Assembly (NCBI GenBank): GCA_963703315.1
Contig: OY969811.1
Coordinates: forward strand, 4,384,001 to 4,448,000
Direction of reading: 5' to 3'
From: an uncultured cyanobacterium
GTDB lineage: Bacteria; Cyanobacteriota; Cyanobacteriia; Pseudanabaenales; Pseudanabaenaceae
DNA length: 64,000 bases
The translations under genes were made by a program, and so were the position numbers. The notes under the pieces were generated by a model, which saw only the letters and a program-made list of their open reading frames with translations, ran no database searches and was not told where the DNA came from. Every line of letters begins with the position of its first letter. Position 1 is the stretch's first letter. Positions 1 through 64,000 of this stretch are shown piece by piece.

Positions 1-237
1 AAAGGCGATCTTGCTTTAGATGCCGTAAATAAAGCACTGGCTGCTGCTCCAAATAATCCAGAGTTACTTCATCTGAAGGGACAAATTTTATGGATTAGAG
101 GTGGTAGCGATCTGCCTGTTGCCGTCAAGCAATTTCACCTTGCTTTGAGTAAATCGAAGCAAATGAATCCTAGCCTGTTGTCAGAAATTCGCGAGCAATG
201 TCGTAGGTTATCTGGTACTGTCTGTCCCGAAAAATAG
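1..237 (+). CDS. 3' end of a TPR-containing protein (Sll0314/Alr1548-like), truncated by the window edge
   Basis: Frame 1 is open from base 1 to TAG at 235-237: KGDLALDAVNKALAAAPNNPELLHLKGQILW..., a TPR-like helix pair. Confidence 0.6.
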   Translation, partial: KGDLALDAVNKALAAAPNNPELLHLKGQILWIRGGSDLPVAVKQFHLALSKSKQMNPSLLSEIREQCRRLSGTVCPEK

Positions 238-245
238 TTGCTATG

Positions 246-349
246 TAAGTATCTGGGCATAATTAAAAACCAGAATTAAAACCTGTGGCGCACGCGCAGC
301 GTGCGCCACAGGTTTTAGGGTTTTATATTTAATTGCGCCTAGATACTTA
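246..349. mobile_element. MITE-like long imperfect palindrome (ends TAAGTATCTGGGCATAATTAA / TTAATTGCGCCTAGATACTTA)
   Basis: Terminal inverted repeats around the core CTGTGGCGCACGCGCAGCGTGCGCCACAG; the same core recurs at 19397-19426. Confidence 0.65.
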
Positions 350-460
350 ACAAAAGCAAAAAAGACTCGCATTGCGAGTCTTTTTTGTTTTTAAGATTCT
401 GCAAGCATTACTGGCTACAGCCTGAATAGGACACTCTTCGGTAAACTATTCTCAAAGTAA

Positions 461-563
461 TATAGCTGCCGCCATTTGCATTACCCCCCAAGATGAGTGG
501 CGGCGCATCGCGCCGCCACTCATCTTAGAGTTTTGTGTTCTAACAAGACTGGCGACAGCTATA
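461..563. mobile_element. MITE, TATAGCTGYCGCCA family
   Basis: Ends TATAGCTGCCGCCA ... TGGCGACAGCTATA with an internal GCGGCGC hairpin; relatives at 23153-23240, 48251-48365 and a left end at 20927. Confidence 0.7.
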
Positions 564-625
564 CCAATGAAAAAAATGGCAATACCATTTTTTTCATCTC
601 AGTTCACATCAAGCAAGAAAAAATC

Positions 626-1462
626 ATGGCGCAAGACATTAAACTGATTGTGGTAGATATTGATGGCACGATTAGCGGTGATGCCAATCAGGTTAATGAT
701 GCGGTCAAGCAAGCGGTAAAAGCGGCTCAGGCTAAAGGTGTAAAGGTGGCGATCGCTACGGGTAGAATGTATCGCTCGGCTGTCCGTTTTCATGAACTAA
801 TCGCTTCGGATATGCCATTGATTTCCTATCAAGGGGCATTCATCAAAGATCCGCAAACCGATGAATTAGTTGGACATTGGCCTGTTGAACTCGGACAAGC
901 GCTCTCTCTACTAGATGACCTTAAAGAATTTGCCACCAATGACAAACTATCAATTCATATTTATGTCAATGATGAACTCTACGTTCGGAAAATGACTGCT
1001 CAAACGGAAGCCTACGCCGAACGGTCTAAGGTTGGCGTGAAGGTAGTTGGTGATTTGCGAGAGTTTTTGACTGATGCGAATACTGATCATCCACCCACCA
1101 AGATTCTGGCTCTTAGCGATACAGAGGAATTAGTAACAGAAATGTTGCGAGTTCTCAAGGGTCGCTATACACCCCAGCAACTTTATCTCACCAAGTCCGT
1201 TGCTACTTTCTTTGAGGCTACCAATCCGATCGCGAATAAAGGTACGGCTGTCAAACATTTAGCCGAAAATATTTTTGGATTTGATCGCTCTCAGGTTTTG
1301 GCGATCGGCGATAATTTCAATGACTTAGAAATGATCGAATATGCAGGTATTGGCGTAGTGATGGGCAATGGAGCCGAAGGTCTAAAACCACTGGGTGATT
1401 GGGTTGCACCTAGTGTCGAAGAAGATGGTGTTGCCGCCGCGATCGCCAAATTTGTGTTATAA
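626..1462 (+). CDS. Cof-type HAD-IIB hydrolase
   Basis: Motifs DIDGT, ATGR, K-G-A and GDNFND; true start is ATG 626, since the upstream extension runs through a MITE. Confidence 0.9.
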   Translation: MAQDIKLIVVDIDGTISGDANQVNDAVKQAVKAAQAKGVKVAIATGRMYRSAVRFHELIASDMPLISYQGAFIKDPQTDELVGHWPVELGQALSLLDDLKEFATNDKLSIHIYVNDELYVRKMTAQTEAYAERSKVGVKVVGDLREFLTDANTDHPPTKILALSDTEELVTEMLRVLKGRYTPQQLYLTKSVATFFEATNPIANKGTAVKHLAENIFGFDRSQVLAIGDNFNDLEMIEYAGIGVVMGNGAEGLKPLGDWVAPSVEEDGVAAAIAKFVL

Positions 1463-1516
1463 ATTTTCATAAAAGAGTGTTCTAGCACTCTTTTATGCTT
1501 AAACCCTAAGGGAATA

Positions 1517-2992
1517 GTGATGCTAGAACCTCAAAAAGTCATTAACCAACGCTATCAGTTAGAACACCAACTAGGAAAAAATGCAGGTCGTGAGACTTGG
1601 TTGGCTAAGGATTTAGAGAAAGAGAATGAGCTTGTGGTGGTCAAACTATTGGCATTTGGGGGCAATGTGCAATGGGAAGACTTAAAACTCTTTGAGCGCG
1701 AGGCAAATGTCCTTAAGCAATTAAATCATCCACGCATTCCCAAATACCGCGATTATTTTTCGATAGACGATCGCTCTTTGTGGTTTGGATTGGTTCAGGA
1801 ATATATTCAAGGAGATTCTTTGCGTGAATATATTGCGAAAGGACATAAGTTTACCGAATCTCAAGTTAAACAGATTGCGATCGCGATTTTAGAGATTCTG
1901 ATCTATCTCCATGAACTAAATCCTCAAGTACTCTATCGTGATCTTAAGCCTAGCAATTTAGTTTTAGCGGCAAAAGAAGGAGGTGCGAAAAATATTTATC
2001 TAGTGGATTTTGGGGCAGTGCAAGATAAAGCATCGGCAGAAGGCAAATCTTTTACCGTAGTGGGAACCTATGGTTATGCGCCGATGGAACAGTATGGAGG
2101 GAGAGCAGTCGCTGCTTCTGACCTCTATGCACTGGGTGCGACGATGATTCATTTACTAACGGGCATATCGCCTGCGGATTTACCACAGGATGATGAAGCG
2201 AAGATTATGTTTAGCGATCGCACTAGCGCTAGTTCTCATCTGGTGCAATGGATTCAAAAGTTAGTAGAACCGACAGTTAAAAAACGCTATGCATCGGCAA
2301 GAGATGCTTTAAAAGCTTTAAGGGAACCGATTGCAATTATCGCCCCTTCCCCAGTAGTACCAATAAAGCGATCGCCCAGTACTAGTTCTGATACCTTCAA
2401 ATCTTATTCCAGATCTTCAATGCCTGAGACAAATATTATAGTGGAACAGTCGGCAACTCAACTCCGAGTAGTGATTCCTGCTCGTATTTGGAGTGTGATT
2501 GTTTTTTGTCTCTTGTTGGGAATCGCTGCTTTCGCATCTTACCCATTTTGGACAACTTTTCTAGAAGCGTTATTGTCTAATAACAATACCAATAAACTTG
2601 CGTTATTTGTAGTAGTAGTTTTGATATTGCTTATATTGTTGAATATTTTGATGACCGAGCTAACCACAGTTGTTTTGGAAGTCGGTGATCAGGAAACTTG
2701 GCTAACGCGATCGCTATTTGGGAAAACTTATTTGCAAGTAAAAGCTCCTACCAATACATTGCACGGGATTGAACCAATGTGGCGAATGCTGGAAAAAAGG
2801 AACAAGAGCATTTTAGATGATCTAATTTGGGCAAGTGCTGAACATAATGAAGATAATTCCAAAAAGGTCAATGTGTTTCTATGGTTGCAAGGAAAAAAGT
2901 ATGCATTAGCAACTAGTGATCTAAGACCTACAGAAGTCAATTGGTTAATGGATGTTATTGAAGAGTTCTTACATAAATTGCGGAGGAAATAA
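1517..2992 (+). CDS. Hanks-type Ser/Thr protein kinase with two TM segments and a C-terminal domain
   Basis: VVKLL, YRDLKPSN, DFG and GTYGYAPME motifs; hydrophobic segments near aa 325-380. Confidence 0.9.
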   Translation: MMLEPQKVINQRYQLEHQLGKNAGRETWLAKDLEKENELVVVKLLAFGGNVQWEDLKLFEREANVLKQLNHPRIPKYRDYFSIDDRSLWFGLVQEYIQGDSLREYIAKGHKFTESQVKQIAIAILEILIYLHELNPQVLYRDLKPSNLVLAAKEGGAKNIYLVDFGAVQDKASAEGKSFTVVGTYGYAPMEQYGGRAVAASDLYALGATMIHLLTGISPADLPQDDEAKIMFSDRTSASSHLVQWIQKLVEPTVKKRYASARDALKALREPIAIIAPSPVVPIKRSPSTSSDTFKSYSRSSMPETNIIVEQSATQLRVVIPARIWSVIVFCLLLGIAAFASYPFWTTFLEALLSNNNTNKLALFVVVVLILLILLNILMTELTTVVLEVGDQETWLTRSLFGKTYLQVKAPTNTLHGIEPMWRMLEKRNKSILDDLIWASAEHNEDNSKKVNVFLWLQGKKYALATSDLRPTEVNWLMDVIEEFLHKLRRK

Positions 2993-3942
2993 TGTGGCGA
3001 TCGCTTCTTAAAAACTTGACATCTTCTCAGATCTACTGGTTTAGCATTTTTTGCACAGTGGCGATCGCAGGTTGCTCAAATCCCTTTGCAACCGCAAATG
3101 TAACAGACCAAATCCGAATTGGAACTTTTAATCTAGAAAATTTTGATGGTCTAAATGCTGAAAAGTTAACATCAGTGAGCCAGATTATTGATCGTAATTT
3201 TGATGCGATCGGTTTGCAAGAGGTGAGTCCTGTTGCTGCCGAAAAACTAAAGGAGCAGTTGAATAAAAGTAAACAATGGGAATTTATTTTAGGAGATACA
3301 GGCAGTAAGCAAAGGGTCGCAATGTTCTATCGTAAAGACTTGATGACGGCACAAAAAGTAACTGAATGGCAACAGGTAAACATTACAGGAACTTTGCGAT
3401 CGCCCCTTGTGACTTATCTTAAAGCAGTGCCAACAGATAGCAAGAGTTTTGATTTCACTTTAGTGATTGTGCATCAGAAGGGTGGTGGTGGCAAAGATGC
3501 CGATCGCCTTCGCCAAAATCAAAGCGACTTACTGCGTAAAGAAGTTGACAAATATCAAAAAAATCCCCAATCTGATCCTGATTTAATCTTGTTAGGTGAT
3601 TTTAATAGTCCGACATGGGCAGACCAAAATCGGGGTTTACGCAATGCTCCACTAACATTTTTGACTAGAGCGATCGAAACTGATGCTAAAGAGAACTGCT
3701 TAAAAAAGCGTGGGCAACCGAAAACTGCTGATGGTCGTCCCAGATTTTCTAATCGTGGTACAGGTTGTGTCATCGATCATATTGCAATTTCTAAAGCTCC
3801 TCAAGGTGCAGAAGAAGAATATATTCCTCAATCCATTCAAATTCTCGATCCGCAGCAAGATTTAGGCTTTGATAGCGATCGCACCTATTTTTCTAATATT
3901 TCTGATCATCTGCCTGTACGAGCAATTTTTCGCACCAAGTAA
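2992..3942 (+). CDS. Endonuclease/exonuclease/phosphatase family protein, probable lipoprotein
   Basis: TFNLENF, LQEV, GDFNS, IDHI and SDHLPV motifs; IAGC lipobox. Confidence 0.85.
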   Translation: MWRSLLKNLTSSQIYWFSIFCTVAIAGCSNPFATANVTDQIRIGTFNLENFDGLNAEKLTSVSQIIDRNFDAIGLQEVSPVAAEKLKEQLNKSKQWEFILGDTGSKQRVAMFYRKDLMTAQKVTEWQQVNITGTLRSPLVTYLKAVPTDSKSFDFTLVIVHQKGGGGKDADRLRQNQSDLLRKEVDKYQKNPQSDPDLILLGDFNSPTWADQNRGLRNAPLTFLTRAIETDAKENCLKKRGQPKTADGRPRFSNRGTGCVIDHIAISKAPQGAEEEYIPQSIQILDPQQDLGFDSDRTYFSNISDHLPVRAIFRTK

Positions 3943-3968
3943 AAAGCGGCGCAAAGCGCCGCTTTTTT
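3942..3968. terminator. Bidirectional terminator-like hairpin
   Basis: AAAAAGCGGCGC-AAA-GCGCCGCTTTTT between convergent genes. Confidence 0.7.
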
Positions 3969-4811
3969 TTATAATCCAGAAGGTAACCCAGTGGGTCTGC
4001 CCTTCACGCTAGTGACGATTCTGCCCCAACCAGCTTCACCACCACCATCCCAGAAAATTTGTTGCATCACATCATAGCTGTAAGGATCATAGGCTCCACC
4101 AACACCGACATCATAACTATCACTAGCTCCATGACGAGTACCATAGGGATCATGCACAAGCCATACTCTCTTATCAGGATCATGACCCACAATCACACAA
4201 ATATGACCACTCCCTTTGTAAGCAAATCCAACCACTACTGGAATGCCAGTTTTGAGGGATAGTAATACATCTTTAGCAGAGAGGGAATAACTGAAGTAGG
4301 AGTTAATACCGAGTTCCTTTAAAGCCCATGTTTGAGCATCATGATCGGTGGTATCACCATATTTGCCGACGAGTCGCATATAGACTGATTCTGGTTCTGC
4401 AAACCCCTGTGCTTTCGCCATTGTCGTCAAGGCTCCAGATAGCACAAAGTCAGCTAGCATCGTATTACTAGTCGTATTGCACTGTCTCCAACCAGGTCCA
4501 AAGATTGCCTGATCGTTATCTAGTTGTGAAGCATATTTGACTGGTAACTTGATTAGACGATTGAGATCTTCCCCTTCAATCTTAATGTGAGGCTCATAGG
4601 CATACACCTTTTGTAATTGGGACTTGCCATCTAGGGTCGGAAAAGGAGAGGCAAGATTGAGGACAATGTGTTGATTGCGATCAGGGTTATATTCTGTGAC
4701 AAAAAATGCCTGATCTTTTTTAATAAAAACTTTCTCAGAATCGGCTAAATCCGTTGAACCCAGCAGCTTTTTTTTCAGAAAAGTGTCTTGTTGGGCGATC
4801 GCTTTTGGCAT
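3969..4811 (-). CDS. C39-like (papain fold) peptidase
   Basis: WRQCNTTS (catalytic Cys), GHICVIVG (His), VHDPYG (Asp). Confidence 0.75.
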   Translation of the reverse strand: MPKAIAQQDTFLKKKLLGSTDLADSEKVFIKKDQAFFVTEYNPDRNQHIVLNLASPFPTLDGKSQLQKVYAYEPHIKIEGEDLNRLIKLPVKYASQLDNDQAIFGPGWRQCNTTSNTMLADFVLSGALTTMAKAQGFAEPESVYMRLVGKYGDTTDHDAQTWALKELGINSYFSYSLSAKDVLLSLKTGIPVVVGFAYKGSGHICVIVGHDPDKRVWLVHDPYGTRHGASDSYDVGVGGAYDPYSYDVMQQIFWDGGGEAGWGRIVTSVKGRPTGLPSGL

Positions 4812-4964
4812 AGGACAACCTCAAAAATGAATGCGATAATCATATAAATCATCGCATACATATCGCATACATATCCCAATCAGGAATTAATGAAATAGTA
4901 AACAAGATTTTTATCGACAATCCAACGCTTTGCGTACTAAGCTATCAATTTAAGCTAAAGCCCC

Positions 4965-7628
4965 ATGACTAATGCCAACCTGCCCCGCCGTGAAAGTTTA
5001 GTCAATCGCTTAATTTTTGGGTTGACCACTAGCACTTCCCTATTAGCCACTGCTGCCTTAATATTGCTGCTGCATATCCAGCAAGGTACACCCGAATTAG
5101 AAGCTTTCACAACATGGCTGGCGATCGTGGTTCTCTCTACGGGGTTAGGCTCAGGTTTATTTGTGGCGATTTCAATTGTGCGGAGTATTCAGCCGCCACT
5201 TACCGAACTTGCAGAAGCTGCCGAAGAAATATCTACAGGCAATTTGTCAGCGCGATCGCAGTTAAATCGATCTGATGAAATCGGCGAATTTGCTAAGGTT
5301 TTTAATCGCATGGCAGCACATCTGGAAACTAAAACTGCCACCCTTGAGGCTCGTGATATTCAGTTTGCGCTGCAATCCCTCGATCGCGTATTAGTCAACA
5401 CCACCGATCAATACAAATTAATCAAGGCAAGTCTCGAAGAAATTTGTAAACTCACAGGCGCACAACTTGGTAGCATTTATCTTTGGGAAACTCCCACCTC
5501 ACGCCCTGATGGATGTCTGGTGCTAGCGGCGGAATGGGGCTATAAAACTAGTCAAGCGCTGACAGAAATTTCCCTCGGAGAAGGGATTATTGGTCAGGCA
5601 GGGCAGCTCCAAGAAGCGATTATTTGGGAAGGCGATCGTCTCAAAGGTCAAACCCTAGTGTATCGTACTCCCGTTGGTGATTTGCTCCCTCAAAGCCTTT
5701 CCGCCTATCCATTGATGCTCAGGCGCAGTCTCGTCGGCATTCTCTTTTTAGGTAGTCTCACGCCGCTTTCAGAACGAGGAAGGAATATCTTAGAGTCCAT
5801 CGGTCGTCGTCTGGCTACAGCAATTAGTAATGCTCAGAGCATTGAAACGATCGCCCGTCAGCGTGAAGAATTAACTACTGTATTCGAGCAGCTTGCCGAT
5901 GGTGTATTACTGAGCGATCCTGCGGGACGGATTCTGAAAATCAATTCCGCAGGACGTAAGATTCTGAGTTTCAATGCCGTTAATGATGGTGTACCTGCAT
6001 CGCCTGTGATTGCCAAATCAATGGAAGAGATTGTCAAACAATTTGACATCAGGCATCAAGATGGCGAACCTGTTGATTTAGCGAATCTAGTCGTATTTCG
6101 GGCAATGTCTACAGGGGAAGTAGTGGAAGATCAGGTGGTTTTGCGCCCACCTGAAGGGAATGAAATCATTCTCAGCACCAAAGCTGCACCGCTTGTGGGA
6201 ACAGAATCAGAACTAATTGGGAGTGTGATGATTTTGCGCGATGTCACAGAGCAGCGTTATCGCGACAAGGTGATGCAAGAGACGAACAAGATCATGATCG
6301 AGCAGCAGAAGCGGATGAGCATTTTGCAACGGCTCACCAACTTGATTAACCAACAATTGCAAGATCTAAATGTTCTATTGGAATCGGTGGTAGAGGCAAC
6401 CTGTGATGCGATTATGTGGGCAGAGATTTGTGTAATTGCGCTCTACAATCCTAAAGAAAATCGTCTGACCTTATCAGCAGCTAAGGGATTGCCCGATGAT
6501 TTCCCATTGCAAGAGTCTTTTGCCCTAGATGCTCAAAATCTGATTGCACAGGTGTTTAAGGAAGGTATTCCCATCGAAATTAAAGCGGGAGAATCGCACC
6601 TGATTGAGGATCTACCCGTAAAAAGTGCTTTATGTGTCCCGATTGAGTCTAGTCGCTCTGGGCGTTTGGGTGTATTAGCGATCGGGCATTTCCATTTGGA
6701 GCGAGCGAGTTCTCGTGAAGATTTGAATCTCTTGGCTTCTTTTGGTGTCCAAGCAGCGATCGCGATCGGTAATGCTCAATTAATTAATCAAATTGAAGCA
6801 CAAAATGCTCAGTTATTAGAAGCAACTCAACTTAAGAGTCAGTTTCTCGCCAATATGAGCCATGAACTTCGCACTCCCATGAATGCAATTATTGGCTTCT
6901 CCCAAGTGCTATTACGTCAACGACGCGATGCTCTTTCCCCCAGTCAAGTAGATATGGTGGAACGTATCCTTCGTAATGGCAAGAATCTGCTAGATCTGAT
7001 TAATGACATTCTTGACCTGTCAAAAATCGAAGCTGGTAAAATGGAAGCACATCCTGAATTGTTCAACCTTGATGAATTAATTCACCATACCTGTGAAAGT
7101 CTACAACCTTTAGCCAATGTCAAATCCCTTGATTTTGTATTCCATAATCATATTGGTACTTGTGCGATCTATCATGATTCAATTCGGATTAAACAAGTCA
7201 TTACCAATTTGGTGTCGAATGCGATTAAGTTTACCGATAGAGGCGAAGTTTGTATTGAGTTGAAATATGCTTCGGAAACTTTAAATACAACATTAGACAA
7301 TCCATCATCAGAAATAGTTACAGATACGACAAATCCATCTATTGAAGAATCTCAAGTTTCCCCCTTAGCAATATCCAATATTCTCATCTCTGTTCGAGAT
7401 ACAGGCATTGGCATTGATCCTGAGTTTCAACGTACAATTTTTGAACAATTCCGTCAAGTCGATCAGTCCTCCACACGCAAGCATGGTGGCACTGGTTTGG
7501 GTCTAGCGATTACAGAACAACTTGTATTATTAATGGGTGGCACAATCTATTTAGAAAGCGAAGCTAATCGGGGTTCTATCTTTACTGTAGAGTTACCACC
7601 ACGCTTACCACAGACGCAAGGAAGCTAA
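4965..7628 (+). CDS. Membrane sensor histidine kinase (TM-HAMP-GAF-PAS-GAF-HisKA-HATPase)
   Basis: FLANMSHELRTPMN H-box, NLVSNAIKFT, DTGIG, GGTGLGL; HAMP motif DEIGEFAKVFNRM. Confidence 0.92.
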   Translation: MTNANLPRRESLVNRLIFGLTTSTSLLATAALILLLHIQQGTPELEAFTTWLAIVVLSTGLGSGLFVAISIVRSIQPPLTELAEAAEEISTGNLSARSQLNRSDEIGEFAKVFNRMAAHLETKTATLEARDIQFALQSLDRVLVNTTDQYKLIKASLEEICKLTGAQLGSIYLWETPTSRPDGCLVLAAEWGYKTSQALTEISLGEGIIGQAGQLQEAIIWEGDRLKGQTLVYRTPVGDLLPQSLSAYPLMLRRSLVGILFLGSLTPLSERGRNILESIGRRLATAISNAQSIETIARQREELTTVFEQLADGVLLSDPAGRILKINSAGRKILSFNAVNDGVPASPVIAKSMEEIVKQFDIRHQDGEPVDLANLVVFRAMSTGEVVEDQVVLRPPEGNEIILSTKAAPLVGTESELIGSVMILRDVTEQRYRDKVMQETNKIMIEQQKRMSILQRLTNLINQQLQDLNVLLESVVEATCDAIMWAEICVIALYNPKENRLTLSAAKGLPDDFPLQESFALDAQNLIAQVFKEGIPIEIKAGESHLIEDLPVKSALCVPIESSRSGRLGVLAIGHFHLERASSREDLNLLASFGVQAAIAIGNAQLINQIEAQNAQLLEATQLKSQFLANMSHELRTPMNAIIGFSQVLLRQRRDALSPSQVDMVERILRNGKNLLDLINDILDLSKIEAGKMEAHPELFNLDELIHHTCESLQPLANVKSLDFVFHNHIGTCAIYHDSIRIKQVITNLVSNAIKFTDRGEVCIELKYASETLNTTLDNPSSEIVTDTTNPSIEESQVSPLAISNILISVRDTGIGIDPEFQRTIFEQFRQVDQSSTRKHGGTGLGLAITEQLVLLMGGTIYLESEANRGSIFTVELPPRLPQTQGS

Positions 7629-7641
7629 AAAATAGTGCAAG

Positions 7642-8286
7642 TTATTTACGAAAATCTTTACGTTTTTTGTGCCAATGCCGTAAAGCTAATGAACTAGCAA
7701 GTATCAATATACCTGCCGAAGCGTCAAACTCAAAGGGAACAGGAGTAATATCAAAAGTAGCGTTATTTAGGTTTCCTGTATTACCATTGAAGCTATCGTA
7801 AAAGCGTAATGTCCAAGTGGTATTGGGATTAGTGCCATCATTAAAATCGCTAAATGTATTTGCTACTAACGATGGTGATTCTACAAAAGCATTATCTTCT
7901 GGAGCAAAATTTCCTGTGTAGGGAGCGGAAGCACTGGAAATTAATGGTTGACTATCTATAAAAGTAGTACTAACTAAGTTGCTAGCTGATAATGAACTAA
8001 AGAGATTTAGGGTTCTACCGCTTGTATTATTTATTAAGTATCCTTCTAATTCGGCAAGGCTTGCATGAGTTAAATTGATGGTTAGGCTGTATGAATAGCT
8101 AGAAGATGTGGTGACTCCTGTAACGTTAAAAGTAAACTCTGTGGGAGTTGCTGTATTTGGAATAGACGAATCATTGAGTGCGCCAGTATTGCTGCTAAAT
8201 GAGAAAGCTTGTACTGACGGAGTAGATACAGTATAACTAATCGCAATAGTAGCTGTGGCTAATAGAAGTTTAGGTATTGTATGCAT
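7642..8286 (-). CDS. Secreted PFE-CTERM (PEP-CTERM-like) protein with a proprotein convertase P-domain-like fold
   Basis: Signal peptide (VQA|F); WTLRFYDSFNGNTGNL resembles a P-domain end; C-terminus is VPFEF + TM + basic tail. Confidence 0.7.
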   Translation of the reverse strand: MHTIPKLLLATATIAISYTVSTPSVQAFSFSSNTGALNDSSIPNTATPTEFTFNVTGVTTSSSYSYSLTINLTHASLAELEGYLINNTSGRTLNLFSSLSASNLVSTTFIDSQPLISSASAPYTGNFAPEDNAFVESPSLVANTFSDFNDGTNPNTTWTLRFYDSFNGNTGNLNNATFDITPVPFEFDASAGILILASSLALRHWHKKRKDFRK

Positions 8287-8346
8287 TAGATTTGGGAGTA
8301 TCGATGATTGCTAAGAAAGGTCGGGAAGCTTCATTGAAAAGGCTGA

Positions 8347-11300
8347 TTAGACAAAGTAATTGGCTGTGTTAAGTTGTCCAACTAGATCGTCTCCTGCCTT
8401 GAATTTCATGTTGGTGACATCAACGACCAGATCAGTACTATTAGAAAATCCTGCTGTACCATCATTGACCGAGAGATAGGAGCGAACGCCAAATTTGAAG
8501 AATGCGGCTTCATTGGCGTTTAGTGCTTGATTGTCAGAGGTAAGAGGATCGCGATCGCTATAAACTGCTTGGATTGCTTCCTGTAAATTCGCAGCATTAA
8601 CTGTGCCGACATTAAAGAGATTGCTTAGAGAGAAAGGTACAATCTGGATGCGATCGCCTTCTGCTTGGTTGAAGTCGGTAATGTTATCTAATTGGTTAAT
8701 GGTTGTATTGGTGTAGAGAGAGTCGGTGAGAGCTTCGTAGCGGAATATATCGCTGCCTGCGCCGCCAACTAACTGATCGCGATCGCCTAAACCTATCAGG
8801 ATGTCATTGCCAATACCTCCAATTACTTTATCTCTGCCCGATGTACCTGTGAGAGTATCTCCGCCAATGGATGCTTGTTGGTTGGTAATGGTCTTAACTA
8901 AAGATGTGTTGGCTGGTTTACTTTGTTCACCAAAGTTATAGTCTGTACCTGTTGCTCCAGCACCAAGCACAATATTTGCGATTACATCATTGCTTAGAGT
9001 GCCAGATAAGCTGCCAACGCTGTCCAGTCCGTCATTGTAGCCTGTGGGTTGAGTTTCCGTTAGGGTATAACTTCCTGACCAGAGGTTGTTAAAGTCATAA
9101 GATCCATCGGTAGCTGTAGTGGTAGTTCGGTTTTCAATAATGCCATTGTTGGCAGTGCCAGTGAGGGTGATTGTGACACCTGCGAGTTTCGTTTCTCCTA
9201 CATCGACAAGACCATTATTGTTAGTGTCTAAGTAAGCTAAGCCAGATAATTTTGCAGTTGCACCGACAAGGGTTGTGACATCGGCTTGAGTTGGGGCTGC
9301 TTCAGTTTGTCCTACGTTATCAGTAGCAACACTATAGAAACTATATGTGGTTTCTGTTTGACCGTTATAAATTGCTGATGTATCTGTAGTATCGTCTTTC
9401 CAGAGGACTAGTTGATCGCCATTGGTTGATACATAAATGTCGGAGAAAGCAGTACCACTACCGTTATCCGTGCCTGTCCAAGATACGGTGAAACTGGTAT
9501 TACGATTGGTGCTTGGCAATGCGGTCACTGCACTGCTAGGTCTTGTGTTATCGACAGTATTCAGATGGACTGGAGTATTAATCGGATCATTGGTATCAAA
9601 GACGATACTGGCTTCGGTAGTGAGTTGAGTGCCAGTAGCCAAGTTTGGTTTGGCTTGGATCTTATAGCTCAAGAAACCTTCCCCTGAGTGCGTGTCTTTG
9701 TCGTTGGGTGGCAAGAATCCTGCGTTAATATCTGTCGTCGGTAACTTTCCTGTTAATGGATCGATGGTGGTGAGTTTGTAGGTGACTTTGCCAGTGGTGG
9801 CATTAAGACTGGCTTCAAAGTCTACGAAGTAGCCAATGGAGTCTCTAGCATCAACCCTAGCGCTGTAATTTTGAAACCCATCGGGAACATCGATATAAAA
9901 ATCACCAAAGCCAAAATCACCGAGTTGGAAAGTTGTCCAGTCGAGATCGCTATCAAGTTGTTGGGTGACGGTAACAAATACGGCAGGTACACTAGCATCT
10001 GAGGCATTTTCAAAGCGAATAATGTAGGGAAATGTTTGGTTAGGAATGAGCCAACCTTCTGCACCAAAGCCTTTTGGTCCAACAACATCGTTGGGGTCAC
10101 GGGAGGGGAATACGGGGACGAAACCAGAGTACTTACCATATCCCTTAACAGAAGGTGGAGGAGTTATACCTAGTGGGGGAAGATCACAATAAACCCTATC
10201 TTTAGCTTTCTGCAATTCATTCTCATAATCAAGGAGGTCATGTCTTTCGACCATCGCTCTCATTTCTTTTTTTGCACAATCAATTTGTGCCTGCCAAGCC
10301 TCCACCTCCCCATCATTACAAGCTTTGTTGTCGGTGAAAATTTTTAGGTTTTTCTTAAACTGCTCTACATGCTTTTGCTCATGTTCTAACAAGCATTTAT
10401 TGACAAGATTTGGTGATATTGGCACCCATTTACCTGATCCAAAAGGCTTTTCTACCTCGCATGATATTTTTCCAGCGGGGCTTGTTACACATCTTTCCGC
10501 TCGTGGACTTTTTGGAGACAATCCAAGTGGATCAATCTTGTTTGTAGGAGAATTAGCAGCATAATCGTAAAGATTAGTATCTCCACCTGCAATACCGATC
10601 GGATCTTGTTGAGTGAATCGACCATCTTTTGAATCATAGAATCTTGCCCGCATGAAATCAAGTCCATTACCTTCATCCATCACCCCCCACTGACCAACAT
10701 ACTCAAAGGGATTCGCAATAGATTCATTAGTGGTCAGGTTCTCACCAAAGGGAAGATAACTATACTGGTTAACATAGCTACCAGCAGCACTGGTCAAACC
10801 AGCCACCGACCCGATCGCATCAAAATCATAATAAGCCTGATTACCCCCTCCAGAGCGACTTTCTAAACCCAGCCCATAGGTATAATTAGCAATCAGATTT
10901 CCATTACTATCATATTCACCCACCACATTACCTAAATCAGTCGGATCGATGAGAAACTCAGTACGCTGTCCATCCTTAATAGAAGCAATCCGATTCCCGA
11001 TCGCATCATATTCATAACTCCAAGTACCAGCAGAAGTCGTCACACCAATGAGACGATTTTCCACATCATAGACATAGCTGCTAGTCTGACCACCTTCTAC
11101 TTTTTGAGTCAAATTGCCATCGGTGTCATAGGTATAAGCCGCACCACTCACAGTCGTATATTGATTGAGCATATTCGTACTGTAGTCAGTGGCAACTCCA
11201 CTATCTGTAACCTTAATGCGATTACCTGCGGCATCATATTGATATTCAATTGTCCTGCCATTAGGAAGACTAACGGAAGTCAATTGTCCCGTAGCGTCAT

Positions 11301-14300
11301 AGCCATAGTTAGTTTTGCCCTCTAAAGTGGTCATACTTGTACGCCGACCTAGAGCATCATAGGCATAGTCAAACCGAGAATTAACCGTGTTATCGGCTTT
11401 GTAGTTGACTAAACTGAGTTGTTGTCCTGCCTTGTCATAGTTATAGGTTGTGTAAGTGCCATTGCCATTATCACTACGACTGAGATTTCCGACTGCATCA
11501 TAGGTATAGGAAGCAATCAGACTATTACTGCCATTCTGGAGACTACTTAAACGCCCAACGGTGTCATAGCTATACTTGACCACATTACCCAAATTATCTG
11601 CCATCTGAGTTCTGCGTCCTGCTGCATCATAGGCATAGGAAACAAACCGCCCATCACCATCAGTGACCTTGGTTAAACGGTCAGCACTGTCATAGACAAA
11701 GCTCGTGCTACTATCGGCATCGATCGCCGTTAGTAAATTACCGCGACTGTCATAGCTAAAAGTAGCACTAGAGCCACCTGCATAATCTTTGCGGATTAAT
11801 TGGAAGTTGGCATCATAGGTATATTGAATTTCCTGTCCGCGACGATTTGCCGAAACTGTGAGATTACCTTGACTGTTATAACCAAAAGTTTCCGTTGAAC
11901 CATCAGCATAGGTGAGCTTGGTTAAGTTCCCTTTTGCGTCATAGGCATAGTTGGTGAGATTGCCTTTCTGATCTTGGACTGTGGCTAGTTGGTCAAAATT
12001 TCGCTCATAGGTGAAGTCAACCCGATGACCGAGAGGATTGCTAGAACTAAGTAGATTACCTTGAGGATCGTAGGTAAAACTGCCTGCCGTGTCACCAGGA
12101 GCAATAATTTGAGTGAGATTGCCATCGGAGTCATAGCGATATTGGATTGTGCGATTGAGTGGGTCTATCGATCTAGCAATTTGACCGCGATCGTTTAAAA
12201 ATTGCTTAGTAACTGCACCACTAGCATCGGTAATGGTAACGCCGCCTGTTGAGTCATAGCTGTAGGTAATGGCTTCAGTCCCACTATTTAAGCTCTGATT
12301 GATTAAACGTCCCTGACTGTCGTACTGATATAAAGTTTGAGAAGCATCGGGATAGGTGATTGAGCTAATCGCAAATTGTGATGCTCCTGCCGCAGTCACA
12401 TAGCTATAAGTAGTTGTGCCATTAGGTGTGGTGATATTAATCAGGCGATCGCCCGTTGCGTCATAGCCATAGGTCGTCACTCGTCCTGCTTGATCGGTGG
12501 CTTTGTCGATCCGCCCTTGAGCATTGTAAGTAAAAGTGATATTGTCGCCGTTGCTATAGTCAAGCTTTGTCAGTTGATTATTACTGTAAGTAGCTTGAAG
12601 ACGGTTACTATTAACATCTTCAATGTAATCAAACTTGCCATTTGTACGGAAAACTGTCTGACTACCATCTTTTTCCCGTAATCGATAAATGCCACCAACA
12701 AGAGAGAGAACTCCGTCATCTCCAGTTTCAGCAAGATAGCTACCATCGGACTGCAAGTTAAAATCATGGCTAATTCCAGCCTTCTTGACTATAATATTGC
12801 CTTTAGCATCAGTAGTAAAAGCAATATCCCAAGGAAAAGCTTGTCCTTTCCCTAACGAACTTTCGATAAAACGTTGCGAAATACTACCAAAATTATTGGC
12901 TTGCTCAAATTCAAAAGCGAATAGTCGAGAGACATCGTTGGTGGACTCTCCAATTTGACTTAGATAGGTAGCATTCTCAGCTAGTACAGATTGATATTGA
13001 CTTACATCTGTACCCACAGCATTGATAAAGTTTGTCCAGATAATATTCCACGCGGCATCAGGAATTGTATCTGGTTTGAGTGTGGGTTTAATATTTTGCC
13101 AGTCAATGGTAACTGGTTGATTAGCAGGAGTTCCACCTTGTTCATAGAGCTTCGCTTTATCGACAGCAAAATTGATGTTAACGTCAGTAATAGTGGGGTT
13201 AGGCAGAAATAGTGCCGTAAAGCTGCCAATTTCTCCAGGTGACAATATTCCTGTTACTGCATCCGAACCACTTGCTAAGAATTGGAGAGAAGTAGCGGTA
13301 AATTCTTGACCTCCATCAAGTCGCATTTTTGCCTTGTCTGTATTTAAGGTGAGCAAAGGCGCAGTAATATCGCTGCTGCCAGTATTGCGATAGTTAACAG
13401 TGACTTCACCTGTCCACCAAGGACGTAACCCCTTAGGGACAACTAGCGAAAGCTCAATGTTGTCATTATTAAAGAGGGTATTGTTATTAACAATTTGACT
13501 ATTGATCGTGAAAACATCGTTTGAGATAACATTTGCGGCTGCATTTTCCACGCGAACGTCATATAGTCCTGTTGATAAGCCTTTTAGGTCAAATGTACCT
13601 GAGAGAGTTGTATTGTCATACCAAATAACTTGAGATGCAGGGTGGGTAGTGCCATCAGGAGCAATTAAGGTTAATTTTGTATCTGCGGTAAATTGAGTTC
13701 CTTCCACAGTAATAGTCGTTGTGCCTCCATTACTACCGATATTGGGGGTGATTGACTGAATCTGAAGCGGTACTGGTGTTGCCGAAGGGATAGCATTTAA
13801 CGTCATACTGTAGTTTGCATTAATCCCTTGAGAATTGACTTTGAGATAGTATGTACCTGCGGCTAACTCAGTGGGTGGATTCGCTATGAGGTTACCTTGC
13901 TTATCCAGTAGTGATAGAGAGGCATTGTTGGAAATAGAGTAATTATAAGTGCTGGGCTTAATCAGTTCAAATCGATAGAAGTCTACGGGATCGACATCAC
14001 CCACGAAATCCTTAAAGGTTTGACTCCCTAATAAATTTCCAAGATCTCTTGCATTGCCGAGTGTATTCCCTGCTTGGTCAGCAATTGGGTTGGCAGAAGC
14101 CTGTAAAGTGTAGTTGTTGATTTGGGAAGAAGAAAGCGAAATGCCGTAGGTTCCAGCAAACAAGTTCTTTTGAATTGATTGTCCACTAGTAATTACATTA
14201 GTTATCCCAGAAGTTGCATACAGCAACTTCATTGACAAGTTATTGTTGTTTAATGACAAGTTAACTTGACTATCAGTATCAAGATTAAAAACATAAAGAT

Positions 14301-16896
14301 CTTCGGTATTTGTACTATTTACAGAATCATTAATAGTTTTAAGACTGTTGAGAGTTCCTAAATCTACAACATCATTGCTGAGTATTTTTAGCCCGACAAT
14401 GCTGCTGCCAGAGAGATTACCTACATTTTCTATAAATCCTTTACCTACTGCACTAGAAATGCGATCTCCATAAAAATCAAGAATACTGAGATCTGTGGCG
14501 GGATCTAAAACACCATCTTGGTTAAGATCAACGATTAAGGTTGTGTTTAGACGACCTAACCCCATTTTACCTAATTGTGCTTTGGCTAAGTCGATTTGAG
14601 CGTTTTGTAAAACGAGGGTATCGTTTCCCGCAGAGTCTTGAATTGAACTTCCTCCTGATTTTGTAGCATCCACAATATAAGTATCGTTGCCACCAGCACC
14701 ATTGAGTTTATCTTTCCCTCCACCCGCATTAATGATATCGTTGCCATCACCAGTGCGAATATCGTCATTAAAAGCAGTTCCTGTAATCTGAAATCGTTCT
14801 ATATTATTGAAATTAACACGGTCAGTATTAAAGTTGCTGTTGTAGTAAGCAGAGTAGTAACCACTGAAACCATTACTATTTCCTGCTGCCGCGCTAGTAA
14901 TCCCTGCTGCTGGTGTCGTTCCTGAATAAACATTACTCGAATAATCCACAATCAATAAATCATTTCCTGCTCCTCCATCAACTGTATCAGTCCCTAATCC
15001 TGAATTAATTACATCATCGCCACCACCTGTAGTGAAGCTATTATTGATACGTTGACTCAGGTTAATGACATCGTTCCCACTACCTGTGATGAGATTGGGA
15101 AATCTTTCAATGTTACTGATATTCGTGCCATCCGAAAGTGTTACTGTTTTGGCTGTATCACTTTCATCCAGACTAAAGGCTGTAGTTAGTAAGCTGAAGT
15201 TACCATCGGTGAGAGTGTCAATCCCTTCCCCTCCATCAATCACATTGATGCCTAATCCTCCACTAATTACATCATTTCCCTTGCCTGAGTTAATAGTGTC
15301 GTTTCCATCTCCCCCATTAATGGTATCGTTGCCATCACCAGTATTGATCGTATCATTGCCTCCGAATGCATTAATCGTGTTATTGCCTCCACCCGCATTA
15401 ATGATATCGTTGCCATCACCAGTGCGAATATCGTCATTAAAAGCAGTTCCTGTAATCTGAAATCGTTCTATATTATTGAAATTAACACGGTCAGTATTAA
15501 AGTTGCTGTTGTAGTAAGCAGAGTAGTAACCACTGAAACCATTACTATTTCCTGCTGCCGCGCTAGTAATCCCTGCTGCTGGTGTCGTTCCTGAATAAAC
15601 ATTACTCGAATAATCCACAATCAATAAATCATTTCCTGCTCCTCCATCAACTGTATCAGTCCCTAATCCTGAATTAATTACATCATCGCCACCACCTGTA
15701 GTGAAGCTATTATTGATACGTTGACTCAGGTTAATGACATCGTTCCCACTACCTGTGATGAGATTGGGAAATCTTTCAATGTTACTGATATTCGTGCCAT
15801 CCGAAAGTGTTACTGTTTTGGCTGTATCACTTTCATCCAGACTAAAGGCTGTAGTTAGTAAGCTGAAGTTACCATCGGTGAGAGTGTCAATCCCTTCCCC
15901 TCCATCAATCACATTGATGCCTAATCCTCCACTAATTACATCATTTCCCTTGCCTGAGTTAATAGTGTCGTTTCCATCTCCCCCATTAATGGTATCGTTG
16001 CCATCACCAGTATTGATCGTATCATTGCCTCCGAATGCATTAATCGTGTTATTGCCTCCACCCGCATTAATGATATCGTTGCCATCACCAGTGCGAATAT
16101 CGTCATTAAAAGCAGTTCCTGTAATCTGAAATCGTTCTATATTATTGAAATTAACACGGTCAGTATTAAAGCTGCTGTTGTAGTAAGCAGAGTAGTAACC
16201 ACTGAAACCATTACTATTTCCTGCTGCCGCGCTAGTAATCCCTGCTGCTGGTGTCGTTCCTGAATAAACATTACTCGAATAATCAACGATCAATAAATCA
16301 TTTCCTGCTCCTCCATCAACTATGTCAGTCCCCAACCCTGCATTAATTACGTCATCGCCAGCAGTGCCATTTATTGTGTCATTCCCATCCGTCCCCGTAA
16401 AATTTTGTTGCTCGATCGCAATCTCAACCTCATTGATCGGAATAATTCCATGATCATCCTCAGATCTTAAAGCCAACAAAGTATCAGCATCTAAACTCTG
16501 ACCAAGCACCAAAGCCGCAAAAATTGCTCCCTCATCTCCCTTACTATCTACCTGATTGATCTGAGCATCGACAAAATGCCCATACTCCTCCAACAACACA
16601 TTAACTAAGCTATTGGTGGTCGCATTCTCAATAAAATTATCCGACAAATAAATGGTATTAGTACTACTGGCATAAGCCCCATTTGCATTACCCAAAATGC
16701 TGCTGCTAATTACCTCAACCTTCGGAAATTGACTAAAATCTCGTTCTTGCCATTGCGATCGGAACTGCATCGCCGCAATTTGGTTGTACTGTTTCCCAAA
16801 AGTAATATCAAAGAGCTTCCAAAAATTATCTAGATTTGCAAAAGAAGTGAGTTGATCAGCAATCACATCGACACTGAGACTAATATTTAGAAGCAT
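8347..16896 (-). CDS. Giant RTX Ca-binding / RHS-YD repeat surface protein with an internal HExxH module, an SdrD-B-like domain and a bluetail-like C-terminal domain
   Basis: GGxGxD nonapeptides, many YD repeats, RHS core RARFYD...DPIG...NLYDY...PTNKIDPLGL, then the SRDPND domain, DTNNNG...GVTITL and a C-terminal RTX region. Confidence 0.88.
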   Translation of the reverse strand: MLLNISLSVDVIADQLTSFANLDNFWKLFDITFGKQYNQIAAMQFRSQWQERDFSQFPKVEVISSSILGNANGAYASSTNTIYLSDNFIENATTNSLVNVLLEEYGHFVDAQINQVDSKGDEGAIFAALVLGQSLDADTLLALRSEDDHGIIPINEVEIAIEQQNFTGTDGNDTINGTAGDDVINAGLGTDIVDGGAGNDLLIVDYSSNVYSGTTPAAGITSAAAGNSNGFSGYYSAYYNSSFNTDRVNFNNIERFQITGTAFNDDIRTGDGNDIINAGGGNNTINAFGGNDTINTGDGNDTINGGDGNDTINSGKGNDVISGGLGINVIDGGEGIDTLTDGNFSLLTTAFSLDESDTAKTVTLSDGTNISNIERFPNLITGSGNDVINLSQRINNSFTTGGGDDVINSGLGTDTVDGGAGNDLLIVDYSSNVYSGTTPAAGITSAAAGNSNGFSGYYSAYYNSNFNTDRVNFNNIERFQITGTAFNDDIRTGDGNDIINAGGGNNTINAFGGNDTINTGDGNDTINGGDGNDTINSGKGNDVISGGLGINVIDGGEGIDTLTDGNFSLLTTAFSLDESDTAKTVTLSDGTNISNIERFPNLITGSGNDVINLSQRINNSFTTGGGDDVINSGLGTDTVDGGAGNDLLIVDYSSNVYSGTTPAAGITSAAAGNSNGFSGYYSAYYNSNFNTDRVNFNNIERFQITGTAFNDDIRTGDGNDIINAGGGKDKLNGAGGNDTYIVDATKSGGSSIQDSAGNDTLVLQNAQIDLAKAQLGKMGLGRLNTTLIVDLNQDGVLDPATDLSILDFYGDRISSAVGKGFIENVGNLSGSSIVGLKILSNDVVDLGTLNSLKTINDSVNSTNTEDLYVFNLDTDSQVNLSLNNNNLSMKLLYATSGITNVITSGQSIQKNLFAGTYGISLSSSQINNYTLQASANPIADQAGNTLGNARDLGNLLGSQTFKDFVGDVDPVDFYRFELIKPSTYNYSISNNASLSLLDKQGNLIANPPTELAAGTYYLKVNSQGINANYSMTLNAIPSATPVPLQIQSITPNIGSNGGTTTITVEGTQFTADTKLTLIAPDGTTHPASQVIWYDNTTLSGTFDLKGLSTGLYDVRVENAAANVISNDVFTINSQIVNNNTLFNNDNIELSLVVPKGLRPWWTGEVTVNYRNTGSSDITAPLLTLNTDKAKMRLDGGQEFTATSLQFLASGSDAVTGILSPGEIGSFTALFLPNPTITDVNINFAVDKAKLYEQGGTPANQPVTIDWQNIKPTLKPDTIPDAAWNIIWTNFINAVGTDVSQYQSVLAENATYLSQIGESTNDVSRLFAFEFEQANNFGSISQRFIESSLGKGQAFPWDIAFTTDAKGNIIVKKAGISHDFNLQSDGSYLAETGDDGVLSLVGGIYRLREKDGSQTVFRTNGKFDYIEDVNSNRLQATYSNNQLTKLDYSNGDNITFTYNAQGRIDKATDQAGRVTTYGYDATGDRLINITTPNGTTTYSYVTAAGASQFAISSITYPDASQTLYQYDSQGRLINQSLNSGTEAITYSYDSTGGVTITDASGAVTKQFLNDRGQIARSIDPLNRTIQYRYDSDGNLTQIIAPGDTAGSFTYDPQGNLLSSSNPLGHRVDFTYERNFDQLATVQDQKGNLTNYAYDAKGNLTKLTYADGSTETFGYNSQGNLTVSANRRGQEIQYTYDANFQLIRKDYAGGSSATFSYDSRGNLLTAIDADSSTSFVYDSADRLTKVTDGDGRFVSYAYDAAGRRTQMADNLGNVVKYSYDTVGRLSSLQNGSNSLIASYTYDAVGNLSRSDNGNGTYTTYNYDKAGQQLSLVNYKADNTVNSRFDYAYDALGRRTSMTTLEGKTNYGYDATGQLTSVSLPNGRTIEYQYDAAGNRIKVTDSGVATDYSTNMLNQYTTVSGAAYTYDTDGNLTQKVEGGQTSSYVYDVENRLIGVTTSAGTWSYEYDAIGNRIASIKDGQRTEFLIDPTDLGNVVGEYDSNGNLIANYTYGLGLESRSGGGNQAYYDFDAIGSVAGLTSAAGSYVNQYSYLPFGENLTTNESIANPFEYVGQWGVMDEGNGLDFMRARFYDSKDGRFTQQDPIGIAGGDTNLYDYAANSPTNKIDPLGLSPKSPRAERCVTSPAGKISCEVEKPFGSGKWVPISPNLVNKCLLEHEQKHVEQFKKNLKIFTDNKACNDGEVEAWQAQIDCAKKEMRAMVERHDLLDYENELQKAKDRVYCDLPPLGITPPPSVKGYGKYSGFVPVFPSRDPNDVVGPKGFGAEGWLIPNQTFPYIIRFENASDASVPAVFVTVTQQLDSDLDWTTFQLGDFGFGDFYIDVPDGFQNYSARVDARDSIGYFVDFEASLNATTGKVTYKLTTIDPLTGKLPTTDINAGFLPPNDKDTHSGEGFLSYKIQAKPNLATGTQLTTEASIVFDTNDPINTPVHLNTVDNTRPSSAVTALPSTNRNTSFTVSWTGTDNGSGTAFSDIYVSTNGDQLVLWKDDTTDTSAIYNGQTETTYSFYSVATDNVGQTEAAPTQADVTTLVGATAKLSGLAYLDTNNNGLVDVGETKLAGVTITLTGTANNGIIENRTTTTATDGSYDFNNLWSGSYTLTETQPTGYNDGLDSVGSLSGTLSNDVIANIVLGAGATGTDYNFGEQSKPANTSLVKTITNQQASIGGDTLTGTSGRDKVIGGIGNDILIGLGDRDQLVGGAGSDIFRYEALTDSLYTNTTINQLDNITDFNQAEGDRIQIVPFSLSNLFNVGTVNAANLQEAIQAVYSDRDPLTSDNQALNANEAAFFKFGVRSYLSVNDGTAGFSNSTDLVVDVTNMKFKAGDDLVGQLNTANYFV
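14717..16321. repeat. Near-identical 669 bp (223 aa) tandem repeat, about 2.4 copies, inside the RHS gene
   Basis: Sequence at 14717 recurs at 15386 and 16055; identical antisense ORFs at 15065 and 15734. Confidence 0.95.
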
Positions 16897-17267
16897 TATT
16901 ACCTCAGATTTTAGAAACCTTAAACTTAAACTTTAAACTACAAGTAGTATTGCTGTTGTAGTAATAAAAAGTCAATCTTCAAGGAAGCAGGAAATTAAGC
17001 AAAATTAAATTTGTATAGCTGTTTTTCTGTAATTATCATCACTTTTGACTGATGTGCAATATTCCTGAATAATGAAAGCGAATAAAGATAAAGTTAAGCT
17101 GTTCCTGCTTCCCAATTCATAATCAGTTCATCATTGATTCACTATTAGTTCATTATGTGAATTCCTTAACTAGAAAGGATTTCAAGATTTTTTATTTATT
17201 TCTAAATAGATAAAAATCCTCTTAAAATGTTCTACAATGACTTTTAATTAGAGAGAGAATTAAGAAA

Positions 17268-17906
17268 TTGCTACAGGCTTTTACAGCGAGTTTATTGCTG
17301 ATTACTATTTCAGAATTAGGTGATAAAACTTTTTTTATTGCTGTGATTTTATCGATGCGCTATGACCACCGCACCGTATTTTCTTCAGTCTTATCAGCCT
17401 TAGCCCTAATGACTGTGTTATCAGTTCTCCTTGGTCAAGCAGTAGCGCTATTGCCAAAGGAATATACTCACTATGGCGCGATCGCCTTATTTTTGATTTT
17501 TGGGATGAAACTCATTGTCGATGCCATCAGAATGTCGCCTAATTCCACTAAGGAAGTGGTGAAAGAAGCGGAAGAAACAGTGGCAGAAAAAAATCAACAA
17601 ATCTCAATTCCCATTTTTGGCAGAACTCTAGCGCGTTATCCTCAGATGGGAATTTGGATACAGGCTTTTGTGATGACTTTCTTGGCAGAGTGGGGCGATC
17701 GCACTCAAATTAGTACGATCGCTTTAGCAGCAGCGAACGATCCCATCTTTGTAACATTAGGAGCGATTCTAGGACATGGAATCTGTACTGTGATTGCGGT
17801 AATTGGTGGTCGTTTAGTGGCAGGAAGAATTTCTGAGCGCGTAATTACAGGCTTGGGCGGCGTTTTATTTTTGATTTTTGGAATAACAGCTTATTTTCAA
17901 GCTTAA
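17268..17906 (+). CDS. TMEM165/GDT1 (UPF0016) Mn2+/Ca2+ transporter, Mnx-like
   Basis: Two signature motifs, ELGDKT and EWGDRTQ. Confidence 0.9.
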   Translation: MLQAFTASLLLITISELGDKTFFIAVILSMRYDHRTVFSSVLSALALMTVLSVLLGQAVALLPKEYTHYGAIALFLIFGMKLIVDAIRMSPNSTKEVVKEAEETVAEKNQQISIPIFGRTLARYPQMGIWIQAFVMTFLAEWGDRTQISTIALAAANDPIFVTLGAILGHGICTVIAVIGGRLVAGRISERVITGLGGVLFLIFGITAYFQA

Positions 17907-17935
17907 AAAAACTCGGCACATTGTGCCGAGTTTTT

Positions 17936-18322
17936 TTAGTTTCCTTCTACTTGACTACGATATTCACTGGCAGTCATGGTGTTGTCTAGTTCGCTGACAT
18001 CTTCGATATTTACCTTCAACAACCATGATGCCCCGTAAGGATCATTAGTAATATTTTCTGGATCATCAACTAAAGCTGTATTAGCTGCGATCACAGTCCC
18101 AGTTACAGGTGAATAGATATCTTCTACAGCTTTGACCGACTCAATTGTGCCGAAGGTTTGTCCTTTTTCTACCCTTGTCCCCACTTCTGGCAGATCGAGA
18201 AATACAATATCACCGAGTTGATCGATCGCGAAAGCGGTAATGCCCACAGTGGCAGTGTCATTTTCTAATCGAATATATTCGTGGGAATTGGTGTATTTGA
18301 GGTCATCAGGATATTCAAACAT
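17936..18322 (-). CDS. gcvH: Glycine cleavage system H protein
   Basis: [18 protein letters not shown], lipoyl motif [16 protein letters not shown]. Confidence 0.96.
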
Positions 18323-18398
18323 CTGGCTACTTTTCCTTTTTTGTCTTGAATTATTGTAAACAAAAGAGAGGGACGCAAAGCGTCCCTGTACTTATTAT

Positions 18399-19118
18399 TT
18401 ATTTGATTTGTTCAGCGATCGCCTCAACCGCCTCGACTGGCTCCCGCTTAGAAAAACCCCAGAGAAAAACTAGCCCAATACAAGTCAGCATCAACCATTC
18501 AGGTGGAACGAGACTATCGGAAAATACTTTGATAAATAGGCGTAAACCTACCAGTAACACGATCAAATAACCCGCCGATTCAAGGTGAGTAAATTCGGCT
18601 AACCACTTAATAAAAAGTCCCGCTAAAAACCGTAAGGCAATAATTCCTGCCACGCCCCCGATGAGTACTAACCAAGTTTCTTGAGCCACTGCCACTGCCG
18701 CCGTCACACTATCGAGTGAAAATGCGAGATCCGTTAAGGAAACTAGCGCCACGACTTGCCATAATTTATCTGCCATCCGCACAGGATGTTTTGCGTCATG
18801 ACCTTCTTGCGACTTTTCTAAGAAAAATTTACCTGAAAGCCATAGTAAATATATAGAACCAGCTAGTTCAAATTGCCAATATTTAATTACCCACGTAGCT
18901 GTAAAGATCAGGATCACCCGCAATACAAATGCACCGATCAATCCATAACGTAGCGCCCATTCTTCTTGCTTCGGATCTGGTAAACTCCTCACGATCGCAG
19001 CAAGGGCGATCGCATTGTCCGCCGATAGAATTGCCTCTAGCAGAATTAGTACTCCCAAAATGGGAATAACTTCAGGTCGAAAGGAAAAGTCATTCGTTTC
19101 TAGAAACTGCTCGAACAT
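18399..19118 (-). CDS. TerC family membrane protein
   Basis: LEAILSADNA and DLAFSLDSV motifs; ATG 19118 preferred as start. Confidence 0.9.
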   Translation of the reverse strand: MFEQFLETNDFSFRPEVIPILGVLILLEAILSADNAIALAAIVRSLPDPKQEEWALRYGLIGAFVLRVILIFTATWVIKYWQFELAGSIYLLWLSGKFFLEKSQEGHDAKHPVRMADKLWQVVALVSLTDLAFSLDSVTAAVAVAQETWLVLIGGVAGIIALRFLAGLFIKWLAEFTHLESAGYLIVLLVGLRLFIKVFSDSLVPPEWLMLTCIGLVFLWGFSKREPVEAVEAIAEQIK

Positions 19119-19237
19119 GAAGTATGATCCATAACAAAAAATTAACAAATACTATAAGTATACAAAATCCTTAGACCAGAAACCAAGTAATTAAAATTCT
19201 CAGATACCACGACACATTGCCGCTATTTTCTACATTT

Positions 19238-19387
19238 TAGGACTTATGCAGAAGTCGCTAAGACCCTCACCCCTAGCCCCTCTCCCTTTTTGGGAGAGGG
19301 GAACAAGAAAAATTTCTTACGCCCCTTCTCCCTCTCTGGGAGAAGGGGTTGGGGGATGAGGGCAGTTTTTAATTTGCGTAAGTCCTA
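19238..19387. mobile_element. MITE with TAGGACTTAYGCA termini and internal CCCTCTCCC/GGGAGAGGG hairpins
   Basis: TAGGACTTATGCA ... TGCGTAAGTCCTA; internal cyanobacterial repeat partly recurs at 57686-57728. Confidence 0.7.
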
Positions 19388-19435
19388 CATTTCTTTCTGT
19401 GGCGCACGCGCAGCGTGCGCCACAGGTTAAGGTAC

Positions 19436-19957
19436 TTAAATACTGGACAACCTTGATTTTAAAAGAGATTCTCCTCCAAGTTTGACTGCTTCTTGAACTT
19501 GCATTAAGGGAACATGATGCGATCGCGCCAAATTCGCACAGTCCTCATATTCTGGCTGAATCGTCAAGAATCCATCGCGCCGCGCAATCTTAATTCTCGC
19601 TTTGCCATATTCTGTTTCGACTTCATGGATTTCTCGATGGAGAATTTTGCGCTCTTGCAAGCGATGTCTGATGCCGAGAGTAGTTGTTTCTCGAAAGAGA
19701 ATTTGCTCACAAATGGATTGGCGATCGCAGGGACAAATGACGGTAATTAATGTCCCAGTGCGAGATTTTTTCATGCCGATCGCTTGGGTATAGACATCAA
19801 GCGCCCCATGCTGCAATAGTTCAGTCATTGTGTAGGCGATCGCCTGTGCGGTCATGTCATCAACTTGAGTTTCCAGAATTGCGATTGTTTCCGTAATGGT
19901 TTCAAGATGATGACGGTTCTCAAATTTTGTTAGAAGAGATGTACTCAGACCTAATCT
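19436..19957 (-). CDS. larC: LarC C-terminal part (LarC2), in the -1 frame relative to the N-terminal part
   Basis: Frame is open from the A9 run: RLGLSTSLLTKFENRHHLETITETIAILETQVDDMTAQAIAY...MKKSRTG...ETTTLGIR...PEYEDC. Confidence 0.85.
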   Translation of the reverse strand, partial: RLGLSTSLLTKFENRHHLETITETIAILETQVDDMTAQAIAYTMTELLQHGALDVYTQAIGMKKSRTGTLITVICPCDRQSICEQILFRETTTLGIRHRLQERKILHREIHEVETEYGKARIKIARRDGFLTIQPEYEDCANLARSHHVPLMQVQEAVKLGGESLLKSRLSSI

Positions 19958-20874
19958 TTTTTTTTATTTTTTATATCTTTCTGCTTACTCTTCCCAATCC
20001 ATAGACGCAAAGCATTCGGGATTTCTAAATCCTGCGAACCTGCCCCTAGTCCTACTTTTTTGATTTTCATTAAGGGAACTTCGCCAAACTTTTCACTGAG
20101 GGTGACAGCGATCGCTGCCCCTGTGGGTGTGACTAGCTCCTTCCTAATGCCATTGTCACAGGTAGTTACCCCATGTAGTTCCCATAGTTTGAGCGTAGCA
20201 GGTGCGGGAACAGGCATCTTGCCATGATCACAATTGACATAGCCACCACCCGCAGGCAAAGCCGAACAGTAGATTTTCTCGACTTCTAGCCATGCAAATC
20301 CTGCACAGGTACAGACAATATCGATGATCGCATCGATCGCCCCCACTTCATGGAAATGCACTGCTTCTGGTGCAATGCCATGCACGGCTCCTTCGGCGAT
20401 CGCTAGTTCTTTAAATATAGCTAAACTCCACTTTTCAATCTGAGATGGTAATTTGGCAGTACAAATAATTTCCTCAATATCAGGTAAGTGGCGATGGACT
20501 GAATGGGAATGCTCTTGATGGCTATGGTTTGGAAGAGAAGATGATTTATGCTCATGGGAATGCTCTGCATGATTATGTCCGCTATGACTATGGGAATGAC
20601 CTTGATGCTCATGGAAATCTTTAGCAGCAAAATCTTTGGCGGCAACAGTGGGTGGCTCATCGCCTTTATAGTTGATTAATTCCACGTGCATTTTTGTCGC
20701 AGCAATCCCACCCCGATGCACTGATTCTGTCCATAATTTGACTTCGTGATCTAGTCCTAATTTCTGAACGATATTTTGTAAATAGTCCAAAGGAACGCCT
20801 ACATCTATCAGCGCACCTAAACACATATCACCCGCAATTCCTGTCGGACAGTCTAAATATGCAATGTTTGCCAT
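19951..20874 (-). CDS. larC: LarC N-terminal part (nickel-pincer cofactor biosynthesis, DUF111)
   Basis: GIAGDMCLGAL, His-rich region, HFHEVGAIDAIID, PVPAPAT, ELVTPTGAA. Confidence 0.9.
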   Translation of the reverse strand: MANIAYLDCPTGIAGDMCLGALIDVGVPLDYLQNIVQKLGLDHEVKLWTESVHRGGIAATKMHVELINYKGDEPPTVAAKDFAAKDFHEHQGHSHSHSGHNHAEHSHEHKSSSLPNHSHQEHSHSVHRHLPDIEEIICTAKLPSQIEKWSLAIFKELAIAEGAVHGIAPEAVHFHEVGAIDAIIDIVCTCAGFAWLEVEKIYCSALPAGGGYVNCDHGKMPVPAPATLKLWELHGVTTCDNGIRKELVTPTGAAIAVTLSEKFGEVPLMKIKKVGLGAGSQDLEIPNALRLWIGKSKQKDIKNKKKD

Positions 20875-20926
20875 AGCTGATGGTTGCAGAATTTTTCAAA
20901 TGAATTGTTTCTGAATCCTAACATTG

Positions 20927-21067
20927 ATAGCTGTCGCCATTCTTCACAAACGCCAAAGAAAGTAGCGCCGCTACTTTCTTTGGTAAACCCAAAACCAGAG
21001 ATTGTGCCGCCCGCTACGCGGGCGGCACAATCTCTGGTTTTGGGTTTTAACTATGCTGAGCTACTTA
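20927..21067. repeat. Composite MITE/palindrome cluster
   Basis: Left end ATAGCTGTCGCCA, hairpin CCAAAGAAAGTAGC/GCTACTTTCTTTGG, long hairpin AAACCCAAAACCAGAGATTGTGCCGCCCG.../...TGGGTTT. Confidence 0.7.
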
Positions 21068-22002
21068 ATAGCCGTTTTAGCATTGCGCTGCCAGCGATCG
21101 CGTTTAATTCTTCTTAAGGCTGAACCCGTAAAATGCTGATCCCATTCTTGATCGGTCATATTTACTAAATCTGTTAACTGGGGATCAAGATTATGGGGAA
21201 AGGCTTGGAAATCAGATTCTGAGGTTTCCTGAGCAAAGCGCTGATTCCACGGACAAACATCTTGGCAAATATCACAGCCCGCCACCCAATTGTTTAAATT
21301 ATTGGCGATCGCTTCAGGAAGTTCATCTGCCTTATTTTCTATCGTATGAAAAGCAATACATCGATTGGCATCAACCACAAAAGGCTGAGCGATCGCTCCC
21401 GTTGGACAGGCATCAATGCATCTCGTACAAGTCCCACAATGATCGGTATGGGGGCGATCGGGTTCCAGTTCCAGATTAGTTAAAACTTCTCCTAAAAATA
21501 ACCAAGAGCCATAGTCACGGCTAATCACATTGCTATGCTTGCCAATCCAACCGATCCCCGCCCTCTGAGCAAAGGCTTTTTCGGCGATCGGTCCCGTATC
21601 CACGTAATAACGAGTTTGAATATCTTCCCCTTGAGCATTTAACCAAGTTGCCAAAGCCTTGAGTTTCTTGGTTAAAACCTTGTGATAGTCACGTCCCCAA
21701 CCATAGCGCGAAATTTTACCAACTTGGCGATCGCCTGAATGCTGGTGCGGTGTGTAATAGTTCAGCGCCACGCAAATTACCGACTGCACTCCCGCCATGA
21801 CCTGCGTAATATCTTGCCGTTTAGGATTTGTCATCCAATCCATATCTGCTTGATAGCCCAGTTCTAGCCATTGCTGCAAATGCTCAGCCTCAATCCCAGA
21901 TTCCGCTTTGGCAATCCCCACTTTACTAAAACCCAAGGCGATCGCCTTTTGTTGAATTGCGACTTTAAGTTCGGTTGGCGATAATTTGTGCATCATCACC
22001 AC
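21061..22002 (-). CDS. queG: tRNA epoxyqueuosine(34) reductase
   Basis: ISRYGWGRDYH, VDTGP, CGTCTRCIDACPTGA, GCDICQDVCPWN. Confidence 0.95.
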   Translation of the reverse strand: MVMMHKLSPTELKVAIQQKAIALGFSKVGIAKAESGIEAEHLQQWLELGYQADMDWMTNPKRQDITQVMAGVQSVICVALNYYTPHQHSGDRQVGKISRYGWGRDYHKVLTKKLKALATWLNAQGEDIQTRYYVDTGPIAEKAFAQRAGIGWIGKHSNVISRDYGSWLFLGEVLTNLELEPDRPHTDHCGTCTRCIDACPTGAIAQPFVVDANRCIAFHTIENKADELPEAIANNLNNWVAGCDICQDVCPWNQRFAQETSESDFQAFPHNLDPQLTDLVNMTDQEWDQHFTGSALRRIKRDRWQRNAKTAIK

Positions 22003-22005
22003 ACT

Positions 22006-23106
22006 TTAGCCGCCACCAAGCCAGCCAAAAAATCCACCTTTTTTTTCATTTTTAGCTTTAGGATCTGATTTCGTCCCATTAGTGCTACCAGAGCTACTAC
22101 TCACTTGACTAATGTACTGCTTAGCTAGAGGTTCATCAGGATTGAGTTTTAAAGCTTGTTGAAAACTTACTTTTGCCATGCCTGATAATTTTTGATTCAT
22201 ATAGACAAACCCTAACAAAGCATGACATTTGCTATTGTTGCAGTCTAATTGAATGGCACTACGGAGTTCCTTTAAAGCTGATGCCCACAATTGTTGACTG
22301 ATATAGCTTTCAGCTTGACGAATATATTGATTAGCTGAACCATCGGCATTATTTCTAGCAGCTTGACCGTTAGTCCCTGCTTGGCTTGCACCCCTAGCTG
22401 CGCTACCATTAGCCGCACTGGAATTGTTGGTTGTGTTACTGGCGCTACGTGGTGGTGCTTGAGACTCACTCCGCATTTGATAACTATTGCCTGCACTATT
22501 GGGGTAGGCAGAACCTGCTTTATTAACACCTGCATTGCTAATAACCGTATTGCCAGTTTGAATTCTGGTTTCATCGCTATCAGGCTTTGCAGGAACTGAA
22601 TAGCCAGTCGGTGTATGTCTATAACCCTCTTGCAGAAGGATATGTACTAAATTTAATTCACTTAATAAACCAATATGTTCTAAAGCTCGGTCTAGATCTT
22701 CATACTGGATTTTGGCGATTTCATGAATTGTTTGTTCATAGTTAATCGACTGTGCCGAAACTAAATATTTTTTGGCAAGCTCTGACTGGGGCGCAAATTT
22801 TTGATTGCGCTTCATTAAGCGTTTGCCTAGAAGTTTAAGAATTGCCGAATATTCTGTGCGCTCTCGCTCTTGAGACAGCACATTGTAAGCAGGATTAACT
22901 AATTTGGATAGGTATTGCGTAGCTACTTGCTTTTCTGAATGGGTGCGTCCATGAATATCAGGATGCAAGCATTTGGCAATCAATAGATATCGCCTACGCA
23001 CGTGCGAAGCATCGGCTGTAAGTGGTAAGCCTAGTACAGCGTAGTAATCATTGAAGTCATATTGACCGATACCACGATCGATACGAAAAGTTTTTGGATT
23101 TTCCAC
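22006..23106 (-). CDS. DnaJ-domain protein with C-terminal TPR
   Basis: DYYAVLGL...LHPD J-domain; TPR near the C-terminus; GGFFGWLGGG tail. Confidence 0.85.
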   Translation of the reverse strand: MENPKTFRIDRGIGQYDFNDYYAVLGLPLTADASHVRRRYLLIAKCLHPDIHGRTHSEKQVATQYLSKLVNPAYNVLSQERERTEYSAILKLLGKRLMKRNQKFAPQSELAKKYLVSAQSINYEQTIHEIAKIQYEDLDRALEHIGLLSELNLVHILLQEGYRHTPTGYSVPAKPDSDETRIQTGNTVISNAGVNKAGSAYPNSAGNSYQMRSESQAPPRSASNTTNNSSAANGSAARGASQAGTNGQAARNNADGSANQYIRQAESYISQQLWASALKELRSAIQLDCNNSKCHALLGFVYMNQKLSGMAKVSFQQALKLNPDEPLAKQYISQVSSSSGSTNGTKSDPKAKNEKKGGFFGWLGGG

Positions 23107-23152
23107 TATTTATCCTCAGCGTTTCGCTATCCAATCAAAATCTTTAGGGTTG

Positions 23153-23240
23153 TATAGCTGTCACTAAACCAGAAGATGAGTTGCGCCGCAACTCGCTTTT
23201 TGGGTTTTGATTTGTCTTAATGCAAATGGCGACAGCTATA
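23153..23240. mobile_element. MITE, TATAGCTGYCGCCA family (degenerate left part)
   Basis: TATAGCTGTC ... TGGCGACAGCTATA. Confidence 0.65.
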
Positions 23241-23487
23241 TAAAGATTTGAAGCTAGATAATTAAAATAATAGCTTACCCATCAATAGTAAGGTTGCGAT
23301 CGCTATAATCACATATTTTCTATAGATAAAATAGCGGAAATTCAGAAATCATCGCTCACGCTAGTCTTAACAAGCAAAAGGCGGCGCTTCGCGCCGCCTT
23401 TTGCTTGTTGGGTTTTGAATAGCTATATTGTCAATCAACTGTAAAGCGATACGATGAATATCAATAAATTTCTACCAAATTCTCTCA

Positions 23488-24399
23488 ATGATTGAAGTCA
23501 TCCAATCCATCCTCCAATCAACCATTGATGGGATTGCTGTTGGCAGCATTATTGCGCTGGCAGCAGTCGGTTTAACGCTTACCTATGGCATTTTACGCCT
23601 TGCTAACTTTGCTCATGGCGATATTCTCACCCTCGGCGCATATCTCGCCTTCCTCGCTAATACGACCTTCAAGCTTGATATTTGGTTATCGATCGCCTTT
23701 GGTAGTGCGATTTCCATAGTCTTGGTTTTGCTTTGCGAAAAAATACTGTGGCAACCCTTACGTGCTAAGCGTGCTACCTCTACGACAATGATGATCGTCT
23801 CCATTGGTTTAGCGCTGGTAATTCGTAATGCGATCATTCTGGTCTGGGGCGCAAAACCACAGAAATATGATTTGCCGACGTTTCCTGCAATTAATATTTT
23901 TGAATTAGCGATTACCCGCAATAAAATCGTGGTAATTGTGGCGGCGATCGCCGTCATTGCAGGACTGTATTATTTACTACAAAATACCAAAATCGGTAAA
24001 GCCATGCGTGCTGTTGCTGATAATCCTGAACTTGCGAAAGTCGCAGGAATTAATGTTAATGCCGTAATTATTTGGACATGGATCATCGCAGGTGGTATGA
24101 CTGCTTTTGGGGGCAGTATGTACGGCTTAATTACCAATTTGCGCCCAAATATGGGTTGGTTCTTGATTTTGCCCATGTTTGCGGCGGTGATTCTGGGTGG
24201 GATTGGTAATCCCTATGGGGCGATCGCGGGGGCGTTGATTGTCGGTATCTCTCAAGAAGTCGCGACCACTTGCCCTGCGGCGTTGGGAGAATTACAAAAA
24301 TATTGTATTGGTACAGAATATAAACTAGGCGTGGGGTTAGTAATTATGATTTTGGTGCTGCTCTTTAAACCGCAAGGCTTATTTAAAGGAACGATATAA
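23488..24399 (+). CDS. Branched-chain/neutral amino acid ABC transporter permease (LivH/NatD-like)
   Basis: GLTLTYGILRLANFAHGD, GKAMRAVADN, ILGGIGNPYGA. Confidence 0.9.
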   Translation: MIEVIQSILQSTIDGIAVGSIIALAAVGLTLTYGILRLANFAHGDILTLGAYLAFLANTTFKLDIWLSIAFGSAISIVLVLLCEKILWQPLRAKRATSTTMMIVSIGLALVIRNAIILVWGAKPQKYDLPTFPAINIFELAITRNKIVVIVAAIAVIAGLYYLLQNTKIGKAMRAVADNPELAKVAGINVNAVIIWTWIIAGGMTAFGGSMYGLITNLRPNMGWFLILPMFAAVILGGIGNPYGAIAGALIVGISQEVATTCPAALGELQKYCIGTEYKLGVGLVIMILVLLFKPQGLFKGTI

Positions 24400-24401
24400 A
24401 C

Positions 24402-25709
24402 ATGACTCAATCTACTCGTAACCAACTGATTGAAATTTTTCGTAAAGCTGCAAATAATCTGGAGCTTTTTCCCTTAGATAATCCATCTACATTGGAGCGA
24501 TTTGCGATTGATTATGATCTAGATACTTTAGAAGAGCTAGCAGCACTGGTCGAAGATAGTCCTAGCCAGTCGAGCAAAATAATTTTTAGTGGTCACACTG
24601 GTTGCGGAAAGTCTACTTTACTGGCGGCGCTAGCTCAGAAATTACACGATCGCTTTTTTGTGGTGCGGTTTTCGATCGCCAATACGATCGAGAATGCAGA
24701 TGTGAATCACGTTACGATTTTGTTTGCGATCGCCTTAAAAATCATGGATGAGTCAGAAATCCAAGGTGTGAAGATTTCACCGAAAATCAAAGAAAGTATC
24801 CTAAACTGGTTTGCCAAAAAGACAAAAACTGAGGAAGTTAAGTTGGCAGGTCAAGCTAATGTCGCTACAGATTTTTTGAAGTTAGTTGGATTAAAGCTTC
24901 AAGTTGATGCAGTGATTCGGCAGGAAATTAAACAAGAATTTGAGAGAAAGGTATCGGAATTAGTTGCGAAGTTAAATGAGATTGCGGCGATCGCTAATGG
25001 GGCAAGTGGTAAAAATATTCTGGTAATTATTGATGATATCGATAAGCTAGAGATACCAGTAATTCGCGATGTTTTTATCAATAATATCAAGGCGCTATTT
25101 CTGCCTAATTTGCAAATTATTTACACATTGCCGATCTCGGCTTTGCATGACAAAGATATCGTGCCTGTACTAGAGACAGAAACAAGCGATCGCATTGTAC
25201 CGATGCGGGTTTTGAAGCTATATAAAAAAGGTGAGAGTCGCCATCCCGATCCTACTCCTGTTGCGGAAGTTGTTGCTACACTTGAGAAGTTATTAGTAAA
25301 GCGAATTGATTTAGAACTATTTGAGCCAGATGCATTACAGAAAGTGATTGCCTATAGTGGCGGTGTGCTGCGAGAGGTGATTCGGATTGTGCAACAGTCC
25401 TGTCGGATTTGTTTGCGTCAGTTGCGATCGCTACCTGAAGATGCGGATGTGAGCAGTTTGAAGATTTCGCTGGTAGTGGTTGAAGAAGCAGCGAATAATT
25501 TGCGTTTGCAAATGTCGCGTCCTTTAGGAAAGGTAGACTATGAGATTTTAAAAACGGTCTATCAAAACTATGCGCCTGATGATCCCCGTGATAGTGAGTT
25601 TTTAGGATTGCTGAAGGGGTTACCAGTTTTGGAATATCGCAATGCGCGGGAATGGCATGATGTGCATCCGTTGTTGTGGCAATTAATTCAAGAGCGATTG
25701 ACACCTTAA
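24402..25709 (+). CDS. P-loop ATPase (AAA/STAND-like)
   Basis: Walker A GHTGCGKST, Walker B IIDDIDK, SGGVLRE, C-terminal WHDVHPLL. Confidence 0.8.
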   Translation: MTQSTRNQLIEIFRKAANNLELFPLDNPSTLERFAIDYDLDTLEELAALVEDSPSQSSKIIFSGHTGCGKSTLLAALAQKLHDRFFVVRFSIANTIENADVNHVTILFAIALKIMDESEIQGVKISPKIKESILNWFAKKTKTEEVKLAGQANVATDFLKLVGLKLQVDAVIRQEIKQEFERKVSELVAKLNEIAAIANGASGKNILVIIDDIDKLEIPVIRDVFINNIKALFLPNLQIIYTLPISALHDKDIVPVLETETSDRIVPMRVLKLYKKGESRHPDPTPVAEVVATLEKLLVKRIDLELFEPDALQKVIAYSGGVLREVIRIVQQSCRICLRQLRSLPEDADVSSLKISLVVVEEAANNLRLQMSRPLGKVDYEILKTVYQNYAPDDPRDSEFLGLLKGLPVLEYRNAREWHDVHPLLWQLIQERLTP

Positions 25710-25724
25710 AAATATGGCAGAGCG

Positions 25725-27410
25725 ATGGAACAGAATGAAGTTAATTTTCTAGATTTGCTTGTTGCGATTGAGACGAGTAATCAGCATTTGAGTTTATTAC
25801 TTGCTGTATGCGATCGCGATCGCTTGCGAAGTTCTTTAACTGAGCGCTATGAGCAGGAGTTAGCCTCAGAGGGGATCAAAGCCTATCGGGTGATGATTGA
25901 TCGCCAAGAACCAAGTTTATTTGCGGCGATTAATCAACTAGTTGAAGCAGAACCCTATTTACAGGCTGGGAATCCTGCGGTGATAACAGTGGAGGGGGTA
26001 GTGAGTTTGTCGATTTTTGCTTCAGAGGGTGAGCGATCGCCTGTTGATAAGTTTTTGGGATATTTGCAATGGACTAGGGAGGGAATGCGTCAGTTTGCGT
26101 TTCCAATTGTGATTTGGGTAACGGAACATATTCATAATGAAATTTCGCGTAAAGCCCAAGATTTCTACAGTTGGCGACAGGGTGTATTTTTCTTTGAGTC
26201 AATCCAAGAGGAGCCGATTGTACCGATTGATGTTGAGCCAATTCGTCTACCAGATCCTGAGTCTGATGATTTGGATCTGCCGATTGATGAGTTGTTGTTT
26301 TATATTGCTCAACGAGAGGCGGCTGGTCAAGAGGATGCGAGTTTGGCTACGTTTTACACGTTATTAGCAAAAGCCTACGAACGGGATAATCAAATTAATC
26401 AGGCGATTTCTACATGGCAAAAAGCGATCGATCTCCAAGAAAAGCTAAATCTCTCTCTAGAACTAATAGCTAGCCTCAATAGTTTAGGTATTTTATATTT
26501 TCAGCAAGGGAGATATGCAATAGCAGAGCCAATATTTGAGAAAGGACTACAATTAACGCGAGAGATGTTAGGTGATCACCATCCCAATGTCGCCACCAGT
26601 CTCAACAATCTCGCAGAGCTGTATCGCTCGCAAGGACGATATGAGGAAGCGGAACCGCTCTATCTAGAGGCGATGCAGTTGAGGCGAGAACTGTTAGGCG
26701 ATCGCCATCCCGATGTCGCCACCAGTCTCAATAACCTCGCAGGGCTATACGATTCGCAAGGACGATATGAGGAAGCGGAACCGCTCTATCTAGAGGCGAT
26801 GCAGTTGAGGCGAGAACTGTTAGGTGATCGCCATCCCGATGTCGCCACCAGTCTCAATAACCTCGCAGGGCTATACGATTCGCAAGGACGATATGAGGAA
26901 GCGGAACCGCTCTATCTAGAGGCGATGCAGTTGAGGCGAGAACTGTTAGGTGATCGCCATCCCGATGTCGCCACCAGTCTCAACAACCTCGCAGCGCTGT
27001 ACGATTCTCAAGGACGATATGAGGAAGCGGAACCGCTATATCTAAAGGCAATTCAGTTGAGGCGAGAACTGTTAGGCAATCGCCATCCCTCTGTCGCCAC
27101 CAGTCTCAACAACCTCGCATTGCTGTACGATTCTCAAGGACGATATAAGGAAGCGGGACTGCTCTATCTAGAGGCAATTCAGTTGAGGCGAGAACTGTTA
27201 GGCAATCGCCATCCCTCTGTCGCTGGCAGTTTGTTTAATCTGGCAGTGCTTTACTACAAAACCCAGCATTATCGCGAAGCCCTGCAATCAATTCAACCTG
27301 CTATCCAAATATATCAGCAAACCCTTGGCACTGACCACCCTACAACCAAGGCAGCCCTTAGTTGGTTACAGCCAATTATTGTCCAACAAAACGAAGGAGA
27401 ACATCCATGA
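25725..27410 (+). CDS. TPR protein (kinesin light chain-type 42-aa repeats) with an N-terminal alpha/beta domain
   Basis: Repeats of HPDVATSLNNLAxLYxSQGRYEEAEPLY; N-terminal LLLAVCD...PIVIW...DFYSWRQGVF. Confidence 0.88.
   Translation: MEQNEVNFLDLLVAIETSNQHLSLLLAVCDRDRLRSSLTERYEQELASEGIKAYRVMIDRQEPSLFAAINQLVEAEPYLQAGNPAVITVEGVVSLSIFASEGERSPVDKFLGYLQWTREGMRQFAFPIVIWVTEHIHNEISRKAQDFYSWRQGVFFFESIQEEPIVPIDVEPIRLPDPESDDLDLPIDELLFYIAQREAAGQEDASLATFYTLLAKAYERDNQINQAISTWQKAIDLQEKLNLSLELIASLNSLGILYFQQGRYAIAEPIFEKGLQLTREMLGDHHPNVATSLNNLAELYRSQGRYEEAEPLYLEAMQLRRELLGDRHPDVATSLNNLAGLYDSQGRYEEAEPLYLEAMQLRRELLGDRHPDVATSLNNLAGLYDSQGRYEEAEPLYLEAMQLRRELLGDRHPDVATSLNNLAALYDSQGRYEEAEPLYLKAIQLRRELLGNRHPSVATSLNNLALLYDSQGRYKEAGLLYLEAIQLRRELLGNRHPSVAGSLFNLAVLYYKTQHYREALQSIQPAIQIYQQTLGTDHPTTKAALSWLQPIIVQQNEGEHP
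26579..27222. repeat. 126 bp tandem repeat encoding the TPR units
   Basis: CCATCCC..TGTCGC starts at 26579, 26705, 26831, 26957, 27083 and 27209. Confidence 0.92.
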
Positions 27411-27613
27411 ATCGTAACTACAGCATTTCTATCCAATGGTCAGAAGAAGATAGCAAATTTATCGCTCACCTACCTGAATTTGGTCCCTACGCCCATACTC
27501 ATGGCGACACCTACGCTAACGCACTAGAAAATGCTTTAGAAGTTTTGGAATTACTAATCGAAGATTACAATGCTCGTCACAAACCATTACCAACTTCATT
27601 ACTGCTTAATTAA
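27407..27613 (+). CDS. hicB: HicB-family antitoxin (short form)
   Basis: MNRNYSISIQWSEEDSKFIAHLPEF...THGDTYANALENALEVLEL; ATGA overlap with the TPR gene stop. Confidence 0.82.
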   Translation: MNRNYSISIQWSEEDSKFIAHLPEFGPYAHTHGDTYANALENALEVLELLIEDYNARHKPLPTSLLLN

Positions 27614-27655
27614 GAGTAGACGATCCTTCTGAACGCCAAAAGCTTCAACAATAAT

Positions 27656-28501
27656 TCATGAATTGTTCCTACTATATCTCGAATAGGTTGAGCTAGTTGA
27701 TGGAACTGAGGGAGATTGGAAGATATGGCGATTTTGGATGAGTACAAAAGTAGCAACTGCTAATAAGAAATAGCCAAAACCTTTTTGCAACTGCTTTGCA
27801 GATACAAATTGCGCTAGATAAGAACCAATTACTGAGCCAATCCCTGCGGCAAAAGTAAAGGAAATAGTTAAAGCCCAATCAATATCTAGTTTTCCCAGAT
27901 ATCCTAATAAACCAGCGATCGCATTGAGCGCAATAATCAAAAGGGAAGTGCCGATCGCCTGACGCATGGGAATTTTACCGAGTAAGACCAACGCAGGCAC
28001 GATCGCAAAACCACCACCAACACCCACCAAACCTGTTAACACACCAACCGCGAGTCCTTCGGTCATTAACCATAGCCAACAGTACTGACAAAAGGGTGGT
28101 AGATAACCTTCCATTTCCGATGGCTCGACTGTTTGACGTGAAGAATGGTAGATCATAAACGCTGCGGCCATTAGCATCATTAAGCCAAATAGCAACATTT
28201 GCACCGCCCCCGTCACAAATGGCAATGTCGCAATCCGCGCACCGATGAAAGAGCCTAACATCGTTGCTGAACCAAAAACCAAGGTGGTTTTGAGATTGAC
28301 ATAGCCCTTGCGCCACTGAGGGATGACACCTAATAAACTGACAGTGCCTACGATGACTAAAGTCATGGCGATCGCGGGTTTAGGCGCAACTCCCATCACA
28401 TACACCAAGATCGGCAAGGCTAAAACTGAGCCGCCACCACCCAATAAACCTAAGCTGATACCAATGCCAACAGCTAATAAATGACCAATCATCCAAATCA
28501 T
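27656..28501 (-). CDS. Sulfite exporter TauE/SafE family protein
   Basis: GLLGGGGSVLALP and GLVGVGGGFAIVPAL repeats; multi-TM. Confidence 0.9.
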   Translation of the reverse strand: MIWMIGHLLAVGIGISLGLLGGGGSVLALPILVYVMGVAPKPAIAMTLVIVGTVSLLGVIPQWRKGYVNLKTTLVFGSATMLGSFIGARIATLPFVTGAVQMLLFGLMMLMAAAFMIYHSSRQTVEPSEMEGYLPPFCQYCWLWLMTEGLAVGVLTGLVGVGGGFAIVPALVLLGKIPMRQAIGTSLLIIALNAIAGLLGYLGKLDIDWALTISFTFAAGIGSVIGSYLAQFVSAKQLQKGFGYFLLAVATFVLIQNRHIFQSPSVPSTSSTYSRYSRNNS

Positions 28502-28503
28502 GG

Positions 28504-29052
28504 CTAGGATTTTCCTTGTTGGTTATAGGGCAATTTTGCAAGTAAGGCTGCCATCGCGCAGGTATTCGATACACCTGCAAATACTAAGCCAGCACCAACA
28601 AATCCACTTAGAAATAGAAAAGTCGGTGAGACAAATGCACCAAGGATCGTACCGATAAAGACAAGGGAACCAGCCACGATTTGCACTTGGCGAAACATAC
28701 TGATTGGTGCGTTCTGATTTGCTTGAATAGAATATCCCGATTGTTTCCAAGCATTGAGTCCACCTTCTAGATGGATGACAGTTTCTACACCTGAGGTTAA
28801 GAGTTTGTTAGCAGCTTGAGCAGAACGGTTGCCAGACTGACAATGGAGTACTAAGTACTTGTCAGAGGCAAAGGGAATTTTATCGATATCAAATTGCGAT
28901 AATGGAACTAGCTTTGCGCCATGAATCTTCTCGGCTGAATGTTCAGAAGGCTCACGCACATCTACGAGAATCACTTGATTTTGATCTAGCCATTGCTTGA
29001 GTGTCTCAGCATCAACTGATTGTAGGCGGTTGTCAGAAATTTGGCTTGCCAT
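28504..29052 (-). CDS. Rhodanese domain + DUF2892 (YgaP-like) protein
   Basis: VDVREPSE, HCQSGNRS, LEGGLNAW; C-terminal RQVQIVAG...CAMAALLAKLPYN. Confidence 0.9.
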   Translation of the reverse strand: MASQISDNRLQSVDAETLKQWLDQNQVILVDVREPSEHSAEKIHGAKLVPLSQFDIDKIPFASDKYLVLHCQSGNRSAQAANKLLTSGVETVIHLEGGLNAWKQSGYSIQANQNAPISMFRQVQIVAGSLVFIGTILGAFVSPTFLFLSGFVGAGLVFAGVSNTCAMAALLAKLPYNQQGKS

Positions 29053-29137
29053 TGATAATCTTCCTTAAAAAATGAATAGTGATCAAGAAGGTGTGGACGT
29101 TGCGAAGCACCGCCCCCTGTAAATAGAATTGAAAAAT

Positions 29138-29842
29138 TTATGTAGAGACTGAGGCTCTAACTTTGCCACAGTTTAGGTTAGCAGGGACGGCTTCCATAAT
29201 AAATCTGGGATTTGGGAGATTGAGATTACCCATCAAATCGACAAATTGATTGATGTCTATACCTGCAAATCGAGGATTCCATTGTTTCTCTTCCGCGATC
29301 GTGGATACAGTCATGCCTCGATAGTCATGTCCTGGATAGACAAAGGTTGCATCTGGTAACTTAAATAAACGTTGGGTTACTGATTCGTAGAGGGTTACAG
29401 CACTACCACTCTGAAAGTCCGTGCGACCACAACCGCGAATTAAGAGAGCATCTCCTGTAAACAAATGAGTCCGATTAGCGAGATATGCCATGTGACTGTC
29501 GGTGTGTCCAGGAGTAGCGATCACCTGAATTTCCACATTGCCGATCGACAATACTTCTTGATCTTGTAGACGGCGATCGGCGCAACTAACATCAGCATTG
29601 CTCGGCACAACTCCCAAGCATCCTGTTAACTCTCGCAACTTGGCAGTGCCAGTAATATGATCGGCGTGAACATGGGTTTCTAGGCAATAACGTAGGCTTA
29701 GCCCTAACTGCTTAATCAGATTTAAGTCACGTTCGGTCTGACTAAGAACGGGATCGATTAGAGTCGCTTCCTTTGTTTGTTGATCGGCAACTAAATAGGT
29801 ATAGGTACTAGTTTCAGAATCAAAAAGCTGGCGAAATAACAT
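29138..29842 (-). CDS. MBL-fold persulfide dioxygenase (ETHE1/PDO-like)
   Basis: FRQLFD, ETHVHADHITG, TPGHT, GCGRTDFQ, YPGHDY, AVPAN. Confidence 0.9.
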   Translation of the reverse strand: MLFRQLFDSETSTYTYLVADQQTKEATLIDPVLSQTERDLNLIKQLGLSLRYCLETHVHADHITGTAKLRELTGCLGVVPSNADVSCADRRLQDQEVLSIGNVEIQVIATPGHTDSHMAYLANRTHLFTGDALLIRGCGRTDFQSGSAVTLYESVTQRLFKLPDATFVYPGHDYRGMTVSTIAEEKQWNPRFAGIDINQFVDLMGNLNLPNPRFIMEAVPANLNCGKVRASVST

Positions 29843-29927
29843 CAAGACCACCTATCTTTTAACCTTTGTTTAACTATACTACCATATAGTAATACAATGT
29901 CAAGCTTTTCTATGGCTATATGACACA

Positions 29928-30045
29928 ACCCCAGAAGTAGATTTGCGGCGCGGAGCGCCGCAAATCTACTTCTGGGGTTTTAACTCTTGCTTTGCTATTG
30001 CTTAAAAAAATAGAGGCGGCGCTTTGCGCCGCCTCTATTTTTTTA
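29928..30045. repeat. Two GC-core palindromes; the second is the probable prk terminator
   Basis: AACCCCAGAAGTAGATTTGCGGCGC-GGA-GCGCCGCAAATCTACTTCTGGGGTT and AAAATAGAGGCGGCGC-TTT-GCGCCGCCTCTATTTT. Confidence 0.8.
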
Positions 30046-31044
30046 AGCAGCAACAAGCTGCTCCGTTTTTTGAGTTAGACGCTCAAAGGTTGCTCGCATC
30101 TTCAAACCCACGATGACTTGTAATAGACCAGTCCCATTGTTAGAACCAGGATAATCAGGATGCCTGCGTAAAAGCTCCGTCAACTCACCGTAATACTTGG
30201 TATTCAAGCTACTGAGATGGTTTTCGAGATACACCACTTCCTCAAGGCGATCGAATTGTCCATCAATTTCTAATACACTCGCAGGGTGACCGAGCCAACT
30301 ATCAGGTCCCGAAAATAGCTTAATTCCGGGATAAGAACAAGTCAGCTTTGTGCCACAGGGAATCCAAGAAATAGTTGAACCCTCATCAAATAGATAGGCG
30401 GGTTTCAAACCTTCCACATCATTGCGCTGCACCAGACGGACTTTTAATACTTTGCGATCGCTGTCACTGGCAATCAAATTAGTGGGCAGAATTTGGATGA
30501 CCATATTTGCATAGGCTTTTTGAGGATCAATATAGGCATCAAAGTCTGGTCGGCGCGAGGCGATCGCCTGAATCACATCGGCAAGAGTATGACCACGTTC
30601 TGCCATATCCCGTTGGATCTTCCAAGCAACTTTAACTTCATCACTGAGATCGAGATAAATACTGAAATCGAGCAAATCGCGAACACGTTGGTCATAGAGT
30701 GGATGTAGCCCCTCGATCACAACTACTTTGTTTGGGGTAATCAATTCAGGAGGATCGATCATTCCTGTTTCATGGTTGTAAATGGGTTTCCACACCGATT
30801 TACCCTCTTTGAGAGCTTTCACCTGCTCATACATCAAGTCAAAATTATTGGCTCGTGGATCAAGGGCAGTAATACCCGTTTCCTTGCGTTGCTTGCGATC
30901 GAGGCTGTGATAGTCATCTAGACAGATCACAGTCATAAATTCTTCGCCAAATAAATCTTTTAGTCTTCCTAAAAATGTGGATTTTCCGCAACCAGAGTCA
31001 CCTGCAACTCCAATCACAACAACACGGGTGGGATTACTACTCAT
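30043..31044 (-). CDS. prk: Phosphoribulokinase
   Basis: GVAGDSGCGKSTF, CLDDYHSLDR, IQRDMAERGH, YPGSNNGTG. Confidence 0.97.
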   Translation of the reverse strand: MSSNPTRVVVIGVAGDSGCGKSTFLGRLKDLFGEEFMTVICLDDYHSLDRKQRKETGITALDPRANNFDLMYEQVKALKEGKSVWKPIYNHETGMIDPPELITPNKVVVIEGLHPLYDQRVRDLLDFSIYLDLSDEVKVAWKIQRDMAERGHTLADVIQAIASRRPDFDAYIDPQKAYANMVIQILPTNLIASDSDRKVLKVRLVQRNDVEGLKPAYLFDEGSTISWIPCGTKLTCSYPGIKLFSGPDSWLGHPASVLEIDGQFDRLEEVVYLENHLSSLNTKYYGELTELLRRHPDYPGSNNGTGLLQVIVGLKMRATFERLTQKTEQLVAA

Positions 31045-31265
31045 GATGATGTACCACTCCTAAAAAATAAAGGTGTTTACTATAAAAAATATAAAAATGT
31101 GTTTATTAATACTTTTGATATAGCATCAAATCTAGCAAAAAGAGATGACTATCTAGGTTTAATTTTAATTTAACTTTAATAATTACTATTGTTTGTGAGT
31201 TTCAAGTAAAAATAAAACGTAGATTCTAATGATTAGAGTTATGTGTAAATGTTGCGATCGCCATT

Positions 31266-32624
31266 ATGAACTTAATACTCACAAAATTTAAACTGCCAGA
31301 TTTGCGAAAATTAATTAACTTTGGGAAATACTTTCTGATTTCCTTAATAATTCTACTGAGCTTGCATCTTGTCGCCCATGCAAATAATCCTGAAGTAATC
31401 ATTCAGCCTGAATGGACGGTTGATTTAAAAGCGAGTACAGAACTCATTACGACTGGTGAGCAGGTATTTGTGATTGAGGATCTGAAGTATAGTGGAGAGC
31501 CAAAAGATTATTCGGCAACTTTATTTGCGATTAATACTAGGTCAGGAAAAGTGCAATGGCGACAGAAATTACCATTTCGTCAAAATCCTGGTAGTCGCCA
31601 GTTAATTTTAGAGAATGGAACTATTTATACCAGTCATGATGATGGCGTTACGGGATTTAATCTTAAAACTGGTTCTCCTAAAACATCTTTTAAGTATCTA
31701 AATATAAATAGTAGTGGTAGTCGCGATCGCTTGATAGGGATACATCAGGATATCGTCGTATATGGTGATTCTATACCACTCGATAAAAGTGACTTTAGTC
31801 GCACAGAATATCAAACAAAAGTATTTGGCATCACTAAAGATAAAACTATCTGGTCATATCAACTTCCTAAAAATGGGTTGATTGGTGGTATTTCGGCAAT
31901 CGAGCCAATGGTACAGAATGGAATTCTCTTTTTACCTTCTCGTCACAACACAACCGCAGGTGGGATTGAACAATTTACAGGGATGGATGTTACATCAGGT
32001 AAAGTGCTTTGGACTTGGGAAGCCCCGCGAAAACCTGATGGCTCAGGCTTTCGATCAGCCAATGTTTTAGGAGATACGCTCTTCTATACCTCAGATTTCG
32101 ATAATAGCAAGATGCAGTCATCAGAAAGACTCCGTGCGATCGACCTCAAAACTGGCAAAGAAAAATGGTCGTATGTCATTACTGACCAAACTAATTGGCG
32201 AACTAAAGCTGTTAGCGATCGCGAAGTTTTGCTCTGGGAATCACAAAATAATGTTGGTGGTAATTTTGTGGTGTTAGACAAGGAAACTGGCAGATTCTTA
32301 CGCAGATTTACAGTGCCACTTGGCTATTATGCGGCGTTTAAACCTTTAACTTGGGCAGATGGTCGGATTTATATAGAGGCGCTAGAACCCGAAAATGAGA
32401 CACTAAACTTTTCCGATTCTGTTAGAAATAGATGGTTAGGAGCCTTTGACGATAAAACTGGCAAATTAATATGGCGAACTCCCTCTTTGATAAATAGCAG
32501 TAATGACTATCCACCTGTTATTAGTGCTGTAGCCGATAAAGCTGAAAAGAAACGTTTGATTTTTGCTAGCAATTTCTTTGGTATAAAAGGTGGTAGTAAA
32601 ATTCAATCTTTTCTTATTCCCTAA
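31266..32624 (+). CDS. Secreted PQQ-like (BamB-type) beta-propeller protein, paralog 1
   Basis: Repeated A.D..TGK..W motifs; signal peptide ending AHA. Confidence 0.8.
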   Translation: MNLILTKFKLPDLRKLINFGKYFLISLIILLSLHLVAHANNPEVIIQPEWTVDLKASTELITTGEQVFVIEDLKYSGEPKDYSATLFAINTRSGKVQWRQKLPFRQNPGSRQLILENGTIYTSHDDGVTGFNLKTGSPKTSFKYLNINSSGSRDRLIGIHQDIVVYGDSIPLDKSDFSRTEYQTKVFGITKDKTIWSYQLPKNGLIGGISAIEPMVQNGILFLPSRHNTTAGGIEQFTGMDVTSGKVLWTWEAPRKPDGSGFRSANVLGDTLFYTSDFDNSKMQSSERLRAIDLKTGKEKWSYVITDQTNWRTKAVSDREVLLWESQNNVGGNFVVLDKETGRFLRRFTVPLGYYAAFKPLTWADGRIYIEALEPENETLNFSDSVRNRWLGAFDDKTGKLIWRTPSLINSSNDYPPVISAVADKAEKKRLIFASNFFGIKGGSKIQSFLIP

Positions 32625-32830
32625 ACCAATAAAGGCATCGTTTCGCGATGCCTTTATTGGTCGTGGCAAGACATCATTCGCCAGTGTGGATAGAAGGTTT
32701 GATGAGACTGATCGTGCCTGTAAAACTTGTGTAATATTTTGCCATACCAAAGGTAAGGGAAGATGTCACTAAGACATCGGCTTCTAAATTATAATCTTGA
32801 AAATTATTGAGAAATATCGCGATCGCCGTT

Positions 32831-34168
32831 ATGAACTTAATACTCACAAAATTTAAACTGCCTGATTCGCGAAAATTAATTAACTTTGGGAAATACTTTC
32901 TAATTTCCTTAGTACTGATGCTAGGCTTGCATCTTGTCGCCCATGCTAGTAATCCTGACGTTATAATTCAGCCTGAATGGAGTGCTGATCTAGAAACGAG
33001 TACAAAACTTGTTGCGACCGATCAGCAATTATTTGTGATCAGTTACAAGAAAGATGGTGAGGGCTATTTGTCAGAACTATTTGCCCTTGATATTGCATCA
33101 GGAAAAGTGCAATGGAAGCAAAAACTACCCCCCTATCGGAATACTTTTCGTCGTAGTTTAGTTCTGGACAATGGAACGATTTATGTTAGTCATGACAATG
33201 GCGTGGTGGGATTTGATCCTAAAACTGGCTCTCCCAAAGCATTATTTAAGTATGAGGAATATGAGGGGGGCAGCCAAGACGATCGCACGATGGGTATATA
33301 TCAAGGCATCGCTGTGTATGGTGATGCTAAATCAACCCGCGATCGCAACTACAGAAGCACTTATCGCATTGAGGTGTTTGGAATCAATCAGAATAAAACG
33401 ATCTGGTCATACAAACCCAATGCTAATGGACTGATTGGTATTTCTGTAGCCCATGATTCGATCAAACCAGTTATCCAGAATGGATTACTATTTTTACCTA
33501 ATTTTAATAACACTCCATCAGGACGCAGCGAACAATTTACAGTGATTGATGTGACATCAGGTAAAGTTCTTTGGAAATGGGAAGCGCCTCAAAATCCTGA
33601 TGGCTTATGGTCAGCCAAAGTTTTCGGAGATACGATTTATACTTCTGTCTTTGGTAATAGTGATATGAAACCATCGGGAAGACTGCGTGCGATCGATCTC
33701 AAAACTGGCAAAGAAAAATGGTCGTATGTGATCACTGGCAAAGCCAAAGCTGTTAGCGATCGCGAAGTCTTTGTGTGGCAATCTCAAGGTAATTCTGGTA
33801 ATAATTTTGTGGTGCTAGACAAGGAAACTGGCAGATTTTTACGCAGATTTGCACTGCCTCGCATCCATTATGATGAACCTCAAAATTTAACTTGGTCAGA
33901 TGGTCTCATTTACGCGCCTGATATGGAAATCAAAAATGCGACCTTCGGCTTTTATGGCTCTGCCGATAACAATAGTTGGGTCAGTGCCTTTGACGATCAA
34001 ACTGGGAAATTAGTCTGGCGGACTCCAACTTTGATGAATAGCCATATTTACTATCCACCAGTAGTTAGTGGTATCGCAGATAAATCTGCAAAGAAACGTT
34101 TGATTTTTGCTAGCAGTTTCCTGAGAACGAAAGGAAGTAGCAAAGTTCAAGCTTTCTCTATTCCCTAA
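32831..34168 (+). CDS. Secreted PQQ-like beta-propeller protein, paralog 2
   Basis: Collinear with paralog 1 and nearly identical at the N-terminus (MNLILTKFKLPD), so the start is ATG 32831. Confidence 0.8.
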   Translation: MNLILTKFKLPDSRKLINFGKYFLISLVLMLGLHLVAHASNPDVIIQPEWSADLETSTKLVATDQQLFVISYKKDGEGYLSELFALDIASGKVQWKQKLPPYRNTFRRSLVLDNGTIYVSHDNGVVGFDPKTGSPKALFKYEEYEGGSQDDRTMGIYQGIAVYGDAKSTRDRNYRSTYRIEVFGINQNKTIWSYKPNANGLIGISVAHDSIKPVIQNGLLFLPNFNNTPSGRSEQFTVIDVTSGKVLWKWEAPQNPDGLWSAKVFGDTIYTSVFGNSDMKPSGRLRAIDLKTGKEKWSYVITGKAKAVSDREVFVWQSQGNSGNNFVVLDKETGRFLRRFALPRIHYDEPQNLTWSDGLIYAPDMEIKNATFGFYGSADNNSWVSAFDDQTGKLVWRTPTLMNSHIYYPPVVSGIADKSAKKRLIFASSFLRTKGSSKVQAFSIP

Positions 34169-34236
34169 TTTGTGGCGCAAAGCGCCACAACTCTCTTTAA
34201 AAAGAAAGGCATCGCTTCGCGATGCCTTTCTTTTTC

Positions 34237-34791
34237 TTAAACCTTGCTACGGAGAATATCTCGACTGATCGCATTTTGGAAATCTTCTAAATGTGACTTA
34301 TGCTGTGGTAGCCAGACATCTCCTGTGGCGATCGCCATCGGTGGCAAAACATCATAAATTGGCTCTTGCAAAAAGTAAGTATCTTTTAACTGCACTAACC
34401 ATGCCGCTTGTCCTTGGTCTTGTACCCTTGATTGAATATCAATGAGACTAGTGGGGGCAATATCCAAATGTTGATCTAGCTCGAAATCTACTTCTAAGTT
34501 GCTGCGATCGCAGGGAAATATCGAGGCGATCGTGGCTAGTCCTTGAAGGGCAAAGGCAGGAAAGGTGTCAGTATCAAAGCCAAACTCATCCATGAGTTGC
34601 CGACAGATATGGGCAGATTCGGGATTGTCAGGATAGCCGAGGGAATGAATTAAGACTCTAGTATCAGTCGCAGTTTTGATAAATTCAGGCGGATTGAAAA
34701 TAACTAAGGTGGTATACACCCGCGCTAAGTAACAAACTGCCTCTTCAGGGCATAGAGAAATGGCTACGGTGATTGCTGCTTGGTCAAGCAT
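34237..34791 (-). CDS. Hypothetical protein, possibly a degenerate ASCH/PUA-like domain
   Basis: ISL..EEA..., RVLIHS and AWLVQLKD...LQEPI echo the ASCH layout, but the GxKxxExR motif is absent. Confidence 0.5.
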   Translation of the reverse strand: MLDQAAITVAISLCPEEAVCYLARVYTTLVIFNPPEFIKTATDTRVLIHSLGYPDNPESAHICRQLMDEFGFDTDTFPAFALQGLATIASIFPCDRSNLEVDFELDQHLDIAPTSLIDIQSRVQDQGQAAWLVQLKDTYFLQEPIYDVLPPMAIATGDVWLPQHKSHLEDFQNAISRDILRSKV

Positions 34792-35033
34792 GATGCAGAA
34801 ATGCAAGTACTTTTGATGTTTAAGCTGATCAGCATACAACGATTCTGAGGTTTGCGCGTTGCTGCAAATGACTTAATCTTGCACCAAAATCGCTAATTTA
34901 GGGCGAAGACTGACTATTTTGCTTAACGTAAAACTTTGAGTAAAAAATCGTTATATATACTGACTACCTCCTTGACGAAGAGTTCACAAAGTTGTTGCCA
35001 TCCAATGATGATAGGGGTTGCAAAGCGCCGCTA

Positions 35034-35456
35034 TCATCTTTTTGAGAAGACAAAGTGCTGCTTAATTACATCAAATTTAGTGCATTTCCAATAGTCAATA
35101 TGGGAAATAATTAATTCGCGATCGCCCTGCCCTTCACCTAAACCATCAGCAAAATTTTCCAGAGTGAGATCGCTCCAGCCTGTAACACTGATCCGAGGTT
35201 TCCAAGGAAAAGGTGCATCCCAACTCATTGTCCAACGGGCTGTGACTAAATTATCAGTACGTTTAATCTCATGGAGATCCAGCTTGAGATTTTTAAACCA
35301 AAAGGTAATAAACCCAATCATCTTTTGATATTGCTTGATCCCCCGAAAGTTATAGACAGGATCTTTAAAATAGACATCTTCGCTATAGATGCTATAGGTT
35401 TGCGCTTCAGGGAATTTTGCATAATCTGCTGTAATTATGTCGAGAATATTAGTCAT
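35034..35456 (-). CDS. DUF2358 (NTF2/SnoaL-like) protein
   Basis: YSIYSEDVYFKDP, RWTMSW...PWKPRI, ISHIDYW. Confidence 0.82.
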   Translation of the reverse strand: MTNILDIITADYAKFPEAQTYSIYSEDVYFKDPVYNFRGIKQYQKMIGFITFWFKNLKLDLHEIKRTDNLVTARWTMSWDAPFPWKPRISVTGWSDLTLENFADGLGEGQGDRELIISHIDYWKCTKFDVIKQHFVFSKR

Positions 35457-35677
35457 TTTGTGATCGCCTCCTATGAAATTCTTAGAGCCAAGACACCAAA
35501 GAGAGTTGCACCGCAACTCTCTTTGGTGTCTGCATTAGCTTTTGATAATAACCTTGAGGACGCGCAACGCTAAGAATCTCAAGAGAGATTAAGGACTTAC
35601 AGTAAAATAAAGAACCAGTTTTGGTAGCGCGGCAAAGCCGCGCTACCAAAACTGGTTCTTTATCAGAGGAGATTCTT

Positions 35678-36142
35678 ATGTGGGCTAATGCGATCGCTGC
35701 CTATTTACATTATTTGAGCTTAGCGCTGATTTTTGCAGCCTTATCTACGGAATTATTTACGTTAAAACAAGACTTAACTAATAAAGAAGCGTGGCGAATT
35801 CTGATTGCTGATAGCATCTATGGGCTGGCAGGAATCACTGTCTTAGTCACAGGAATTTTGAGGGTTTTATACTTCGAGAAAGGTGCTGACTATTACACCC
35901 ATCAGCCTGTTTTTTGGATGAAAATATCGGTGTTTATTGTCGTCGGTTTGTTGTCGCTATATCCCACGTTCTCATTCTTGATGTGGATTAAAGCCCTTCG
36001 TGCCGAAAAGCCCCCTGAAGTCAGTCCCGAAAAAATCAAAACGCTCAAAACTATCGTTCATATAGAACTGTTTGGATTTAGCCTCATTCCCCTCCTAGCC
36101 TCAATGATGGCAAGAGGTATTGGCGCAAACTGGTTCCATTAA
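35678..36142 (+). CDS. DUF2214 family membrane protein
   Basis: AYLHYL, DSIYG, EKGADYY, LLSLYPT, ASMMARGIG. Confidence 0.85.
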   Translation: MWANAIAAYLHYLSLALIFAALSTELFTLKQDLTNKEAWRILIADSIYGLAGITVLVTGILRVLYFEKGADYYTHQPVFWMKISVFIVVGLLSLYPTFSFLMWIKALRAEKPPEVSPEKIKTLKTIVHIELFGFSLIPLLASMMARGIGANWFH

Positions 36143-36172
36143 TCGCAAAAGTGTCGCTTTGCGGCACTTTTG

Positions 36173-36499
36173 TTAAGACAAAGCATCCCGCAGCATCGCT
36201 AATTTTTCAGGCAAAATGCGATAGTAAATCCAAGTCCCACGTCGATCTTTGGTGAGTAAACCTGCTTCATAGAGGACTTTGAGATGGTGACTCACTGTTG
36301 GTTGCGATAAACCCAGAGTCTCCACCAATTCACAAGCACATACCTCTTGACTTGGCTGAGCCGCAATTAAGCTCAAGATTTGTAAACGCGCAGGTTCTCC
36401 CAAGACACGAAATATCGTGGCTAAATAGTTAGCATCGCTAGAAGTCAGACGACCTTCTAGCAAGGGTGGACAACAGATAATTGATTGATTTGACTTCAT
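36173..36499 (-). CDS. arsR: ArsR/SmtB family repressor
   Basis: LGEPARLQIL, CACEL, LSQPTVSHHLKVL; divergent from acr3. Confidence 0.9.
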   Translation of the reverse strand: MKSNQSIICCPPLLEGRLTSSDANYLATIFRVLGEPARLQILSLIAAQPSQEVCACELVETLGLSQPTVSHHLKVLYEAGLLTKDRRGTWIYYRILPEKLAMLRDALS

Positions 36500-36531
36500 A
36501 AACTTATACTGCCATGAATGAAGACTAGATC

Positions 36532-36566
36532 ACAAATATCGATTATTATAAATATTGATATTTGTC
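36532..36566. promoter_or_regulatory. Probable ArsR operator (inverted repeat) between arsR and acr3
   Basis: ACAAATATC...GATATTTGT dyad in the short divergent spacer. Confidence 0.55.
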
Positions 36567-36585
36567 GATATCAGGTAAATCAATC

Positions 36586-37638
36586 ATGGCACATATACAG
36601 CCGATTAAACGACTATCAATTCTCGATCGCTTTTTGACCGTCTGGATTTTTCTGGCAATGGCGGTAGGTGTGACGATCGGCGCACTTTTTCCTGCTGTTG
36701 ATCGGGTAATCAATCAGTTTCAAGTTGGGACTACCAATATTGCGATCGCGATCGGTTTAATTTTGATGATGTATCCACCTTTCGCGAAAGTGCGTTATGA
36801 AGAATTAGGCGATGTCTTCCGCAATGGCAAAATCTTGGCTCTAGCCCTATTCCAGAGTTGGATCATTGCGCCGAGCCTGATGTTTCTATTGGCGATCGCC
36901 TTTTTTCGAGACTCACCCGAATATATGGTTGGTTTGATGTTGATTGGGATTGCGCCATGTATCGCGATGGTAGTGGTATGGAGCGATCTCGCTAAGGGCA
37001 ATTCTGAATATACGGCGGGATTAGTTGCCTTTAATAGTATCTTCCAAGTTCTATTTTATAGCTTCTATGCTTGGTTTTTTATTACCGTATTACCGCCGCT
37101 ATTTGGCTTACAAAGCACTGTGGTGAATGTAAGTATCATCGAGATTGGACAAACTGTTTCTATCTATCTCGGTATTCCTTTTATTGCAGGATTTTTGACG
37201 CGATTTTTCCTGAGCAAAATTAAAGGGAAAAACTGGTATCACAATGTATTTATTCCTAAAATCAGCCCAATCACCCTCATTTCATTGCTGTTTACGATTG
37301 TGGTGATGTTCAGTCTTAAGGGAAGCTTGATGTTAAAAATCCCTTTGGATGTCGTTAGGATTTCGATTCCATTGTTGATTTACTTCGTTGCGATGTTTGT
37401 AGTCAGTTTTTATCTTGCTTGGCTCATCAAGGCAGATTATGACAAGGCGGCGAGTGTGGCTTTTACGGCGGCAAGTAACAATTTTGAACTTGCGATTGCG
37501 GTGGCAGTCGGTGTATTTGGCATTAATTCAGGTGCAGCTTTTGTGGCGGTGGTTGGACCTCTCATCGAAGTTCCAGTTTTAATTAGTCTTGTGAATCTAT
37601 CTTTCTGGTTCAAGCGACATTACTTTGATCCTAAATAG
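36586..37638 (+). CDS. acr3: ACR3 family arsenite efflux transporter
   Basis: [42 protein letters not shown]. Confidence 0.95.
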
Positions 37639-37644
37639 GATTTC

Positions 37645-37785
37645 GTAACCCAACCAAGAACTCAAGTTCTTGGCTCAAAGCTCAAGTCGGCTAAAGCAGA
37701 CTAAAAAGACCTTTTCTCTGATCAACCCGTTTTAACGGGTTTAAGCTTTCAGCCCGTAATTTATTACAGGGCTATTGCGTAAGTT
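37645..37785. repeat. REP-like multi-hairpin element between acr3 and gap
   Basis: Hairpins CCAAGAACT/AGTTCTTGG, AGTCGGCT/AGCAGACT, AACCCGTT/AACGGGTT, GCCCGTAAT/ATTACAGGGC. Confidence 0.65.
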
Positions 37786-37900
37786 ATATCAACTTTTGGT
37801 GTTGACAGATTCCCACAGGTATAGCCAAAATAAATATATTGATTAACATAAATATTTATTTTAATCAATATTTAAAATATACTTAACCTTTAGATAATTT

Positions 37901-38920
37901 ATGGCTGTGCGAGTTGGTATTAATGGGTTTGGCAGAATTGGCAGACTGGTGCTGCGGGCTGGTTGGGACTTTCCCGAATTAGAATTTGTGCATATCAATG
38001 AAATCAATGGCGGCATCGAAGCGGCAGCGCACTTGCTCAAATTTGACTCAGTACATGGTCGTTGGTTGCCTGATGTGAGATTAGAAGGCGATCGCCTAGT
38101 CATTGACGATCAAAAATCAATTCAAAAAATCAGCTTTAGTGAATATGCCAAACCCGAATTAGTTAACTGGCAAGAATTAGGCGTAGATCTAGTTCTGGAA
38201 TGTTCTGGCAAATTCCGCACTCCCGAAACCCTAAGTCCCTATTTCACCAAAGGCGTAAAGAAAGTCATCGTCGCGGCTCCCGTGAAGGAAGAAGCACTAA
38301 ATATTGTGATGGGAATTAACGATCATCTCTACGATCCCGATCAGCACCATCTTCTTACCGCAGCATCCTGTACCACCAATTGTCTCGCGCCTGTAGTGAA
38401 AGTTATTCATGAAGGTCTAGGCATTAAACATGGTGTAATTACCACGATTCATGACAATACAAATACCCAAACCCTTGTCGATGCACCACATAAAGATCTG
38501 CGCCGTGCTAGGGCTTCGGCTTTATCATTAATTCCGACTACAACGGGATCGGCAACTGCGATCGCCATGATTTATCCCGAGCTCAAGGGCAAGTTGAATG
38601 GACTAGCCGTGCGTGTACCTTTGCTGAATGCTTCGCTTACCGATTGTGTGTTTGAGGTAGCGCGATCGACAACCATTGAAGAAGTGAATAGTTTGTTGAA
38701 ATCTGCCGCCGAAGGTGAACTGAAGGGAATTTTAGGTTATGAAGAGCGTCCTTTAGTTTCTATTGATTACAAAGATGATTCGCGATCTTCAATTATTGAT
38801 GCTCTCTCCACAATGGTTGTAGATGGAACTCAGGTCAAGATTTTAGCTTGGTATGACAACGAATGGGGCTATTCCTGTCGCATGGCAGAATTAGCGAGAA
38901 AAGTGGCAATCTCTTTATAA
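37901..38920 (+). CDS. ArsJ-associated glyceraldehyde-3-phosphate dehydrogenase
   Basis: [29 protein letters not shown]; directly upstream of arsJ. Confidence 0.92.
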
Positions 38921-38981
38921 ACGCAAAATTGAGCGTGCAAAGCACGCTCAATTTTGCTGCAAATATTCTTTAAGAAAACCT

Positions 38982-40241
38982 ATGACCTCCTCTACTGCAT
39001 CTCAAGCGAACTTCAAAAATTATGTGCTTGTTACCCTCACCTATTGGGGATTCACGATTACCGACGGTGCTTTGCGACTATTGGTACTGCTCTATTTCAA
39101 TAACATTGGCTATACACCAATTCAAATAGCTTCTCTGTTCCTATTCTATGAAGTCTTTGGAGTTTTCACTAACTTCTTAGGTGGATGGATTGGTTCACAA
39201 TTAGGGCTGAAGGTGACACTCTATACAGGGATAAGCTTACAGGTATTCTCGTTGGTAATGCTATCCTTTCTCAATCTAGAATGGGCGCAATGGTTAGCAG
39301 TTCTCTATGTGATGATCGCTCAAGCTTTTTCAGGCATTGCTAAAGACTTAACGAAGATGAGTACGAAAAGCGCAATTCGCTTAGTTGTGCCGCAAGATGC
39401 TCAATCGGCTCTGTTTAAATGGGTTGCCATTCTCACAGGTTCTAAGAATGCTCTCAAAGGCGTGGGCTTTTTTATTGGCAGTGCTTTACTAGGATTATTT
39501 GGCTTTGTCAATTCTCTATGGATTATGGCGGGAGGACTTTTTCTACTCTTATTTACAGGCTTATTTCTGCCCAAAGGCATGGGTAAAATCAAAGCAAAAG
39601 TCAAGTTCAAACAACTCTTTTCTAAAAGCCCTGAAATCAATCTTCTATCTGCTGCCAGATTCTTTCTATTCGGCTCCAGAGATGTTTGGTTTGTGGTGGG
39701 ATTGCCTGTATTTTTGCGAAGTGTTTTAGGCTGGTCGTTTTATCAAGTTGGTGGATTCCTCGCCTGTTGGGTAATTGGCTATGGTCTGATTCAATCCCTT
39801 GCACCGACATTAATTAAGCGCTTTGGTAATGGTCAGCCGCCGCGATCGCACACTGTGCGATTTTGGACAACTTCCCTCATTGCCGTCCCTGCATTAATTG
39901 CGATCGCTTTACAATTAAATCTCCCAGCAAACCTAGTAATCATCGTCGGCTTACTGATTTTTGGTGTCGTCTTTGCCTTCAATTCATCGGTGCATTCCTA
40001 TCTAGTTCTCGCCTTCACTGACGATGACAAAGTAGCTCTAAATGTTGGCTTCTATTACATGGCAAATTCGGGCGGACGTTTAGCAGGAACAGTTCTTTCT
40101 GGTTTGATTTATGAATTTTATGGCTTAGTTGGGTGTCTATGGGTATCAGCAATCATGGTTTTAGCGGCTGCCTTAGTTACTCGCAAGTTGCCCGATCCAG
40201 AGACGAGTAAGGCGATCGCATGGAAATCCGATAGAGAATAG
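38982..40241 (+). CDS. arsJ: Organoarsenical efflux MFS transporter ArsJ
   Basis: YWGFTITDGALR, SGIAKDLTKMS, LTGSKNALKG, RDVWFVVGLP, VGFYYMAN. Confidence 0.92.
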   Translation: MTSSTASQANFKNYVLVTLTYWGFTITDGALRLLVLLYFNNIGYTPIQIASLFLFYEVFGVFTNFLGGWIGSQLGLKVTLYTGISLQVFSLVMLSFLNLEWAQWLAVLYVMIAQAFSGIAKDLTKMSTKSAIRLVVPQDAQSALFKWVAILTGSKNALKGVGFFIGSALLGLFGFVNSLWIMAGGLFLLLFTGLFLPKGMGKIKAKVKFKQLFSKSPEINLLSAARFFLFGSRDVWFVVGLPVFLRSVLGWSFYQVGGFLACWVIGYGLIQSLAPTLIKRFGNGQPPRSHTVRFWTTSLIAVPALIAIALQLNLPANLVIIVGLLIFGVVFAFNSSVHSYLVLAFTDDDKVALNVGFYYMANSGGRLAGTVLSGLIYEFYGLVGCLWVSAIMVLAAALVTRKLPDPETSKAIAWKSDRE

Positions 40242-40395
40242 TTCGGTAGTAGACTCTTTAATCTAAAATAGTGCAATAGTCGATTATGTGGCAACAACAT
40301 TTGTTACGAAAAGAAGCAAAATAAAATAACATTGGGAAATGCTTTAACTTTGTCAAAACATTCAACTCTGCGGGAGAAATTATAGGAGCTATATT

Positions 40396-42168
40396 GTGCT
40401 GAAGTTTTCTACCTTTAAATCAGGCTTCCAAGAATTGGTAAATGAACTAAGGGGATTCGCAATCTCTATAACTGGATGGTTAAAAAAAGTTTTGCTATCA
40501 TGCAAATGGCTATTATTATCGATTATAGTCTTTTTGCTTTGTATATCACCAAGCTTCAGTCAGGATAGTTTCACCATAGATATAGACAGTGTGTCTCGTG
40601 GAACAACAATCACAGTTTCCATCAGTAGTTCTTTCATCACAGAAAAAAATACTGTGCCTAGACTTACCCTGATTGGTGAGAACGGTGAAGAGAAAATTAA
40701 GTTAAGTCAGTCAGACTCACTAAAGAAATCTTTGGAATTTACTATTCCTCAAAATTTAGCATTGGGTGAATATAACGCTAAAATCGACATTCTTCCTGAT
40801 GGACAGCCCAACGCTAAACCACTGAAATCCATCTCCGTTATTAATTCAAAGTCTCCAAACAAAAAACTTAGAATAAATAGCGAAGTGGGAGAATTATCCC
40901 CTAAGATCGAGTCCGTATTTCCCCGCATTATTTTTCCAAATAATAATGGCACTTATTCTTTTAAAGTGTATGGGAGTGGGTTCAGTACAACAGGAATAGA
41001 TAACAGTCTAATAATTTCAATAAAGAATCAAGACAATAGTTTCAGCCAAGTTTCCGAAATAAAAAATACCTGCTTGCCTGACAATACGCAATGTAAAAAG
41101 CTTCATCAAGACAAAATCATAGCTATAGGTACTCGGCAACTTAATTTAGTGAATATTCAACATTATTATGCGGGAGAAATTGGTATTCAAATAAAAGTTG
41201 GAGAGAAGGTTTCGGAGCCACCATACACCATCACTCTGTCTAGGGTTGGCTACTGGACACCTATAATTTGGGCTATCGTTATTTTAATAGTTTTATTAGC
41301 GATTATCTTAACTATGCTTAGGGTGGGAAATGGCAAGACAAAACTACTCAAGTCATTTTTCATTGATAGCGATACTAAGACCTATAGTCTATCACAGCTC
41401 CAATTTTATCTTTGGACATTAGTTGCTATTTTGAGCTATCTATACCTGTTCCTTGCCAGAAGTTTGGCTCAGGGCAAACCCGAATTTATTGATATACCTG
41501 ATGGATTACCCAGCATTATGCTGCTTAGTGCTTCAACAACTACTTTTGCAGTAGGCATAAGTAATACTACAGGGAATAAGGGTTCTGGTCACATCAATCC
41601 TCGATTTTCAGATTTCATTACTTCAGGAGGAAATGTCGTCCCCGAACGATTACAGTTCTTTGTATGGACAATTATTGGTGTCATTGTTTATCTATGTATC
41701 GTAATACTTCAAAATGCTGGACAAATTCAGAGTTTGCCTACAGTTCCCCAAGGTTTTTTGCAATTATCAGGGATCAGCTCCTTGGGATATTTGGGTGGTA
41801 AGCTTGCTCGTAAACCTGGACCTGCAATCTCCAGCATTTCTAAGGCTATTTATGATCAAGACAAGCTCAGATTGTTAATTAGCGGCAGTAATCTTTCTAA
41901 GGATGCTAACTTTAATATTGAGATAGATAAGACAGATACGGAAGATGGTAAATCAAAAAGTACAATTAACTTACCTCGCGAAGGTGATTTTGAGGCTAAC
42001 ATCATAGAAGCAGAAGTGAATGATTCAAGTCTAGCAAAGATCCTAGAGATTAAAATCCCTAATGCTGAAACAAACGGTTATTTTAACAATAAAGACAACT
42101 ATCAATTAACTATTTATAATCCTGACGGGCAGTTTGCGGTCTGGAAGTTTGATAAGCCCTCACTATAG
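40396..42168 (+). CDS. Hypothetical membrane protein with Ig/IPT-like domains and a 4-5 TM core
   Basis: SLSQLQFYLWT ... ERLQFFVWT ... LSGISSLGYLGGK membrane motif; AT-rich. Confidence 0.65.
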   Translation: MLKFSTFKSGFQELVNELRGFAISITGWLKKVLLSCKWLLLSIIVFLLCISPSFSQDSFTIDIDSVSRGTTITVSISSSFITEKNTVPRLTLIGENGEEKIKLSQSDSLKKSLEFTIPQNLALGEYNAKIDILPDGQPNAKPLKSISVINSKSPNKKLRINSEVGELSPKIESVFPRIIFPNNNGTYSFKVYGSGFSTTGIDNSLIISIKNQDNSFSQVSEIKNTCLPDNTQCKKLHQDKIIAIGTRQLNLVNIQHYYAGEIGIQIKVGEKVSEPPYTITLSRVGYWTPIIWAIVILIVLLAIILTMLRVGNGKTKLLKSFFIDSDTKTYSLSQLQFYLWTLVAILSYLYLFLARSLAQGKPEFIDIPDGLPSIMLLSASTTTFAVGISNTTGNKGSGHINPRFSDFITSGGNVVPERLQFFVWTIIGVIVYLCIVILQNAGQIQSLPTVPQGFLQLSGISSLGYLGGKLARKPGPAISSISKAIYDQDKLRLLISGSNLSKDANFNIEIDKTDTEDGKSKSTINLPREGDFEANIIEAEVNDSSLAKILEIKIPNAETNGYFNNKDNYQLTIYNPDGQFAVWKFDKPSL

Positions 42169-42275
42169 CTATACTTAAGTAAGTGAAGCTTCCTGTACTT
42201 AGTTTCAAAACGAGTACACACTCATTTAAGAACTGGTATAGTTTGGTAGATTTTTGGTGATTTAAGGTTATTAAG

Positions 42276-45050
42276 TCATGTTTTCGTAAGTTCTGCTTGA
42301 TTAGAATCTGGAATGAAAACAGCTTTTAAGATTCCTTCCTCTGGATCGGGTTGCAATTGAAATCCTAATTTCCGACAGATAATTTGCATATTATGGTTGC
42401 TATGGAGAATATAACCAACGATCGCATCGAGTTTTTCCTCCTTACCAACTGCGAGAAGTTGCCGTAGTAACTCCGTACCAAGTCCTTGATGTTGATAGCG
42501 ATCGCTGACAATTAGTGCAAATTCTGCCTCATTTGTGCCATGTAACTTACTCAGTCTGGCGACGGCAATAATCTCATGGTCGGCGGTGTCAGGATCTTTA
42601 TAGTCAGCAGCGAGGACAATTTCGCGATCGTAATCAATGAAACAAATACGGGTTAAGCGTTCATGGGCAATGCGCTGCTTTAGTTTGACCATGTGGGCAT
42701 AACGCAAATAGACACTCTCTTCGGAGAGATCTTGATGGAATTTCACCATCAGAGGCTCATCTTCAGGACGAATCGGGCGAATCGTGAGGCGATCGCCTTT
42801 CCGTGATTGCCATTCCCGTACATACTTAGTGGGATAAGGACGAATTGCAGGGATCAGACGCTGGGCAATATCGACGGTGGTATGCAGCAAGACTCGCGCA
42901 TCTAGCGCAATCATTCCATCAGGGGAAACCATCAGAGGATTGATATCAATTTCCCGAATCTGAGGCTGTTCGACAACCAACTGACTGAAGTTAACCAATA
43001 ACTGCTCCAGTTTGGCAAGATCGATCGCCTTTCTACCTCTAACTCCTTGCAAGGCCTTATAGATTTTGGTCTGCTCCATCAACCGCTTCGCCAGCGTCGT
43101 ATTTAAGGGTGGTAAAGCCAAAGCTCGATCCTGAAAGATCTCCACTAGTTGTCCACCCATCCCAAATAACATCACTTCACCAAATTGGGGATCGAGACTG
43201 CTACCCAAGATCAATTCATAGCCTTCCATTTTCACCATCGGCTGCACAGTTACACCCAAAAAGGCAGTTGGGTCGATGCTCCGTACTTTAGCCGCAATCA
43301 CCGCAAAGGCACGACTGACGGCTCCTGCATCACCAAGATTGAGACGCACACCGCCCACATCGGTTTTATGGGTAATTGTTTCTGAATGGAGTTTGAGAAC
43401 CACAGGATAACCAAAGCGATCGGCAATTTCCACCGCTTCGAGATCACTAGTCGCAATTTCTGTCGGTACGGTGGGAATCCCATAGGCAGCCAGTAATTTC
43501 TTTGATTCATATTCTGTTAATAGACTGCGATCGCTATTAATTGCTGGTGCTAAGATTTTCTCGGCAAGCAGGCGATCGGGTGCGTGTTGATCAGAGTCCG
43601 CAGGTAAGGAAGGTGTTTCATAGATGCCGCGCAAGTTGTAGGTATACCGCCACATATAGTTAAACAAGCGTACAGCCGTATCGGGATAGGGAAAGGTGGG
43701 AATATTGGCTTGATTGAGAATTTGTGTCCCTGCGGCAATTTCGGCTCCCCCCATCCAACTGGATAGAATTGGCTTGCCTAATTGACTATAAGCCTTGAGT
43801 TGCTCCGCCGTTTGCGTCGGATTTGTCATTGCTTGAGGAGTCAAGATCACGAGCAATCCATCACTATTGGGATCGTTGGCAACTACTTCTAAGGTCTGGG
43901 CATAGCGATCGCTACTCGCGTCCCCTAGAATATCAATGGGATTGTGATGGCTCCACTGAGCAGGTAAAAATTGATTGAGTTGCTGAATCGTTTCGGGTGC
44001 GAGTTCAGAGAGTTCACCACCACCGCTAATCAGCGCATCCGTAGCGATCGCCCCAGGTCCTCCCGCATTAGTGACAATCGAAAGGCGATTACCTTTAGGT
44101 CTAGGCTGTTTAGCCAGAATTTCCGCCATATCAAACAGGTCAGAAATCGTATGTACGCGCAACACCCCGCACCGACGGAAAGCCGCATTTAAGACTTCAT
44201 CACTACCCGTCAAAGCCCCTGTATGCGAAGCCGCCGCCTTTGCTGCCGCCTCCGTATGTCCCACCTTCAGCACAATAATGGGCTTATCCATCGCCACTTC
44301 CCGCGCCGCCGAGAGAAAGGCATGGGCATCACCAATAGATTCCATATACAACACAATACTGTGAGTATGGGGATCATCACCGAGGTATTCAATCAAATCT
44401 CCCCAGCCCACATCCAACATCGAACCGATGGAAACGAAAGCACTAAATCCAACATTCTCGCCAATACTCCAGTCTAAGATCGAAGTACAGAGCGCCCCAC
44501 TTTGGCTCACAAAGGCAACATTACCCGCACGGGCGCTTGTACCTGCAAAAGTCGCATTCAAACCCGCCAAAGGATTCATTAAACCTAAACAATTCGGACC
44601 AACAATTCGCATTCCCCCTTTACGCGCTTCTGTCAAAATCTCTTGTTCTAAAGCGGCTCCTTTTTCCCCTATTTCTTTAAATCCTGCTGAGATAATAATT
44701 GCCCCCTTGACTCCCACCGCCACACATTCACGGATTACCTGTGGTACGGTCACCGCAGGAGTAGCAATGATCACCAAATCCACTACTTCAGGAACACTAG
44801 CAATATCAGGATAGGACTTGATCCCTAATATGCTACGACGTTGAGGATTGACAGGAAAAACCGTGCCACCAAAGGGACTGCGGATCAAGTTCCATAGTAA
44901 TGTTCTGCCGACACTTCCTTCTCTTTCACTTGCCCCAATTACCGCAACAGAACGAGGATGAAAAATACAATCAAGAGGATGACGTTTGCCTTTCCAAACA
45001 TCATGAGCAGGATCGCATACAGAATTTTGATTTTTTAAGTACTTATCCAT
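42276..45050 (-). CDS. Bifunctional acyl-CoA ligase-like / GNAT protein acetyltransferase (Pat/YfiQ-like)
   Basis: [32 protein letters not shown]-grasp, C-terminal [12 protein letters not shown]...QHQGLG; start at 45050 or 45077. Confidence 0.9.
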
Positions 45051-45227
45051 ATCATTCTCCGATTCAGGAACTTCCACAGATACTCACACTGTCCATCTAA
45101 ACCATGCATCTAATGGTTAGTTCCTTGAGATTAACGGCACAGAATATTTTTATTCTGTAATATTTAAGATTTTACCATTGCGTTCTAGATACTTTAACAA
45201 ACAGACAAAGAGCTTAACAATTGCCAA

Positions 45228-45309
45228 TATAGCGTTTCAGAGTCTATTGTTTCCCCGCCGAAGGCGGAGAAACAATAGACTCTGAAACGCTTGCTTAAAA
45301 AGCGCTATA
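45228..45309. mobile_element. MITE, TATAGCGCTTTTCA family (rearranged copy)
   Basis: Shares the core TTGTTTCCCCGCCGAAGGCGG.GAAACAA and the AAAAGCGCTATA end with 46658-46752. Confidence 0.65.
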
Positions 45310-45368
45310 GCTGATTTATATATTTTAGAGTGGCGGCGCAAAACGCCGCCACTCTAAAATATATAGCT

Positions 45369-45917
45369 TTATTTAGCTCGATATTTCACTAATAAAGTAT
45401 CTAACTTTCTCTTCAATTCTTCTGTTTTAGCAAAAATATGATTTTCAAACTCTACAGACCATTTGACCTGATCAAGCTGGCTCAAATGCTCAGGAAGGTA
45501 ATGCTGCTCTGATCTTGTGCAGTACATTCCCCATATCGTCGCAGATGTCATAAAGTTAATAAACGCAGGAGGAAATTCTGCTCCATCCATCAAATGTGCT
45601 TTGGTTTTGAGAATATGCGTAATTTCGTCATTTTGTTGTTTAAACAAAGCAATGATATCGCGATCTACTTCTTTTAAAGTTCCATTCATCCACAGTGGAT
45701 AAATCTCTGAACTTAATTTTAAAGATGCATAAATAGGACCATAGAACTCTTCTACTTGCTGTTTTCTAAAATCAAGATCTGCTTGAGCTAAAAGCATTTC
45801 TTTTTGGAGAGCTTTTTGCAGTCCTGTCTCAATAATTTTTTCAGCAGAGAATTTGAGAAATGTACCTGCCCCTAGAGCGCCAGCTAGAAAAAATCCTAAT
45901 AGTTGCGCGATTTCCAT
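45369..45917 (-). CDS. Hypothetical protein with an N-terminal TM anchor
   Basis: 182-aa ORF; hydrophobic N-terminus; EEFYGPIY motif. Confidence 0.6.
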   Translation of the reverse strand: MEIAQLLGFFLAGALGAGTFLKFSAEKIIETGLQKALQKEMLLAQADLDFRKQQVEEFYGPIYASLKLSSEIYPLWMNGTLKEVDRDIIALFKQQNDEITHILKTKAHLMDGAEFPPAFINFMTSATIWGMYCTRSEQHYLPEHLSQLDQVKWSVEFENHIFAKTEELKRKLDTLLVKYRAK

Positions 45918-45938
45918 CTAGAATCTCTTATCTTTACT

Positions 45939-46304
45939 TCAGAGTACTTGAAACTTGGGATTATTTTTGAGAGAAGTGGCATCAAAACTATACGCCCAAT
46001 TTAAAAACTTGTCATCAATAATTTCACTCTGGGGTTCGATCAGCAGAGCTAAATAATTTCCTTGCTGCTTGATCACCACAGCAGTATATTCTTTGCCATG
46101 AATTACGGCATAGGTAAAATTTTCTACGGGTAACGAAGCTGCTAATAATGACTTTAAACCCAGCGCTTGGAAAATTGGTTGTACCCAAATGATGCTTTTA
46201 CTCCCATCAACAAGGGTGTAATACTCCTTAGGAAGACCGCTTAAATCAAAGGTTGCGGCTCCAAGGGTGTAGGCTTCAAATGGTTTGTTTTCTAAGGCTG
46301 TCAT
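45939..46304 (-). CDS. Conserved cyanobacterial hypothetical protein (possibly roadblock/profilin-like fold)
   Basis: GAATFDLSGLPKEYY...WVQ.IFQALGL pattern. Confidence 0.55.
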   Translation of the reverse strand: MTALENKPFEAYTLGAATFDLSGLPKEYYTLVDGSKSIIWVQPIFQALGLKSLLAASLPVENFTYAVIHGKEYTAVVIKQQGNYLALLIEPQSEIIDDKFLNWAYSFDATSLKNNPKFQVL

Positions 46305-46657
46305 ATTTATGATGGCAATTAATCGACTCGTTTCATTGAGTTAATGAAGACTGAGTGTTTAAAAATTAGTTTTTTAATCAGTTATTTTGGCGATCGCGAC
46401 GTAAGCTTGCATTTCTCCCTTAACCTTAATCATTATCGTGCGGCGATCGGCAAAACGATATTTATTTTGCAAGATTATATAACTTGATTACAGGCTGTCA
46501 TGCCGTCCCCCCACTTCATCGGTTTGCAATGTCATCATTGGGTGAAATTGTAAACTCCTTTGTTTTTGACGAATCAAATCTGCGACAAGTTTCAAATTTT
46601 TAAGCAACTTTATTCAATCGTAGCCATGTAATCATAGCAACCGTCATAGTGCTTAGA

Positions 46658-46752
46658 TATAGCGCTTTTCAAGCAAGCGAGTTATATAGGATTGTTTCCC
46701 CGCCGAAGGCGGGGAAACAATCCCGTACTTCACTAGACTGAAAAGCGCTATA
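46658..46752. mobile_element. MITE with TAGCGCTTTTCA TIRs and a TA target duplication
   Basis: TA|TAGCGCTTTTCA ... TGAAAAGCGCTA|TA; an empty-site copy sits right next to it. Confidence 0.8.
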
Positions 46753-46798
46753 AACAAGTGCTTAGATAAACAAAAGGGGCGCAACGCCCCCCTTTTGT

Positions 46799-48157
46799 TT
46801 ATCTTAATGCTGAGTTTTTGGACTTTTCGATTTCGCGATCTTTTTTGCCGCGCCAGATAAATCGCAGAGGTGTACCTTCAAAACCTAAGGACTTACGAAA
46901 TTGATTTTCGATATAACGCTTATAGTTGTCGTTAAAACGATGAGGATCGTTGACAAAAAGAATCACTGTAGGAGGGCTGTCGGAAATTTGGGTGCAGTAA
47001 TAGACTTTACCTTGCTTACCACCACGACTGGTGGGAGGTGCGTGCCATGTGATTGCCTCAGTCAGTGCTTCATTTAAGATGGCAGTGGGGACTCGGCGTT
47101 TGTGCTGCTCAGCAGCGATATCTACGCGATCGAGGATTTGGGTCACGCGCTGACCTGTGAGCGCACTGACAAAGATAATCGGCGCATAATCTACAAACAT
47201 GAGGCGATTTTTGACTTCCGCCGTGTAGTCATAAATGGTGTAGGAATCTTTTTCGATCGCATCCCATTTATTGACCACAATTACGCAAGCTTTGCCTTCG
47301 TCGTTAATTCTGCCAGCCAGCTTTTGATCTTGATCGGTAACACCATCAAGGGCATCAATTACCAATAAAACCACATCAGAACGCCCGATCGCTTTAAAGG
47401 CACGGTTAATACTAAAAAATTCGATGCCGTAATCAATGTTCTTTTTGCGGCGTACACCTGCGGTATCAATTAGGCGATATTTTTTACCATCGCGCTCAAC
47501 GGACATATCGATCGCATCGCGGGTTGTGCCAGAGATGGGGCTGACAATACTGCGATTTTCGCCGATGAAGGAATTTAAGAGGCTGGATTTGCCAACGTTC
47601 GGACGACCAATAATCGCCACTTTAATTTCATCACTTTCTTTGATGACTTCTTCAGGGGGTGGTAAATGCTTGACTAATTCATCGAGTAATTCGCCCGTAC
47701 CGTTACCATGAATGCCTGACATGGGAATCGGTTCGCCTAAACCCAGATTCCAAAATTCGGCGGCTAAGGACAGTCCATATTTAGAGCCTTCGCACTTGTT
47801 AACTGCTAATAGTACAGGGATATTTTGTCGCCGTAACCAGCCCCCCAGTTGCTCATCAGCATCGGTAATGCCTGCCATGCCATCAACTACAAAAATTACC
47901 GCCGCAGACTCACGAATGGCGATCTCCGCCTGTTCACGAATCATCGGTAAAAATTCAGTCTCATCATCAAATACTAAGCCGCCCGTATCTACGACTTGAA
48001 ATTCATGCGCTCCCCAAAAACATTCGCGGTAAACGCGATCGCGGGTTACACCTGGTTGATCGTAGACGATCGCATATTGCTCACCCGACAAGCGGTTTAC
48101 GAGCGTAGATTTGCCCACATTGGGGCGACCGACAACGGCAACAATCGGTAGGGGCAT
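46799..48157 (-). CDS. der: Ribosome biogenesis GTPase Der
   Basis: Two GRPNVGKS G-domains, DTGG/DTAG, NKCE/NKWD, KH-like C-terminus. Confidence 0.97.
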
Positions 48158-48250
48158 GGCTTTACAGTTTTGGAATTCCGAACTCATTAATATAGCTTTA
48201 AATTAATGCGATCGTCAATACCCTAATAAGATTTAGGGCGTGGCACTTTG

Positions 48251-48365
48251 TATAGCTGTCGCCAAGTGTATCAGGACATAAAACCCAAAAGAGAGTTGCG
48301 GCGCTTCGCGCCGCAACTCTCTTTTGGGTTTTGATTTTGTCCTAACATGACTGGCGGCAGCTATA
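48251..48365. mobile_element. MITE, TATAGCTGYCGCCA family (most intact copy)
   Basis: TATAGCTGTCGCCA ... TGGCGGCAGCTATA with a long internal hairpin around GCGGCGCTTCGCGCCGC. Confidence 0.75.
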
Positions 48366-48419
48366 CAAATCCTTAACCTTACTCAGGTAAGCTAAGCGTG
48401 TAGAAAATTGTGTACCAAA

Positions 48420-49334
48420 ATGTCGTTTATCGTTTCCACGATCGCCTCATTAGCTTCAATCTTGGTCTTTCTCAATAGTCAACGCCTAGTCGATCACCGC
48501 CCCACTCAATTAATAATTAAGGCGATCGCAGGATTGATTGCCTTGATTACCACTGTCCATGCTCTGAGCCGTTTATTGGTGGTCATTCCTGCGGGAACTG
48601 TTGGGGTAGAAGATTTTCAGGGTAAAGTCAGCGAACGGACTCTCCCCGCAGGTGTCCATGTAATTAATCCATTTGCGGATGTGGTGCAATTTTCCACCAG
48701 ATTGCGCGATCTTAAAGAAGAAATTGCGGCAACCTCCAAAGAAGGATTAGCACTGGGGATTGATGTCAGTATTCAATATCGGGTTGATCCTGCAAAGGCA
48801 GCAAGTATTTATCAAAATATTGGCATCGAAGAGCGGGAAATTGTCGTTTCTCGATTTCGGGCGATTTCACGGGAAATTGTTTCTGGATACCATGCTGAAG
48901 ATGTCTATGCCGCTAAACGCGAAGAAATCAGCTTAAAACTTGCCGAGAAATTGCGATCGCAACTTGCACCCATTGGTTTTATCGTTGATGAAGCGCTCCT
49001 CCGCAATGTGAAAGTCCCTGAAACCCTGCAAGCAGCAATTCAGCAACGACTCAAGGCAGAACAAGAAAACCTGCAAATGAAATTTATCTTAGAAAAGGAA
49101 AAACAAGAAGCCGATCGCAAACGTATTGAGGCAAAAGGCAGTGCTGATGCTCAAAAGATTTTGGCGGAAGGGTTAACACCTGCGGTATTGCAATTACGAG
49201 CGATCGAGGCGACCGAAAAACTAGCCCAATCGCAAAACTCGAAATTGGTAATCTTGGGCAATAGTCAAAATACGCCCCTAATCTTGCCTGTTGATCGAGA
49301 GACGAGTAAAGCCATTGCGCCCACACAACCATAA
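48420..49334 (+). CDS. Prohibitin/SPFH domain protein
   Basis: VIPAGTVGV, SKEGL..IDVSIQYR, EALLRNV, coiled coil EKQEADRKRIEAKG. Confidence 0.9.
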   Translation: MSFIVSTIASLASILVFLNSQRLVDHRPTQLIIKAIAGLIALITTVHALSRLLVVIPAGTVGVEDFQGKVSERTLPAGVHVINPFADVVQFSTRLRDLKEEIAATSKEGLALGIDVSIQYRVDPAKAASIYQNIGIEEREIVVSRFRAISREIVSGYHAEDVYAAKREEISLKLAEKLRSQLAPIGFIVDEALLRNVKVPETLQAAIQQRLKAEQENLQMKFILEKEKQEADRKRIEAKGSADAQKILAEGLTPAVLQLRAIEATEKLAQSQNSKLVILGNSQNTPLILPVDRETSKAIAPTQP

Positions 49335-49492
49335 AAAGTAGAGTTGCGGCGCTTCGCGCCGCAACTCTACTTTTTATGGCTTTTTTGCAGATTACTGATA
49401 GGTGAGGTTACTCAAACTGTTAAAATTTTTTGAAGGTTTAAATACATTACTTTACGATTTTTAGTCATAAAGCTTAAATAGGATCGCAAATA

Positions 49493-50536
49493 GTGAGAAT
49501 TGCCGTAGATGCGATGGGTGGAGACTTTGCCCCACGCGAAGTGATTGAAGGAGCAATACTAGCTCAGACTCAGTTAGGTGTAGATATAGCGCTAGTTGGC
49601 GATCGCGATATTCTCGCGAACTACCTCAAGCAACATAACTATCAAGAAAGCGATCGCCTAGAGATCGTGCCATCAGAAGGCATCATCGAAATGGATGATG
49701 AACCCCTTGAAGGATTGCGCCGCAAGCCCAACTCCTCGATCGCCGTTGCTATGAATTTAGTTAAGCGCAAGCAAGCGGATGCTGTGATTTCCGCAGGACA
49801 TTCTGGTGCAGCGATGGCAGCCGCGCTCTTGCGACTAGGGCGCTTATCTGGTGTAGATCGTCCTGCGATCGGGGCATTATTTCCCACACAGGTTCCCCAT
49901 AAGCCTGTCTTATTGCTAGATGTTGGTGCAAATGTGGACTGTCGCCCGAAGTTCTTAGAGCAGTTTGCAATTATGGGATCGCTCTATAGCAAATATGCGA
50001 TCGGGATCCAAGAACCCAAAGTTGGCTTGCTCAACATCGGTGAAGAGGATTGTAAGGGCAACGAACTCGCAATTCGGGTGCATCAAATCCTCAAAGAAAA
50101 TCAGCAAATTTTGTTTGCTGGCAATGCCGAAGGTCGCGATATTCTCAAAGGTCAGTTTGATGTGATCGTCTGTGATGGTTTTGCAGGTAACATCGTATTG
50201 AAATTTGCAGAAGGCGTGGGTAGTGCCGTCATGCAAATTCTCAAAGAAGAATTGCCTAAGGGCTGGCGCGGCAAACTCGGTGCATTAATTTTGAAGCCTA
50301 ACCTCAAAAAAGTTAAAGAACGCATTGATGCCGATGAGTATGGCGGGGCGTTATTGCTTGGGGTTGCAGGTGTATGTGTGATTAGTCACGGTAGTTCCAA
50401 TGCCATCAGTATTCGCAATGCCATCCGTGTTGCCAAAGACGCTGTTGACAATGAAGTACTCGATCGCATCCGTAGTCAAATCAAGCCTAAAGTTGCTGTT
50501 CCTGCGGATGACACCCCTGACGATCCGCCGACTTGA
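49493..50536 (+). CDS. plsX: Phosphate acyltransferase
   Basis: IAVDAMGGDFAP, SAGHSGA, LDVGANVD, CDGFAGNIVLKFAEG, ISHGSS. Confidence 0.96.
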   Translation: MRIAVDAMGGDFAPREVIEGAILAQTQLGVDIALVGDRDILANYLKQHNYQESDRLEIVPSEGIIEMDDEPLEGLRRKPNSSIAVAMNLVKRKQADAVISAGHSGAAMAAALLRLGRLSGVDRPAIGALFPTQVPHKPVLLLDVGANVDCRPKFLEQFAIMGSLYSKYAIGIQEPKVGLLNIGEEDCKGNELAIRVHQILKENQQILFAGNAEGRDILKGQFDVIVCDGFAGNIVLKFAEGVGSAVMQILKEELPKGWRGKLGALILKPNLKKVKERIDADEYGGALLLGVAGVCVISHGSSNAISIRNAIRVAKDAVDNEVLDRIRSQIKPKVAVPADDTPDDPPT

Positions 50537-50608
50537 TCCTAGTTAGGTTTGCGCCGAAGGGTAAAACCTAACTTTCTTAGCCAGCCATTCTGAATGTAAA
50601 TATAGCCC

Positions 50609-51592
50609 ATGACTTATACTGAATCTTCTCTCCTTGGAGTACGTTTTATTGGTAGCGGTTCTGCTGTTCCCGATCGCGTACTTACCAATCACGATCTCGC
50701 CCAAATGGTTGACACCACTGACGAGTGGATCGCCTCACGTACAGGCATTAGAGAACGTCATATTGCCGATGGTGAGACTGATTCAGTAGCAAATCTGGCG
50801 GCACTAGCTGGACAAAAGGCGATCGCGGCGGCAGGATTAACGCCCCAAGATATTGACCTGATTATTTTGTCAACTTCAACTTCTGATGACCTGTTTGGGA
50901 CAGCAGGAAGAGTCCAAAAAATCTTAGGGGCGGAACGAGCGGTCGCTTTTGACTTAGTGGCAGCTTGTTCAGGCTTTGTGTTTGGACTAGTCACCGCTTC
51001 GCAATATATTCGTACTGGGCTTTACAAAAATGTCTTGCTGATTGGGGCAGATGTGTTATCGCGCTGGGTCGATTGGCAAGATCGGCGCACCTGTATTTTG
51101 TTTGGTGATGGTGCGGGGGCGATCGTTTTGCAAGCGACAAATCAAGAGCATCCCCAAAATAATCTCTTAGGCTTTGAGATGCGAAGTGATGGCAAAGGTA
51201 ATGATCTGCTGAATATCAACTATTTAGGACGCAGCACCTTTGAGCCAATTACGATGAATGGACAGGAGGTTTATCGTTTTGCAGTGCGGCGTGTGCCAGA
51301 AGTAATCGAGAAATCACTGCACTACGCCAATCTCGAAGTTCATGATCTAGACTGGCTGATTTTGCACCAAGCCAATCAACGCATTATCGATGCAGTAGTT
51401 AATCGTTTTGGGATTGATCCTGCTAAGGCAGTCAGCAATATGGGCAAGTATGGCAATACTTCCGCCGCCTCGATTCCGATCGCCCTTGATGAGTGGGTAC
51501 AAGCAAATAAAATCCAAAAAGACCATTTAATTGCGATCGCTGGTTTTGGTGCTGGCTTAAGTTGGGGTTCGGCAGTATTTCGTTGGGGATAA
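50609..51592 (+). CDS. fabH: 3-oxoacyl-ACP synthase III
   Basis: AACSGF, LFGDGAGA, HQANQRI, YGNTSAASIP, GFGAGLSWG. Confidence 0.96.
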   Translation: MTYTESSLLGVRFIGSGSAVPDRVLTNHDLAQMVDTTDEWIASRTGIRERHIADGETDSVANLAALAGQKAIAAAGLTPQDIDLIILSTSTSDDLFGTAGRVQKILGAERAVAFDLVAACSGFVFGLVTASQYIRTGLYKNVLLIGADVLSRWVDWQDRRTCILFGDGAGAIVLQATNQEHPQNNLLGFEMRSDGKGNDLLNINYLGRSTFEPITMNGQEVYRFAVRRVPEVIEKSLHYANLEVHDLDWLILHQANQRIIDAVVNRFGIDPAKAVSNMGKYGNTSAASIPIALDEWVQANKIQKDHLIAIAGFGAGLSWGSAVFRWG

Positions 51593-51625
51593 ACAAAATT
51601 TATTAGTTATATCGTTAGTTGCCAA

Positions 51626-51702
51626 AGATCCCCCCCAGCCCCCCTTAAAAAGGGGGGAGAATTCTCTTCTTCCCCCTTTTTAAGGGGGATTGAGGGGGAT
51701 CT
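51626..51702. repeat. Cyanobacterial CCCCCCTT/AAGGGGGG palindromic repeat
   Basis: AGATCCCCCCCAGCCCCCCTTAAAAAGGGGGGAG...CCCCCTTTTTAAGGGGGATTGAGGGGGATCT. Confidence 0.75.
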
Positions 51703-51805
51703 ATACTCTGAAACAAAGACAGAGAGACTTGTATATACACGGTAGCTTCTTTTGTTTATGACCATAGTAAAATTGTATTTCTAAGACAAGATTCCCCAGT
51801 AAACA

Positions 51806-52540
51806 ATGACCTTGCAAACCGACATTGACAACGCCGCCGCTCAACTCAGAGGCAAAACCCCTCAAGAAGTTCTCACATGGGCGCTCGGTAACTACCAAAA
51901 TATCGCCCTTGCCTCTAGTTTTGGAGCCGAAGATGTCGCCTTGATCGATATAATCGCCAAAATTAAACCCGATGCCCATGTATTTACGCTCGATACAGGT
52001 CGTCTCAATAGCGAAACCTATGACGTAATCGCCAAAGTCCAACAAAAATATCCTCAACTACAATTGCGAATTATGTTCCCACAGGCAGAAGCAGTGGAGC
52101 AGATGGTCAGTGAGAAAGGGATTAATCTTTTCTATGACAGTGTGGAAAATCGTAAGCAATGTTGTTATATCCGTAAAGTCGAGCCATTGGGTCGGGCAAC
52201 TAAAGGTCTTGACGCATGGATTACAGGACTACGCCGTGATCAAACTGCTAACCGTTCGACGATGGAAACTGTTGAATTAGACGGCGATCGCCAAATTGCG
52301 AAGATCAATCCCTTGATTGATTGGACAAATGAGCAGGTTTGGGAATACATTCGTGCTAATGATGTTCCTTATAACGCTCTCCATGACCAAAACTTCCCTA
52401 GCATTGGTTGTGCGCCCTGCACCAGAGCCGTCCAAGCAGGAGAAGATCTGCGTGCTGGTCGTTGGTGGTGGGAAATGAGCAATCAAGAATGTGGCTTACA
52501 CGTCAACAGTGATGGTCAATTGGTAAGAGCAAAAGGTTAA
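51806..52540 (+). CDS. cysH: (P)APS reductase, 4Fe-4S (APS reductase) type
   Basis: SSFGAED, LDTGRL, CCYIRKVEPL, SIGCAPCT, GRWWWE, ECGLH. Confidence 0.92.
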   Translation: MTLQTDIDNAAAQLRGKTPQEVLTWALGNYQNIALASSFGAEDVALIDIIAKIKPDAHVFTLDTGRLNSETYDVIAKVQQKYPQLQLRIMFPQAEAVEQMVSEKGINLFYDSVENRKQCCYIRKVEPLGRATKGLDAWITGLRRDQTANRSTMETVELDGDRQIAKINPLIDWTNEQVWEYIRANDVPYNALHDQNFPSIGCAPCTRAVQAGEDLRAGRWWWEMSNQECGLHVNSDGQLVRAKG

Positions 52541-52588
52541 AAGATAAATGCGGCGCGTTGCGCCGCATTTATCTAATTATGGAGAGCT

Positions 52589-53470
52589 ATGCATAAAGCT
52601 ACGGGGCTACAATATGGCGATTGGGATTTTCAGGGATGGCGATCGCATTATGGATTTTGTCCAGCGCAAAATATTGATCGTAATAAGCCACCGATCCTGT
52701 TAATTCATGGTTTTGGCGCAGCGATCGATCATTGGCGCGGTAACATACCTGCCTTAGCCCAAGACCATGATGTATATGCGATCGATTTACTAGGATTTGG
52801 CGGATCAGAGAAACCAGCGATCGCCTATTCGATCTATTTATGGGTAGAACAGGTGTTGAGTTTTTGGCAAAAATTTATTGGTGTGCCAATGGTGATCGTT
52901 GGTAACTCCATCGGAGCTTTAGTAGCCGCGATCGCCGCCAGTCATCATCCCCAAATTGCGGCGGGAGTCGCTACCCTGAGCTTGCCAGATATTGAGGCTT
53001 TTCAGAACTTAGTTCCCAAATGGCTTCAGCCTTTGGAACGCGCTGTCAAGGCGATCGTTAACGTCTTGCTAGTCAGACCTCTATTCTATCTCTTCCGTCA
53101 ACCTTGGATGATTCGCTTCGTTCTCAAAGCGATCGTTTATAGCGATCATCGCCGTGTGGATGATGAGCTAGTGGAAATCATTGCCAAACCTGCCCGCGAT
53201 CGCCAAGCCGCCTCAGCCTTTGTCAGTCTCAATCGCAGTCTCAATCAACCAAATTATTCACCTAGCCTAACGCAGGCTCTTTCAAATCTACAAGTTCCAT
53301 TATTGATTTTATGGGGTAGTCGCGATCGCTTAATCCCTCCATCAGAAGGTAAGCGCTTAGTCCAATATGCTCCTGATGCCACGCTCATCTATTTGGAGGG
53401 ATTGGGACATTGCGCCCATGACGAAAATCCTGAGATTTTTAATCACGAAATTCTGAGGTGGCTAGCATAA
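52589..53470 (+). CDS. Alpha/beta fold hydrolase
   Basis: LIHGFGA, DLLGFGGS, GNSIG nucleophile elbow, GHCAHDE. Confidence 0.9.
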   Translation: MHKATGLQYGDWDFQGWRSHYGFCPAQNIDRNKPPILLIHGFGAAIDHWRGNIPALAQDHDVYAIDLLGFGGSEKPAIAYSIYLWVEQVLSFWQKFIGVPMVIVGNSIGALVAAIAASHHPQIAAGVATLSLPDIEAFQNLVPKWLQPLERAVKAIVNVLLVRPLFYLFRQPWMIRFVLKAIVYSDHRRVDDELVEIIAKPARDRQAASAFVSLNRSLNQPNYSPSLTQALSNLQVPLLILWGSRDRLIPPSEGKRLVQYAPDATLIYLEGLGHCAHDENPEIFNHEILRWLA

Positions 53471-53719
53471 GCCCCAAGCATTAATGTAGCGTTTGAGCAT
53501 TTGCGCCACTATTTCTCAACTTCCCACTAAAATCTCCATCTGCAAATGCTCAACCCTTTTAGCTTTGAATTAATCTCACTAGCTAAACCAAACCTTTAGT
53601 TTTTCTTGAGCTTTTTTTATATTCTGGCTTAATATGAGCAGTAACTATTGAATAACTAATTGTTTTTGATAATATTTCAATTCCAAATTATATACGATCA
53701 AAACAAATACTTTTATCGC

Positions 53720-53760
53720 TGTCAAACCTAGACTTATTATTGATTGGGAAGTAGGCGATA
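53720..53760. repeat. Cassette-flanking direct repeat R1
   Basis: TGTCAAACCTAGACTTATTATTGATTGGGAAGTAGGCGATA. Confidence 0.85.
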
Positions 53761-53765
53761 TGTAT

Positions 53766-54137
53766 TTATAGCTTTGTCTGATGACGCGCTATCTCTAAAA
53801 GCACTTGATCTAGACTTGGTTCAGCGCTGTCTATAATATTCTCTCCATCATGCTTGTGATGTGGAAAAGTAGAAACATTTGCATGGTGAGGAGCGTTATC
53901 ATAGCGAAAAATCATTACCTGATCTTCATTCATGTAGTGATATCGATATTTTATTTTATTCAAGATTTCAACATTCTTGACTTCTACAAAATCTAAGCGA
54001 TGATTATTCTCAAAAATAATTGAACCGCTAATATATCCCTGCAAAATATTGTAGATTTTCTTAGTCAACGAGACAAAACGCACATTAGGAAACTCTTTAA
54101 TAATCCCTTCAAGCTGTGCAAAATACTCTTCAATCAT
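53766..54137 (-). CDS. DUF6516/TumE-family putative toxin
   Basis: Y.YHY......IFRYDNAPHH....TFPHHKH motif; ATGA overlap with the upstream partner. Confidence 0.8.
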   Translation of the reverse strand: MIEEYFAQLEGIIKEFPNVRFVSLTKKIYNILQGYISGSIIFENNHRLDFVEVKNVEILNKIKYRYHYMNEDQVMIFRYDNAPHHANVSTFPHHKHDGENIIDSAEPSLDQVLLEIARHQTKL

Positions 54138-54442
54138 CTTAGTTCGCTAAGCTGGGCTTGATTTTGACAAAGCATTTCATACAATCCCGCCCAAATCATA
54201 AAATCTGCTTCATCTTCTAAAAGCCCATCTGAGAAACTTTTGTAAAACTCAGCAGATGTCATATTATACTTTCTTTCAAAATCATCTAATTCCAGCCGTA
54301 GATTTAGAATTCCCTTTTGTAATTCAGAAACTTGGTAAGCAATAATATTTAGGGCAAATACTTCTGTATTTTTAACTTGGCTAAGGATTTTTTTTAATCT
54401 TCGTTCTGTTTGTGGCTGCACAGATAGCTGAAAATCCAACAT
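54134..54442 (-). CDS. Putative antitoxin partner of the DUF6516 toxin
   Basis: FERKYNMTSAEFY..F..G.L.D..DF..W motif; coupled upstream of the toxin. Confidence 0.7.
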   Translation of the reverse strand: MLDFQLSVQPQTERRLKKILSQVKNTEVFALNIIAYQVSELQKGILNLRLELDDFERKYNMTSAEFYKSFSDGLLEDEADFMIWAGLYEMLCQNQAQLSELR

Positions 54443-54501
54443 ATTAATCTCTGGCTCCCTATTTGTTAATAAATACTACTGTGAGTATAACAAATAAACT
54501 C

Positions 54502-54545
54502 TGTCAAACCTAGTTCTAGTATTACTTGAGATGTAGGCGATCGCC
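54502..54545. repeat. Cassette-flanking direct repeat R2
   Basis: TGTCAAACCTAGTTCTAGTATTACTTGAGATGTAGGCGATCGCC. Confidence 0.85.
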
Positions 54546-54621
54546 TGAAAAATGAAGTGACTAGCGATCGCCATGATTTAAAAAAGCTAAAATAACAGCA
54601 CCCCTCTATATTTACTTGACC

Positions 54622-54930
54622 ATGAACGAACTGAAAATCTTTACTGAATACCCCGATCGCGCGATAGAGATCCTCCAAAAAACAATCCGTGCTGAAATCC
54701 TGCGAATGGAACAGGGAAAAAAACAGATAGAACAAAAATTAAAAACATTCGAGCAGAAATATCAAATCTCCTCTCGTGAATTTGTCATCTCTTGGACAGC
54801 CGATAATCTAGAAGGCAAAGACTTAGAATATGTCGAATGGTTTGGTGAATATCGCTGTTTAGAAAATATTACTCAAGACTTACAGATTCTCCTAAGCTTA
54901 CAAAATATTAGTCAAAATGTCAGTATTTAG
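54622..54930 (+). CDS. Putative antitoxin partner of the second DUF6516 toxin
   Basis: FEQKYQISSREF...DLEYVEWFGE, the same family motif as 54134-54442. Confidence 0.7.
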   Translation: MNELKIFTEYPDRAIEILQKTIRAEILRMEQGKKQIEQKLKTFEQKYQISSREFVISWTADNLEGKDLEYVEWFGEYRCLENITQDLQILLSLQNISQNVSI

Positions 54931-55303
54931 CTATTTTCAGGACTTAGTTCTTGCAGTTTCTCGGCTAGAAGATTACGGCTTAGCCAAAACAATTACATCC
55001 AATAGCGAATCTCGTCCATCAGGTGAACTCTTTATTAATATCAAAGCAGAGCTAATTGATAACTCTATACTTTTTATTCGAGAATACATTTCCGATCAAC
55101 AGGAACAGATCGAACATTTCAGCTATGCCTACCAATATCAAGCGGCAGATGAAAGCCTAATTTTTCGTTACGATAATGCTGCTCACAAACCACCGCTATC
55201 GGACAAAGAACATAAACACCTACAGAATGGAGAAATCATCGTTTATCCACTCCCAAGTATCGAATTGATAATTGACGAGATTTTAGCTTGGTTAACAACC
55301 TGA
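54917..55303 (+). CDS. DUF6516/TumE-family putative toxin (second, divergent copy)
   Basis: YAYQYQ.....LIFRYDNAAHKP.....HKH motif; overlaps the partner's stop. Confidence 0.8.
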   Translation: MSVFSYFQDLVLAVSRLEDYGLAKTITSNSESRPSGELFINIKAELIDNSILFIREYISDQQEQIEHFSYAYQYQAADESLIFRYDNAAHKPPLSDKEHKHLQNGEIIVYPLPSIELIIDEILAWLTT

Positions 55304-55318
55304 TCAATTAGACTTAGA

Positions 55319-55362
55319 TGTCAAACCTAGAGCTAGTATTGATTGGAAAGTGAGCGATCGCC
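55319..55362. repeat. Cassette-flanking direct repeat R3
   Basis: TGTCAAACCTAGAGCTAGTATTGATTGGAAAGTGAGCGATCGCC. Confidence 0.85.
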
Positions 55363-55490
55363 TAATGCACGAAAAAGTTGGCGAAGGTAAAGTCCTGAAT
55401 TTATCAGGTACAGAAAATAACACGAAGCGCTGAATAATTTATTTCATGTTATCTTCATGGTGGTATCTCCCCGATAGAGCTAAACTCGAC

Positions 55491-57173
55491 ATGAAATATC
55501 TCATAGACGCGATCGCCAATATCTCTCGCCAACTAGTTCCTCGATCTGCGGCTTTAATGATTTTACTGAGTGCGATTGGTGGATGGGCGATCGTCAAGCC
55601 TAGTGAAGCCGCCGAAACTGTCAATTTTCGCTTTAATATTTTTGAAGTCTCAGTTTCCGTTGATGACTTGGAAACCTTTTCTAAAACTGGGGAATTGCGC
55701 GGCGCATTGGATATGGCATCACGGTATATTTCTGCGTCAGATATGGCAACCTTTCGACGGATCTTGACAGAGAGAGCCAATGTTCCCATATCTTTATTGT
55801 CTAGATTTCTCTACACATCTCAAGGAGAAAGATCCCTAGATATTTTAGGAGACTTTATCAAAACAGGACCGACTCTATCAGGTAATCGAGCTATTCGCGC
55901 CGCCGCAGTTTTGGCGACCGCCGATAAGCAGAATGGTTTATCTTTACTCAACTTTTTACGGAAATTCCCCACATCCGATATCTACTTTGATATTCAAGCA
56001 GGACTGCAAACTGTTGGTGAATTAAGTGATTTACTTCAGAATACTCAAAGAACTGTCCAATTGGTCAATGACGAGGCTACAAAACAAGCCACTGCTACAC
56101 CAGCGCCTACACCAATTGAGTTAGCTGATTTACGGGAGAAAGGGAGCTTGCAATGGGATCGCTATAGCCTCAAAGCCCCTGCCCTAAATAATAAATATGA
56201 GATTCCGTTCTATTTATTTATTCCCAAATTTGCTAATACAAATGTAACTAATATTCCTACGATCGTGATCTATCCTGGACTCATCTCGAATCGTGAACCA
56301 TTACTCTATCTTGCCGAGCATCTAGCTTCCTACGGTTTTGCCGTGATCCTAACGGTTTCGCCTAATAGTAGTGAGGAACAATTAGATAAATTGATTATTG
56401 GGGCGGCGACTGAAATTGCACCACCAGAGAGCTTTGTTGAGCGTCCGCAAGATATCACGGCGGTTCTCAACTATCTAGAAAAGTCGCCACAAGTCGATAA
56501 TCCTGCTAGCTCTAAGATTAATTGGAAGAACGTGGGTATAGTTGGTCATTCCTTTGGCGGTTATGCGGCGCTAGCGTTGGTAAGTGATGCCCAGATTCAG
56601 TTTGCAGATTTACAGGAAGCTTGTCAGGGGAAATATAAATGGAATGCTTCGCTATTACTGCAATGTGTAGCTCTAGGATTGCCCAATCAGACCTATAAGT
56701 TAGGAGATCCGCGTATTACCGCCGCGATCGCTGTTAATCCTGTGACTAGTCATGTATTAGGCAAGTCGATGTTGAGTAAAATTACTGCACCGATCGCCCT
56801 AGTAGCAAGTTCCGATGATACGTTTGCCCCTGCGGTCGCTGAGCAAATTGTACCGTTTACATGGTTGACTAGCGCTAATCGCTATTTGGTCTTACTAAAT
56901 CGCGCAGGACATACGGCAGTGACCGCAATTACATCCAGCGATCGCCTGAGTCCTGAAGTCAGCAGTGTGTTAGCAGGACCAAATCCGATCGCCTCACAGG
57001 ACTACCTCAAATTACTAAGTGTGGCTTTTTTCAAAACCCATCTAGTGCAGGAATCTAGCTATGCGAACTATCTGACTCCCGCCTATTTTGCGAACATCTC
57101 AACGCAATCAGCGCAAGTGAGTTTGTTGCGATCGCTCAGCATTGAACAAATCAATGTAGCGATCGGTAATTGA
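55491..57173 (+). CDS. DUF1400 + alpha/beta hydrolase, secreted
   Basis: AAETVNFRF...SVSVDDLETFSKTG DUF1400 start; HLASYGF, RPQDI, GHSFGG. Confidence 0.85.
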   Translation: MKYLIDAIANISRQLVPRSAALMILLSAIGGWAIVKPSEAAETVNFRFNIFEVSVSVDDLETFSKTGELRGALDMASRYISASDMATFRRILTERANVPISLLSRFLYTSQGERSLDILGDFIKTGPTLSGNRAIRAAAVLATADKQNGLSLLNFLRKFPTSDIYFDIQAGLQTVGELSDLLQNTQRTVQLVNDEATKQATATPAPTPIELADLREKGSLQWDRYSLKAPALNNKYEIPFYLFIPKFANTNVTNIPTIVIYPGLISNREPLLYLAEHLASYGFAVILTVSPNSSEEQLDKLIIGAATEIAPPESFVERPQDITAVLNYLEKSPQVDNPASSKINWKNVGIVGHSFGGYAALALVSDAQIQFADLQEACQGKYKWNASLLLQCVALGLPNQTYKLGDPRITAAIAVNPVTSHVLGKSMLSKITAPIALVASSDDTFAPAVAEQIVPFTWLTSANRYLVLLNRAGHTAVTAITSSDRLSPEVSSVLAGPNPIASQDYLKLLSVAFFKTHLVQESSYANYLTPAYFANISTQSAQVSLLRSLSIEQINVAIGN

Positions 57174-57210
57174 GTAGAAGTAGCGCTTTTAGCGCTACTT
57201 CTAGTTGATT

Positions 57211-57666
57211 CTATCGGACAACACCAACTTTGCCAGATTCCATAATCGGATGAAACCAATGGGGACGCATGAGCATTACGGTGTCAATGACATGAATAAT
57301 GCCATTATCTGCTTCAATATCAGCCGCAATTACCGTAGCATTATTTGCCTCAAAGCCGTCATCGGAAATATCTATATCGATTTGGGAACCTTCTAGAGAA
57401 GTAAGAGATTTAAGACCAATCAAATCCTCCTTCTTATATCTTCCTGCAACTACGTGATAGGTCAAGATCCTTGATAGTTGGGGAATGTTCTGAACAAGCG
57501 TTGTAATTGTACCAGCAGGGAGTTTTGCAAAGGCAGCATCATTGGGAGCGAATACGGTAAAAGGACCTGGACTTTGTAAGGCTTCCACTAAGCTTGCCGC
57601 CGTGACTGCGGTGACTAAAGTCGAGAATCCTTCATTATTAACGGCAATATCAACAATTGTGGTCAT
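57211..57666 (-). CDS. cupS: Fasciclin-domain protein CupS
   Basis: [26 protein letters not shown]; immediately downstream of cupA. Confidence 0.85.
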
Positions 57667-57748
57667 AGTTAGTTCCTGAATAATTTACTCCCTCGCCTTG
57701 CGGGAGAGGGGGCTGGGGGGTGAGGGCAGATCTTCGCGCCACAAATAC

Positions 57749-59065
57749 TTAACGATAGTTTTGATCTTGAATCATGGTGATTCTAGCTGCCTTATCCATG
57801 CCATATTTAGGGTTACAAAAACGATTTAACTGTCCCTCAAAATAATGGCGATTGGCTAAGAGATGTTTAGGATTAGGATCATCGAGAGGATAAAGAAAAG
57901 CAGCTCGACCTGCCTGAATTACCGCCGAAGTGACGTTATACATTGATCGCTGAAAACTCACAGCTAATTGAATCAGCGTATCATCTTCACCACGACAGAA
58001 TTGTTTGTAATAGTCCACCAGATATTGCGGCAAGAAGTGGTACATATCTTGATGCAATAGAGTCGGCGGAATCCCTGCGGAGCCTACGGGGAATTTGTCA
58101 GCGTAGAGAATTCCGTAATGAAAATCATTTTGATCGGTGGGAATTTCATTGGCTTGGGCATTGTAGGACTTAGTGCCTCGGAATGGCGAAGTACGATAGA
58201 AAACTGCCTCAACGTATGGGAAAGCAGCTTCATAGAGCCAAGTAAATCCTTTGGATTTCGGCACAATATCAATCCATTCACCACCAATATTGACACGATG
58301 ATAGATAGGACGACCTGCGATCGCAAAGATACCATTTACCAAAAAGTCCATCGCATCAGGAACGCCTTTAAATCCGCCTTCATCATAAATATCGGACATC
58401 TCGAAGAATACGGGAGCCATGATTTCCCAGAATAGCCCCAATACGGAAGTCATCGTCGATTGCCGACATTGCTCTAAAAACATTTCAGGGAAAAGCTTAT
58501 ACAGTCCCAACATCACAGGATTGTTTTTAAAGAAAGCACGAATCGCGCGATCGCAGTTTTGGCGATATTCCTCAGAATCCATATAAGGCTCTAACTCACC
58601 GCCCATATTTCGATGCCACAGCATGGCTCGCATACATTCTTCAGCGAATTCCATATTGATGCGATCGTGATACAGATGATGGAAGATTTTGGGAATCTTG
58701 GTTTTAAGCTCTCCCTTTTCCATAAATTCCAATAACTCAGGGTGTGCGGTCGCCTGACCACGCCAGAACCGAAGGTCTGCGTCATCACCTGCATAGTGAT
58801 TAGGCAGATCGAGATATTCCTGAGATATAAAATATTTGAAAGCAGGAATTGGCTCTAGAAAAACCTGTTCAGCGATATACAGCAAATCTCGCCAATAAAA
58901 ATCCATCGGCACGGCATAGGCTTTATAAAGCCCAATTATTTGCATCAGGTTTTCGGGAGTATCGGGCAGCATCGATCCGCCAGCCTCTAAACGATGGATC
59001 ACCTCCGCATAGGGATGAGTGGAGGGTGGTAGTTTTGTGTCTAGTTCTGTTAATGTAGCAGTCAT
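57749..59065 (-). CDS. cupA: CO2 hydration protein CupA (ChpY)
   Basis: RLEAGGSMLPDTPENL, DRINMEFAE, PFRGTKSYNAQA, AGIPPTLL.QDM. Confidence 0.95.
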   Translation of the reverse strand: MTATLTELDTKLPPSTHPYAEVIHRLEAGGSMLPDTPENLMQIIGLYKAYAVPMDFYWRDLLYIAEQVFLEPIPAFKYFISQEYLDLPNHYAGDDADLRFWRGQATAHPELLEFMEKGELKTKIPKIFHHLYHDRINMEFAEECMRAMLWHRNMGGELEPYMDSEEYRQNCDRAIRAFFKNNPVMLGLYKLFPEMFLEQCRQSTMTSVLGLFWEIMAPVFFEMSDIYDEGGFKGVPDAMDFLVNGIFAIAGRPIYHRVNIGGEWIDIVPKSKGFTWLYEAAFPYVEAVFYRTSPFRGTKSYNAQANEIPTDQNDFHYGILYADKFPVGSAGIPPTLLHQDMYHFLPQYLVDYYKQFCRGEDDTLIQLAVSFQRSMYNVTSAVIQAGRAAFLYPLDDPNPKHLLANRHYFEGQLNRFCNPKYGMDKAARITMIQDQNYR

Positions 59066-59068
59066 GGT

Positions 59069-60580
59069 TTATACCTCTGGATTAGATTTTAGATTTTTGT
59101 TAGCAATGACTTCTATCGGTAGGCGATCGCTAATCTGCACAGTTGCTTTTTCGCTCCATCGGGTTAACCATGTGGGTTGAATGCCCAAAAATACAATGAT
59201 TCCCGTCAAAATCAAGGCTGGCAAATGCTCTAGTCCACTTACTTTAGGGTAATAAGCCGTAGCATTGTCTAATTTGCCGAAACAGGTACGATTGAGAAGA
59301 ATAACGAAATAAACGGCGGTTAAACCTGTGCCAATAATCGCAAAGATTGTAGGAATAGGGAACTTGGTAAAACTACCTTGAAAGACTAGAAATTCAGCAA
59401 TAAAACCAACTAATCCAGGAATACCCGCGCTTGCCATGCCTCCCAAAATTAATAGGGCGCTCGTCGTAGGTAACCCACGCAAAGGATTTAAAAGTCCATT
59501 GAGAACGTCTAAATCTCTTGTGCCGACTTTCTCTTCGATGACACCAACGAGATAGAACAATAGAGCTAAAACCAAACCGTGACTGACCATTTGGGCAATC
59601 CCTCCGACGAGGCTGAGGGGTGTGGCGGCGGCGGCGGCTAAGAGAATATAGCTCATGTGACCGATGGAACTATAGGCCACCATCCGCTTGATATCTTTTT
59701 GGGCGATCGCAATCATCGTTCCATACAAAATCCCTAAACCTGCCCACACAGCGATGTAGGGAGATAGTAGCGACCATGCATCGGGAAATAAACCAACACA
59801 AAATCGAAATAGTCCATAGGTTCCTAATTTGGCAACGATACCACCTAGCATCATGACGGTGGGTGTAGTGGATTCTACATAGGTATCAGGGAGCCAAGTA
59901 TGGAAAGGGACGAAGGGTGCTTTGATGCTAAATCCTAATAAAAGAACGATCAGGAGCGTAATTTGAATTTCTAAAGGTAATGAGATCGTTTGGAGGGTGG
60001 AATAGTCGAAGATGGGGGTGGGGTTAGCAGTGAGCCATCCTAAAGCTAAAAATCCAACTAAAATGAGAATGCCTGAAATGGCTGTAAAGATCAGGAATTT
60101 CATCGCGGCATAGCTACGCTGTGCGCCTCCCCAGACTGCGATTACGAGATATAGGGGGATTAATTCGATCTCATAGAAAAGTACGAATAATAGGGTGTTG
60201 GTGGAAAGGATTGCGCCGCTCACGCCTGCGTGAATCAAGAGCATTAATACTTGGAATAGTTGAGAACGCTCTTTAATTTGGCGTTCACAAAAACAAATAA
60301 TCAACCAAGTGAGTAAGCCATTGAGAACAACTAGGGGCAAGGAGAGTCCATCTACGCCGAGGCTATAGTTTAGCCCCAAATTTTCCAGCCAAGGCAGATT
60401 TTCCGTCAGTTGGAAAGCAGGGAGATTAGTGTCAAATTGTCGCAAAAGCAAGAAATCGAGGATGAGAACCGCACTAGAGACGATCGCTGCTCCGCGTTTA
60501 GAGAGATGTTGTGGTAGCAGGGCGATCGCTAAAGCACCAATTACTGGCAACCAAATTAAAGCACTGAGGATATTGGGCAT
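59069..60580 (-). CDS. ndhD3: NDH-1MS subunit D3
   Basis: NuoM family (GVDGLS, PFHTWLPD, KRMVAYSSIGHM) plus GLLNPLRGLP and NRTCFGKLDN; operon context. Confidence 0.9.
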   Translation of the reverse strand: MPNILSALIWLPVIGALAIALLPQHLSKRGAAIVSSAVLILDFLLLRQFDTNLPAFQLTENLPWLENLGLNYSLGVDGLSLPLVVLNGLLTWLIICFCERQIKERSQLFQVLMLLIHAGVSGAILSTNTLLFVLFYEIELIPLYLVIAVWGGAQRSYAAMKFLIFTAISGILILVGFLALGWLTANPTPIFDYSTLQTISLPLEIQITLLIVLLLGFSIKAPFVPFHTWLPDTYVESTTPTVMMLGGIVAKLGTYGLFRFCVGLFPDAWSLLSPYIAVWAGLGILYGTMIAIAQKDIKRMVAYSSIGHMSYILLAAAAATPLSLVGGIAQMVSHGLVLALLFYLVGVIEEKVGTRDLDVLNGLLNPLRGLPTTSALLILGGMASAGIPGLVGFIAEFLVFQGSFTKFPIPTIFAIIGTGLTAVYFVILLNRTCFGKLDNATAYYPKVSGLEHLPALILTGIIVFLGIQPTWLTRWSEKATVQISDRLPIEVIANKNLKSNPEV

Positions 60581-60632
60581 AGTTTTATTTGCACAGTTTT
60601 ATTTGCATAGTTTTTCAATGGGAAGTCCAGAT

Positions 60633-62468
60633 TTAAAGGGGACGATTGAACAACAACAATAGGAGGATGCCAATACCGACCAAGATCGTCAGGGTATAAA
60701 GTTGTAGCTGTCCAAAGGTGCTATAGCGCAGGTTTTGACCACTAAAGAGCGTGGCTAATCCAAAGAAATTGCCCACACCATCTACGAAAAAGCGATCGAA
60801 CCAATACATACTCCTTGATATGACAGCTACTAAGCCCACAATCGTGACCTTATAGAGTTTGGGAGTATAGAAGTCATAGGCAAAGAAGTTTTGCAGTCCT
60901 TGCCAAGGAAGTTGAATCGGCTTGGTCACTTTCTCATTGAGATGTAAATATCCACTTGTGGCTAGACCAACGATGCTGGAACCGATTAGCAGCAAAGCAT
61001 CGGGTTGGGTTAAGGCTGACCAGTCAGAGATAATTCCCCAAGCGGTGAATAACTGCGGAGTATGTAAAACTAGCCCTGCAAGGATGGTCATTGGGAGGAC
61101 GATTAGCCAGAGCGGTTCTACGGATCTTTCGGTCATCTGTTTGGGTTTACCGCCCCAAATCAGTCCAAAAACGCGCATTAAACTAAAAGCAATCAATCCA
61201 TTAATCAGTAGCAATAATTCTGCTAAAGGAGCATTCTTTTCCCAGAGATGGGAGATTAAATCTAACATTGCCCAGAATCCGCCAAAGGGAGGGAAACCAA
61301 TCAGCCCTAGCATTCCGATTAAGAAGCATATTCCAGTGATGGGACGGCGGCTCCATAGTCCACCGACTAAGGTGAGGTCTTGGGTAATGGTGTTAGAAAT
61401 GATGCTGCCAATGGACATTAGTAGTAAGGCGATCGCTAAGGCATGGGCAAAGATCAAAGTATAGGCACTATGGATTTCCCCGACACCAACGGCGATGAAG
61501 ATTAAACCCATAAAGGCACTAGTGAGATAGGACAGCGATCGCTTGACATCAATTTGAGCAATGGAGATTAAGACAGCTCCAAGGGCGGTGGCGGCTCCGA
61601 TCGCAATGACTGCTTGCTGAGTAAAGGGCGATAGGGCAATTAAAGGCTGTAGTTTAATCAGCACCCAAGCACCTGTTGCCACAATTACAGAATTACGCAA
61701 AATCGTACTAGGTAAAGGTCCCTCCATTGCTTCATCTAACCAAAGATGCAAGGGGAATTGAGCGCATTTACCCATAGGACCTACCATCAGAGCTAAGGTG
61801 ACTAGGGTAATGGTGGTTGGATTTACGTCTGTACTTTTCGCCCATTCCGCGAGTTCGCTAAAATTCCAAGTTCCAGTCAAAGGCAGTAAGCCAACGACAC
61901 CAACTAGGAGAAATAAGTCACCAACTCGCTTAGTTAAAAAGGCATCCCGCGCCCCTGAGACTACAAGGGATTGGTTGTACCAAATGCCCACGAGGAGATA
62001 GGTTCCGAGGGTGAGGATTTCGAGAATAACGTAGCTAAAAAAGAGAGAATCACAGATTACTAAGGAAGTCATCCCTGCCTCAAATAGAGCCAAGAGCGCA
62101 AAGAATCGCCCCCAAGCCCAATCCATCTCCATATACCCCACTGCATAAATTTGGGCGAGGAGATTTAGCCCTGTAATTAAAGCGATCGCTCCAATATTCA
62201 GATCAGAAATCTGTAAGTCAATGGTGAAATTTAGCCCACCGACAGCTAACCAAGGAAAAGATAACTCATAGGCTGGCTGTCCCCAAGCTACGGTCAAGGC
62301 GGCGATCGCATGAACAAAGGAGAAAAATGTCATCAAAATATTGACGTAGCCTGCTGGTCTTGGTCCCGTTTTGCGCGTAATCGCGGGAAACCAAATAATC
62401 GAGAGCATTGCCCCGATCAGGGAATAGCAGGGAATTAGCCAGATATTGTCCAGCCAGTTGTTTATCAT
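60633..62468 (-). CDS. ndhF3: NDH-1MS subunit F3
   Basis: RKTGPRPAGYVN, GYMEMDW, ARDAFLTKRVGD, GKCAQFPLHLWLDEAMEGP. Confidence 0.92.
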   Translation of the reverse strand: MINNWLDNIWLIPCYSLIGAMLSIIWFPAITRKTGPRPAGYVNILMTFFSFVHAIAALTVAWGQPAYELSFPWLAVGGLNFTIDLQISDLNIGAIALITGLNLLAQIYAVGYMEMDWAWGRFFALLALFEAGMTSLVICDSLFFSYVILEILTLGTYLLVGIWYNQSLVVSGARDAFLTKRVGDLFLLVGVVGLLPLTGTWNFSELAEWAKSTDVNPTTITLVTLALMVGPMGKCAQFPLHLWLDEAMEGPLPSTILRNSVIVATGAWVLIKLQPLIALSPFTQQAVIAIGAATALGAVLISIAQIDVKRSLSYLTSAFMGLIFIAVGVGEIHSAYTLIFAHALAIALLLMSIGSIISNTITQDLTLVGGLWSRRPITGICFLIGMLGLIGFPPFGGFWAMLDLISHLWEKNAPLAELLLLINGLIAFSLMRVFGLIWGGKPKQMTERSVEPLWLIVLPMTILAGLVLHTPQLFTAWGIISDWSALTQPDALLLIGSSIVGLATSGYLHLNEKVTKPIQLPWQGLQNFFAYDFYTPKLYKVTIVGLVAVISRSMYWFDRFFVDGVGNFFGLATLFSGQNLRYSTFGQLQLYTLTILVGIGILLLLLFNRPL

Positions 62469-62495
62469 ATAAACTCTATTGCTTTTTAAAAAACC

Positions 62496-62568
62496 ATAAT
62501 TAATTATCTATGATTATTGCAAATATATCTCTAAATGAAAATACTACTAATCATCAGTATTTATCTAT
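62496..62568. promoter_or_regulatory. Two probable NdhR/CcmR (LysR) operator sites upstream of ndhF3
   Basis: ATAA-N8-CTAT (62496-62511) and ATCA-N8-CTAT (62553-62568), both ending TTATCTATGA; close to the ATAG-N8-CTAT consensus. Confidence 0.55.
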
Positions 62569-62690
62569 GAATACTATAAGAAAACACTACTATTACATTT
62601 TGTCAGGGCAATCAATCGCTACTAAATGTTATGCTTATTAAACAAATTTGTGATTTTTTCACAATATAAGCTTTTAACTAGCAAAAGTTT

Positions 62691-63974
62691 ATGCTTATTG
62701 AGTTCAGCGTTGGCAACTATAGATCTTTTAAAGATAAGGTCACTTTCAGTATGGTGGCTGCAAATCTTAGTGCTAAAGATAAGAAACTTGATGAAAATAA
62801 TATCTTTGCTGTAGATGATGACTTAAATTTGCTCAAGAGTGCTGCCATTTATGGAGCAAATGCTAGTGGTAAAAGCAATATTGCCAAAGCTTTAGATTTC
62901 ATGAAAGACTTCATTATCAATTCATCTAAAGAAACCCAAAGTACGGATGAAATAAATGTAGAGAATTTCAGGCTTAGCACAGAAACTGAGGATAAGCCTT
63001 CTTTTTTTGAGTTAGTGTTTCTATTAAATGGACAAAGATATAGATACGGATTTGAAGTAGATCAAAGTAGAGTTATTTCTGAGTGGTTATTTTTCTTTCC
63101 TTTATTCAAGGAAAGAAGATTGTTTGAGCGCAATACTGATACCTTTAAGATTTCTCGAATCTATAAGGCTAATAGAATTCAGGAGCTAACTAGAAATAAT
63201 GCACTTTTTCTATCTGTTTCTGCTCAGTTCAATATTGAAATTGCAAAGCAAATTTTGGCATGGTTATCTAAACAGTTAAACATCATTTCTGGCTTAGAAG
63301 ATGATACTTATTTAGGATATACTCTCAATTACTTATCAGAAGAAGAAAATAAAAGTGAGATTTTACAACTAATTAAGAAATTAGATGTAGGTATTAGCGA
63401 TATAGAAATTGGGCATACAGAAATCACTTCTGATATACTTCCTGATTGGATGTCTGATGAAGTTAAAAAATCAACTATTGAGAGTGGAACTAAGGGGATA
63501 ATAGTTAGTACATTACATAAAAAATTTGACGATAACGGTAAGCATTTATCAAATGAAAAGTTTTATTTAGTCTACGATGAATCTGAAGGAACTCAGAAAT
63601 TGTTTGCCTTAGCGGGACTATTAATTGATACACTCAAAAATGGTAGTGTGCTTATTTTTGATGAACTAGATGCAAGACTTCATCCATTAATTAGTCTAGC
63701 GATTGTTGAATTATTTAACTCAAATGAGACAAATCCTAATAATGCTCAATTAATATTCATGACCCACGATACTAATTTGCTTAGCAATAAGATTTTTCGT
63801 AGAGATCAAATATGGTTCACTGAAAAAGATAAATATGGTGCAACAAATTTATACTCTTTAGCCGAATATAAAGTACGCAATGATGCCTCATTTGAGAATG
63901 ACTATATAAAGGGTAAATATGGCGCAATACCCTATATTGGCAACTTAAATACTTTAATCAGTTCCCATGAATAA
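62691..63974 (+). CDS. AAA_21/AbiEii-like ABC ATPase (RloA-type)
   Basis: NYRSFK, YGANASGKSN, ESEGTQKL, DELDARLHP, QLIFMTHD, RRDQIWFTEK, Y..GKYGAIP. Confidence 0.88.
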   Translation: MLIEFSVGNYRSFKDKVTFSMVAANLSAKDKKLDENNIFAVDDDLNLLKSAAIYGANASGKSNIAKALDFMKDFIINSSKETQSTDEINVENFRLSTETEDKPSFFELVFLLNGQRYRYGFEVDQSRVISEWLFFFPLFKERRLFERNTDTFKISRIYKANRIQELTRNNALFLSVSAQFNIEIAKQILAWLSKQLNIISGLEDDTYLGYTLNYLSEEENKSEILQLIKKLDVGISDIEIGHTEITSDILPDWMSDEVKKSTIESGTKGIIVSTLHKKFDDNGKHLSNEKFYLVYDESEGTQKLFALAGLLIDTLKNGSVLIFDELDARLHPLISLAIVELFNSNETNPNNAQLIFMTHDTNLLSNKIFRRDQIWFTEKDKYGATNLYSLAEYKVRNDASFENDYIKGKYGAIPYIGNLNTLISSHE

Positions 63975-64000
63975 AAGGAAAGTCAATTCTCGTGGTTATT
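63967..64000 (+). CDS. 5' start of a probable RloB-like protein (truncated by the window edge)
   Basis: ATG overlaps the ATPase end; basic MNKRKVNSRGY start; RloB usually follows this ATPase family. Confidence 0.45.
   Translation, partial: MNKRKVNSRGY

Follow-up and report, generated by a model that had tools for sequence, protein, structure and literature searches.

Integrons possess attI and attC sites and the integrase IntI, attC being marked by conserved R and L boxes, and CRISPR arrays consist of near-identical repeats with spacers of 25-45 bases. The pdif (XerC/XerD) modules of Acinetobacter are described with inversely oriented sites of 28 bp, built as 11-6-11 with highly conserved inner palindromes (PMC6449649). 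H. pylori provided the first description of insertion with long target duplication (as cited in PMC2853133), an event that leaves direct repeats that exceed 30 bp, vary in length and copy host sequence, sometimes over the 3' end of a gene; in the excerpted text of PMC2853133 the insert carries no mobile-element gene, the hosts are mostly naturally competent and one case comes from Microcystis. For the TumE-TumA superfamily of toxin-antitoxin (TA) systems, a proteobacterial pair was reported in which the toxin inhibits translation and the partner neutralizes it (Durairaj et al. 2023, PMC10584680). The octamer HIP1, whose function is described as open for three decades (PMC5861425, PMC13756078), was reported to raise integration up to 7-fold when homologous and more than 100-fold if methylated (bioRxiv 2024.09.10.611283), and a link between HIP1 and the site-specific recombination of plasmids was reported (Akiyama 1998, cited in PMC4390886).

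Here, we analyzed an array of two TA pairs between three direct repeats in the chromosome of an uncultured cyanobacterium of the Pseudanabaenaceae. The whole stretch of DNA analyzed, called the window, comprises 64,000 nucleotides; the host genome (G000) has 4,565,174 bases, and other G-numbers denote relatives.

Layout of the array and its cargo

The three gap-free repeats that the initial annotation had reported were re-found at the same starts (Table 1), with spacings of 782 and 817 bp. Their pairwise match is 32-34 of 43 bases (74-79%), and their exact 12-base head occurs four times in the host genome, three of these within the array. A repeat length of about 42 bp had been proposed, which does not hold for R3, where 92 bases (55320-55411) align with the 3' end of the helicase gene pcrA at 77% identity (E 1.5e-14), in the codons of the C-terminal Tudor domain. 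The HIP1 octamers described for R2 and R3 are intact, and that of R1 is broken at the joint with pair 1.

Table 1. Features of the array and its flanks (positions in the window; toxin and antitoxin types as predicted)
Feature	Position	Strand	Evidence or remark
Left flank, alpha/beta hydrolase, host gene	52589..53470	+	Other neighbors in relatives
Dispersed intergenic element, about 80 bases	53481..53566		31 BLAST hits in G000
R1, decayed copy of pcrA 3' coding stretch	53720..53762	+	Score 36.5, nhmmer E 4.7e-4
TumE-type toxin 1, 123 aa	53766..54137	-	Pfam, NCBIfam
TumA-type antitoxin 1, 102 aa	54134..54442	-	NCBIfam
R2, decayed copy of the pcrA 3' end with intact HIP1 at its end (54537-54544)	54502..54546	+	Score 37.9, E 1.2e-4
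Spacer with second HIP1 (54564-54571)	54545..54621	+	Sequence recurs at G000 4031422-4031497
TumA-type antitoxin 2, 102 aa from ATG	54622..54930	+	NCBIfam
TumE-type toxin 2, 128 aa	54917..55303	+	Pfam, NCBIfam
R3, longest pcrA copy, HIP1 at 55354-55361	55319..55411	+	Score 46.5, E 1.3e-16
Right flank, DUF1400 hydrolase, host gene	55446..57173	+	Other neighbors in relatives

Each interval holds one TA pair and nothing else, with the antitoxin gene upstream of the toxin gene in both pairs. The assignment as antitoxin plus DUF6516/TumE-type toxin was confirmed: both toxins match TumE by Pfam PF20126 above the cut-off (E 1.8e-23 and 8.2e-18), NCBIfam names TumA and TumE for both pairs with scores under the equivalog cut-offs, and both pairs also match PADLOC PDC-M44A/B. 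As annotated, the two pairs point in opposite directions (divergently) and are highly diverged, with identities of 34% between the toxins and 29% between the antitoxins.

A scan of positions 53000-56000 with Rfam returned no family at the gathering score, the single match being a chance one (E 0.93). That the repeats serve the antitoxins as operators or promoters is scarcely credible. R2 does lie between the two divergent antitoxin starts, a repeat stands upstream of pair 1 in relatives too, and one 9-of-12 promoter-like match begins within R2 (54526); however, R1 and R3 sit at toxin 3' ends, pair 2 in relatives usually has no upstream R2, the repeat sequence derives from pcrA codons, and the promoter and terminator scan was not clearly above shuffled sequence (13 promoter-like matches vs 7.9 +/- 3.1 in the shuffles).

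Origin of the repeats in the 3' end of pcrA

A matrix built from R1-R3 found one more strong site in the host genome, inside the helicase gene 4038492-4040867, which is pcrA (TIGR01073 above cut-off; C-terminal Tudor domain) and lies 398 kb from the array. To avoid circularity, a second matrix was made from pcrA coding sequence alone (41 genomes). With this matrix the host genome ranked pcrA first (54.8), followed by R3, R2 and R1 with the scores listed in Table 1, and the next site scored 18.1. R1 reads VKPRLIIDWEVGD in the pcrA frame, and 38 of the 41 pcrA genes hold HIP1 at the same place, in Gly-Asp-Arg codons. The best match of each repeat to a pcrA allele is 34, 35 and 37 of 43 bases; the repeats are thus at least as near to some pcrA allele as to each other, which argues for decay from pcrA and not for constraint on a common site. 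R1-R3 all derive from the 3' end of pcrA that contains HIP1 and are decayed copies of it. A metagenome contig aligned on R3 from 55323 (85% threshold) continues in an unaligned flank that reads as upstream pcrA codons, so that closer donor alleles likely exist. The spacer between R2 and antitoxin 2 recurs 7 kb downstream of pcrA.

The initial annotation had seen an imperfect dyad as the core of the repeat. The dyad (CTAG-nn-CTAG, with a 2-base center) is intact in 6 of 14 aligned copies and absent from R1. The full dyad is found in none of the 41 pcrA alleles and must therefore have arisen in an unsampled donor or afterwards; it could arise from Pro-Arg-Pro-Ser codons. As a recombinase site the dyad was rejected, given its state in the copies and the position of the junctions at HIP1 rather than within it.

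At a threshold of 31 bits (next match 24.8), the repeat profile matched pcrA once per genome in all 48 genomes and picked up another 24 copies, spread over 14 genomes. Among the 21 copies outside the host genome, 17 abut a toxin or antitoxin gene, as the initial annotation had expected of further copies, two abut small unannotated genes and two abut none of these. G006 and G064 show the order pcrA, Uma2, pair 1, pcrA copy and then a gene which directly follows pcrA in G034, G016 and G025, the layout expected of an insert that displaces the original end of a gene; the latter three genomes do not carry the insert of G006 and G064, but these are different species. The dispersed element of Table 1 also adjoins pair 1 downstream of pcrA in G006.

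Movement of the modules and probable exchange at HIP1

The module R1-pair 1-R2 is present at other loci in G001, G021 and G067, and in several genomes pair 2, together with an R3-like end, occupies still other positions. Beside a McrBC-like operon, G001 has R1-pair 1-R2-MazEF and G006 has one repeat, 120 other bases and MazEF; homology between the two ends at the HIP1 position of R1 and resumes just past the degenerate HIP1 of R2. The upstream module keeps its arm left of HIP1, and the sequence to the right, including that beyond R2, varies from genome to genome. At the locus itself, an 882-base contig of sequencing run X2 (depth 5), a metagenome contig about 98% identical, is without pair 2: it matches 54198-54544 with 5 differences, then has 40 other bases, and from 55338 to 55829 matches again with 12 differences. 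Its left break is the last base of the HIP1 of R2, and its right break lies inside R3, just after the dyad and not at HIP1. Variation in cassette number at this locus, which had been proposed as a check, is thus seen in one contig of this depth, as a replacement and not a clean excision, and it may have gone in either direction. A circle, a clean deletion from repeat to repeat or an ongoing event was not seen in the contigs of four sequencing runs, of which X1 may be the source of this DNA, and contigs cannot show rare circles; nor was a single-repeat allele found at this locus. The empty hydrolase-hydrolase site that the initial annotation had hoped for was not found either, and the two hydrolases are not neighbors in the relatives examined, being far apart in G002, G006, G062 and G064 and divergent and 5 kb apart in G021. 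Taken together, these data support the view that the pairs behave as movable cassettes. With a likeness of 74-79%, R1-R3 are probably poor recombination substrates now, and the array may be largely spent.

A second repeat family has the same architecture. At 2806005-2808913 of the host genome, a 456-aa gene is followed by two TA pairs, each closed by a copy of the HIP1-containing end of that gene. The stretch matches in 46 of 48 genomes of the genus, often as runs 650-800 bp apart. We sampled 20 loci picked among the multi-copy matches and two in the host genome (22 loci in 19 genomes), which hold 95 repeats; the 71 intervals below 3 kb are cassettes with a median length of 666 bp that sort into 24 types, and these types recur in differing order and number across species, with 1-7 cassettes per locus. 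Repeats of this family, as in the array at G000 2807200-2808913 or in a seven-cassette array of G017, resemble each other much more closely than R1-R3 do. Out of 43 cargo ORFs scanned (from 94 non-redundant ones), 32 match families that we take to be TA-associated, a label which for the DUF and Xis families is our assumption. The parent is a DUF1802 protein with a weak match to an Mrr-like nuclease in one allele, and the first repeat is its in-frame end at 15 of the 22 loci; at the other seven the parent is not within the fetched DNA (one lies at a contig edge), just as pcrA is absent from the window of the present array. The 212-aa gene upstream drew no match in Pfam, NCBIfam or PADLOC and no named one in Atlas, so that nothing assigns it a recombinase role. 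The C-terminus of the parent occurs in 90 of 301 genomes of the class (G000 included), and outside the genus the matching genomes hold at most two such matches each, mostly a single one.

HIP1 is intact in 85 of 92 repeats of this second family. In a comparison between genomes, whose pairs are not independent and whose permutation values overstate significance because the genomes are kin, the 38 bases to its left are linked to the upstream module (identity 0.803, baseline 0.738) but not to the downstream module (0.736). To its right, bases +1 to +18 track neither neighboring module, and from +19 to +45 the linkage is with the downstream module (0.769, baseline 0.484). This switch in linkage maps the exchange at or just right of HIP1. 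Nine of 31 upstream module types have one derived arm in common, and six of these carry an outer HIP-like site.

Similar gene-end copies were collected across the host genome from the ORF calls, as intergenic stretches within 15 kb that match a long gene. The 39 copies comprise 18 same-strand 3' ends downstream of the parent, nine same-strand 5' ends upstream of it and 12 others; the parents include dnaE, sbcC, a SufBD gene, the gene of a PEP-utilizing enzyme and gnd, and many of the intervals contain TA or defense genes. For the 26 gene-end copies more than 100 bases from the parent, the parent segment holds HIP1 in 16 (3.7 expected); a first count, from which eight rows with paralog-like parents had been dropped, gave 11 of 18 (2.7 expected). 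Internal ends fall on CGATCG in 12 of 36 cases, as compared to 1.8 (global null) or 4.8 (local null) expected, a count weaker than that of the segments because alignment ends are biased to exact words. In a tile test, no same-strand downstream 3' copy was found in 0.8 Mb of three distant genomes (about two expected) and one in 0.4 Mb of two congeners; the host genome has 2.9 per Mb.

The same modules thus stand beside different neighbors, their junctions lie at HIP1, and other gene ends form the same architecture, with their cassettes in shuffled order, in several unrelated repeat families without a linked integrase. The reading that we favor, with a confidence that is moderate and better than even, is that the repeats are decayed HIP1-containing pcrA 3' ends which likely stem from module insertion with long target duplication, and that host recombination at HIP1 or next to it, aided by 35-90 bases of common flank, is the likely way in which the TA modules carrying them move and change places. 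A founding insertion of a small gene module at a gene end would duplicate that end as a long target duplication; modules ending in such an arm could then enter or leave at the parent gene or at any copy of it through host recombination focused on HIP1, catalyzed by general host enzymes rather than by a dedicated integrase, and natural transformation or small circles may carry them. The present array would have been assembled from such modules at its distance of 398 kb from pcrA, and whole blocks could land at other HIP1 sites. The mechanism fits the laboratory result that homologous HIP1 raises integration (bioRxiv 2024.09.10.611283). Against it stands the observation that the copies start 30-60 bases upstream of HIP1, for which the model gives no reason. 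Furthermore, the host genome has 8,189 HIP1 sites, one per 557 bp, so that junctions at HIP1 could be plain microhomology.

This abundance also speaks for an account that has a minor but appreciable chance of being right, namely that the repeats are passive debris: scars of rare insertions with long target duplication, trimmed by microhomology deletions, in which HIP1 is merely the commonest short repeat and cassette traffic does not continue. R1-R3 indeed differ among themselves as much as they differ from pcrA, the copy number in most relatives is 0-3, three in a row occur in the host genome only, and HIP1-promoted excision is said to occur at similar frequency in E. coli and Synechococcus (as the title of Robinson 1997 has it). 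However, debris would hardly account for the intact HIP1 in nearly all repeats of the second family, for the occurrence of the same second-family cassettes in different order and number across species, or for the difference at this locus in a strain about 98% identical.

The initial annotation had viewed the locus as a site-specific cassette-capture array, of which the movable cassettes stand, as seen at other loci and in the X2 contig. A recombinase-type site is not supported, because the repeat consists of codons of pcrA, fewer than half of the copies have an intact dyad, the junctions lie at HIP1 and other arrays of the host genome are built on unrelated gene ends. We therefore consider it quite improbable that a dedicated site-specific recombinase acts in trans, for example a tyrosine recombinase of about 510 aa found in the host genome and many relatives, with the repeats or HIP1 as its site and pcrA as the chromosomal attachment site. 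Modules do move as units, all three repeats align from one and the same base, tyrosine recombinase matches lie at 1.754-1.756 Mb and 4.368 Mb of the host genome, and the reported link of HIP1 to site-specific plasmid recombination (see above) would agree with such an enzyme. On the other hand, the arrays use unrelated parent genes with HIP1 alone in common, the edges of the repeats are cassette-specific and not fixed, the nearest match (PF00589) lies at a distance of 70 kb, and the host genome yielded no resolvase-family gene. The 100 ORFs of 170-620 aa that lie no more than 7 kb from the arrays at 20 second-family loci include two transposases and, at E 1e-12, no recombinase; one G009 array, outside the 20, lies about 5 kb from a recombinase of about 510 aa.

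Beyond host recombination at HIP1 as outlined above, we tentatively put forward a broader proposal, which we think somewhat more apt to be wrong than right: the genus would run an integrase-free counterpart of the integron, in which any HIP1-holding gene end, once duplicated, becomes a landing pad, methylation-dependent exchange at HIP1 inserts, deletes and rearranges TA and defense cassettes with a 35-90 base copy of it, and HIP1-to-HIP1 joining onto an existing arm brings in new cargo. If true, this would give HIP1 a concrete natural function. With dozens of junctions formed in nature and short substrates ready for use, the arrays lend themselves to tests of HIP1-directed crossovers, and if HIP1-centered arms of 45-90 bases suffice for integration, they would make a simple tool for cyanobacterial engineering. 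They also indicate that TA and defense genes can pile up and reorder at gene ends without an adjoining mobile-element enzyme, and they call for caution in sequence scans, as repeats resembling att sites can be host coding sequence.

Comparison with described systems

Such arrays are not described in the titles and abstract starts of the mainly open-access literature searched; further cases, Microcystis among them, are listed in the supplements of PMC2853133 and may bear on the novelty of the arrays. The initial annotation had not recognized the repeat as attC, dif or CRISPR, and the comparison agrees. With integrons the arrays share tandem small cassettes, many of them TA pairs, each ended by a repeat, a first site at the head of the array (second family) and a variable order and number of cassettes, as documented by the second family and, at this locus, by the contig without pair 2. 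They differ in that no integrase gene stands beside the array and that there is no attC-type site, the repeat being protein-coding host sequence which differs from array to array. The pdif modules resemble the present ones in a size of about 0.8 kb that can hold one TA pair and in an enzyme that would act in trans, whereas the repeats here are direct, 43-92 bp long and without a conserved palindrome (PMC6449649). Unlike the short spacers of CRISPR arrays, the intervals measure about 800 bp and hold genes, and the repeats are far from near-identical (32-34 of 43 bases).

The cargo resembles the TumE-TumA superfamily (PMC10584680) in having a DUF6516/TumE toxin with an upstream TumA partner; the array pairs differ in scoring below the NCBIfam equivalog cut-offs, and their toxins are predicted ones. 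In HIP1-assisted recombination as reported for Synechococcus PCC 7002 (bioRxiv 2024.09.10.611283; Elhai 2015, PMC4390886), a HIP1 within the homologous stretch favors integration, in line with the arrays; laboratory plasmids were used there, whereas natural chromosomal arrays with HIP1-centered joints are seen here.

Among described systems, insertion with long target duplication comes closest. Shared with it are direct repeats above 30 bp that copy the host target (here 43-92 bases of pcrA and the 26 local gene-end copies in the host genome) and an insert below 20 kb without a mobile-element gene. In Furuta 2010 (PMC2853133), the cargo is restriction-modification, which was the search criterion, and the excerpted text presents single insertions with no shared motif. 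Here, in contrast, the cargo consists mostly of TA pairs, at this locus of the TumE-TumA type, arrays hold up to seven cassettes in shuffled order, some stand away from the parent gene (7 of the 22 second-family loci and this locus), and the copied stretch is enriched for HIP1. The arrays are therefore best described as insertion with long target duplication, extended to TA cargo, to tandem shuffled arrays and to a center at HIP1.

The region downstream of pcrA

Among the 41 genomes whose pcrA genes were compared, the genes following pcrA differed widely in content from genome to genome. In the genome holding the window (G000), this region carries a cluster of Uma2, a nucleotidyltransferase pair, DUF2281, PemK and further small genes. 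Repeats of the second family, unrelated to those from pcrA, lie directly downstream of pcrA in two genomes (G070 and G033), and the two families therefore share one hot spot.

Coordinates of the features (C numbers, contigs of the genome named before them, G000:C1 holding the window; other G numbers, relatives' genomes; L numbers, individual DNA stretches)
Feature	Location
Genes downstream of pcrA	G000:C1:4031400-4038479 (L010)
Second-family repeats downstream of pcrA	G070:C1:3845474-3846438; G033:C1:2925030-2926596
Tyrosine recombinase, about 510 aa	G000:C1:1754120-1755589
Dispersed intergenic element, ~80 bases	window 53481-53566
HIP1-containing element, ~120 bases	L217:3280-3401; also L013, L218, L220, L221
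Long hairpin	window 51626-51702
dnaE 3'-end copies	G000:C1:1211704-1212492 (L120)
McrBC-like operon	L182:3835-6196
Second repeat family	G000:C1:2806005-2808913 (L122), 4285699-4286172 (L123); also L165-L184
DUF1802 gene-end copy in another taxonomic family	G102:C50:68006-69535 (L263)
Three-gene operon heading second-family arrays	L174:4262-8300

Recombinase, dispersed elements and other gene-end copies

Many genomes of the genus have matches to the tyrosine recombinase in similarly long open frames. The ~120-base element, which often comes next after the pcrA copy at junctions, has three matches in G000, and the ~80-base element gave 31 BLAST hits there, with copies in several relatives. The hairpin (36-base arms, 89% complementary) separates genes labeled fabH-like and cysH-like from reading their translations.

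Two copies of the dnaE 3' end lie downstream of that ORF and bracket a DUF2442/DUF4160 pair; one has HIP1-type sites at both its start and end. Copies of the R1 type were also seen at the upstream edge of the McrBC-like operon in G001, G006, G024, G033 and G067, and the small-gene modules behind them vary among these genomes.

Second-family arrays and their head operon

The second family derives from a DUF1802 gene that contains an Mrr-like stretch, its repeats being copies of that gene's 3' end. Its arrays, found genus-wide, hold up to seven toxin-antitoxin cassettes each and are an experimental system superior to the window's own array. In G102, a genome from another taxonomic family, the end of the DUF1802 gene recurs on the same strand 1.4 kb downstream, which provides a lead for spread outside the genus. 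The operon at the head of these arrays encodes a 212 aa protein, a P-loop ATPase of ~640 aa and a DUF1802 protein of ~450 aa; PADLOC returned no match for it, and it is possibly an undescribed defence system.
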